Notes: generated by a model from the letters alone, not told the origin. A stretch of 64,000 nucleotides of DNA from Takakia lepidozioides (GCA_030704615.1 CM060733.1:61442001-61506000); one strand, 5' to 3'. Shown: positions 1 to 64,000, counted from the first letter of the stretch. Program-made: numbers and translations.

Positions 1-2
1 AT

Positions 3-1491
3 TTGTTTTTGAAACCACTGGTCAAGGTCTGGTAGAGATTTGGTGGACAATACACCAAGAGTAACACTCTGCTCATTGACGACACCGCCATGAAGTGTGT
101 ATTGAACCCGCCCGACTCATGTCTTGTTCTCAAACCATTCCAGACCGTGGAGATTGATGGTTGTTATCTTCTCAAGGTTCTTCAGACCTATTTGCTTGGA
201 ATGAGGAAACATCCCACTGTTTCAAGCTATTTTAATGGTCTACTCTTGGTCCTTTACAGTAGTCCATTGTCGGGACACTTATGTCTCCGAAAACGTAGAG
301 GTCACTCTAAAACTAAGAAACACTACATCGTGTTGTTTTTGACGACGGGAACACTTAAATTGCGCAGGATGTCATCGTCCATCAACCTTCATCTGCCACA
401 TCGGGGAAGAGGAAACGGATGTTGTTAATATTGAGTGTCAATGGACTCCTCTGCTACCGGCCACCTCCAACCGGCGGTGAATTGTTTAAGGAGAGATTTC
501 GTTTCAGGAAAGTTACAGTTCATGTTCCCAACAGACCTTTTGTTGTTCCCCGGCCCGGAGTCTTGGAGTTTCTCAACCTTGCGTTCATGCATTTTCACGT
601 GGCGATCTGGTTATGTGCTGAAAGAGATGTTCTTTGTAGGATGCTCGAGTGCTTAGTTCCTACGAAAATTGCGAAGAAATTTTGTTTCATCTGGTCAGCT
701 GAGGATTGCAAAGACACAACCAGTTACATCATGCCTGGGATGAAATATCTCGTTAAGGATATTCGCACTGTTCTTGCCAAGTACCCTGATACACCATTTG
801 CAACGCAGAGACAAATACTTCTTGTCGATGATGAGTCATCAAAGGGCCTCCGAAACCCACCAAATACTGGATTCTTCCGTATTTCATACAAGCCATCACC
901 GAAGGGCTTGGTTGACCAGGATGATATGACAAAAGCTGTGTGGCCATATATATTGAAAATGGCTGCAGCTTCAATAGTGGTAGATTACATCAGCGAAAAC
1001 CCTGCCAAGTGGTCTCGTAAGCCTATTGGTCGTGACCATGCCTATTAAGCTTGGTATGGAAGATATGTTGATCCTCGTGTTTGGATCCCACAACAAAAGG
1101 AACCTGATTACCTTGGTATGTACTTATCCCACTGTTTATTGTTTATGGAGAATTTGATCTTGAAAGTGTCTTCTACTTGCACTTTTACTTTATCATTTTT
1201 TCTACAAATGTTCCACATTTCAATTGACATTTGTCATTTGAAAAATTGTTTTGCCCAGTCACATTCAAGGAGCGAATTCGAAAAGAAGAAGAAGAGCTTC
1301 GTGATTGGCGAGAATGGCGGGCTTCTCGGCAGGCTTCAAGGGCATTAGGAGATTCAACAAGTAGAGTTCCAAGTAACATTTCAGATGATAATGTTATTAC
1401 TAGGTTCGAGTTCTCCGAAAGTATTTCCGTTTCCTCTGGTGCGGAGACCGTTGGTTGTGGAACCGGAGGCGTCTTCGAACACATGCCTTGA
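3..1491 (+). pseudogene. Tandem FCP1/NIF-type (CTD-phosphatase-like, HAD fold) domain gene, degenerate; 5' end lies outside the window
   Basis: Frame from base 3 reads LFLKPLVKVW*RFGGQYTKSNTLLIDDTAMKCVLNPP, the C-terminal half of one NIF domain, with TAG at 33-35. After an acceptor at 367/368 a second full domain follows: LLILSVNGLL (DxDx motif lost), RPGVLEFL, VAIW, FIWSAEDC, ILLVDD..K..NPPNT. TAA at 1046-1048 is followed by more frame up to a GT at 1116; a last exon lies at ~1259-1491. Confidence 0.7.
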
Positions 1492-3430
1492 CTGCGAGCC
1501 GTTTGGGAGGAGGCTCTGTAATATTAATGGGTTAGTGTAAGCCGTTGTATGGCTTCGAGCCGCTGGATAACATCAAGTCCAACGGATGTACAGTTGACGT
1601 TACATTATATCTGACTGCAACGCTAAAGATGCAATCTCTAATAAAAAGTTTATCATCAATGTATGCGGACACATTCTTTCATGTCATTCTCTTCATCACA
1701 TGCCATGATTGTTCTATGTTTGGTTTTGTATGTCATATGATATGACAACCATTTTGTGCAAAAAAATTTATATATCTGACCTCACATCATGGTGTAATTT
1801 ATTGCATCCTCCCATTTTTTTCGTGAACGTCAACTTGGCAGTGGATGTTCTTCTAAAACCACAATACATACTTATATTGTCTTCAAAAATGTTTTGGAGG
1901 ATTATTGTTCATGGTTATATTGTGCATAAAATAACCAAAATAATCATATATATCGCTTTATTTCAATAATAAATTTTGTTTATTCATATTTCTCATATTA
2001 TTTCTGGACCAAACAAAAGTCCAGAATTAGTTAAAATAGTGTTATTTCTCTTGGTTAATATTAGGCTGGTAGGGTTCTTGATACCATTGCATATACATGT
2101 GCACATACTAGACAATACCCTATATACCGGTACAACACTGGAGCAAACAACCCCCAAAAAAAAAAAAAAAAAAAAAAAAATCTTGTGATTTTGACGAGGG
2201 GTGAAAACAAATGTGCATCAATGCACACTTGTTTTGCAGCACAAAAATATATTTAAAAAATTAAAAAAAATTGGGGATTTTTTTCCTTTTTGTGATTTCG
2301 ACGAGGGCTGCCTAACTCCACAACCCCCTGTTTTTTTCTTCTTCTCATATATTCGTTTTAAGAAATTTGTAATACAAAAGCAAAGAAGTACCTCTATTTC
2401 TTTTATAAATGTAAATTTCATAATACCACAACCCTTTGTTAAAAATAAATATTTTAGAATTTTTATTTTTCAAGAATTTGTTGGACCCTATGTTTTATCG
2501 CACATGGTTTGGAATTCATGCCGAGTGACTTCCTCTAGGGGAATTGTTAGCACTATTGAAGCTTTGCTTCCGACCAGCCATGTTCTTGAGGAGTTTTGAA
2601 TTATATTTTGTTTATAATTTTTTTTATTATAATTTGTGATTGTTTTTTTAAATATTTATTCCGTCAATGAAATAGGTTTGAATAACACCATAATCAATGA
2701 AGATATTTTAAATAGGTGTTTGTATTTTGTAGACGAATTTTAAAAATAAAATAAAAATCTAATAGTTTAATAAAATTAATTTGAGCTTTATTCTTTTTGA
2801 ATATTTATTTATTTTGTAAATTTAACAAATCAAATCTTCCAATAATCTGACAGTCTTACTTCAAATATGTTATAGATTAGTATTTCCTACGTAAAACACA
2901 ACACATATAGTTTGTGTGTTATCAAGTTTAATTTCTTCAGGATGGATAACACATGAATAAGGTTATGTTTAACAAGTGAAATTTTGCTAGTTCTGTAATA
3001 ACATAAGGGTATTGCAGAGGAAGCATGATTTGTATTAAATTCGCTTGTGACACCTTACATCTCTTCCATAAAAGTTGTCATTAACTTGCACTAGATCATG
3101 GCTTTACCACACAAGCGGCATGGGATCAGTAGCAGGGGAAACAAACGCGAAAACGCAATTGGTTGAGTCATCGCAGAGCAACACCCTCACCTACCACACT
3201 AGAGGAACGTCCAGGAACGCCGGAATTGAGCCATCCCAGCACTACTCCACACCAACCTATCTGAGAAACTTCTGAGGTCGCAGTCCTCCTCTCAACGGTC
3301 CCATGAAAAATGCGGATGATGTGGTGCGTACGTTGAGCCTCTCCGCAGAAGTCGGATTTCCAGGGACTACCGCCTGGATTTTTGAAATGTTAGGGAATGT
3401 TCTTGTCGTGTTTCGCTCATTTCCGCCATC

Positions 3431-4580
3431 ATGGAGCTCATCTCTCTCGTTCACCATAACAGATCTATTTTTCTCGTCGCTCATGTCTCCCTTCTTGTCT
3501 CCCGTATAAGGATTGACCTTGATAGTGTTGGAGACACTTTGTGGTTAAATATGCCACCTTGCAGTACCGTCAATCGTGTAGGAAGTGCAAATGGTAGTGG
3601 TGGGATGCTTGTAGCACCATTTCCATTTCTTCATGGTCCTTACATGCACCCAAGATCTTTGATGAGTCAACTTTTTGACTCCTCAATCCCAAATCTCACA
3701 CCGCAACTACGACCAGCAGATATCATTTCTAACGAGCAACCGGCCGCTCCAAAGAAGAAGAGAGCAGCAAAAAAGAAGGTCGTAAAACCAGAAGCAATTG
3801 ACTTGAAGGACGACGTCGAGGAGAAAAAGTGTAACGGTTTATGGAAGGATCATAGGGTTATCCATTTGATAACGCTGCGTGGTGAGATGCAAGCTGACGT
3901 ATTTTCCGCTCCACCAGTAAAACAAGGCATGCAACATCAAGTTTGGGAATAATAGGTCAGAGAAATCTCGACGGTATAATTTGGTAGATGAGTTTATGCA
4001 TGATAGAGCAAATGCGGTCTTTTATGCATATGGTAGTGCCCATGATGTACCAGAGTGCCTTGACCCCACTACTAGTTCTCAAGAGATAAATATGAAATGT
4101 GACAAGGGTAGTGCATAGAGCAAAAGAAACAGTGAGAAATCAACAAAGAAAAAGAAGAGAAATGATCATTTTCTGGAGCGTTGCTTGGAAGAAGTCAGAG
4201 AGAACAGAAAACAAATGATGGAGAGCTTCAAATCAAATGAAGACATTAAAATATCTTTATTGACGTTTTGAGACATTGAAGAAGCTAGTTGAGAAACTAA
4301 TCTAGATCAATCGCTGGTATGGTTCATTCGCTGCTAGCATGGTTTTGGTTGTGAGAGAATGTCTCATCAACCAATGTTCTCTTATTTCAATTCCACAACG
4401 ATCTGGCAATGCTATCTCTTATAGCCGCTAACTCCTTTGCACTTGTTCCTCATGCAAAGTTTTATGGAGATAGAGAGACATCATTTACATCAAAAGAGAA
4501 GACAACTGTATCTTCCACATAAGCTGGCTCTCTCACTGCTAGAGATTCATCTAGTCCTTGGCCATTGCTAATTGACTTCG
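3431..4580. mobile_element. Degenerate PIF/Harbinger-like element: Myb/SANT-like ORF1 (+) converging on a transposase C-terminus (-)
   Basis: ORF 3431-3952 ends in LWKDHRVIHLITLRGEMQADVF..KQG..VWE (trihelix/Myb-SANT-like). A coiled-coil tail at ~4131-4300 reads KKKRNDHFLERCLEEVRENRKQMMESF. The minus strand at 4440-4390 reads AKELAAIRDSIARSLWN, matching the R-D-x-I-A-x-x-(M/L)-W end of Harbinger transposases. Stops and frameshifts are present; no terminal inverted repeats (TIRs) found. Confidence 0.55.
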
Positions 4581-7500
4581 AGGATTAGGGCATAAATGAA
4601 AAATCAAACTTTCAAAATCAAGGTATATGATCTAAGTTTTAACTTTTGAGCCATTTATTTCGATTTTTTTTAAAAACTTTTTTTTACTAGTATTATATTA
4701 GAAATCAATGTTTTTTGTTTCAGTAGATTTAGACTGGATTGCTCCAACTTATGATTCTCGGCCATGGCTTCTTACATACATATTGGTATTACAACATGCT
4801 GCTCACATAAAGTGTAATAAGAACTGGTACTTAACGACTTAAATAAATCAATGAGAAATAAAAAGAGAAATACCAGTTAATTGAGAAATCAACGAGAAAT
4901 AAAGAGAGAACGCTGAGTCCTCTCAAAACTCAATCACTCTGTTAGTAACCTTTGATACAGTGTAAGATTTTTCCTATAGATTGTTAGCATTACGGGTAAG
5001 AACAAAGACGACAACGTTCATTGACACTTTTCCTTTTCTGACCATCATCACTTAACAATTCTACAAGAGAATATGAAATTCTTCGTAAGTGATCAGCGGT
5101 TATCAGAGGAGGAAAGCTTGAGCTCATTGACATTTCTTACTGTTTCAGAGACATTTTCAAGTCTGCGATACATCAGACCGAATATTGTGGAGGAAGAAGT
5201 TAGCTTGAAGTAGTATAAAAAAGTGCGTGAAAAACTTCTATTGTACCTGTCTCAGATGCACAGCTAAAGTTTTTTGTCGGACCTCTTGCCTCATGATGCC
5301 TCATGTCAACAACGAGATATATTTGAGCTTCGCTGAAGGAAGACTTCAATATGTGTCATCGAATCCGCCAGAAAGAGCTCAAAGCAATTTTCAAGTGAGT
5401 ACTTATAAGCGCTCTCATAATGAAATCTATCCGTCTGAAGTCAGAATTGTTTTTGACATAGGTTTTCTTCCTTACAATAATATAAGCAAGTCATGACATG
5501 AATCATTTCCCTTAATAGTCTGAATATTATCTACGAACTAAGTGGAATTCACAAAGCATATTGCAAAGTTCAAAGCTACAAGTCTCCCCAAAATCTGTGG
5601 AGAACTCCCATTTTTAGGAGCTGCAACGATGTTTGAGCAAAAGATAGGCCAAGCCCGGCTGGTACGGGCAAACTTGGTGTTCTAATCTCACAGCTGCCCT
5701 CGATGACTACTTCAGTGCGGCCATTAGGTTCTTTTAACATAGCAAATTTTATCCTCGTGTTGAAAGCACTCCCCAAAGCATAGCGAAGGCGAGGAGCCTC
5801 GTATCCTCCTAGGGTGGGAGTGGCGAGTCACGAGGAATACCAGCCACAACTACTATATGGCGTGTCATGTAAAGAAGAGATGCAAGGTCTACCGTAGAGT
5901 AATTCTAAAGAGGTCCTTCTAGTAATAGCATGAACTTGCAAACATGAAAAAGACAATGAACTCATCCCACTCCTTCGTGAGAGCACCATTCTTCTCAAAC
6001 ATGCAACACAAAATTTTGGACCTTTCGGTTAGGCCTTGTGAATGGAGTTTAGATGAGTGTATGTGTAATAATGTGTCGTAACGTTACAGAAGTGTTATTT
6101 TTTTGTTACTGGCAATTCCATCCAGGTGAGGCCCTGCACGTATGGCCATGCTTGTGGATAGGATTCCCATGATGTATGACTGTAGGTGCAGAGGCATGTG
6201 CATGCGGGGGGGAAGGGAATCCAAGGCGGGCAGCGCATGGGCTGCTCGTGTGGGTCCCAGGGAATCCAAAGCGCCGTCCCACACCCAACCCAGCACAACA
6301 CAACACACCTATTTGCAAACATTTTATGACAACAGCATTGAATGCGCGTAAAATACAATAACAGGATGTGAGCACTGCGCATACAAAGGAAGGAATGGCG
6401 AGCCCAAAAGGTGGTGCGTCTACGGAAGGGGTGTTTGAATAGTAATTCAAAGCGCTGACGACGAGTCACAATAAGTGCACGCGTCCCGAGTTGCAGTGGA
6501 GTTGGTGCTCCAGGATCGGCTCCCCCTCCCGCTCTCTCTCTCTCTCTCGCACCTCACTGTTAGGTTTTGCTGCTGCCGCCCTTGAGGGAAGACCTCATCC
6601 ACTCTTAGGCAACCTTCTCCTATCACGTCGTCCCACCATCTCCGCCAGGGTGTTTCCCTCCTTTTTTCCGTTCTGGTGCGCGCAACTTGAACTGTTTATA
6701 AATGTCGACTCTCCAGCCTGACATGTTTGCGAGCTACTGCAGAACTCTTGTTAGCTAGCTGCTAGTTGTACTTTGGTGTCTCTAGAGTCTGGAGTCTACT
6801 TTGTCACTCAGTCTCGTTGCCGTGCTCCCCCAGAGTAGTCTGGAGGCTAGAAGAAGGCTTTGAGGAGGGGTGGGGGCGGAGGGGGCCGAAGGGAGGAGTC
6901 TATGTGTTGACAGCTGCGAAGGTAAACCTGCTGGTGCTGGCGAGGAGGTAGTGTGCCGGTTGGAGATACTTTTGTCGAAGTGGGTGTAACTAGGAATGTT
7001 GCAGTGTTGAGTTGACCACGTGACTTGTTCTCCGAGAGAGAGAAAAAGAGAGAGAGAGGAGTTTCAGCGCCAAAGGTGCTGCTTCTCTCTCCCTCCTTTT
7101 CTCTGGACGTTTAGAGAGAGGGCGGGAGGCAAAGTTCAATAGTGCCATGCACTTTGCATTGCCTCCCTCTTCTCTCCAGTCCCTTGCTCTCGGTTTTTTT
7201 TTTGCTTCATCTGTATCTATATTCCCCCCCTCCTCTTCTTCGTCCGCGTCTGGAACTGCATTATCTTCCGTTTGATACAGTGTCTCAGAACTGTAGTGAA
7301 ATCTTCACTTGTTCAAGATTCCTCTCACCCTATCTTTTGGGGTGGTTTCGAGTGTGCATATTGGAGTTCTAGTCCACGTCTTAAGACCTAGATTCAGGAG
7401 CAACTGTTGAGATACAAGTTTCTCTTGGAGGCTGCAGCAGCCTGCTTCAAACATACCGCCACACCTCGGTAAGGTGTGCGGAAAGGCCAAAGTTTGCTAT

Positions 7501-7686
7501 AGTCATGTTAAAGTGAACACAGAGATCAAGCGTATTTAGCTACAGCTGACGGCCCAGGAGATTTCCTAGTCCTTTCTCTGGTGGAAACGAACTGGTACTG
7601 TCCGGGCAGAAATGAGAGTACAGGCCACCTGCGCTCTTGTCTAGCTTGGTAAAGCTTGTCAACAAACCCGGGAGAGCTACGGACGA

Positions 7687-10080
7687 ATGAGGCTGGGGGG
7701 TGTTACCGTCTCAGCAACTCCTAACGGTACACTAGGGAGGAGCTTTGCGGACTTCGGGGGTATGCCCGCTGGGTTGATGGCCCCTCCGCGACCGGTGCCA
7801 CCGCTGGCGTTGTCTCGCCCACCCCCGAAAAATGTCTATGAATCCTCTCCGGGCCTCTCACTGGCCCCCCCCAGTGGCCTTGAGGGACAGCGCGAAATGA
7901 GCCAAACGGCTGAGAGTGAGCAACAACAGAAAAACAAAGAGGAAGAGTATGAAAGCAGGTCAGGCAGTGACAACATGGAGGGAGGCTCTGGTGATGATCA
8001 GGATCCTGATCACCCACCTCGCAAGAAGAGGTATCACAGGCATACGCCACGCCAAATTCAAGAGATGGAAATGGTGTTCAAAGAGTGCCCCCACCCTGAT
8101 GACAAGCAGCGACAGCACTTGAGCAAGGACCTAGGCCTGGAGCCCCGTCAGGTCAAGTTTTGGTTCCAAAACCGGAGAACCCAGATGAAAGCCCACCACG
8201 AGCGAGCTGAGAACTCAATTCTCCGAGCTGACAATGATAAACTGCGGTCCGAAAATATTACAATGCGAGAGGCAATCAAGAATGCATCTTGTCCCCACTG
8301 CGGGGGTCCCGCGACCTTGGGTGAGATGTCATTCGACGAGCAGCAATTGCGCATTGAAAATGTGCGCTTGAAGGAGGAGCTTGATCGTGTTTCTTCTTTG
8401 GCCGCAAAGTACCTCGGTAGACCTATCGCGCCAATGGCACCTCTTGCTCTTCCAAGCTCTTCTCTGGATCTGCAAGTGGGCGGGGGCAGCTTTGGCATTC
8501 ATGCAGCACCTATTGGGATGGACATTGTGCAGGGTCCCTCGGTTGCTGATGTAGCAACTCGGCCAGGTGGGCTCACGGATGCGGAGAAGCCAATGGTTGT
8601 GGAGCTTGCTGTCACAGCTATGGAAGAGTTGGTGCGCATGGCTCAAGCTGAAGATCCTCTCTGGATAGCCAGCCCTGATGCTCCCAAAGAACAGCTGAAC
8701 TACGATGAGTACGTGCGCCAGTTTCCACGTGGGATTGGCAGCCGACCTCATGGACTGAAGACGGAGGCCACGCGGGAGACGGGGTTGGTGATGATGAATG
8801 GAGTGAATTTGGTGGAGACACTAATGGACGCCGGGCGCTGGATGGAAATGTTTCCTTGCATTGTATCTCGAGCTCTGACTGTTGATGTCCTCTCCCCTGG
8901 AGTGACTGGAAATCGCAACGGATCTTTGCAGCTGATGTATGCAGAGCTCCAGGTGTTGTCTCCGTTGGTACCCACGCGCGAGATTTACTTCCTTCGCTAC
9001 TGCAAGCAGCATGCCGAGGGCGTGTGGGCTGTGGTGGATGTGTCTGTGGATAGCCTTCGAGACAATCCTCCACCATCTTTGATGCGCTGCAGAAGGCGTC
9101 CTTCAGGCATGCTGATCCAGGAGACCCCAAACGGATACTCTAAAATAACAGCAGTGGAACACATGGAGTATGATGATCGCGCTGTCCACGGCATGTATCG
9201 AGCTCTGGTCAACACAGGCATGGCATTTGGTGCGCAACGGTGGGTGGCCACTCTTCAGCGCCAGTGTGAGCGCCTGGCCAGTTTGCTCGCAATCAGTGCT
9301 CCCACTAGAGATCTGGGTGGGGTGCCGAGTGCCAATGGGCGGCGCAGCATGCTGAAACTGGCTCAGCGCATGACTAACAATTTCTGTGCGGGTGTGAGTG
9401 CTTCGACTGTCCATACCTGGACAACACTCTCTGGAAGTGGTGAAGATGACGTGCGGGTGATGACTCGCAAGAGTGTGGACAACCCGGGTGAGCCTCATGG
9501 CATCGTTCTGAGTGCTGCCACCTCTATGTGGCTCCCGGTACCTCCTCAACGTGTCTTTGAGTTTCTTAGGGACGAGCGATTGCGGAGTGAGTGGGACATC
9601 CTGTCGAATGGAGGGCTAGTGGCTGAAATGGCACACATTGCCAAAGGGCAAGATCCTGGGAACAGTGTATCACTTTTGCGAGTGAATGCTCTGAACTCAA
9701 GCCAAAGCAATATGCTGATTCTCCAAGAAAGCTGCACCGACGTGGCTGGCTCGTTGGTCATCTATGCACCTGTTGACATTCCAGCCATGAACCTTGTGTT
9801 GCAGGGCAGTGATCCTGCCTATGTCGCTCTCCTACCCTCAGGGTTCGCAATTCTTCCGGATGGCCCGGAGAACCGACGGTCCATGAGTGTTCAACATGAT
9901 GGTGGGCAACTTGCAGACAGCCCGCGCACAGGAGGGTCTCTTTTGACAGTAGCTTTTCAGATTCTGGTGAGCAGTATACCATCAGCCAGGCTCTCTCTGG
10001 AATCGGTTGCAACGGTAAACAATCTCATATCCTGCACAGTTCAGCGCATCAAGTCTGCTCTGCAGTGCGAGGACGTTTAA
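7687..10080 (+). CDS. Class IV homeodomain-leucine zipper (HD-ZIP IV/C4HDZ; PDF2/ATML1/HDG2-like) transcription factor, intronless, 797 aa
   Basis: Single ORF with homeodomain ([17 protein letters not shown]...[14 protein letters not shown]), zipper-loop-zipper with CPHCGGP, START domain (AMEELVRMA...[15 protein letters not shown]) and SAD C-terminus ([12 protein letters not shown]). Confidence 0.97.
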
Positions 10081-10342
10081 AGGGGTGGGGTGGGGTGGGT
10101 GGGACCTTTCCTTTGCAGGTTGGGAATGGCAGTTATTTCTAGCTCACAAGTCTCTTGGAAGAGTGAAGGCAAAGAGGGCTTGTGCTGCTGAGAGAGTTGA
10201 GGAACTTTCAAGATTGTTCTCATATTGAGCATCATCTTGAGTGTTCCTCAGGATGGATAAGGAGGGTTACTACCCGAATAATTGGCCATTTAGCGTTGGC
10301 ATGGGGACTATGATAACAAACACAATGTAGGGGGTAGGAGTT

Positions 10343-10518
10343 AGTCAAGAGCGAACCACCATCGATGGCCCTTGCTGCGTGGTAGAGTGGAATATCCACG
10401 ACTGTGTGGATGAGTGCACTCTGGTGTGCGGGTCTCCGTTGTGATTCCTGGTCACTCACACACCAGAATCGTGCATGTGCTTCACCACTCGGCAAGGGTA
10501 GTGGTTCGGGTATTGACT
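10343..10518 (+). promoter_or_regulatory. HD-ZIP IV 3'UTR paired cis-elements (long-range RNA stem)
   Basis: AGTCAA-GAG-CGAACCAC (10343-10359) is complementary to GTGGTTCG-GGTA-TTGACT (10501-10518). The second sequence is the conserved ~19-nt 3'UTR motif known from seed-plant HD-ZIP IV genes. Confidence 0.85.
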
Positions 10519-11794
10519 CTACTTCTCACCCTTCTCTTTCAGTCCATAAACTGGCTCAAAAGATTCTTCACCCCTTGAAAATGACTCTGTAAAATTTTGG
10601 TATCCAAACAGGATTGCAATATCCTATAATGTTCAATTCCAATGAGACTGCAGGTTGTGGAGGGGTCACTGGAAACCGGGTTATACATCATGTGGATGAT
10701 GAGACTGCAGTCTTCTGAACGACAACGTTACTGCGTGTTTGGTTTGCAGGAAGTTTGGAAGTTTTTTATGCCTTGAGTTTTGTATACAAATTGTGTGAAC
10801 AGTGTGTGTTGCTGTTGGGGAGAAAACGTGTGGTAGGCCACAACGCACTCCCCCCCATGGTATTCGACCCCCTGCCCCAAGGGCTGGATGAAAAGTTCAC
10901 GCAGCCTAGAATGGGTGAGAGAGGAAGGGCTTCAACACCTGCTCAAATCTTTCCTTTGCATTTGTGGAGGCGTAATCTTGTAGCATTCCCCCTGCCAGCA
11001 CGCTCCAGACTCACATCGTAGATCGCTACTAGAAAACCGCGTTCAAAGCAAGTAATTCCCAGCTCCCAGCAGCTTTTTCCGCAGCGAAAAGGTCCCTGCC
11101 GGTCGGGTTTCCGCCCTCGAGCAGGAATGAGAAGATCCTGGATGGAGAAAAAGCTTCACAGGGCTTCCCCACTTTTGTTATTGACAATTTACAAACATAA
11201 ACACTTTGTTTTGTCGCAATCCAAACTCCTGTTTACCACTGGATATCTCTCGTTAGTATGATCGCAATCCCTACATACTATTTTTTCAGTGTAGCCCCCT
11301 TCATAGCCTTCAACCCCCCGGGTGTCACCCCAAGTACGGTTGCACCCCGGCTGTAACCTCCTTCAGAGTTCTTGTACATTATTTGTAGTATCTTCCCTTC
11401 CACATCTGGAGTCTAAGTGATAGCATCGCACCTTGACACCTTGTGACACCTTGTGTCTAGGACATCTTGACATGCAGATTTCACTTGGACACTAAAATGA
11501 GGATTCCTCATATTCTAGCGACGACCAAAGGTCAGAAGCTAGTTTAGTCGTAGAGCAGGAATAGGGTGCCTTAGTCCCTCGTCATCATCAACACGTCATC
11601 GTCGTCACGTTTCATAGACACGTCATCGTAGTCGTCAATTTCTTTGGAACTTGCCCGAAATGCCCAAAAATGTCTTTGTGGCGAGGAAGGGATGACGCGG
11701 CGAGGGGATGGCACGGAGGGGTTTCACGTAATGTGGTGAGGGCACCTTCTTCTCATCAGACTCGGCCCTAAGATGCCTGTTATCGGAGTCGTCC

Positions 11795-12560
11795 CTATTC
11801 ATGTTGAATTCTGCAAGTTAGATCGTTGGTGGATCTATGGTGGTTCTGGAGTGATTTTGACATGTTACTGCCAATGTGGCAACATGAAAGAATCGAAAAA
11901 CAGATAACAGAGACGAGGAGAAGCTCTCGAATGAATACGTTTCCGACCCCAGTCAATGGTGGAACAATCGAAAGGTGAATGTTTGTTGGAAGCAAACGCA
12001 AGTCAGCTGTCATTGTCAGCTGCTAGCAGCAAGGCGAGGATGTACGCATGATTTGTGCAGAGGCATGGATAGCTAAAGGAGCAGGGAGAGAGTGTGGGTC
12101 CATATTCATCCAAAAGGGTCAGGTTTCAAGCTCCAGATTACCTATGATTCCCTGTGGAAGGATAGCTACAAGAAAGGTGCATAGGTAGATGCTCAACTGG
12201 AAGCCGCAGCAGCAGTGGCACAATTGATAAAATCAGGCACTGCTAATCAAGGCATTCATCAACACATTTCACCCTGTTTTCCCCTTTTATCAGAATCGGC
12301 CCTAAATTTCCATGTTGAATTTTGCAAGTTAGCTGGTTGAGTGAATCTTTTGATAATTTGGAGTGACTTTGACATGATACTGCCAATGTGACAGTAGGAA
12401 AGTATCCAGAAACAGGTCCAGATTCATCCAAGAGGGCCAGATTTCAAGCTCCAGATTACCTACATGATTCCTGTGGAAGGATAGCTACAAGAAACCCGCA
12501 TGGGTAGATGGTCAACTAAAGGCAGCAGCTGCAGCGGCACAGTTGATAAAATCAGGCACC
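11795..12560 (+). repeat. Diverged tandem duplication (~260 bp unit; copy 1 carries a ~190 bp insertion)
   Basis: catgttgaatt(c/t)tgcaagttag...ctgccaatgtg...tttcaagctccagattaccta...gtggaaggatagctacaagaaa...ttgataaaatcaggcac occurs at ~11800-12240 and again at ~12310-12559. Confidence 0.85.
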
Positions 12561-12710
12561 TCAACGATGACCACAGCTTCTGAAAGAGGATCAAGAGAGG
12601 GAGTCCACAATGCCTCTTCTGGCACTTCTGCGCATGTGAAGATGCTTTAATGTAAGGCAGGCAGACTGACAGAGGCTCTACAGACTTTAAACCAAGGAGG
12701 ATTCCTCAGA
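12498..12710 (+). pseudogene. 5' fragment of a PLS-type PPR gene paralogous to the intact gene at 15473
   Basis: Translates as AQLIKSGTSTMTTASERG...SSGTSAHVKML*CKAGRLTEALQTLNQ. The intact gene reads [18 protein letters not shown]...[26 protein letters not shown]. An in-frame TAA is present and the fragment stops at a SINE. Confidence 0.75.
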
Positions 12711-12736
12711 TTTCATATAACTTTACAATGATACCA

Positions 12737-12960
12737 ACAGTCAGTAGCTCAGTTGGTTAAGTGCACTGAGTGCCACCCAGATAATTCTGGGGTCAAATCT
12801 TGCCATGGACAGGTGTGGTATACTCTTCTCCCCGGCTCCTGGGTGGTGTCCCATTCCTAGCCTTCATGGCGAAAGAGGTTATTTTCTCCTCTCACTATTA
12901 AGGGGCCTGATTTGTGAGCTGTCGCTCACAAGTGTTTCCCTTCTAAAAAAAAAAAAAAAA
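12737..12960 (+). mobile_element. tRNA-derived SINE (~225 bp)
   Basis: Pol III box A TAGCTCAGTTGG (12745-12756), degenerate box B GGGTCAAATCT (~12790-12800), a tRNA-unrelated body, then an A16 tail (12945-12960). No clear TSD. Confidence 0.7.
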
Positions 12961-15472
12961 CCACTCCAGTAGGCTACTCTTGTGTTGAACTGCTGAAGAT
13001 TGTTTGAGGTCCTAGTCATATGTATATTGAATTGGCTGAAATTTTGGCTGCAAGTGGTAGCAATTGCTCAACTGGTCGAGCCCAGACTTCTCGTTTTGGG
13101 AAATTCTTCTCGCTATCCCTCAAACTTTTACGTAATTGAACGACAGGACAAAGCAGCCACCACCAAAGCTTGACAAGAGTCTGAGCCTATGAAAGGGCCT
13201 TGGGTGAAGACTAGCACTGTGCCTAGTTATATACAAGGTAAAATCTTTGTGACAGATGCTCGTATACTCTCGCCACGGGAGGACAATGCCAGCTGAAGAG
13301 GTTCAGAGACCGAGCCAAAGAGAGAGTCGCAATGGCTAAAGTACTTCGCGAGATTAAGGGGCAGAGGGAATTTTTGAGGCAAATCTAATGCTTGATCTAA
13401 GCTGCTTGGCGCAAATGTAATATTATCAGGGAACATATATATTCAAATAGTTCCCTCGGATTGCATGGCTTGCTAATGGATAGCTCCAGAGTAAGGTCCG
13501 TAGGACAACCTCTATGACGTATGTGGGGAAGTTTTATGTGGAGAGTGGGTGGATTGCGAGATCGCCACTATGTCCGATCAGCGAGACAGTCTTATGACCT
13601 TGTGCTCGGGTTATGTTTTCCCGTTCGCCTTCATTACATATGCTTTAAAGGGCCTTCGTCCAAAAGAGAAAGAACAAAACCTACACCCTAACTTCTCTAG
13701 GTCAGCTCATTATTTCTCTCTTCCCAAGTCCAAGTTCTTTAGGGGAGGAGAGGCAGCTCTTTTGCTAGTGCTCTTTGGTGGTGGATGTTGGAATATTGTT
13801 CCAGAAAAGGTGGCTTGTAATCACAAGGCTAAGTCGAGTGCTAAGCAACCACACACAGTTGAGTCAGATTACTGAATCTCTCACAATTCGTCCGAATTGT
13901 TTAAACAAGAGAGCACCATACCTGCGAAGAAAGACTCAGCTTTGTGAAAAAAGTGAATACGTGTGAGATCATAACCACATTAGCACCCACACTTTTCCCT
14001 GCTTCAAAGATATCACTTGCTGTTCCTGGTACCCCCTGCCATGCCCATCCTGCCATGCTCAAGAGTCCAGCAAAATCTGCCATTAGAGAGAAGTATTAAG
14101 ACCATGTCTGAAGTGAGAGAAAGAGAAGCATGAGCATACGTGGTCACAGAAGAGACATTCCTTGCTGCATGCAGCCCACTTGGAAATTCAAAAGATTCAC
14201 AATGATGATGGCTTCTTCTTTATCTAGCTGACTACGGTCGATACGTCGATACTATACCCCTTAGTACGAACAAAGATCTCTTCTGGCGACTGAGGAAGAC
14301 GATCATCACCGAACCTAAGGCCGAACCACAGCAACTACGAAGTTGCAGCTTTGCCAAATTTATTCACTAAGAGATCTCTCTGCTTTTATGGTCAATCAAT
14401 TAGAACAACCAAGTTACATCACCACCCTCCTGGCGGAAATGAGCGCCTCTCGAAATACTGCCGACAGAAATTCGGTTTGAAGCTTCCAATACAAATCCTG
14501 GAGGGAACCACGGCAAGTGCTGCAAACACATTGCAGAAGGGTCTCAAGATGGACCCTTCTCCTGTACAATCAGCCTCTGAAAAGGCAGAATAAGACAGGT
14601 GCTCTTAACGTCCCCACTACCTCATACCTAGTTCATAGCAAGCAAGAGCCGTAACAAATATGTGAGGGGTTGGGTGGTTTGGGTGTTGGGGCCCTGCTGC
14701 CACTGTCATGATGAGGCTCTCACCTTCTTCCTTCCTTCCTGCTTCCGACGTCTCACAGGATGGCAACCCACCCTGCCGAGCTCTGGAGCGCGCAGGTAGA
14801 GGCCCCACCCGAGGCACTGCTCTCTGCTTGCTGTGTCTTGATTGTGCTTTTTGGACTGGATCGCAACTCCAGGTCTTACGTTAAGGACAATTTCCCTGTT
14901 CACTACTCATTGGGGAATGCAAGGAGGTTGCTGGAAAGAAGGTAGTTCCGGATTGTACCCTGTTTGAAATGTCTTTGTATGAAATATGCTTGAGCTATGG
15001 TGGTTGTTACCTGGTCTATGTGAGGCTGGGGTTGAAGCTATGGCTGCTCCTACTGGTGGTTTCACAGAGGAGTCCAAGATCTCCGGACCATCAGCACACT
15101 TCCGAGGTCCTGTGGATTGGAAGTTGGTCGAATCTCCCTGGGCGAAGGCCGAACTTTTTTCCATGATACAAGGAAGAGCACAATCTGGTGATGATTCTAA
15201 TGTGAAGACACGCAATGAAGCTCCATGGCGAGAATACAATGGGTATGGTTTCGATGAAGGCTATGATTCGAGCGTTCCAACTCCAGCATATAAACTTGGT
15301 ACAGTATAATTTCAATTGCCAAGATTGCAGTAGCTTTTGAACCCTGTCAATATGCAGCGAGGAGCCTGACCTCATGAATGGATCTTCTCTGTATGTTTCT
15401 GGAGGAGCTTTGAGATCAATTCTGTCAGTTTGCGTCTAAAGGTTTGTAACTAAGAGTTTTGAGTCCTGTAGG

Positions 15473-17692
15473 ATGGCACGGTTTAGTCATTCACAATTAC
15501 TTCTATCAGGCACCCCCGCAGCTTTCACTGCCATTGACAGAGGACGAACAAGAATCAACAAAAACTCTCCTGGCACTTGTGGGGATGTGAGGACACTGTG
15601 TAAGGCGGGACAACTGAAAGACGCACTGCACATGTTGAACCAACTATGTATTCTGGCAGACTGCAACACTTACGTCTGTCTGTTGCAGGAGTGCATCAAA
15701 ATTAAAGACCTAGCAGCAGGAAAGTACGTGCACGCCCATATTATCCAAACTGGATTCAAGCCAAACATCTTTTTGCTTAACACCCTTGTCAACATGTATG
15801 CCAAGTGTGGGAGGGTGGTGGATGCACGACAAGTGTTTGAGAAAATGTGGGAACGAAATTTGTTTACATGGACCATAATGATATCAGGATATGTCAAGCA
15901 TGGCTATGGTAGGGAGGCTTTTGAAATGTATGGTTTAATGCGATGCCAAGGGGTGACTCCAGACAAGGTCACATTCATTTGTGTTGTCAATGCATGTGCC
16001 AGCCTAGGAGCCTTGGAGAGGGGTAAAGAGGTTCATGTTGACATCAGAGAAGCTGGAATTGAATCAGATATTGTTCTAGAGACTGCCCTTGCTGACATGT
16101 ACGCCAAATGCGGGAGCATGAAGGATGCGCGTCAAGTGTTTGACAGTATGGCTAAACGAGATGTGGTCTCATGGAATGCAATGATGGCAGGATATGCTCA
16201 GCATGGGTGTGGTACAGAGGCTCTTGAGATGTATGAGCAAATGATACGGGAAAAGGCGATGCCCAACAAGGTCACGTTCATTTGCGTTCTCAATGCCTGT
16301 GCTGCCCTAGGAGCTCTGGAAAAGGGCAAAGCTATCCATGCTAACATCATCGGGGCTGGAATTCTGCCAGATATGATTCTCGAAACTGCCCTTGCTGACA
16401 TGTATGCTAAATGTGGAAGCATGAAGGATGCACGGGAAGTATTTCACAGCATAGCTCAACCAGATCTGGTCTCATGCAGTTCCATGATAGCAGGATATGC
16501 TCAGCATGGGTTTGGGAGGGAGGCTCTTGAGATCTATGCGCAAATGCAGAGCAAAGGAGTGACAGCTGACAGAGTTGCATTCATTTCCGTTCTCAATGCC
16601 TGTGCTAGTCTGGCAGCCCTGGAAAAGGGCAAAGAGGTTCATGCTGACATCGTCAAAGCTGGAATTGCACCAGATATCATTCTCGAAACTGCCCTCGTTG
16701 GAATGTATGCCAAATGTGGCAACATGAAGGATGCACGTCAAGTGTTTGACAGCATGGGTGAACAGGATGTGGTCTCATGGAACACAATGATAGAAGGCTT
16801 TGCTCAGCTTGGGTGTGGTAGGGAGGCCCTTGAAGTGTTTGAGCAAATCCAACAGGAAGGCTTGAAGCCGAACGCGAGCACATTTATCTCTCTTCTCTGT
16901 GCTTGTAGCCATGTGGGCCTAGTGGCTGAAGGTCATCACTACTTTTATTCCATGTCCCAAAATCATGGCATTGCCCCAACAATGGAGCATTTTGGCTGTA
17001 TGGTGGACCTTCTCGGCCGCGCAGGAAGATTGAATGAGGCACAAGATTTTATAAACAAAATGCCAGTTGAACCAGATGCTGCAGTGTGGGGCCCCTTGCT
17101 TGGTGCATGCAGGATTCACGGCAATTGGAAGTTAGCCGAATTAGCGGCAAAATGCCTTCTCAAGTGGAATCCACAGCATGCTGGAACTTATGTGCTGCTA
17201 TCGAACATCTATGCTGCAGCTGGCAGGTGGGGTGATCAAGCTAAGGTGAGAAAAATGATGGACGACCAGGGTGTGCAAAAGGAGCCAGGCCGCAGCTCCA
17301 TTGAGGTGGACAACCAAGTGCATACATTCGTTGTAGATGACAGGTTGCATCCACAAATAGATGAAATTCATGTGGAGCTCAAAAGATTGTCTGGACCAAT
17401 GAAGGAGGCTGGGTATGTACCTGATACGCGTTTTGTTTTGCATGATGTGGAGGAGGAGCAAAAAGAATTTTCTCTTTGCTACCACAGTGAGAAACTGGCC
17501 ATAGCTTTTGGACTCATCAGTATGCCCCCTGGGACACCTATCCGCATCATCAAGAACCTCCGGGTATGTGGTGACTGCCACACTGCCACCAAGTTGATCT
17601 CGAGGATTGTCGGCCGAGTAGTTGTTGTGCGAGATGCCAACCGCTTTCACCGCTTCCAAGATGGGGTTTGTTCTTGTGGGGATTACTGGTGA
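15473..17692 (+). CDS. PLS-class PPR protein with E1/E2 and complete DYW cytidine-deaminase domain (organellar C-to-U editing factor), intronless, 739 aa
   Basis: L-S-(P-L-S)x3-P2-L2-S2-E1-E2 array, PG box ([10 protein letters not shown]), [14 protein letters not shown] and C-terminal CSCGDYW. Confidence 0.96.
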
Positions 17693-19335
17693 AACAAGCA
17701 TCTCCATAAGAGGTGGCCTACTTGCTGCTTGCGGGAGGGAAGGTCATATTCTGCCTTTTTCCTTCTTAGTAATTCAGTAGTATGAAAGAAATAATTCGTG
17801 TCATTGAATGTGGCAGGCAGTATTGCACTTTCTGCAAATAATGATTATGTACTCATGTACGATTAATGAACAGCAACAGTGTATGCAGAGAGTTACTGGA
17901 TAGGCAGGGAAGTACAAATTCTACCTAACATGGAATCATGTGCTCTCTTGCAGACAGAACTTTGGGAGCTGTGAATGTTTTCCTCTGAGAAAGAAGAAAC
18001 AGAAAAGGTGGCTGGCCTTATTAGCTCAAACCAGTTCATAAGTTTGTCTCAACCCAAAATATTGGCAGGTCTACATGGATTCCTGTATGCTGAGCCTGGG
18101 ATCTTCATTTGAACCATCCAAGGGCCTAGGATTGGATGGACAGAGGTCAGAGGGAACAAATATTTTCCAATGTTCTTTCTGAAAACTGGGGATCCACACT
18201 TCTCAACCACAACTGCCAAGGTCCCAGGGAGGAACAATTGTTTCCATGACAAGGTGGGAGTCCAATAGCGATGGGAATTAGTGGCTCCCATATTGAAGTG
18301 TCTATTAAGTTGTGGACCTGCGATTACTGAATATGATGGGCAGGAACCTCATTCCATAGCTTGAATATTCACTTTCCTAGAGCTGGACCAAGCCTTTGTC
18401 ATCCCATATGCAGGACCTCATAGGGTGGTGGAAATTCACAGCATTGATAGGGCTCCCATTATTATCATTCAAGTCGGGAAGAGGTGCTCCTAAGTTTTTC
18501 ATCTAATCCATTCACGGCAACCCCCTCTTGCAAAGTACCTGTCCCCTTGTTTTTCAGGGCGTGTTCAGTCTCTGTATACAGCAGCAACTGAGTGGGATTG
18601 CCTGTGCAGTTGGCTCAGCTGGGCCATCCTTCTGAAGACGGGGTCACCCTGCCAACCAGCCCTGCGGGTATCCCTGCCAGCAGAGAGCATGAACCTACCC
18701 ACCAGCTAGATACGGACTAGATAGCGTTCAAGAGGAGGGGGAATACTGGATGTAGCAAGGCAAAAAAAAAAAGCTATGGACCCAAACCTGGTGGAAGGCC
18801 AAACCTCAAAATGGAAGTGCCTCAAGATGCTTCTGTCCTCACAAGGTCGCAAGAATGAGTGTGGTTTGCTGAGTAAAGAGGCGGCACCAGCGTGAGGGAA
18901 TCACCAACAGGTTCCAGATCATCTAGGTAGCCATCACACATAGCACAACACACATGTACATCAAGAATGAACACCAAGATGTCATTCCAATATCCCTAAT
19001 TTATACCCAAATCCGAGGTCACATACCCAACAACAACAAGCCCTAATTCTCTTAAATGGTTGATCCTAACTGCAAAAGTGATGTCCAAAGAATTTGAACA
19101 TGGCAGGCAAGACACATATATGACCAGTTTGGTTAGACATAGCTGACTTTGCAGTTTGGCTCTTAGAGATCAAGTTAGGGTTAAGTTCAAAAACTAAACA
19201 AGAACGTTGGGTTTCAAGAGCTGAGCCGGTTTGTAAACCAAATTCTGAATCCAAGCTTAGGTGACAACAGTCTGTGAGAGAGATGGGTTAGTGGAGGGGT
19301 TCCAGGAGAGCAATTGCGTTTTGCATTCAGGAAGA

Positions 19336-23612
<4,277 letters not shown>

Positions 23613-24528
23613 CAAACAGCTTCCCACCAGACACTAGTTAATTTTAGTCTAGTTAGATGTAGTGTACAGCACTGCTGATGGGTCCATGGAGATAAAGGTG
23701 TCTTCTTCCTGTAGTTATAATACTCTTTGGTTGGGACCTGACTAAAGCAAGGTGTGTGCACGTGTACGAATACATGAATAAGAAGAATGAAGAGAAAAAT
23801 GAAAAGACAGCATCCTGGAGTTGTTGGCAACTTTGGGTGGCACCCCACTTGCCCACCCTCCCCCTGAGGGTGCTTGTGGGCCCTTGGAATTATATCTGGT
23901 GAAGTCAGAAATGTGAATGAAAAGATGTCAAATTATGTAGAAGTGGGTTATCAAGTCTGGCTTGTGTTGATGTTTTATTATCTATGTATGTCCACAGATG
24001 CAAATGGGCAAAGTAGGGGTGTGCAAGTAGAGTGGCAGCATGACTGGACCTTGGGATTCAAGAGTAGCATTGCACCATATGAACATTGGGGTCATTGGCA
24101 GCATCATCCCCTTTGAACTCTGCTCGTGTTTAGTATGGAGGCAATTTTCACCTAGTGCCATGTGTGCAGATCCCCCCTTTACAAGCCTGAATCCCCTGAG
24201 AATTTTTTTTGTCTTGGATGCTTTAATTGAAGGTAGTTTTTGAATTATCTCTAAAAGACATTAAAATTGGGCCAAGCTGACAATGGTCGCTTTGCCTTCA
24301 ATGCTTCGGGTCACTCGGTGTTTGGCTTTTGCCTGTTCTCTCTTTGGTCTGTTTGGGCTCATCCTTCTTCACCCTTGGGTGTCTAACCAGCCATATGGCT
24401 TCTTTGGGGTTTTAAAATTCTTCCACTTTATCAGTAAAATCAAATGGGAATATGTACCCCAAACGTCCGAAAAATCAAATCAGCTAGAGGCGAGCCGACG
24501 CTTAAGCGGCTGTCCGAATAGAAGTGGC

Positions 24529-24725
24529 AGCATGCATTGGGCCCACATGGCCATTGCATGCCCCTTCAAAGTGGCTATTGCATGTGGGGCGCACATGGCT
24601 ATTGCATGCAACATCTAGCAAGCTGACTCAACTCAACTAGCGTGGCTATTTGCATTGGGCCCACATGGCTATTCCATGCCCCTTGAAAATGGCTATAGCA
24701 TGCGGGGCCACATGGAATCCATGCC
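24529..24725. repeat. Two ~78-bp copies built from TGGCTATTGCATG-like subrepeats
   Basis: tgcattgggcccacatggc(c/t)att(g/c)catgcccctt(c/g)aaa(g/a)tggctat(t/a)gcatg(t/c)ggggc(g/c)cacatgg at ~24533 and ~24651. Confidence 0.85.
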
Positions 24726-27273
24726 AAGGAATGCTAGGGAAGGTTCTAGATGGGAGGTGATTTTGGCAAGGTATAGCCCAAGTGGGAGCTCAGGCAAGGA
24801 CCAGAGGGTGCAGGAGGATTGAGGGTTCGAGTAGGGTGGGTGATTTCAAGGTGCGGGAGGAGTGGGCCTAGGTCTACGTGCAGACTGCAGACAAGGAGAT
24901 GGAAGGATTTTGGAAGAGGGTGGTTTTCTTGGGGCGGAAGGGTTGCTTGGTGCTGTGCTGATCCGCACGACATGACTTGAGGGATGTATTGTAAATAAGT
25001 GGCGTACCAGTTACTACTGATCCACGGGTGAGGTCTGTAGTCCCCTTGCTTATTACATGCGATGTAAAGACTGTTGATGTAACGACGAACCGACGAGGTT
25101 TTATGCCGACTTGTATTATTATTATGTCATGCTCTCCGTATTGAAGGCTAAATTTTCTGCTCAAAATTACATCTCCAACGCACTTGGCTGTATTCCATTG
25201 TGACGCGATACGCCTCTACACCGAATTTATATGACATTCGAAAGAGAATATGTACCTGTACCCAGTCTAACAAGATGGTACGCCGGTTTTCGACAGTAAC
25301 TACACTTGGGTGACACTGGGTTACACCTAAGGGAGTGTAACTCCAATTGGTACAACTCACTATCCAGGGTTGGGCAACTGATTTCAAGTTAAAGCAAAGT
25401 TGTCTCATCGTGCAAGGAAGGAGGTGAGGTTTTGATAAAGGTAATTCTCTTGTTTTCATGCTAAGATTCCTTTTGTGTGTGTGAGAGGGTTATTGTTAGG
25501 GGATTTGCCAAGGTTTGACCAAGTGGCAGCACTACATGTGTTGGCCAAATTGGATTGTTTTGGCTTATTGGATGAGGGATCCAAGGGGATGAAGTCTTAC
25601 TAAACTTGCCTCCCTCTTTGACATCTATGATATGACGAAAGTACCTGGTAACCAGTGATTGCATGTAGTGCTTAAGCAACCAAGAAAGTCAATTTTCTAA
25701 AAGTTACACCATTTTTTCACTGCAAGGGTCTTATATTTTGAAAGTCAAAGTATGGCACTGGGCGTTTAAGGGTTAAGCAAGATGGTTTGTATATTTTGTT
25801 TTGTTTGTCATGTTGATATCTCCTCCGCCAGGGTTCTTAATACAGCTAAAGCCCTCAATGAGTAGGGGTGCATCGAGGTGGTTTCATAAATTTTGAACTT
25901 ACAATGTGGGAGATATTGAATTTCAGGTAATTTTTTGTCACTAAAAATTCATGAAAATTAGCCAAGAGTGACGACCCGCATGTGGTCCCCGTCTCCATCC
26001 CCACACCCCGCATCGACTAATTAAGTTAAAACACTTTCTCATTTGATGATCTGCACGTTCATGCACTGCCCCGCATTTGGGTTGTGTCCCACTCCTCGTG
26101 GGGCCCCCTCGCATGCTGTGCTGGTTTTTCATCCATGTGGATGGGCCTTCACCTTCCATAGTCTGTTTGCTTCATGGCCCCCTTAGTTGGTTTTATTTTT
26201 TCCTATGTTAATAAAATTCGAAGGCTACCTCTGACCCCTCTTAAAAAAAAGAAAAAAAGAAAAATAGGAGATGTTCCTGGTTTTCCTTCAGGCAAGGCAT
26301 ACTTGCTCTTTGATTGCAGGTTCTTCAGTTCTGCTTTTCCTCCCAGGACCTGTTCTTGTTCACATAGTAGCTGGTGAACACCTTCCATGCACATCTGTTG
26401 CATATTTTGGGAAGGCCCTCTTTCTTTTACTATTAGATTCTTAGGCTTTCAATCTTGTTAGTCTGTTCAGATGTAGTACCATACCTTCCAACTCCAGGAA
26501 CTTGGCTCACTGATGATATCAGGGCTGGATTCTAGTTTTGTCCTGCCCCCGGTGGCTTGTTAGGGTGTTACCCAATCTTCCAAGATGTAAAGCCTCATGG
26601 CCTCCTGTCCTGCTTATTTTTTCCAGGACATCTTCATTAATATGATTTAAAGGGCTGCCTCCCCCTTTAAAAAGAAAAAAAGTCAAAGAAAATGCGAAAA
26701 TACCATTTACATACGATGGGCAATTGGCATTGTTTGAAGTTTCCTTTGTCGACGGAATGTAGCTCTTGTTTTTGACGGGCACCTTTTTTGGTTGAAGAGC
26801 AAAACGTCGGGAGGGGCAGGGAGGGGGTGAATGAGCCGGCTCAGGAAGAAGAAGGGCTGATGCTCGCATCCCTCCCAGTGAGATGGATACAAAGCAAAAT
26901 TGAGCAGCAGTCCTTGTAGTCCTTGACTTGAATTGGAGTACACACGCACAGGATGGAGGACATATGGCCAAGGCGTGTGTGTGGGTTTGGAAGGTGGGAT
27001 GGAGTGGCCATCCGCACAGGTGCCTGCTGCTCAAGCGGCACGAGAAAGTCGTGGGGAGACGCATGACAGTACAATCCTTTGTTGAGGTCAATTGAAGGAA
27101 AATTCTCAGCATCAGAAACTGTTTATGAATGTGGTACTCTGGGTAGTCAGATTCAGCCGGGGTGATGACGATATAGTGACCCTGCATAAAGCCTTTTGTT
27201 GGGCAAGCTTGAGCCTTGTTTGTGTTTTATGGGGATGTCCACAAATTGCAGGGGTGCAATTTGAGGTCGGAAA

Positions 27274-29474
27274 ATGGCATACCGGGGGAATTCGGGGGTT
27301 GTAGCGAGATGTCAAAGCTTGAGCGCCATTTATTTCTCAGCGAAAAGCTTGACTACGAAGGTTCAGTTCTTTGACAATACCCAGCAGAAAATAGGTAGCC
27401 ACATTTTGCAAACTGAGAATGTGGAAAGTTTGTTTTCGGGGATGACCTTCAAGGAGCTTCTCAAATCGCTATTGAATCTTGAATTGGTTGCCTATGAGCC
27501 TGTCGTGAATCGAAGTATCAAAGTTCTCACGTCTCCGTTGATGAAATATGCTATATACAGAGCACCCGTGCTGTTCATTGTCAAGAGAACTGCTCATTCT
27601 CACTTCTGTGCGGGAGAGGATGTCGCTGAAGCTACAGAAACTTTGAGGAGGATGTGGGAGCTTGGGCTGAGAGGCATTATGGATTACGGTTTGGAGGACG
27701 CCACCGATAACCTGCGGTGCGACAAGAACCTGGTCGAATTTCTCCGCACGATTCATGAAAGCCACCAACTGCCAGCTGGATCGGTAAGGGACGACGTGCT
27801 TTGCATGATTAAAGTCTTCCACCTTGCATACAAAACTCAGCAGTGGGAAGCACATGTTGCAATCTCTTTTTATCAGGAAATCAGGAAGTCAGGAAGTATG
27901 TTGCGCGCGGCGTATTGCCCCTCCTTACTTCTAAATTGGTGTGTGGCACCTGTAATGGCTTCAGGTGAGCTTTGCAAAGGTGAAGACCACTGCAATTTGT
28001 CCAATTCAACTCTTGGAGCGAGTAAGTGACCTGTTACGGTGGCGTCATAAGAACAACGGGTTTAAGCTGCCATGGGACGTACATGTGGGATTGCCTGTGC
28101 TGGCAGCAGACAGTCCCACATACCATGTGCAGTCAGTGCCAGAGCCGCTGACAGGACAAGAAGAGCAAGACTGGACTCTTGCCCAGCAGCGGCTATGGAA
28201 GCTTTGCGATGCATGTGGACAAGTGGGGCTGCCACTGTTGGTGGATGCTGAGTACACGTCCGTGCAGCCAGCCATAGACTACCTTACTTATGCTGCAGCA
28301 CTGGAGTTTAACAAGGGCTGCCATTCCATGGTGTATGGGACACTTCAGTCGTACTTAACAGATGCGTTTTCGCGCCTTACCCTTGGTCTGAAATGGGCGT
28401 CTGAGCACCAACTCTCATTAGGGGTGAAGCTTGTGCGAGGAGCATACATTTCCAGAGAAATTGCTCAGGCGGCGTCTTTGGGCGCCTCTTCTCCCATTCA
28501 CTCCAGCATACATGAGACACACTGTTGCTATGATTCATGTGCTGCACTCTTGCTGCAACATGCTGCATCTAGACAGGCTTGCGTGGTGCTTGCAACACAT
28601 AACATGAACTCTGGTATACACCCTTCTCTATCTCAGGATATTATTCAGATTGCAAACAACTTAATTTTATCTAGCACATCACAGGCTTATAGTTGTGGCG
28701 ATCATGCATGATGTTCATTTGCAACAGGAGCTGTTCAATGATCTTTGTTTGTTGTGGGGATGATTGTGGTGCCAATTTTGAGTGCATGAAAGAACATACA
28801 AGTGGGGAGAAACAGACTGGTTACTTCAGTTCCAGAAGCTTGAGGACTGAAGTCTGAGGATGTCGCCTTGTATGGGAGGATTTGCAGGGAGAGCAGCAGC
28901 ATCCAAAGCAGAAGAACTGGGGTTTTCAAGGAGTGATCCAAGGCTGCAATTTGCCCAGCTCATGGGCATGGCTGATGTTCTATCATTGTCGTTGGCACAG
29001 GCGGGCTTCCAAGTGAGCAAGTGTGTTCCGTTCGGGCCAGTGTCCCAGGTTGTCCCTTACCTTGTGAGACGTGCGGAAGAGAACAGGGGCCTGCTCGGCA
29101 ACACTCTGGCAGATCGCAGGTGTCTCAGGTATTGGTCTTCCACACTGCAAGGAAAATGGCTGCCATTTTGGGTTCCCATTTGTATGATTTCAAATGTTTC
29201 AAGTCCTCAGTGGTTGTAATAACTTTGCTACTGAAGCTGATATTCTACCATAGAATCACACCACATGCACCCTAAAGCAGCAGAGACACAACAAGTGATA
29301 ACATGTGCATTAGGTAGTGGCAGTGAAATTTTGCATGTGGGGCCAATGTTGTTAGCATGCAGGAACAGCTTCATTTTCTCCATTGCAATGGTCTGTTAAT
29401 GCCCTAACACCGTAGTGGGCATGGTGGTGAACAGACAGGAGTTGCAGCGCAGGCTGCAGTTAGTAGGCGCCTGA
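27274..29474 (+). CDS. ProDH: Proline dehydrogenase (proline oxidase), mitochondrial, 4 exons
   Basis: Exons 27274-27783, 27965-28613, 28888-29128, 29435-29474. Motifs HFCAGED, GLRGIMDYGLEDA, KTTAICPIQLLERVSDLLRW, LLVDAEYTSVQPAIDY, GVKLVRGAY, VLATHN, FAQLMGMAD, PFGPV..VVPYLVRRAEENRG. Confidence 0.94.
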
Positions 29475-31236
29475 CGGAATGTGACACGACATTTTCAGGC
29501 TTTTTACTTAACTGTCCAACTTTTGGTTGATTTTTCATACCAACAGGGTTTCAAGGGACAAGCTCCTGAGGCCAGCTCCACACTGGTAGAAAGACATTCT
29601 TGTAGAATTGTTGCAAACTATATGTACAACTCGGACATTCAAAATAGGTTAGCATTTCTAACTGCAGGCATTTCGTTACCGACATACAACTTTGAATCTC
29701 GACACTTGCATAAGGCCATGTGTCTGACATCTTACATTGTCATGGTTTATGAAAGAAACGTTGGAAAAAAAATACTGGAATAGAAGGTGAGTCTCTGCAG
29801 CTCTGAGATTTCATGTAAGCACTCATGAAGGTTACAACAAGATCATAAACTTGTATCTAATTACTCAGGTGTACACAGATAGATGAGGAGCAAATACTCC
29901 TCCAAATATTGGATACTTCACATGATGGTTCTTATAGTTCGGATCATTAATCAAGTAATACTCTGGCACACCCTTTTTCTTGACCATGGTTTCCAAATGC
30001 AATGTGTGCTTGTGCGGCCTGACGACCTGAACAGTGAAAGGACAGAGTGCTAAGATATGAGCCTGTCAGCCTAATGACAGACAAGTCAGCTCAAGTGGGA
30101 GACAGCACAGCCAACATTCCAAACTATTCTTTGGAAAACCATTACAACGAGCTGCTGAACGCTTTTAAAAGCATCCAACTTCTCTATGTGCTTGTTGTCA
30201 CAACCTCAAGGCCGCTATACACCAAGAGTTAAACCCAATGGAATAGTTGGTGAGCATGCGAGCCGCGTGCTCTAAGTACTATCAACTCTTGAGTGTAACC
30301 ACGTTACTCTTCCCTGGTCAGCATCCATTTCTTTTTAAAGCTGAGAGGACTGCTTGCGCCCCCAAAGTGCCGGGATCCCTGTGTTGTACGTGCTGTGCGT
30401 GTGGAGACAGTTCAAAGTGACCATGATAACGTCAAAGGTGTCTCCAGGCTCAGATTGGCTCCCATTTCCAGGTAATGACTAGTTGGGCACAGCACTTGCA
30501 GCCTGTGCTTCAAGAAATCTCAGCCTCCGAAAGGCTTTTGAAATTGCGAACTTGACAGCTCTTTTAAGAGTTCGTATTGCTCGAAAGTCCGTTAATCCAC
30601 CGAAAGCTCTTCGATTTCGGTTTTCATACCATGATGAAGCTGGCGATGCAGAATTTCATGATCGCTGACCCCGACAACTGTGTCCACTGAGAACGAGTGG
30701 ACATTCTACATACTACGCTTGAAATCCATCTAAAACGCAAAACTTGAGGATCACTTTAGACAACCAATATAGAAGATGCCCACATTTCCAAACCCGTTAG
30801 TAGCTGCATCGGAGATGAGAGCTAAAATCGCAACAATTGGTTTGCCCATCCTGTGCATTGTTCACTGAACCTGAGTCATTCTTGTGTCCTGCTTCAGGAA
30901 ACTTGACACGTTGAACAAGCATTGTCTTTTATGCACATATCATCTCCAACTTTCTTGGAGAAAGCATGATTAGTCCCCAGAATTGTGCATATTAATGGTG
31001 AGTGAGTCCATCCTTGATGAACAGAAGTCCAAAAGAAATTTGAAATCTAAGAAACTCACTGAAGCTCCACAACATTTCTGTGTGACAACGTACAGGAGCA
31101 ACTCCAGTTTCGCCTTTGGACGTCAGGGGTGGGCATAATCTTACACCACCCCTGCCAATACATGCAAGACAACGGGTTTAATGGAGGTCTTAAGCAAAAT
31201 CTAATTGCCTGGAGCAGTAAATTTGACGTGACAAAG

Positions 31237-31637
31237 CTAAGTCTTACGCACACAGCACCACCAGCGTTGGAGTAGCGATGATTGCTTCTTTCGCATTGCA
31301 GATGAGTTCGACTGCTTTAAGTGACAATGTTTGTCCAAGCGTGCATCATGAGCTTTCTTGGATATGCTGTCAAAGGACTGGCGGCTCTCACGAGCCCGCG
31401 CAAACACGAGGCTGTAATCAGTCTCCTCAGGTTCGGTTGCATTCCACCCCCCGAATTTTGGCACTGCTGTTGTTGTTCTTCGCTGCAATTCAAAACGGCT
31501 ACAAGGTTACAATGAGGAATCTTCTGAACAAGTTTATACCACATACGAAAGTAGATTGAAAGGGTGGGTGACAAGTTTTGGCCCAACGTAAGGTCTGTTG
31601 GTTTAAGTGTGTGAACCTTCAATACGACATCGTGCAT
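31237..31637 (-). CDS. Small NOI-domain (RIN4/AvrRpt2-cleavage family) protein, 2 exons, ~88 aa
   Basis: Exon 1 31637-31617 (MHDVVLK), GT-AG intron, exon 2 31482-31237. Carries VPKFGGWN (AvrRpt2 cleavage motif), DYSLVFARARE and a C-terminal WWCC acylation signature. Confidence 0.85.
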
Positions 31638-34600
31638 GGGTACAGGAGAGGAGGGAGAAGATTGAGCATCCGTTAATTATAGATTAGAACTATTATAAAT
31701 GGGAATATTTCCCCACAAGGGAGAGAGGGAGACTTCAGAGCTCTAGAGAATTCCCAAAGCCTTCCAGGGGTATTCTTACCTGGATAGCTACCATGGGGCT
31801 TTGCTCGTTGATGCCCACAACACCCATGCTTTCCCTTCAGCTACTTGTATTTGAAACTCGTCTCTCCCAAAAGTTTCCTAAGAAGTGTATCCCATAAATT
31901 GATAATCTGCGGCTTTGGAGGGGTCACAAAAGCCTTTCAACCGTGGTATCTCTTGCACACAACGCCGGAGATTGAGGCGGCCCTAAGGATCGCCGCTCAT
32001 GAAACGTCACTATTGAATGGTGACGTTACTCGAGTATAGTTTGGATGGCAGGCGAATCCGATTGTAAGCTCAGCTCATAACACCATAGATATGGAGCTTG
32101 GCATTTTTCCGGTCAGTACGCTAGACGACACTGAAGTTTGAGTAGAGGGTTATGTCCCTTGAGATGATGACGCAGGCTTCTCCACTTGCAGCTTCCTCAG
32201 GGGACTAAAATTTTGTAGGTAAATTGTTTTTCTGTATCTGTTCGTTAAATAGAGTCGACTCTGGTTCCAGGGTGACTAGCTGCAACAACTGTGTACAACT
32301 TGACGTCCAAAGGCAACGAAAAGAGGGACAAAATTGCCAAAAGAGAGATGGGACTAGAAACAGGACGGCAGCGCTTCATAATGTACCTGCTCTCACGATT
32401 TCACCGACTGTGGATTGCTGCAACCCTTACCTCAGTGTTCCAGAGTCTAGATGTCTAGATAACTTCGGTTAGGTGAGTCTATAATTACATACAAGTCCTG
32501 GAAGAGAATCTTGACCCTATATTAGATCCACAGAGAGGTCACGAGTCAATAATTCTGCCAAAACTTTAGCAGTCTGTAATAAAGTGGTTGTAGCGATAAA
32601 GGTCCTTGATTACTTAAATTAGTTCACAATCCACTCTAGATTAAAAAAAAAACAAGTTAACCCCGGTATGGGTTAGCGCCCAAATCACAAGTTACTGACA
32701 ACGGAAGTGAGAAGAACGATATATAATCGTTTCGTCTTCACAAGTTATAGTAGTTCAACTACGAAGAGGGCACTAATCACGTATCCTGGTCAACTGCCAA
32801 CTCTGATCAATACCAGACAGTTCCGACTGTAATTTAATGAAATCATGTGCGAGAAGAATGAGTGCAGTTGTCCCTGGGAGGTAGTGGATCGATCAGCTAT
32901 CAAACTGAAAGGCAGCCCTTACGGAATCCGTCAGGGATAGCAGGTAGGCTAATTATTATAAGCAGTGTCACATACCGTAGGTTCATAGCAGATTAGGCAC
33001 AAATTATATGGAAAAAAAAGTGCCTAAGCAAATCTGTGATTTTTCAAGATTTATGCCTAAAAGGTTGGAAAAATAATATGAAAGTGCCTAATTCAGTAAA
33101 ATTTTCTAAAACAATCATACTCTATATAATTTCTATTGAAAACAAAAAACAAATGCCTCCATAAATGCTCAAAAATATTAGGCCAACTCCCTATGTCCTT
33201 ACAACCTCCAAAGGACTTTCCAATGAGTCTCAAACATCCTGCATATGCTCATCATTGAAGTCTTCATCCCCATTCAAGTCAGGTACATATGAGTCTTCAA
33301 TGTACAAATCTCATGTACAAATCTCATGCTCTCCACCACCTCAACATCAAGATAGAAATCTGGTACCTCTGCAACTAAAAGTCCTTTCCACTTCGAGTTG
33401 AGGAGCGGTGGCTGTAAACAAAGGCTCGGACGCCATCTCCATTAGAATAGACTTTTGCTTAGGGTTTGTCTTGGGGAAGAAGAGAGAGGGTACCTGAGAC
33501 CTTTGGGGATGGAAGGAGAAGTTCCAAGTGAATGTGGCATAGCTACACATGAATTCGAAAAACTAAACAAGATATTTGACAGAGTTGGAGAAAATCTACA
33601 AGTCTAGAATAGCTTACTCTTGGTTAAGAGATTCTCTTTGGTGACTTGTCATTCTATATTTGAAGTACAGTCCATATTGCCGATGTAGGCGACGCTTCAC
33701 TTTGGCACACAGGATGGCGCAAAGCTCTCAGAATCCCAATGAAACTAAGCATCCCGCAATGCTCGGGATCCCCCACTTTGGAAGTCACCGTCTCGTTTGA
33801 TTTGCCGGGGCCGTCACTCCCTTGTCTCGTAGAGAAGTAGACATGAAATGGGTGAAGGTGACGTTACCCTGCGTCTACCAAGGGGCCAGCCCAGTCACGG
33901 CAAGAAGCTTACAGCTAACCCTTCAACGCTCCACGACCTTTGGGTTACATATATTCCCGAAGGGAGAATGTAGAGCAAATCATCAGCACAGCTCAGAAAT
34001 GTAGGTAACTATCTTTAGTAAGAGGTTATAATGTTTTCAGTTCTCTCATCACATGCTCACAGTTTTCTGAAAGATTCACAGTATGATAACAAAGGACTAT
34101 TCACCTAGAGGACGTCATAGGGTAACGATTTGATATTATCCATCGGCTTAAGAAAATTGTGCTTTGCGGGGACTTTGTTACCCTGAAGTACTCAGTTCTA
34201 TGGACTACTAGGTAACCGGCGAGAGCTGGCCGGTTACCGGACATAGCCAGCAGTCTGGGAGCGTCGAATGACCGGGGTAACCAGACCTGGGAGGTACTTT
34301 GGGGAGGGAGGTAGGTAGGTAAGTGGGTTGCTGAGTCTCTTTCTCTTTAGAATTCGTGTTTATGTTTTTGTTTCTCTCGTTTTGCTGTTTCTAGTGCCGC
34401 GCTTTTGAGCGAGTTTTAGATTCTCAAGAGAGGTTATGTAGTAGTCAGGCGATTTGTGTCGAGAGTAGTTAGATGTAGGTGTCGATTTCTGCACACAAGT
34501 TCAATTCTGAACCATTTAAGTTATACTAAAGATCGAATCAGTTGCGGTCATTTTTAGTTTGGTTCATACTTGTACTTCTTTGCAGCCAATTTTGTCAACT

Positions 34601-35300
34601 CGTAGAAGCAGTTGATGCCTAAGGCAAGAGAAGCTATGATTCTAGTTCCAGTAGTGAGAGGCCTTCTTTTACTCTCTTGCCGCTGTTGCAATTGTCACTT
34701 GTTTCTTCTGTTAAGTAAAAAGAAGCATTGTGGGAATAAAGTGAAGAAGGTGTTATGTGTCGGTTCTCCGCTCCATCCTATGCATGATAAATATGTCGAA
34801 GACATATTGATCGACTCGTCAACTGTGGCTAATGATCTTGAAGTTACTTTGATCAATACCGAGTGCTATAGATTGCGAGCATGATCTTGTAATTGAGGAT
34901 ATTTCCGCTGAATTGAATAGCGGTGTGAATTGTAATTCATATCTTAAAGCTGAAACTGCTCCCATGGAAACTGACATTTCTATCAACAATGTTGATAATA
35001 CTTTCGTATCCTGAGAGTTCAATTGTTGCTGTTGATTCTTTTGTCAATAATTCTGGTGCTGCTATTGTCTATGAATTGAATGTTAAATTTTATTCTAGTA
35101 GATGATTCTGTACAAATAAGCAGGAGATAATGTGATGAAGTCGTCAAGTTCGATGAAACAGTGTTGATGTAATTTTATTGAATATAAAGGAGAAACGAAC
35201 TCTGTCCATATACAGGTCCGTCTATGGACGATTTCATCCATTTACTGAACGGATATGGGACAGGAAGGTCGAAAAACACCTTAGTTAGGCAGGAAAATAC

Positions 35301-35704
35301 CAGTGTTGGTCTGTTATCAGGTTTAGGACATACCAGACTGGTCTATATAATGGTGGATGTATTTTTTCCCAGATATTGGTATGAGTATGAGTATCATGAC
35401 CACAATACCAGCTGGTATGAGATCAATTTTGGTATCATTCAAAGCCATCTTGACTTACAAGTTTATCACATATCAAGTGAAAACAAATACTATAACAATA
35501 AGCATAAAGTAAATATAAATAAGTACATGTATGTACACATAAATTAGTATAGTACACATACCAGAGTAAATTAGAAAGACGGCAGGGGGGTGCTGGTATT
35601 GTGGCTGGTTTGAGAAAACGAATACCAGCCTGGTCTGGTCCCTGATACCAGGGTTGACACCATCGTTGATACTCGGGTCTGATACCCATACCAGGCCATC
35701 ACTG
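35301..35704. mobile_element. hAT-type MITE, 404 bp
   Basis: Perfect 8-bp TSD GAAAATAC at 35293-35300 and 35705-35712. Left TIR CAGTGTTGGTCTGTTAT; reverse complement of right end CAGTGATGGCCTGGTAT. Multiple ATACCA/TGGTAT subterminal repeats. Confidence 0.92.
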
Positions 35705-37894
35705 GAAAATACGGGATATAACCAACGTGCTCTTGTCCAATGAGATCGAGCCACGTCAGCGAGATGCTCCCCACGGCTGGCTATGTTGATATTACTTCTA
35801 TTCCCAATGCCTGCTTGAGGAAGAAGGTTCGAGTGTGGTTGGGGCCTGGGCTAGCTAACGCTGAGCAACCACAGGCACATCCATTCCATACAATAGCCCA
35901 CGTCCTTCTTCCAGTGTATACATTAGGGACAGCAATTATCTGACATAGGTAGCGACTGTCTAACAGATTGAGGCCAACAAGCTCCACACACCCAGCCTTC
36001 CATGTGAATACGAAATCTTCACTATTAGGCACATAGCTGTCATCGAGCATCCTCTCCCACAGAAGAAGCGGCGAGGAATGTAGTCCCGGCTCTCTTCGGC
36101 CGAGTTAAAAAATAAGGAGCCTCAAACAGGGAAGACAGGGGTCGGCATGTTTAGGTTTTGATGATATTATTAGAGCAATGTGAATGTTGTCCCTTTGTGT
36201 GTTGTAATGCACACAGGCCAACCTGAATTCCTGTGGCACTCTTCTGGATGCAGAAAGAGAACCTCAATTCCTTAGAGCCTGGTCCTATAACATAACCATC
36301 TCTCCTATTGACCTATTGTGCAGCATTATCCTCACTGACTGCTCTAATCCTGTATCCATTTCTTTCTCACTGTGAGATCCAAGCAGCATAGTTGCCCAAT
36401 GCCTGCATACATAATTCAGCAATTTCAGTCGTGAGACTATGTGGTCACTCCCTCTTATGCTCTATAAGACTGGGCCTTCTGCACTTGATTTCGGTTGCAC
36501 AGTATCCAATCCTCACCGCAACTACTTGGAGCACCACCACCTCTATCACCTCCCTTCCCTTTGCATTATCTAACTTCCAAGACCAGAATACACACTCCAA
36601 ACTACTGCCAAACCTTTAACAAAATTGCTAAATTCACATGGCCTGCCATCCTTCATATGAAATGACAAGCCCAAGCTGGAAGCTGCTTTGCATATTATTC
36701 ATTACCGCACACTAACTTTTTATGGTCTCATAGGCTTGCAATAATCTCCCCCACCGTGTCGTGCTAATCTACACAGAACACATGGCTTCTTTCACTGCAC
36801 CGAGTTGTTTTCTTGATTGTCCTCTCATTGGGGTGTGCCACTACAGCAAGTGGACATAATCAGCAATTCGGCTAGATTTAGCTGAAACTCATGCAAAAAC
36901 CTCAAATATGACATTGATAAGTGACTTTGTAGACTAGATTCATCAAAGATCACAGTTGTGCTTATAGATGCTTCCACATACACATGGTGCCTGTCTCTCC
37001 ACATCGTTCTGTCCACTTCATCTGTCTTCTAACTTGTGGGGCCATTCATTCTTATTTTAACCAAAAAAGTGATGGATTATGGGTGTTCATCAAGATTGTA
37101 ACCCATGACTAACTTGCTTTTACCTGAAATCGGCCTACACAATGTTGGTTCTTATATGAATATAAAACATCCAGATCTTCTGAAAGCCCCTCCAATCTCG
37201 TAAGACTCCCCTTGGTATCTGCAGTATGGAATCTACAAAGGTTATGACAATGCAAAACCACTTACCTCAACATATTCAGAAGAGAGAATATAAAAAATGG
37301 TACCAAAAGTTTGATGATGAAACCAAGATCCATGCAGTCTAAAGTATTTGATGGCAACCATTTGTCAGGAATGCAATCAACTCGAAAGTGCTGCCTAGGT
37401 GCATAATAGTCCACTTTGTCTTCTCTTGTGCAACTCAAGCTGTCCTTCCTATTTGGAGGTATACAAGCAGCTCCCACAGCTCACACAAAACAAGCTCTCC
37501 TGCCTAGACATTTAGTGAGACAGAAAAGAGATGTAACTTTTGAAGCAAAGATGGACAACGTGCTTGAAGATCTCTTCGTCCAACTTCAAATGGAATGAAG
37601 GTCTGAAGCTACATGTAGTGCATGGTTTGATTGCCAAGTATGATATATGTAGATGAGCAAACACATTGGCAGCTCCTTACTAAGACACGGGAAAGATGAT
37701 ACAATCTAATCTAAAGGTTGAACATCAGTAATTCTGTTAGGTCCAGAAGAATCAGGGTGCTCGATCTCACCTAGATGGGACACTCAAAAGTGGAAGAAGA
37801 CTCCATGGTGCTTGCTCTTCTGTCACCTCATCATAGCTGCCCTGTCAAGGGCAAGCTCCAAGAGCTTCCTCCCCCAGCCACCTCTGCATATGCA

Positions 37895-40800
37895 TCACCT
37901 TGGGTCCGGAGATCCCAGATTTTCTGAGAAAACTGGGGAAGGATCGTCTGGAAACATCAAAGGAAATTGCGGAGGGATCTTGACATCATTGTTGGACATA
38001 GTGAAGGATTCGAGGCTTTGAATGGAAGCCATGTATTGGGATGCATTGTTCTCAATGATGAGAGCATCTTCAAGCTCTCTAACGATCATGGCCATGGTTG
38101 GGCGGTGAATCGCATGAGGCTCCACACTTGTGATTGCCATTTCAACCACCCTCCACATCGCCTCCTTTGTAAAGCTGGATGCGATTGTAGGGTCGATTAT
38201 GGCTTCCAAGTTCCCGTTCCCAATGAATGGCCTTGTCTGCACCATACAGACCACTCAACAAGATTTGCTCAGGACTGGCATGCATTACAACCTAGTTAGG
38301 AATGATATAAGGTATTTGGTATATTCAGGTAAGTCATAGTCCAGGATGGAAATACAAGAAATTGTTACAACATGCATCCAACAATTGGCAGTATAACCTT
38401 CACACCCACCTGAAGAACAAATTGTTTCGGGAGGGGACTCATGGTGGAGAAAGAGATGCAGCTTCTATGCTGTTAAGAAAGGCACTTAGATGTGGATTAT
38501 TTAGGAGTTCCGTGTTCTTGCTCGAGAAACCCTTGCCTAAATGATCCTAATTAAATGAAGAAGAAACACAAGTGATTCTAGACTGTAGCCAACTTACCCA
38601 TTCGACAAGACCCCATTCGGGACGAGGACGATGAATATTGAGAGGCTCGCGCCCGCAAATGATTTCCAGAAGTACGATCCCAAAGCTAAACACGTCGCTC
38701 TTCTCAGTTAGAAGCTGCGTAGAGTAGTACCTGCCACAGAGGACAGGAGAGAGGGGTTGTGAGTCAAAAAGGTTTAAAATTTCATGAACACAGGAAATGA
38801 AATGAAATGGTCCTTTATAACATCCGCGGAAAGCTCATAGAGGAAGAAAGGAGGTGAGGGAGGGAAGGGAGCACCAGGTCTGACGATAAGGTGCTTCTCT
38901 ACACAGAGGAAGATGGTGGACTCAAAACGCTCAATGCTCAGACCAATGGAGGAGAGAAAATTAACTGTCGTCATTAACCGTTCCATCCAAATATAGCCTA
39001 TGATACATCTTCAGTGCTTTATTTCCAGGAGATAATCGTTGTAAGGTTTCAGCCCACCAGGATCAATGGGACTCAGCCTGAAATTGCTAATGCAGCTCAA
39101 TTGACATACAGAATTGACTGTTGAGTTGAGGGCTGATATTGGTATTGCCAGAAAGCCTGAAACCTGAGCACTGCTCCTCTAGCCCTCTATTTAGCAATAG
39201 TAGTGACTAAAGTTACACCGCAAGTCACACCATTGACGAATAAGGATAGAAATAATGTACTCGTTATGTGTTCAGTTACTCGTTTAGTCCATCACCTATT
39301 CGGTGCTGGCCCAGGATTGTAGTCTCGTGGACATACAGCAGTCTCTGCTTCGAGGGCTTGTGTTGTGGCTTCACACTCTTGTCCCCTTTTGTTAGGGTCG
39401 ATTTGTCTAGACAGATGTATGTCACTCCAAGCTTTCTCCCCTAATCTATCTCACTTGGTCTCCACCATACCAGCCCTTATGTTGCGGATGACTTTGCAGG
39501 TGTAGGGGAGACTCCGTCCAATCTTCAGAAGTTGATTGATTGTGCAAAGACATACTTCGACCTTTGGGAACTAGAGGCTAACGTCAGTAAATGCGCAGTG
39601 GTGGCATTCAAGGGGAGGGAGGAGGCGATCTCAAGTGGCAGTGGGGAAGCCAAGAGTTTCTGGTCCTCCCTTCCTACCCATACCTTGGCGTTGAGTTCTC
39701 CTCCAACTGTAATTGGGATGCACATATTCAAGAAGTTGTTCAATCTGGCAAGCGCAAAGCGTCGAGTCTCACTAATTTTTTCCACTGCAGAGGGATCAAC
39801 TCTGAAGTGAAAAAGACCATGCTTTGCCGCATGCCCTGGATCTCTGAATTATCCTTTGCTGACTATACCAGCACCTTGTGGCTGATTACGGCATCTGATC
39901 AAGGCCTGCCTTGGAGTACGCATCTGCAGTATGGGTTGATAACTCCAACCAGGCTAAGTCTCTAGAAAGTTTGGCATCCCTCCCTTAAGCTCCCGACGAG
40001 ATGAATTCAAGATCAGATGGTGGGGCCAGTTGCAACATATCACTAATATCAGATATCCTAAGTTAATCAACTCTATAACTTGGAAGCAGGATCGTCCTGT
40101 CAAACAGGCTAAGTCCACAGCCTTGACCCTGCTGGATAAATCTGACATAGAGGCTGTAGTGTCCAAAGCCATGTCTGTTGCCAGCAAATTGTCTGATGAA
40201 AATGAAGTTAGGCAGAAAACTTCCCTGAACTTGTTTCCAGTCTGTGACATGGGTGAGGCCATCATGGATGACCTCAAGGGTTTACCCACCCTCGGCACTA
40301 GACTGAAATTTAAACTCAGGGCGGGAAGCCTACCTTTGAACAGCAAATAGAAGCAGAGAGGAAAGGGGGATTGCAAATGCCCGTTGTGTGGGCAACCTGA
40401 AGACAATATTCAATTGTCTGTTCTAAAGTAAGTCACACAACCGGTGTCAGCCCCTGACAAAGGTAGTTTCTGTCCCTTTGTGTTCTGCTCAAACTGAGCG
40501 CAGGGTCAATGGCCACAAGCCTACGGCACACGACGTCTTATGAGTACATTCTATCTGCACTTGGTGTGTTTCAACCATGCCAGGGGTCACCACTGTTTGG
40601 CTTCCCAAGGTTGTGGTCAAGGTCTTCATTTTCTAAGGTTTCATCTGGCTTGTTTTGCCTTTCCCTGCCACAGAGAGACAGAAAGAAAGAACAAGAACAC
40701 CATTCTGTCCATGAGGCACAAAGGGCCTAAGGGACACCTGAACTTATCAGCTAGAAAAAAGTATCAGCTTCCTAGTCTGTTTGACTACAAACTTGTCTCT

Positions 40801-43800
40801 AAAGCAGTCACACATGCACTGCTTTATGACAAAATCTGGCAGTCATCTTGGTGTGTTGTTCTTCCCTGGGACATTTCCATTTCAGAAATCTGACAAGCTG
40901 CAACCATTGCAAGAACTTACTCGGGGTCCAGATAACCAGCAGTGCCACGAACTTCTGTAGAGACGAGGCTATCTCCTTCTTGCGGGGCATATTTTGAAAG
41001 CCCAAAATCTGCCACCTTGGCAACCATGTGGTCATCAAGCAGAATGTTGCTACTCTTCACATCCCTGTGTATGATGCAGCGCTCTCCGCCCGTGTGCAGG
41101 AAGTAGAGGCCTGTACATAATATGGATGGATGACAAAATCAATTCAGAAACAAAGTATTCCATCACAATCAAGGTCGTGAAACAACGCTGATAACCATGT
41201 TTCCACACTAGACTAAATCAGCTCATGCGACAGAAAAGAGGTGAAGGTAAGTGATGGTCAGGCATCCCAGTGAGCTCCTGACAAAAGCAGCAATACAGAA
41301 AAATTAACCACTTTGGGCTGATGTCCCCGTCCCTCTTTCACACCCTTACTTCAGCCTTAGAAATAGCTTTCAAAACCCTTGAGTAACCATCTGTTACCGG
41401 ATTGCCAGGTCAGTGAGTGAATTTGGAAAAAGCTGACACATCATTTATGCAGGTCATTATGCAGGTCAAGTAGCACTAACATAATGGGAAAGACATGTAC
41501 CACGTGCAGCTCCTAACGCGATACTCAGCCTTGTTGACCAATCAAGGGGTTTCCTTCGTGCTGGTTCACCTGAGAGACAGTGTACTTCTCGTGTCTTAAC
41601 CTTCAGAAACAATGAACTGTACTTAAACTTGACGCAAAAATGCATGTGCGACTAGTTTCTTCCCGGCTCCACTACCTCCTGATTTAGCTCTTGGAATAGG
41701 AAGTGGGATAGATATTTTCACAACTGTAGAAAAGAAAAATCTTAACTGACCACTAATTTGGTCTAATAATCTAGGTCATGGCAAGAAGGCATTGATTACC
41801 ATAAAGTCGATCCTGGAGGGATCCATTTGACAAGTAAGGATAGATGAGGATTTGCTGCTCATCTTCTGAGCAAAACCCCACTAGAGGCACCAGATTAGCA
41901 TGCCGCACTCCATGGAGAAGATTAAGCTGGAAATATGATGCCAACCACAGGTCAATATGCCAAAGTTAACTGAAACATGACCTAAGCTAATCCCACCTAG
42001 GGCAGTCTCCCCGTTGAATAGTCTCCGTGATAACTTACACTGGTTTCGTGTGGACTCAAGTCACACTCTCTACAGATGAGTTCAAAATATTGGTGAAGCT
42101 TCTGAAATTGCTACTGCTGAACCAACTGTATCCTAACCTAAGTATTCATATGAAGTCCAGTATCATGTGAAAGATCTAATGAGCACACGTGTTTGCCAGC
42201 TAGACATATCTGAGCTATCAATGCAATTTTTGTCCAACCTCTCCACCTAAGAAAACTGTGACATTCAGTTTGCCATTTGCATAGTAGGGTAGGCCTTGAT
42301 ACTACTACCTTTACGACTTCAAAACATTGTTATGCCTAAAGGAAAGGGTGGTTCCAAAGGACCTCAGTTGTAAATTCCCGAGTGCCTTGATTTGAGTTTG
42401 CTGAGCGGACTTTAACTGCCACAGTTCGCCCACTTGGGAGGGTGCCATAGTACACAGCACCAAATCCACCTTCACCAATTTTGCTCTTGAAACTTTTGGT
42501 GATAGTGTCAATATCTTTAAGAGTAAATTGCTCTACATGAATTGAGTTTAGCTCCAATTGCATACAATTTGGAACTATGGATGTCAGTACATCTGCACAG
42601 TGCAAGCACGGTACAAGAGTTTAGCACAGAAGCACCGGACCTGACAATTTACTTCCTGTAGGTCCATTGCTGAGTTTGTGTTACTAAACGGGGTTTAATT
42701 TTCATGCCATGATAATCTTTGTGAGAGTCTGCCAAGATGTTTAGCAGATCTTGCAATAAATACATCAGTTGACCCAACAACTCCCCAGCTGATCCAGTAC
42801 TGTGTTCTTCGAGAAGCATTTAAGGGAGGCGAGGGGCTGCTAATGGGCAATGACTGTAGTACAAAGTCTCAGTTTGCAGATGGCATGCTACAGCCAGCCT
42901 GCTACAGTGATCTCCACGGATTGTCTCCCTGGTTCTTCACATTATCACCGCCTCTCATTTAAGGCCAAATTTCTGGCTAGTTCAGTAACAGTTTAAGAAA
43001 CTCACATTTGGGCCCTGGTAGTTTGCCATCGGAGTCAGCAGCTGTGATCAAGTCAAGCTTCTTCCTGTGCTGCTTATAGAACCAATAGATTGTGACAGCT
43101 AGAATGATGAAAAACAGTAGCAGGGATGCCCCTACTACACCTCCCAAAAACAGCGTGGGACCCAGTTTATTCTTAGATGGAGGACTTGGAATCATCTCCA
43201 CAGGACTGCTGCCATCTCTGAGATATCGATCGTCAGCAAGTCTGGCAAAAGAAGAGCAAAAGCACACATTAGCCAACAGCAGTTGTTCGTCAACTAATCG
43301 ATCAAGTACAACCAGACACAAAAACAAGGGATCAGGGAAGAAAATTGTCTTGAGCCTACAAAGCAAGGTTGTAATCTGTTTGAAGTGGGTAAGGCAGTCA
43401 ACTTACGTGAAGTTGGGATTATTCTGCAGCGCCACTGAATATTGTCTGCTCAGATTGGCATGATTTAGATTTCTGCCCCCCCTCCAAATGTTAAAAAGGT
43501 TTTGGAATTTCTTCCACAGCATGAAGGGAGACATGAGAAAGAAAGTAAGTCATGCCCTACGGATTTATGTTGGGCTGTGTCTCTAGGCAAGAAATGAGGG
43601 GGACGTATGACGAAGAAACCAATAAAAGACAGCAGGCTTTACTGACCAACAGCTGAAAGGGGGGAGAGATAGGCAGAGGAGGCCATGTGAGGGGCCGAAC
43701 AGTACGTTTGCAGATTGGTCTAGCATGAGATGTAGCAGAGATCTCTGTCTCTCTTGGTCGCTGACAGATGCAGATTGGATCTGCGTAACTGCGAACAGAT

Positions 43801-45522
43801 TTTTCAACAGGAGTTTCATGATTGTTCAGGAGCACTGTGGAATTTGTCATCAGACATAGCCATAGGTGATCTTGTGAGAGGAAGGATATTTTTCAACAGG
43901 AACAGGCTGATCAAGACAAGACCTAAAGAAGGTCTGTGGCAAGGGATCTAGACCTGCTCATCCAGTTCTACAGAGAAATTTCCATTGACATCCAGAAACC
44001 TTCTGATGCCCTACTAACCTACCTTGTTTTCCACATCCCACAGTTGGGCAGTGAGCATTTTCAGAGTCAGATCACACTATGCATCAAGACAGGCAGAGCT
44101 GGTGCAAGAATAGGATTTGTGCCGTATGCAAAAACTACTAGCAGAAGTAACACCATTTTGTGTCTCCTATCCATTACACTGCAAGATGAGGGGAAGTACT
44201 GTCGTCTCACAGATTGCTGAGACCCTCAGTTATCAAGACCAGAAGTTAAGAGCAACACCAGAGAAGACTATCCATTTCTGAACATTATTGGGGAGTGTCA
44301 GGTAAAGCTCTTAGCTTGGAGAGGGGGTCTTACATTTGGATTTTGGAAATATGTTTAGTACCTAGGCTTTCACAAACCTGCTTGCATCTTTTCCAACCCT
44401 CTCTCCCTCTCTCGAAGTGCTAAGCAGCTGCTGCTGATCTGGCTGCAGGAAGTAGTATGCAAAAACCTTGGGATCGAGGGTTATACGGGACCGTTATGCC
44501 TCGGCGGCCAATGCTCTCATTCGGGCTGAGGATCATTTGGTTTAGCAATCTCCCGTTGGAACTTTCTATCGGTGCCATAGGCCCTTTGGGCTTTCTGTGG
44601 ACATGGATAGTTTCTCTCCTTTTCTGTTCTATATAAGATTCCCGCTCAAACTGGGCGCGGGGTCATTGGCCACAAGGCTACGGCAAACAACGTCTTATGA
44701 GTACAATCTGTTCTATATAAGAGTTTCCAGTTTGTGACATGGGTGAGGATGATCTGAAGGGCCACCTACCCTTGGCCCTGGACTGAAATGAAAACTCAAG
44801 GTGGGGAGTCCACCTTTGAACAATAAACAGACGTAAAGAGCAAAGGGAAATTGTCCGATGTGCTTGTGGCCTGCACACAATATCCATTTGGGGCACGAGC
44901 GACCCTCTTCAGGACCATCAAGAACTTAGTCCCTGCACCTCTGTTCATCAACTTTCAAAATCTTGAGGCTGAGCCTAGCCCTGGCCATCTGAGGGTCTGG
45001 GCAGCAGACTGATGCGTGTGTGAAGGGCTATCTAGAGGAAATCTGGAAAGCCCAACTCATTGTTTTATCAAGGTAAGTCCCACTACTGGAGGGAGCCCCT
45101 CACAAAGGTAGTGTATGTTCCCTTCCTGGGTGTATGGCCACAAGGCTACAGCAAACATCTTATAAGTACATTATGTTCTCTATAGCACTGGCAAAGTCAA
45201 GAACTGCTTTTACCTTGCGCATAAACTCTTCAGAACCAACTTGATATCTATGTTAGATCAGTGTGCAGCAGGCATAGACACTGCTATCTCAAATGACATC
45301 TTTCCTTCCAGCTGAAACATCAACATAGCCAAGTGCAGAGACATGCCATTGAGTATTGAGCTAACAGACTCACACGTTGTCCAGGTAAGATAAATTACTG
45401 CAGCTCATTGGAATGGAGCCATGCAGGGATTTTCCTGTGCAATTCCTGACAGTCACAACAAGCAGCATCAGCACCCCCCCTGCTTCCAATAGCCAATCAC
45501 GCAAGAATTTCTGGTGCAGCAT
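37895..45522 (-). CDS. SYMRK: SYMRK/DMI2/NORK-type LRR receptor-like kinase with intact kinase and reduced ectodomain (5' end uncertain)
   Basis: Exons (-): 45445-45374 (LRR; open upstream to ATG 45522/45558), 43472-43407, 43241-43006 (TM), 42592-42363, 41926-41800, 41569-41501, 41110-40921, 38730-38598, 38236-37895. All phases join (513 aa from ATG 45522). SYMRK-diagnostic strings: [116 protein letters not shown], terminal PDPR. Confidence 0.9.
39400..40556 (+). mobile_element. 5'-truncated degenerate LINE (RTEX/L2/CR1-like rather than L1) in a SYMRK intron, antisense to the gene
   Basis: RT motif ADDF at 39484-39495, [43 protein letters not shown]-terminal [22 protein letters not shown] and 3' tail ccacaagcctacggcacacgacgtcttatgagtacattctatct. 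Frameshifts and stops present. Confidence 0.8.
44640..45182 (+). mobile_element. Two head-to-tail 3' fragments of the same LINE family
   Basis: gctcaaactgggcgcggggtcattggccacaaggctacggcaaacaacgtcttatgagtacaatct (~44644-44709) is followed directly by tttccagtttgtgacatgggtgagg...ggccacaaggctacagcaaacatcttataagtacatt (to ~45172). Both are homologous to 40234-40556. Confidence 0.8.
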
Positions 45523-47484
45523 ATTCTGTGTATGGCCCAGATCTAGTCCTGGCTGCATTTAAGGTGATCTCATTACTTTTATGGCATTACGGGTGTCCGA
45601 AACTTGCGATGCCGTTACCACCGGTGGTTTGAGTCTGCTGCAGATGTGCGTATGACACCTTCCCGCGCAAAGGCCAGTTGACTATTATTGGAGAAATGAA
45701 ATGGTGTGAAATTAGCCACATTACCCACTAAAAAAGCCAGAACTGGGCTGTGATGTACAAGGGAAATCCAATAGATCTTAGTTTGTGGGATGCCCCATAC
45801 GTGGGACACCTTATGAATTTTACCGTGGAAAGCTCATAGAGCTCATGGGAGAGCAATGATCCCCATCGCAGAGAGTGGATTGAGATTTTCTGTACTGATG
45901 CTCAGACACGGGCCTTTCACAGTTTTGCCAAAATTCCCAATACCCCTGGTGTTTTCACACAATGATGCCTCTCTACGTGTGTATTCGAAGGCTGGTATGG
46001 ATACGATTTTGCAGGGTGCTTCCTGTAACCATAAAATTCTCCTTCCAATCATGTTCAATAGTAGAGTTGCGGGAGCTTCTACTTGCCTGCCAAGACCGCC
46101 CTGACTCGTTAGCAGATCGAATGCTGCGAAGCGATCCTTTGAGTTACATGGACTTGTCGGATGGACCTGCTGTAGCCTGATAAACCACTCCGTGGTAATC
46201 TCTTGAACATCCAAAGTACAAACCTCAAAGGCAACTCATCGCAGTTGTCTTACGTGAATTGACGCGTTTTGTTTCCGTACCAAATCATGATCAACAGACG
46301 GGATCGAGAGATGCCCAGGCAGCTGTGCCAGCTGCCTCACTTTCTTCAACCTTCCTGACTAGCCTGTCCCTCCAGTCCCCCCAACATATTCTTCCTCCTC
46401 TCTCCCTCTCTTTCCGTCTCTCCAGCTGACTCCACATAAGACGAACAGTGCGATCAGAGCAATGCCATAGGCCTGTCCTGTCTCTGTGCTCCCCACCTGC
46501 CTCGCACCTTCACAATTAAAAGACAGACTACAAACACATGACAGTCAGAATCCACATAGATATATTCCAGACGAGCATCCCCTGCCTTTGGCATCTTTCG
46601 GTCCAAGAATCTGTCGGTCATCTGCTGGTGGGGCCGTTTTGGACTATTTGGGAGGGATGCTTGCAACTCGAGTCAAGAATGTGTAGCACGTAAGCACGCC
46701 ATGCGCCACGTTTCTCTACCACCACCTCCCTTCTATTCCTCGCCTTTGTCGAGAAAGAGATTCCATTGTGAGTAGCAAAACCAGCATAGAAAGGTTGGTG
46801 AAGCCACAGTGAACCAGAGTTGTTGTTCAACTGCTCTGCACATGATGGGGCTGAACAAGACTGGGGGTTGTGAGAATCCAGGGTGAGCAAACTCAAGTGC
46901 AGTAGTTGGACACAGATCAAATTCCTTGTATGATCACAATTAATGGGCAAAATGCCTGATTCAATGTCTAGGATTTCTCTCTTTGTCAGAAGGTCAGAGT
47001 ACGCCACTTTCTTGGCACTTGTGGAAGCCCATAAGTTGAGCAAGTGGAATTGGTGTGAAAGGGGTTTACATACAAGATAAGTGTGTGGTGTTAGTCGTGG
47101 TGACAAGTGAATGTCTTCAAATTGGAGTGAGGTTAGTGCACAGCGGGCAATTAAAAGGAACCCAACGGTGGAGATGTTCAATGGCAAAAATGTCGGCAAG
47201 GCATAGAAGAGACACGGTAGATAAGAGTTCTGTGGGATGTCTCAAACTCAGGCTGGTCGAAAGGCACCAAAGGAGAACAAGGGGGTGAAGACAATGCCTA
47301 GGAATCAGCTCATTAACAATCAACTCGGACTAGAGAATCAGCCATGCTCTCTTAGACCTGCAAGCTGTGCCAATCCGCCACCCATCGATTTCGGACTTTG
47401 TCCAAATCGACGCCTGCAAGATACAACAAGCAAACTCGAAAGTCTTTAGCTTACACAGATAATGCTATTTACAAGCAAAGAAGA

Positions 47485-47640
47485 ACGAAACGAAATGAAA
47501 TGGTAATTTATAATGTCCACAGGGAAGCTCAAAGAGCTTATGGGACGAGGAAGAAAGAAACAATAAAGAGAGAGGAGCCACAAACAGCCCAAAAGCACCG
47601 AAGAAATGAAATGGTACTTTGTAACGTCCACAAGAAGAAA
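47485..47640 (-). repeat. Tandem copies of a dispersed repeat ending in (CATTT)n, probable retroposon 3' end
   Basis: gaaatgaaatggt..ttt(a/g)taa(t/c)gtccac at ~47492 and ~47603. A related copy gaaatgaaatgaaatggtcctttataacatccgcggaaagctcatagag lies at ~38794-38841 and a partial one at ~45827-45842. Confidence 0.65.
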
Positions 47641-47733
47641 GAAGAGTGTGAAGTACAGAGAAAGACAAACAAGATATTATGATTTTTTCACAAAGCATAA
47701 TTGTAACATAGATTCATCTAGAGGGTAGCAAAA

Positions 47734-50700
47734 TTACTTGTGAAAATCATCTCTCATCGGGATGTCTATACAACATGGAGCACCATGCATGGTGCCATTC
47801 ACCAGTCCGTCAAATGACATATGAGGGTTGATCATGGCCATGCTATGTGGAGGGCTGCACTCAGTGAGAACCAGGTGTGATGGTGGTACTGGTGTCGAAA
47901 TCCTTGAGGTTCCCTGCGCCATTTGCTGCAGTCGTGCTCTTGCCAGCTTCGATGCTATTTCTGAGTCTCCTACCTGCTCCTCCCATTAGTCCTCCAGTCA
48001 AGCTCACTCTCTCTCTCCCACAAGGCTACGGCAAACAACGTCTTATTATACAATCTCTCTCTCTCAACATGAAAGAGTGTTACAGACAAAGAGCTTAATC
48101 CCAAACACAGAAAGGCTTCAACACTTACTTACAATCAGGGAAGCAGCACTTCAACTATTTGCTTCCACACTGTGTTAAGTGTTAGCTATGTAGATCATCA
48201 ACTGACATATCCCTGTGAGGCTCTTGCAGTCCATTTTCAACACACACAGCATTAGCTTCCAGGTAATATCAAAGTCAACTATTTCTATTGCAAGTGGGAA
48301 GACAAGGGCACACTTTGTTGCTGGCAGCCATGGCCACGTCGCGGGAGGTAACAGAGCGCTTGACACGCTCGCGAACCTGGGAACGGCGCTGCATTTTTAT
48401 CTCCTCCTCCAGTGAAGCCTTGTCGCCCTTCAGTTTGTTCATCTCTAACAACAGCTGGTTCACTGTGTTCATCAGATCCATCTTCTCCACCGGGATGCGG
48501 CCACTGCGCGGCTGCCTTATCAAAAACTGCACCCCAACGCTCCCGTACTTGAGTACAGAGCGGATAGGGAGGGAGAGGGAAAAGAGGGTGAACGCTACTA
48601 ATCAGAGAGCCCTCCTTGCATTGTCACGCACTTGCATTCTAGATTCATACAACAATATGAGACTGTTGCAGAGTCACTTCAAACCAAGCCAAGCCAAGTT
48701 TGCAAATAACTGAGCTACTATGGGACTGACTAGACAGGGAGTTGTTTCAGCATATTTGCAGCTCAAACTCTCAGGATCAAGCATAAAGTTGAGTCTACTG
48801 GTGCCTTGGTCCAGCAGTTCAAGAGGAACAGGCAAACATGGAAGTTCAAGAGCGCGACATCCAAAAAGCCACAGAGTATAGACCCATAGTAAACAGAAGC
48901 CTCTCTAGACAGCCCTGATTATTTAGTCACCTTCTGATTAAGCTTCAACGTCTCCAGTTCAGTATTCACTTTTTCGTTCTCCTGCATTTCATCCCCAACA
49001 CACCTTCAGTTCCCAAAGCAGAGCTGTAGCTGGCAGAAAATTCTCTGCTTCCAGATTTTCCAATCTGCCCCATTGTCCCTATTGAAAAAACAATTAAAGT
49101 GCCCCTTTACCCATGCCTTACAGAGACACATCGTGTCTTGATAAGCAGACATGAATGGTGACTTTCCTAATGATAGCAATTCAGAGAGGAAGGACCTTGC
49201 GCAAAGCGAAGAGCTGGGACACAAGTTGTGAGCGCGCTGAGGTTTCGTCCTTAAGGCTGGCTTCCAGCAACGCACGTGACCCCTCCACGGTGGCTAACCT
49301 ATTTTGCAGAGCTTGGCACTCCCTCTGCATCTCTGCAAAGCGGCTCTGCCCAGCTGCCTCCTCCGTTTCATACATCTTCAACTTTGCCTTCAACTGCTTC
49401 ACTTCAGCATTGAACAAATTCTGCCCCCAGCACCACCTCACCACCTCAGTGGCCTGCCACATATATTTATGCCAATGGACATAGGTGGCGAACTGTCCCG
49501 CTCAAGAACTTGATTTGGGTAAATAGATGTGTGCAAGTTTACATAACCAGAACGTTCATCATGAGTAATACAACCACAGGTTACAACCAAAAAGGCAACC
49601 CATGATCTCCTGAGGTTGGAATCATGAGAGGTTCAATTGGTGAGGTTCTTGGGTGACTGAGAAGTCCAAGCAGAATATCAGGGCATACGCATGGATGGTC
49701 AGAGACGCAGATCTAAAAGCTGCTATCTTGTTGATTAGGACTGAGTTACAAGTGGTTTTCTATGGAGCAACAGAGCTCTGTTGAAGTCCCTTGCCAGGCT
49801 GTATCCACTATATGCTACATTTACCAGGAATTAACCCGTCTGTATCATTAGCAGGAGAGTAGTTGAAACCATGTTACCAATATAACCACAAGCTACAGGA
49901 GGGAAAACCTGCAAAGAATGCAGCTCTTGCCGCAGCATATTCTTCTCAAAACCCACGTCATCATTGGTAGAGGACAATGGGCCCTGTTTCATTGTATGCT
50001 TTGAATCCCTCTCTCGTGCCACCTGGAGCTCTGCTCTCAGCTCTTCATTCTCCTGCTTTAACTGCATCCACCAGAGACACAACATCTAAGTTCATCAAAA
50101 CAGCATTTTACATTCTGAGTTCTGTGAGATACAACAGATTTTCTGTGATGACAACCTCTATACTTGTTGACCTCTGAATTGTGGAGGCCCAAAGACCTGC
50201 AGCAAGATCTGATTCAAAACAACAGAAATACACAATACTTTGGAAGCCCTGATACAGAGAGGAATGCCACAGGTTGTCCTACGCCTTTCAGGTGCAGGTA
50301 GCCTGCTAAAAGCTGTGCAGTACATATCAGTAAAGAAGCAGGAAAAATCAACCAACCTTGCCACGAATCAGGACAAGAGTATCATTCTTGGCGTCCACAA
50401 TCACCCGTAGTAGCGTGAGCCCACTTTCCAACCTTGATAACTGGCCCCACATGAAAGGTAAGAAGAATAGCAGCCAAAAACCATGCATCCTTGACATGCA
50501 CCTTACAGGTAAATTGATGTACTGTTTTTACCCGTTTTATACAGAGGATGAGCAGACTTGGGTGAATAAGGTCCACTGACCAACTGACCATCCTATGCAA
50601 TTCACCTGAGTGGTACTCAATTAGAAAGGCCCCAGCAATAAATGACTTGATATCCCTAGTATCCCGGAATAAGCCACCTGAATCAAAAGGTCCCAACTGG

Positions 50701-53700
50701 CTCTGTAAAGCCCTGATTGGGTCATTGTTTAGCATTGGTAAACCCCTCCTGGTTTTCAATACTAGGCATGAGGCTGCAGCAGTGCCTGAATGCTTCATTG
50801 CTTGATAGCCAGGTCACAGTTTTTCATTATGCTCAAGAACCATTGCATGCACCGAAGTCTGAAGAGGGTACTGGTGGAGTTACTTAACCAGGAGAATCAA
50901 TTGCATAAAAGAACTGCCATTATGCAGTTCCCAGCAGTTGAAGGCCCATAAACGGCGTCACTATCAATCTGGGTGATTCTCACTTGTGAAAACCAAACAG
51001 GGTACACACCAAAGTCTACTAAAAAAGGAAATTGCCTTACAATATAGAAAGCCTTGATTGGGTATTGAGGACAAGCTGCACATCCTAAGCAAATGGCTGA
51101 GGAGAACTGTTCTTTAATAATCATCAAACAGAAAGACATAGGTTGTATGAGAAGGCAGGTCAACAGTTTTTATCTACTTCAGTGATTTAAGTTCATACCT
51201 CTTCCAACAATGGTTTAGGACCTCCTGAATCTGAGGACATCTTGCGTGACTTGGAAATATCACTGGCGGCAGTTTTGAAAGTGGGTAGGACATGTCGCTG
51301 GAAGGAATCAACGGAGTCTGCTAGGGCAGTGACCATGCCAGAGCTCTTGCTAAATGACTCTTCCAGCACATTCAAGCGATCCACCATTGCATTCTCAGCA
51401 ATAGCAGCACTGTGCTTAAAATCGTCCAGCATGCTGGCTGCCAGCTCCTTCTCAGATCCTAGCTTCTCCTTTTCGGTAAGGGCTTGCAGTAGTTGTGCTG
51501 ACGTTGATTGCAACAAGCCCTTCATTTGCTCCACCTCCCCTTTCAACTGTACAGTTGCTCCTTGCACAAGCGATGTCACCTCAACATCTCGATGTGCCCG
51601 CAGCCTTTGGAGCTCAATTCTCTGAGTGGCCAATGGGGCATGCATTAGGTAGTGGTGGGCCCCAGTTGGGCTAAACAAAGGTGCGTACATTATTAACAGT
51701 CAAATGTGAACAAGAGACTCAGAGGGAGGGAGAGAAGAGACCCACTTGGTTTTTTTCACGCGCGATGATGTCATTAAGTTGAAAACGAAGGAGATCATTT
51801 TCGTTCCGCAATGTCCGGGTAATCAAACTCTCCACTTCTCCTCGTTGACTAGACCTTGGGGGCTGAATCATAAGCAACCAATCATAAGACATTGCTCACT
51901 TCATATTGGAGGACATTGAAGGAAGGTAGGCTACTTCGAGAGCATACCAGGGTAATGCCAGGGTAATGCAATGCTGATGTAGCGGTTTTGACTTTGACTT
52001 GTTTTCGAAGTTACTAAACTTTCTATAGGGGAACCCCTGGACGGGACAAGTTGGGCAACAGACAGACAGAAGAGCAAAGCAGACATCCACCAACTGAACT
52101 TTGGAGAGCTACTGGGGCATCAAAAGTGTCTGCTTAAAGGCATTGAAATTAAGGAGCAAACCACACCTCACTTGTGGAAGGGTCAGTGCCACCCCGACCT
52201 CCACCTGTGCCTGCAATCCGTTGACTAGACCTTGGTGCCTGAGACATGAGGTCCAAATTATCAGATCCAAACAACTCAAGGGAACTGCTACTTCACCTCC
52301 GAGCATAGTCCCAGAGAGGAAAAGCATTTGCAGAAGCATTTTACTTTTCCGACAAATGCTTGATAGTGATCTGTCCAGGGCCACTTGTACATGTGGCAAG
52401 TGTGTGGCAGCACCTTGTGCCCATGGACTGGAAATATAATTGAAGTAGAGGATGAGGAGTAGCCATTCCTACTGAAGAAGGAATCAAGGATCAAGCCGCA
52501 CCTCAGTTGTGGATGGTTCTGCAGCACCCCGACATCCACGAGTGCCTGCAGTGACAAAAGACATAGAGAGCCTCATCACTGAGTGGGAACTACTATTTTA
52601 GGGGTCTGAAAGGATTCACTTGCAGTTTGCATTCTTAAGTTCGTGTGTTCTTAATTATGTCCAAATACATATATCACAGGGAATTACTTCAGTTGCGTGC
52701 CATGTGGTTGCACTTCTGCAGATTTTAGGCAACAAGGGTTTTTGCCGCTCTCCACATGTTGTTGTGAAGGGTCGAAATTTGAGCAAACAGCCATGAAGTA
52801 TCTTCAGCAATTCTTTCCCTCTGTAGAAGGTAGAGAACTAAAAACTTAGCTGCAGTCGTTAAGAGTGGCAGATCACATCTTAATGAAAGGGATGGTGAGG
52901 AAGCAACAAGATGTCCATGAAAATCCTATAAGCAACATTATTACAACACTAACCATTCACCACCTGCTACTCCCTTTCCTCCACTATCTGGCTGCATACA
53001 AGGTTTGATTCACCATTACAACTGATTCTTGCCTGCCTACTACCCAATGCTCTGTTTGCTACTAGCCAGGACTCTGACTCTCAGTGTGTAGGTCAATATC
53101 ACAGCTACCGTGCTGCCCTTGGAGCTGTTTAATGTGGAGCAGGCACTCATCCACCAGCATAGGTACATTTTGGTTCTCACATTCGGAAAGTAATTACCTG
53201 CATGCATTAGAGTTATCCGTAAAGGGTCCCAAACTCGGTATGAGAACCCTGAGTTTGGCCAAAACTCGGCGTGAGACTCAAACCTCAGGATGTGAGGGTA
53301 CGACTAGAAAAAACACGGGACCAAACTGCCAGGACCAGGGAAATGTTCGTGGCAGGAGTTTGGACCCGAGTTTTGTTCCTCTCCGAGGCAGAGGCAGTCA
53401 GAGCTCACGAAGCAGCCATTGCCCTCATCCCCAGTTTATGATTTGGTGCCCTCTTTTCTGACTTCGTGCCCAGTTTTCTGCACTTTCCGGATTTACTCAA
53501 TCTCGGGATGAAACCCGTAACTCGGGTCCAAACAGGGTACCAAACTCAGGCTCACTTTCCGGATAACTCTATTACAGCTAGATTCTTTGGTAACATTTGT
53601 GATTGATCCCAGTTTTGAAAACCTTTTCCTGATGCTTAGTAGCACCATAACACACGGCTGGACGGTTGAGACTCAACATTAAAACCACTGTGAAAACCCT

Positions 53701-55477
53701 CAGTCAACAAAGAGCATAGAATATGAGCTGGATGTACAGATACAATGCAGTTTCGTGGTGTAGAAACCAGACCGTAGAGGTCAAGTACACGACAACGACA
53801 CAGCATGACGCATATTTGAGTCTGCCTGGCATATACTCATTTTGCCAAAACGCTGTTAGGAACCAAGCTCTCACGAGGGTTGATGCCCATTAACAACCAA
53901 GGAAGCTGCTCTTTGAAAATACATGCGCAAGCTGCTTCTCTGTTTGCGCCAGAGTGTTGCTAACCCGAGGCAAACCTTAACCAAGAACGAAACACACAGT
54001 TTTACCCTACCAGCTACAAACCGGAACCATACCTGTGCTATTTGAATTGCCTAGCCCCTTTATCCCTGCCGACAGCAAAGGAAAGGACCAGAGAGGTACT
54101 GAAAGGCGATGTTCGGCGTGCGGATGGAGATGTTTGCCGCTGGGGTGAAGATGATGAAGCCATCCCCGGCATGGGGCGCCCCGCCCATGCTATCCTCAAG
54201 GATCGGGTGGACGTGTGGGACTCGCCGGGTGGGTGCCCCCCTCCTCCATGCTCTGGGTCTTTCGAGGAAGCAATTTTTTCCAAATTTCTCCGGCAGTACG
54301 AAAGGGCGTCTCACACTCTGGGAGCCTCACAGCGAGATTTGCCTTCTGCACGCATTACTGGTCCCCAAAATGCTTGTCTATTTCCACCAAGAACTCCTGC
54401 ATATCCACTCCAAGACCCGGGAACAGAGACTGCACATCTTGGCAGCTACCTAGAGGCCTCCATCATCGGCCAGAGAAACTTTGGGGAACCATCAAAACGA
54501 GGTCCAACATACCTCCATGGACTGATGCCAAGGACTCCCAGCAATCCACGAAATCTTCCGCATGAAAGCTGGCTAGAGTCATACAAAATCGTAAGCACTG
54601 ACATATTGTGATGCTCAAGATACCCGTGGAAAAACCGAGAGCCAAAAAACCACAAGAGCACGCGCTTCTCCTCCCATCCCTCCCCTGCAGGCAGCTCTCA
54701 CATGCTCTTCTTAAATCCACCCCAACCTTCGAACAACCTCCTCAGGAATTGCTAGAACTGCATAGTCCTCACCAATTCGTGAACTACAACACTCATCCCA
54801 CAACCGTTATTATTGTTGCCCTGTCCTTGGCTCCTGACCGAGCGGTGTAGATGGTCCGAGTAAACAAACGGATTGCCCCAGCCCAAAGACAACAATGTGG
54901 GGCTCCTGGCAGAACGCAGAGCGACATTGCACGATCAGCTCAGGTCTGCTGCATGGATCCCGAGATGCAATCAAGCTGCCGAGCGGCGATTGTCTAACTA
55001 CAAATCTAGGCCCCCCTCGTCCTTCTCCCTGCTGCTGCAACTGGCAACTAACAGGACCGTAGCCTCGTGCCACGTGGGCGTGCAGGGGTTACAACACCCC
55101 TTGCCCGTCAGTTAGGCCTATCACCAACAGGCGCAAAGAACACGTGGCTCTTTGTGATTGGTGTAGGGGAGGGTAAAGTGGCGTCACCTCGCTTGGGACA
55201 TGAGAATAGTCGATGGATAACTGCTGCGGAGCCGCTCGCTTTGCTGCATTCGGTGCAGAACTTTTCGTAACGATTTCTTTGCTTGTCTTGATTCACTGAC
55301 GCCATTACCAGTGTGTGTCTCAAGATCTGGACGTGGGTGCTGGCCATGCTTGGGATTGTAGGAGAAAGAGCTTGTGAAAGAGTACAATTGCATCGAAGTA
55401 GACGAAGGGTTATATTGTGCAGCTTTAAGAACAGCTCCCTCGCAGGCCACCAGAGAGAAGTCGGTACAATGCTTCAA
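47734..55477 (-). CDS. Uncharacterised multi-exon coiled-coil protein (5' end uncertain)
   Basis: Phase-consistent GT-AG exons (-): 53197/53160-53109, [52545-52502 or 52210-52167], 51621-51199, 50440-50357, 50061-49909, 49420-49196, 48981-48931, 48526-48314, 47973-47734; a candidate upstream exon ends at 55188. Heptad-rich E/K/Q/L sequence (LKQENEELRAELQVARE, LLEMNKLKGDKASLEEEIK). No family recognised. Confidence 0.75.
48017..48065 (+). mobile_element. Minimal 3'-end copy of the LINE family inside a (CT)n tract
   Basis: ctctctctcc-ccacaaggctacggcaaacaacgtcttattatacaat-ctctctctctc. Confidence 0.75.
53208..53571. mobile_element. MITE with 17-bp TIRs (364 bp)
   Basis: TAGAGTTATCCGTAAAG ... CTTTCCGGATAACTCTA (1 mismatch) with repeated AAACTCGG/CCGAGTTT subterminal motifs. 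TSD is ambiguous: no 8-bp duplication, though TA or ATT is possible. Confidence 0.85.
54042..54611 (+). mobile_element. Possible retrotransposon gag-like relic in an intron of the coiled-coil gene
   Basis: GC-rich 189-codon frame containing FSKFLRQYERASHTLGASQRD, resembling the FLxxY/FExx motif of gag N-termini. No other retroelement domains seen. Confidence 0.3.
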
Positions 55478-57407
55478 AAGATTTCAGAGTGAATGTTGAG
55501 CCAGTGAGAGATGATCCAGAGATTCTCTTGTTTTGCTCTCTTTTGAGAATGGACGCTGGTGAATGCCCTTCCGGCATTCACCAGCGTCCATCTTGAAAGA
55601 GAGCAAAAAAATGCGGGTCTACCAGAAAAGATCGTTTGAGCCTTCTAGAGTACAAAGACATATGGCCAGGGATAGGTCTACAGTACGGGGTGTGGAGGTG
55701 GGGGAGTGGTAGGCATTGTTCTGCTAGCGGGGGAGGCGCTACTTGGCTAGTGCATGTCTTTTGTCGCTGCCTTGCGGAGGTGTTATTTGCAATCTCTGTC
55801 GTTGGTTTGCATATTGTTTTCCTCGGCCCCTGCAGACGGGATTTAGAAGTGCTGTCAGATATGGACTTCATGATTTCTAGGCAGGGAGACATAATGTGGG
55901 TCTGGCGGTGGCAAGAACACCAGTACAGTAAAATCCTTGGAAGGGATCAGACCTGTCTTCTACCTTGTCGAGCAGGATATAATTCTCCCATCGAAATTTC
56001 CTTTGGCTGGGCAGGCAGCTGACTTCATCTTTGTAAGATATATAGTCTGTTTCCAGTGGCATTTCTCCTATGCGTGTAGAAAAGCAGCTCGGAAACCTGC
56101 TTGGCGATGATTACCCTGACATAGCTCCCAGACGGTACATTCCCCTGCAGGTACACTGTGCTCTCCAGGGTAATCATCGGTGTATATTAGGACACGGTCT
56201 CTCTTGAAGGTTGGTTCTGGTTCGTCTGTTTTCATCTTCTAAGCTCTCACATGAATATGTATGTTGTGTGCACATCTCTTTTCTTCTATCTGTTTTCTGG
56301 CTCGCAACTGTTATCAGACGAACTAATAAAAATACCTCTCTTGATGGGACGTACATTGGGTCAGTTCTGACGCGGGAAGAATCTATGCTTCATCACACCC
56401 AACCTCCATGGTTGGCTTCCGATGTATAACTTGTCGAGTCAAGCGTCCCAATACGCCTGATAACGGGCTGAGACCTTCTAAGACCTGCTTTGTTGGGTTT
56501 CTAGTTCATGCCACTGAGCTCTGAAGATTCATCACGGTGATTATTTATTCGTCCCACATTTGATATACAGTCACGTATGCCTCTTAATTCTCTCTTTACG
56601 TTTCACCAACGCATGCGAAAAGATGGGGTTGGAGGAAGCTCCTGTTTGTCACTCTCAACATTTTCCCTCTCTCTCTAAACATGTAATTCTCTGGACGTTA
56701 AACTCTCTCTCTCTCTCTTCTCTCAACATTTCCATACTGGACCGTTTCCCAGAGCATGCAAAAGCTCTAGAAGATTCTCAGAACCTTCAGTTGAGGAACC
56801 ACAGTGCCGTGGCAGTGGGACACTTCGCAACCACCTCCTCAACTGTGCTTGGCTTCCTGGACGGCGGCAAGGCGTAAGAGCTCTTCCTCACGCTCGGAAA
56901 GAACGTTGACTAGAGCACGCAGCACGGTACCCAGCTACCTAGTCATGCCCGACTTTGACGGTTAGGCGTGGGAAGGTGGCGACGCTGACTGCGCAACATG
57001 TGGGTAGAGTCAAGCCCAAGTATCGCACATTTCAAGAGAGAGTCAGATCGAGCTCGAAGTGCGATAATCCTGCAAATTGCGTCGCTCAACTCGGATTTGG
57101 GACTGCATTATTCCCGTGCTTGCGTGGAAACAGTATTGCATAGGTGGCATGCGTAGTTTTACTTGCTTAATATGGCATTTCAGCAGGGAGGGAGATGATG
57201 GTGAGCGACGAGGCTGATTGTCTTCCATGGCCTAATCGGAGAGAGAGAGGAACAAAAAAGTGAGTGACAGGAAGATACAGAGAGAGCCCGAGAGAAAGAT
57301 TAACAGAACGTGCCCCATTCCCGAGAGAAGGGTTCTTGGTGGATCTTTTGGGTTGTTAAAAGTTTGTTGTCTGCGCGAGACGGTGTGTGGAAGTGCAGGT
57401 TAGAGGA

Positions 57408-60400
57408 ATGTCGTCATCCACAATGGGAGCCGAAAAGGCAGAGGGAAGTAGTGTAAGCCGAGAAGTGGGCGATGCAGCGGAGGAATCAGGTGGATCCAAC
57501 ACTCGACCGCCTCGCCGCACCTCGTCCAAGTATGATTTTGTCAAGGTACGCAGCCAGATGGAAATTTCGGGGTTAGGTGCGGAACTTGGCTCTTATTTCA
57601 ATCCACCCATACTCGAAGCGTTTAATCAGTTCAAGGTCAGGAACTGTGGTTGATGGGTTAATCATGACAAGAACGATGTTTGCCATAGCTGGTAGTAGCA
57701 CTACAGATGGACCCAAACAACGAAGATCGGGGCTTTGTTGCATTGTGCACGCCTAGTTTCAGTGCTTGTCGCAGGTGGATGCACAGTTGAGCCTGCTTCT
57801 ATTTCCACATCATGTGGCTACAGATCTATCCCATTGTCACGATTCCACATGCATTTACCTTTGTGGGGACAGAAAGAAGGTGCAAGAAATTTATAACGTC
57901 CATGGGCCCCATCCCGACGAATTAGGGCAATAAAAACCCATCAAAGGGCCTCCAAATTTCGCCCTGAGAGAGAGGATAAACCTGGGAGGTCCGAAGGGGG
58001 CAGGGGATGCAAGTAGAATAACACAAAACCACCGAAAACAGAGAAGAGAACCACATGGGAAGCTGCACAACACTCTCGGTTCCTCAACCCTAAGCCTCTG
58101 CCAGGGACGAGAATCTCTAAATAAACCCAAGTAGAGAGAGACTCTGGGGATGTTGCGGCAAGATGCTAAGGGAGGATAAGTCTGTTAAGCTGTTGAGCTG
58201 ACCAGAGGCGAAGAGAAATATTGTGAGTGTGTTTTGGCGAGAGGGAAAAGGGGGTCAGGGTTTGTCTGGGGTGTTGTGTTGTGTTTTGGTGGGGAACAAT
58301 GCAGATCACTACTATGTGATGTGGTCAAGACGTACTGGGTGAGACGCAGCATGCTCACTGGACAAAGGTGTTGTGTGGCCATGTCTGATGCCATTTAGGC
58401 ACCATGGAGGGGCAGAGACTTGGGGCTGGTTGAGGATGATTTTGAGGATGGTTTTGGGGTCGGAACGTTACAAATGTGTCCTTGTAAGCAAAGTCACTTC
58501 CATCTGAATGCAAGAAGCAGATAGCAGAAGCTGCTTCGGGGGTCGTCGATATGCGTTTTTGAAGGGTTGTCACACATCAATCATTTCGACGACGGTCCTG
58601 GTTTCTTTGTTGTGACATTTTTGGTTGGCAGGCCAACTTGGTTGGTTGTTTTGTGACAACTGGAGGGTGTGTGATTGTTGACAGATTCCAAGTCAGGTAG
58701 CAATCAAAATTTCGCTGGAGCTGAAGAAGCTGCTAATTGACAACAGCCTGCTAGATGTGTAAGCTGTCTGGCCCTGGGTAGGCTAATCGATGTTTCAGGC
58801 ATCTTAAAGTTTGACTTTTGACACGATTGTATGCTTGGATGTCTGCAGATCACAGTCAGATCTGGAGGCTAATCTATTTAAGGTAAGAGCCACATGGTAT
58901 CGTGGGTTTCCAGTGGGTAAATAACTGGTGTCCAAGGTGGTAGCGTAAGTACTTGAGAGGGAGGGGTGGAGAAGAGGAAGATGGGCAAGTGGACAGAATG
59001 GCCAATTATGGAGGCAGTGTGGATGCTAGACTAACAGCAGGGTTGGTGGCGCAGCTCATGGAGCGCCGCGGATATGGAGCAGAATATATTAACCGTTATA
59101 AGATGATGACCAGGTCTGTTCCACCTTCTCTTTGCTGATTGCATATTCCAAACATGGGCTGCAATTATAGCAAGAAATGTTCGCGAATCCATACATCCAG
59201 TCAAAATGACTGTCAGAGGCAACTGTCTTTGAGATGTTTGGGTTAATTAGATGCACTTGTCAGGCTCATCATTAATACATCTGCAAAGGGAATTGTTTAT
59301 ACATTGTAGAGGGGTTTGAACCTCTGAAATGAGACTGAAATGGAGTTGCGACTGTGTCCTGGGACGGAAAACAGATTTCATCACCAGAGGTTGCCACTCA
59401 TTATTCTGGTGTGTGGGACGGCTTGTGTGGGCAAATCAACTGTCGCCACTCAACTTTCTCAGCGCCTCAATCTTCCAAATGTCTTGCAGGTCTATACTGA
59501 ACAAATGATTGAGGCCCCTTTTACTGTAGATGGCTGCACATTAGGAATGCAGATGGAAAACTGCAACCTATTTCTTGATCTGGTACAAACAATCAAGAAT
59601 GTAAGATGCCACTCAGGGTAGTATCGGTCAATCAATTACTGAGAATCAAGATGCTGCAGAATATCAAGCTGTCCATCACTAACAGGTCATCTTGCTATGC
59701 ATGTGCAATCTGAATTCCTCCCTGTATCTTTCTGGCATTCCTGCCTTCTTATTATCTGTAGCAGTTGTATTTTGCAGACAGACATGGTTTACGAACTCCT
59801 TCGCACCTCTACAGAGTGAGTTTAACCTATTTCTATCTGAGCTTCCCTTGGGCGTTATAATGTTTCTTGTCTTTTGTTCTCTCTGCCTTCCCCTTACACC
59901 AACCCAATGCCCAGGTGAAGGATTAGTAGAAGACCCACATTTAACTTTGTATCATGAGAAAGGCTGGTTCTTAGAGGGTCTGCAAATGCAGGTCACAGAC
60001 TTTTCTTGCAAACAGATCTAGGACCTCAGTATGTCCAATCTTTCTGGTTGATCTTGTCTGTGTATGTGCAGTGCTCCCCTTGCTTCCACAACAGTTTGGG
60101 CCAGGGACTTTTCTTCACCAGAAGAGCTTGTGACAGAGTTTTGTCGTGAATGTCGAATCGTGCGCAAAGGTTAAATACCTGTTTTTCCTCACCTGAAGGC
60201 ATAGTGAGATGGATGTGCAGTGTAAGAAGTAAAGTAAGAAGGAATTTTGTGGGGTGGAAAGTGAGAGGAAGTGGAAATAGGGTGGAGGTCACAAGGTTGT
60301 AGGGTCACCTGGTTGAAATCGCTGCAATGGCTCTGTACCCTGCCTCCACTGTGTTTTGGTTCCGAAAGCATGAGCAGCCAGCTGCTTGTTATTTCACAAG

Positions 60401-63006
60401 GGTGTGCGTCATGATGTGTTCTATATCCATTTAACTACCTACACTGTCAAAACCAACCTTGGATTTCTCTTCCCAATTGTCAACACTTAGAAGCCCCTTC
60501 TTCCGTGACACCTAATTGACCCTGTCACCATCTTATGCAGCAGTCAGCCATGATCAGAGGAATGGCCTAGGTTTTCCATGAATTAACACTTACATATGCC
60601 ATGGGATTGCAGGACTAGATGGTGATCTCAAGAAAGCAATGAAGGATGGCAAGCCTGTCATTATTGAGGTACTTCAAGATGCTGCAAGGCAGTGTATGGC
60701 CAGTAGTCAGGGCAACAGGCATCATAACCCGTAAGAACAATCACTGTGAATGTCGAGGTATCCGATCACATTTGGCGACATGCTTTTCCCATGTGCTCGC
60801 ATCTGCCATACTCTTGCTGGCTGGGTACAACATACTCGTAGAGTTGCTTATGCGGCTGACTGGCACCAAACCGGGTTAGTAGGTACTCCATGTCAAGATA
60901 GTAGCATGTCCTGCTTCCAAGGCAGAAGGGCATGCTTCGATGAACCTCGTAAGCAGTGAGGTATCGACATCATCAACTCAAGCTCTGAAATAATCCCATG
61001 GAGAGAATGAAACCTGCATTTGCTGACAAGGTGTGGGCTGCAGGGATTGCATTTGGACCCTTCCATCTATCTTATGGATGAAGAGAATGGAGGCTTTGGA
61101 CTTGGCTCAGTACATATGAAGGCTCTTTCTCCACATCAGGAGGGAGTGACAGTCACTGCCAGTGTGGCAGATAGTAAGTCAGATCAAAGCAATGTAGTGG
61201 GCGCCCATCATCCTCAAGAACAGACCTCATCAATAGCTGGTATCCAGACTAGTCCCACCATTCTATTCCTATCAGCCTTCAAGTGCAGCATAGGTTTACT
61301 TCTCCTAAGAGAATCGAGAAATTTGTGAGGATTTGTATAATTCGAGAAAGGATACGGTACTGATCAACGTCTGATTGGTGTTTATTGGTGCCAAAAAAAC
61401 AGTTGGTGTTAGAGTCTGAGGGGTGTCCAACAAAATAGAGGCAAGGGGGAAAGAGATAGATGGGCGTGCTGAGGCAGCCAAGGGCCTGTTGGATCAATCA
61501 CAGCATTTTGGCCTCACTAGTTTGGAGCACGTGGAGTTCATGGGAACAGGACTTTGTTAATGCAGTTCACAATGTACTGTTGGAGGGTTATCTCTAGCTT
61601 CAGTCTGAGTTTGTTATTGATGCTCTCCAGATTGCCAGAGTCTACTCTGGTTGTTCCCTCGTGGCATTCTCCCACTGAGAAGTAGGAGCTCCACTTAGAG
61701 GTGACACAAAGGGGCAGGGGCTCCGAGGGAGCCCAGTCCCCACCCAGGCACCCCCCTCCCTGCAAGATGTGGTATTTGGGGATTAGACACTGGGGGGATG
61801 TTTGTGTCATGCATCGAGTGGCCTTTCCAGGGGACGGGAAGCTGAAAATTCAGGAGGATGCTTCCCAAGCCAAAGCACCAACCAAGGGGGCTGTCCCCAA
61901 ATGTATTGTGGTGCCTATCGTATTGAAGATGGCTGACATTGATCACCAGGTATCAATGCATTCTCATTCCCGGTCATTGATTTTAGGCTATCTTTTGGGG
62001 AAAAGGAATATCTGACAATGATTGCTGGCTTCCAGACTCTTCTGGAGGAGTGGATTGCCAGCAGGGGAGCAGACGACGGAAGCACGGCACCATTGGTGGT
62101 ATGTGTTTGACTTTCCAGCAGCAAACACTGGAGGGCATGATACTAGTCTGTATATGGAGATTTGGGGGAAGCAGACTCTTAATTCTTGTCTCAAATCAAA
62201 TTCAGGGATGTCTGCTTGACCATGAAAATTCTTGCTGAAGTTTACATAGAGGCCATCAAGAACTGAGTGCAGGGCTAGAAAGAATCATTTTTTGACAGTA
62301 GCCTGTGTTTTTCAAGTACGTCATTTATTTGCTTGGGTGCTAGGGGTAGTACAGATGGGTGGCGCAGGTATTTGCCTATCTGAGAGGGTTGTTCATTTCT
62401 GGTTTGTTTTCTCCTGTAACTCTGGCTGGTGCAGGAGAAAGAGGCTCTCATCAGTAAGTTAGAGACGATTCAAGACTACCTTACATCCTTTGAGTCCCAG
62501 GTGTGTATGTGTGTCTCTCTCTCTCAGTGATGTAGCAAATTCTCATTCATCAAGGTGACAGAAAGGAAGAAAATGAGTTGGATTAGTGATTGAAGTCTAA
62601 CCAGCTTGCTGCTAAATATTTGAGAACAAGTATAGGAAAACACTATTACTACTGACATTTTGTGCCAATGATCCTTTGGTTTTAGGGGATGACAGTGGTG
62701 AATTTGTCTGCCACATCCTTTCCACAGACACTGGATTGGCTGCACAGCTTTCTTCTGGAGGTTTAAAATCTCCCCTTGACTAGTTTTGCCCATGCGCTGT
62801 TGGACATTTTGACTTTGTGTGTTTGGCACGCTAACCCATGTCTGTGTGTGTATGGAGGTGAAGCTAAGAGACTTTTTTGAGTGCCGTACATTCTCCTTTA
62901 ACAGGCTTTGAAATTCTGTTCAATCCAATCACCCCTCCACATGGTTTTGTTTTGACAGTGCATTGAGCAGGGGAGCTCACCACCAAGTCCGGGGGCTGGC
63001 TCTTGA
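57408..63006 (+). CDS. 2-phosphoglycerate-kinase-like P-loop NTPase (At5g61450 type; relative of LPA1); exon 2 is garbled in this sequence
   Basis: Exons 57408-57545, ~58280-58367 (garbled), 58685-58758, 58849-58882, 59055-59113, 59375-59489, 59778-59815, 60072-60169, 60613-60668, 61044-61239, 61831-61949, 62036-62098, 62435-62500, 62686-62760, 62959-63006. Motifs SSKYDFVK, ELKKLLIDNSLLDV, Walker A CGTACVGKST, TDMVYELLR, EFCRECRIVRKGLDGDLKKAMKDGKP, FPQTLDWLH, CIEQG. Confidence 0.9.
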
Positions 63007-63007
63007 G

Positions 63008-63285
63008 CAGTGTTTATTTTTTTGGCGAAAAATTGCCAAATGGCGACCTCAAAACATTAAAATGGAACATTCTGTCGTAAATTCCCATTTTTTTCATGGA
63101 TGAAATCGCCAAACTTTACAAGGAAAAATAAATAGAATGGATGCATTCGCCAAATGTGGATGATATAAATGGATGAAAGTACATAGGAGGATGATTATAT
63201 CCAAATTTTCAATAGATGAACAGAATATATAGCTATTTCTTGTAGCCACTTGTGCTATTTTTCAAATTTAAGAAAAAAATCACTG
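63008..63285. mobile_element. hAT-type MITE, 278 bp, inserted at the stop codon of the P-loop NTPase gene
   Basis: Perfect 8-bp TSD CTCTTGAG at 63000-63007 and 63286-63293. Termini CAGTGTTTATTTTT ... AAAAAAATCACTG; internal TCGCCAAA/TGGCGA and TGGATGA repeats. Confidence 0.9.
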
Positions 63286-64000
63286 CTCTTGAGTGGACAC
63301 TGGAAGCCCATGTACAAACCTCGTGTTGGCCAAGGGGTGGTTGATCATCTGCTTCAACTATCAAATTTATTCCTTCATCACATATCTCGCACAAGAAGCA
63401 TTGCAGTTGTTTCCTTGGTTCAAAGTTGGATGCAGGCGATTGCTCGCCCTTACCTGCTGACTCTACCAAGTCACAGGTTGTATTTGCATGAAGCTCCCAC
63501 TCATTTGGGAAGTCTCTGCCCCTGGGGAAATGAGTCATGAATGAACAAGCCAGCTTTTGCCAATTGAAGTTTGATCAATACTCAGCCATGTAATTGCTTG
63601 GGAATTACATGTGAGAGGTCTCTGACTGTGGAAGAAAACTGTAAAGGAACAGCATGCAAATCAGGCGAGGCTCGGAGGTGGATGTTATAATGAGGAATAT
63701 GATTGGAGAAAAGTAGAAGGTTTGGTTGTAGTTGAGTCTGCAGACTTTTGATCTGTCCAGCTGGACAGTGCCTGGCAACTTGGTAACTTTGGCAAGGGGC
63801 GGGTGGGTGGGGGAAGGATGCGCAGATGAGAGGGAATGGGTGGACAGTGGCCCACCTTCTGACAAAACTTAAGAGCATTGAGTCGCTTTTTATGTAACTC
63901 CTTCGAAGTGTCGCCAGTACAAAAGATGGGCGCCTAAACTTTCCCTTGCTCATCTCAATCCGACCAATTTGCCAATATGTGGACTATCGCATGATGTGAG

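Follow-up and report, generated by a model that had tools for sequence, protein, structure and literature searches.

A spliced, transcribed orthologue of SYMRK lies at positions 37895-46504, on the minus strand, of a 64-kb stretch of Takakia lepidozioides DNA, the whole of which is called the window below. This gene is probably the SYMRK of an early-diverging, moss-like bryophyte that has lost its ectodomain exons while its transmembrane (TM), juxtamembrane, kinase and C-terminal parts have stayed under constraint, i.e., a functional truncation. Either it is a stripped-down signaling kinase or it has been caught during loss, and we consider functional truncation more likely than decay. The features of the locus are as follows.

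47029-47413, minus strand: last exon of the upstream neighbor gene, with its stop at 47340-47338 and then 3' UTR; it bounds the SYMRK gene space.
46087-46504, minus strand: exon 1, a non-coding leader whose 5' end is a minimum; an X1 contig on 46086-46504 is joined to 45445, and an X2 contig has the same joint.
46087-46235, minus strand: part of exon 1 in the frame of the LRR exons, with 49 open codons and no ATG; a TGA at 46238-46236 closes its upstream side.
45446-46086, minus strand: intron 1, of GC-AG type, donor AG/GCAAGT.
45374-45445, minus strand: LRR exon a, of 72 nt; its orthologue in the SYMRK gene of Marchantia paleacea is the LRR1 exon; RNA joint 45445/46087.
44476-45263, strand not assigned: short dispersed repeat copies in intron 2.
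43407-43472, minus strand: LRR exon b, 66 nt, a degenerate LRR; joint 43241/43407 in both runs.
43006-43241, minus strand: TM exon, encoding the outer juxtamembrane stretch, the transmembrane helix and a basic stop-transfer stretch; covered by an X1 contig.
42363-42592, minus strand: kinase exon K1, with the inner juxtamembrane stretch, glycine loop and catalytic lysine.
41800-41926, minus strand: kinase exon K2, from sequence comparison and canonical splice sites.
41501-41569, minus strand: kinase exon K3, which includes an 11-residue string.
40921-41110, minus strand: kinase exon K4, with a 15-residue string and the activation segment; Pfam Pkinase, E 1e-7.
38598-38730, minus strand: kinase exon K5, from sequence comparison and canonical splice sites.
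37895-38236, minus strand: kinase exon K6, with the C-lobe, the alpha-I motif and its four serines, and the C-terminal tail; stop at 37897-37895.

Transcript structure was read from Logan contigs, whose RNA status is presumed and which show presence rather than transcript ends or rare isoforms. The joints 43241/43407 and 45445/46087 occur in contigs of two runs from two studies, confirming as real the 66-nt (43472-43407) and 72-nt (45445-45374) exons that had been proposed in an earlier note on this DNA; the junctions of the six kinase exons were derived from sequence and not from listed RNA joints. All introns of the gene are GT-AG, with the sole exception of intron 1: the contig joint, 45444/46086, has four ambiguous letters, and only the placement 45445/46087 gives GC..AG ends. 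The earlier note had recognized only two exons upstream of the TM exon and must be amended, as exon 1 is spliced to the 72-nt exon. It had also let the next gene stop at 47734, leaving about 2.3 kb free. The TAA at that point is intronic; the neighbor splices 47738 to 47413 (47412/3 to 47737/8, with CT..AC ends, in both runs), and contigs on 47029-47412 carry its 3' UTR down to about 47029. Position 46504, at or before which the SYMRK mRNA begins, is about 0.5 kb downstream of that UTR, and only this interval separates exon 1 from the neighbor.

Judged by its sequence, the gene is an orthologue of SYMRK (clade I MLD-LRR-RLK). The kinase exons have 59-75% identity to 37 SYMRK-group proteins versus 37-47% to 13 other MLD/LRR kinases, an outgroup sample that includes an At1g67720-like protein and was drawn without a named SHRK3 (clade II) sequence. 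When the six exon fragments were placed separately in a kinase tree, each of the six joined the SYMRK clade, which has an SH-like support of 0.94 and a stem length of 0.48, as the earlier note had supposed. Three strings that it had quoted as SYMRK-specific are present here and, among the sampled proteins, were found in the SYMRK group only (0 of 13 outgroup kinases). Every kinase exon matches full-length "nodulation receptor kinase" proteins, and the only PDB matches of exon K6 are SymRK 6m0u and 8peh. The TM exon has its best match in residues 499-572 of M. paleacea SYMRK (E 4.6e-6), and the exon, 43241-43006, encodes a hydrophobic stretch and then a basic stretch, i.e., a single transmembrane helix. 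Intron positions and phases agree with those of the M. paleacea SYMRK locus, L004.

The TM exon and the six kinase exons had been described as intact, and they are: on the minus strand they carry no internal stops, no disabling lesion was found in the TM and kinase parts, and lesions are confined to the 5' ectodomain part. Over nine exons, 1,428 nt contain no stop and no frameshift. The catalytic motifs (glycine loop, VAVK lysine, HRD, DFG and activation segment) are all present. Within the alpha-I motif, as defined in work showing its four serines to be essential in Lotus (PMC10895371), serines of the Takakia protein align with S877, S885, S889 and S893 of Vicia NORK, the third being offset by one residue; the SYMRK-type C-terminal tail is conserved down to its last residues. 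At columns that are at least 95% conserved, 8 of 149 positions mismatch, mostly conservatively, versus 9 of 152 in the functional M. paleacea SYMRK.

The other half of the receptor is missing. Neither a malectin-like domain nor a GDPC motif turned up in the window, over all 64 kb and in all six frames: tblastn with full-length SYMRKs returned no ectodomain match, a profile HMM of 84 SYMRK ectodomains found no ectodomain in the six-frame translation (best E 0.4), and Pfam detected no malectin-like domain in ORFs between 45.6 and 47.7 kb. In the M. paleacea SYMRK gene, which served as positive control, the ectodomain HMM recovered all the ectodomain exons (E 1e-39 to 4e-4), so that the absence asserted in the earlier note is borne out. 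The GDPC motif with its W...C cap (WxxDPCxPxxWxxxxC) is replaced at the expected place by TSPC, in an untranslatable frame and with no second W or C. Because locus and transcripts encode neither malectin-like domain nor GDPC, the product must be a SYMRK that is shortened on its N-terminal side. Two exons of LRR size and phase remain, where the ancestral gene had three. Exon a, with its motif KSLxGSIP and with the length (72 nt) and phases of the M. paleacea LRR1 exon, is recognizable (z 4-7 against SYMRK LRR1 regions); exon b is not, scoring at chance level against SYMRK LRRs (z at most 1.5) and lacking the GxIP part.

Exon 1 contains seven upstream ATGs, an in-frame stop (46238-46236) and no in-frame ATG. 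Its 3' part sits at the position of the ancestral GDPC exon, and its donor has the phase of the exon 4 donor of M. paleacea SYMRK. Similarity of this part to GDPC exons is at chance level (z -1.5 to 0.8), and because it does not rise above chance, homology is drawn from position and phase only; in that sense the 3' end of exon 1 is what remains, by position, of the GDPC exon. LRR exon a contains the first in-frame ATG (45408-45406), which opens the only long ORF; its 475 aa comprise a short stub (about 63 aa), then the TM helix, then the kinase. From our reading of the sequence, the N-terminus of this ORF is polar and has no signal peptide. The context of the start codon is weak (CCAATGA), which together with the seven ATGs ahead of it predicts that the ORF would be translated poorly. 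This ATG comes only after the conserved half of LRR exon a (KSLHGSIP); such conservation would be odd in an untranslated stretch, and is a hint that the change was recent or that a start has gone unseen. We counted the lack of a signal peptide, of an in-frame ATG in exon 1, and the seven upstream ATGs against functional truncation.

A different start had been proposed, in which the 72-nt exon stays open upstream to ATGs at 45522 and 45558, yielding a protein of about 513 aa whose signal peptide might have been recruited from former intron sequence. That open frame does exist in the DNA, but it falls inside intron 1 of the observed transcripts, with no contig over 45446-45586 in either run, and the observed first exon is separated from the 72-nt exon by the 0.64 kb of that intron. 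The stretch is intronic in RNA contigs of two studies, which do not support the 513-aa model or its two signal-peptide ATGs; the ORF that they do support starts at 45408.

We suggest that the gene has been stripped of its signal-peptide and malectin-like domain exons and of a functional GDPC/LRR-cap exon, with the transmembrane, juxtamembrane, kinase and C-terminal signaling parts kept under constraint. It runs from a uORF-laden leader (exon 1) across the GC-AG intron to two relic LRR exons, the TM exon and six kinase exons. The predicted protein would insert in the membrane by its single TM helix, acting as a signal anchor, with the stub of about 63 aa facing outward and the basic stretch and kinase in the cytosol. 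It would act as a ligand-blind SYMRK signaling module, whose activation would hinge on partner receptors or on expression level, and may be likened to the Lotus membrane-bound fragment after malectin-domain release, or to a short monocot SYMRK, reduced one step further. Such a protein would have parallels in function: in Lotus the symbiotic signal is carried by the cytoplasmic domain and the ectodomain is exchangeable (PMC6024595), and rice SYMRK, without a malectin-like domain, restored mycorrhiza in a Lotus symrk mutant (PMC2270324).

The same locus might instead be an expressed pseudogene on its way to loss, with its 5' exons deleted, a fortuitous promoter, little or no protein, and a kinase that is intact because little time has passed. 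We regard this as unlikely, though it is the most serious of the alternatives. Exon 1, with its in-frame stop, its upstream ATGs and neither in-frame ATG nor signal peptide, fits decay, as do the degenerate exon b and the lost LRR exon. Since SYMRK is reported to have been lost in other mosses (10.1101/804591), erosion is the expected direction; the gene is pseudogenized in M. polymorpha (10.1101/804591), and erosion intermediates are reported from Acorus (10.64898/2026.05.08.723708). However, the conserved kinase columns show no excess of change relative to the functional M. paleacea gene, the eight downstream introns are all GT-AG with the ORF unbroken, and the alpha-I serines and extreme C-terminus have been kept. 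Further, because the ectodomain relics are already at chance level while the kinase is conserved, constraint appears to differ between the halves of the gene, and the pattern is not merely one of little elapsed time.

A secreted short SYMRK, made from a minor or condition-specific transcript that begins within intron 1 (ATG 45558 or 45522) or in an unseen 5' exon and places a signal peptide before two LRRs, seems improbable. No stop interrupts the frame between 45558 and the LRR exon, and it encodes an 11-residue hydrophobic core (mean Kyte-Doolittle 2.6), a low-depth contig lies just upstream, on 45587-45957, and the best conserved portion of LRR exon a precedes ATG 45408. Nevertheless, 45446-45586 is without a contig in both runs, both of which carry the 45445/46087 splice, and similar low-depth coverage of other introns makes 45587-45957 look like pre-mRNA. 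By eye, no typical cleavage site follows the hydrophobic core, and the degeneracy of exon b makes a folded two-LRR domain unlikely. It is very improbable that the organism has malectin-domain exons which the assembly lost or put elsewhere through a misjoin ahead of exon 1: 524 bp (46505-47028) lack any RNA contig in the two runs, but the window has no N run, in answer to the concern over an assembly gap, and no composition break, transcripts on either side are collinear with the assembly, and a coding exon joined from upstream would meet the in-frame stops of exon 1.

A functional truncation has a close precedent, and the framing of the gene as unprecedented does not hold: rice, maize and other commelinids normally encode a SYMRK that has no malectin-like domain (PMC2270324; 10.64898/2026.05.08.723708). 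Like these short monocot forms of the OsSYMRK type (e.g., Musa, 554 aa; Elaeis, 566 aa; Asparagus, 521 aa), the Takakia gene has a clade I kinase and encodes no malectin-like domain, and it begins with the counterpart of the long gene's exon 4, which carries GDPC there, followed by two LRR exons, TM and kinase. The monocot forms, however, retain a signal peptide, an intact GDPC/Cys-cap segment and well-formed LRRs, whereas in Takakia the exon 4 equivalent is untranslatable, GDPC and signal peptide are absent, and one LRR is degenerate. M. paleacea SYMRK (940 aa) shares about 70% identity over the kinase exons and has a 72-nt LRR1 exon and a similar C-terminal tail; its introns, beginning with the exon 4 donor, agree with those of Takakia in position and phase. 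In that gene, exon 1 encodes the signal peptide, exons 2-3 the malectin-like domain and exon 4 GDPC, and three LRR exons follow; none of its first four exons is present in Takakia. The Lotus fragment, which according to a later summary arises by malectin-domain release (Antolin-Llovera et al. 2014, via 10.64898/2026.05.08.723708), is likewise membrane-bound and without that domain, the cytoplasmic domain being the part needed for signaling (PMC6024595). The fragment is cleaved from a secreted, folded ectodomain and keeps three LRRs, whereas in Takakia the reduction is in the genome itself and leaves a short, probably unstructured stub outside the membrane.

The M. polymorpha pseudogene and the eroded Acorus SYMRK are similarly remnants in lineages leaving, or past, intracellular symbiosis (10.1101/804591; 10.64898/2026.05.08.723708), but they carry point mutations, deletions and insertions, and Acorus lacks the activation loop; the Takakia kinase is complete. 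In other lineages, SYMRK-clade genes of Diphasiastrum complanatum (435 and 440 aa) and gene models of Adiantum (423 and 428 aa) consist of TM and kinase only, resembling the Takakia gene in that a short N-terminus and a TM helix precede the kinase. For Diphasiastrum, no ectodomain exon was found within the gene or 10 kb upstream. These ectodomain-less forms are database gene models, and no description of them was found in the literature searched. Because each groups with its own lineage (lycophytes or ferns) in the kinase tree, the reductions are independent. We offer, tentatively and with low confidence, the broader proposal that in the lineage sister to all other mosses the common-symbiosis receptor works as an ectodomain-less SYMRK, and that moss, lycophyte, fern and monocot lineages each lost the ectodomain on their own. 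If this were true, SYMRK's conserved and essential role would be to serve as a ligand-blind signaling kinase anchored in the membrane, and the malectin/LRR part would be an optional regulator.

Two fern-like transcripts (P0002 and P0177) encode half a malectin domain. Within the Takakia gene itself, the dispersed repeat copies of intron 2 (direct repeat D2) have a word depth of about 400 to 25,000 in the RNA contigs, where many of the joints are chimeric, and are outside its coding capacity.

The SYMRK gene of the window comprises ten exons on the minus strand, from 37895 to 46504. Six of these (K1-K6) together encode a complete protein kinase and are preceded by a transmembrane (TM) exon:

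43241-43006, minus strand, TM exon, preceding the kinase exons
42592-42363, minus strand, kinase exon K1
41926-41800, minus strand, kinase exon K2
41569-41501, minus strand, kinase exon K3
41110-40921, minus strand, kinase exon K4
38730-38598, minus strand, kinase exon K5
38236-37895, minus strand, kinase exon K6

The introns of the TM and kinase exons are of the GT-AG type, their phases chain properly, and no internal stop interrupts them. The K1-K6 translations tile the entire intracellular part of SYMRK proteins without a gap, beginning at the inner juxtamembrane stretch and ending with the final residues of the tail, and the Pfam Pkinase domain was recognised on individual exons; all searches, alignments and trees on this gene were performed with exons taken singly.

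Comparisons of these exons indicate that the gene belongs to SYMRK. When K6 alone was searched against 1.84 billion representative proteins, the top matches were SYMRK-type proteins, including a Selaginella 'nodulation receptor kinase', proteins of Taxus, Adiantum and Diphasiastrum, and a fern-like transcript; no protein among these representatives exceeded 64% identity, so the plant's own protein is not among them. In the PDB, K6 matched 6m0u and 8peh only, both of which are SymRK kinase structures. Across all kinase exons, identity was 59-75% to SYMRK-group proteins (n=37; Psilotum highest at 75%, Marchantia paleacea 70%) and 37-47% to other malectin/LRR kinases (n=13, including an At1g67720-like protein), in a sample without a named SHRK3 (clade II; 10.64898/2026.05.08.723708) sequence. 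The strings that the earlier note had quoted as SYMRK-specific are shared by most SYMRK-group proteins and by none of the outgroup proteins, and a kinase phylogeny, which it had proposed as a check, placed all six exon fragments inside the SYMRK clade (SH-like support 0.94, stem 0.48), K1-K6 having been added separately and their placement within the clade not being firm. The gene keeps all four alpha-I serines on which signalling depends in Lotus (PMC10895371). A candidate second kinase gene at 57.6-59.2 kb, suggested by weak tblastn matches, was rejected; the ORFs there encode nothing of the kind.

As judged from searches of the DNA, the SYMRK ectodomain is genuinely absent from the window. 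The lack of a malectin-like domain and of a GDPC motif, claimed previously from inspection, was borne out by tblastn, an ectodomain profile and Pfam, all of which were negative. Upstream of the TM exon, tblastn with full-length SYMRKs gave only one weak match, on a 72-nt exon; a profile of 84 SYMRK ectodomains, run against six-frame stop-to-stop pieces of the whole 64-kb window, reached a best E of 0.4; and Pfam Malectin_like was absent from the ORFs of 45.6-47.7 kb. This negative result is meaningful because the same profile, applied to the M. paleacea SYMRK locus, recovered the malectin exons (1e-39 and 5e-36), the GDPC exon (3e-11), the LRR exons (1e-4 to 5e-6) and the TM exon. There are no N runs in the window.

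Contigs from the locus were found in two public runs from two studies, and their exon-exon joints indicate that they derive from spliced RNA; both runs consist of contigs, from which rare forms are dropped and whose reach does not extend to transcript ends or abundance. They confirmed the two small exons (66 nt and 72 nt) proposed upstream of the TM exon, including the joint 43241|43407. The suggestion that these two were the only upstream exons failed, since the 72-nt exon is spliced to a further exon, exon 1. The joint, read as 45444|46086, involves four ambiguous letters and gives a recognised intron type only as 45445|46087; intron 1 (45446-46086) is thus of the GC-AG type, with a perfect donor, AG|GCAAGT. 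A 682-nt contig runs unbroken over 46086-46504 and extends further downstream, 46504 being a minimum for the 5' end. No contig in either run covers 46643-47036. The upstream neighbour gene (47029-48528, minus strand) is spliced at 47738|47413 and 47971|48312, and has its stop at 47340-47338, with 3' UTR contigs reaching ~47029. The TAA at 47736-47734, which had been taken as this neighbour's stop, is therefore the start of an intron, and the space between the two genes is only ~0.5 kb instead of the ~2.3 kb supposed. A short dispersed repeat lies at 44476-45263 and has related copies around 40.5 kb and 48.0 kb, all sharing the core GGCCACAAGGCTAC. In the two RNA runs it is covered at a contig word depth hundreds to thousands of times as great as the gene around it, and chimeric joints are numerous; it resembles a strongly expressed SINE- or MITE-like family residing in introns.

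In M. paleacea SYMRK, the signal peptide comes from exon 1, the malectin-like domain from exons 2-3 and the GDPC segment from exon 4 (168 nt). Three LRR exons of 72, 69 and 72 nt come next, with phase-2 boundaries throughout. Exon 1 of the window gene has the donor phase of M. paleacea exon 4, the TM exon starts in the same phase in both genes, and the 72-nt exon resembles M. paleacea LRR1 in length, first codon and the motif KSLxGSIP. From these common phases and the matching LRR1 exon, we infer that the 3' end of exon 1 is the equivalent of the GDPC exon, in position and phase only. It reads DVQ...TSPC where relatives have DVQ/DVE...GDPC. Homology by sequence between this relic and the GDPC exon was rejected, shuffled semi-global alignments being at chance (z -1.5 to 0.8; the M. 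paleacea GDPC exon scored z 10-17 for comparison). One of the ancestral LRR exons is missing. LRR similarity is still recognisable in the 72-nt exon (z 4-7) but has gone from the 66-nt exon (z at most 1.5). In the frame that enters the LRR exon, exon 1 carries a TGA at 46238-46236 and, downstream of it, no ATG; seven ATGs in other frames of the leader open uORFs of 1-48 codons. Higher up in exon 1, at ~46440-46480, a hydrophobic segment of this frame was considered as a relic signal peptide and rejected, because stops isolate it and it lacks an ATG in frame.

The first ATG in frame, at 45408, lies within the 72-nt exon and has a weak context. It opens an ORF of 1,428 nt, predicting a product of 475 aa with ~63 residues ahead of the TM helix, a basic stretch and the kinase; as read from the sequence rather than by a predictor, it has no signal peptide. 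The earlier note had tentatively placed the start of a longer product, with a signal peptide, at 45558 or 45522. The open frame with its hydrophobic core is indeed there, but in the observed transcripts this stretch is intron 1. Neither run has a contig over 45446-45586, and a low-depth contig at 45587-45957 resembles pre-mRNA coverage of other introns; a minor isoform may start at these sites.

Is the gene functional or decaying? Among columns at least 95% conserved in SYMRKs, the window gene differs at 8 of 149, mostly conservatively, and the functional M. paleacea SYMRK differs at 9 of 152 at the same threshold, which argues that the kinase half is not relaxed. Set against the decayed ectodomain relics, this points to selection having kept the intracellular module once the outer part had gone, and we consider it reasonably probable that the gene is a functional truncation. 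An expressed pseudogene seems rather unlikely given a kinase unrelaxed at conserved columns, unlike the relics, although a leader full of uORFs, a weak start and the absent targeting signal count against function, and mosses are a known oddity in which CCaMK and CYCLOPS are kept and SYMRK is reported lost (10.1101/804591). Takakia is the one moss reported with fungal hosting and retained symbiotic GRAS genes (PMC6232258); our literature search gave no mention of SYMRK in Takakia beyond 10.1101/804591.

In rice, maize and other commelinids, SYMRK normally lacks the malectin-like domain; the first exon corresponds to exon 4 and leads into two LRRs, and symrk mutants of Lotus regain mycorrhiza when given the rice gene (PMC2270324; 10.64898/2026.05.08.723708). 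In Lotus SYMRK itself, the cytoplasmic domain is indispensable and the ectodomain exchangeable (PMC6024595). SYMRK-clade genes of Diphasiastrum and Adiantum (the latter as gene models only) are likewise reduced to a short N-terminus, TM and kinase. In Diphasiastrum complanatum, one such gene (CM055092.1, positions 10001-35780 of the locus L005) encodes 435 aa, with malectin, GDPC and LRR exons undetected inside the gene and 10 kb upstream, and a second, of 440 aa, lies on a different chromosome; the Adiantum models are alike (A. capillus-veneris 428 aa, A. nelumboides 423 aa). A SYMRK-clade protein of 683 aa, encoded by fern-like transcripts (Logan contigs, SRR32617135 and SRR32617110), has a signal peptide and the first malectin-like half only, then TM and kinase, without GDPC or LRR; a relative, the 629-aa protein P0177, has the same build. 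The lycophyte and fern reduced forms group with their own lineages in the kinase tree, so that the reductions look independent. A transcribed, ectodomain-less SYMRK with a fully conserved kinase, in what is seemingly the earliest-branching moss lineage, may be either a snapshot of a receptor being dismantled from the outside in, or a natural experiment in which the intracellular module alone was worth keeping. With the moss, lycophyte and fern genes beside the monocot short form, the need for the SYMRK ectodomain becomes a directly testable question.

Elsewhere in the window, a single uninterrupted ORF at 7687-10080 (plus strand) encodes a 797-aa HD-ZIP class IV protein (PDF2/HDG-like), 84% identical to those of Physcomitrium and Ceratodon, 82% to Sphagnum and 81% to Marchantia. 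Genes of this family normally have multiple exons, and the intronless copy may be a retrocopy. In a tree, it fell as sister to all mosses sampled (support 0.91); these grouped together at 0.999, and the whole lay within a moss and liverwort grouping supported at 0.995. An intact DYW-type PPR protein of 739 aa, a candidate organellar RNA-editing factor, is encoded at 15473-17692 (plus strand). This gene and the HD-ZIP IV placement agree with a moss lineage that diverged early, perhaps Takakia. An exact look-up of the PPR protein gave no match, and its best database matches (Diphasiastrum, Ginkgo) are only ~55% identical.
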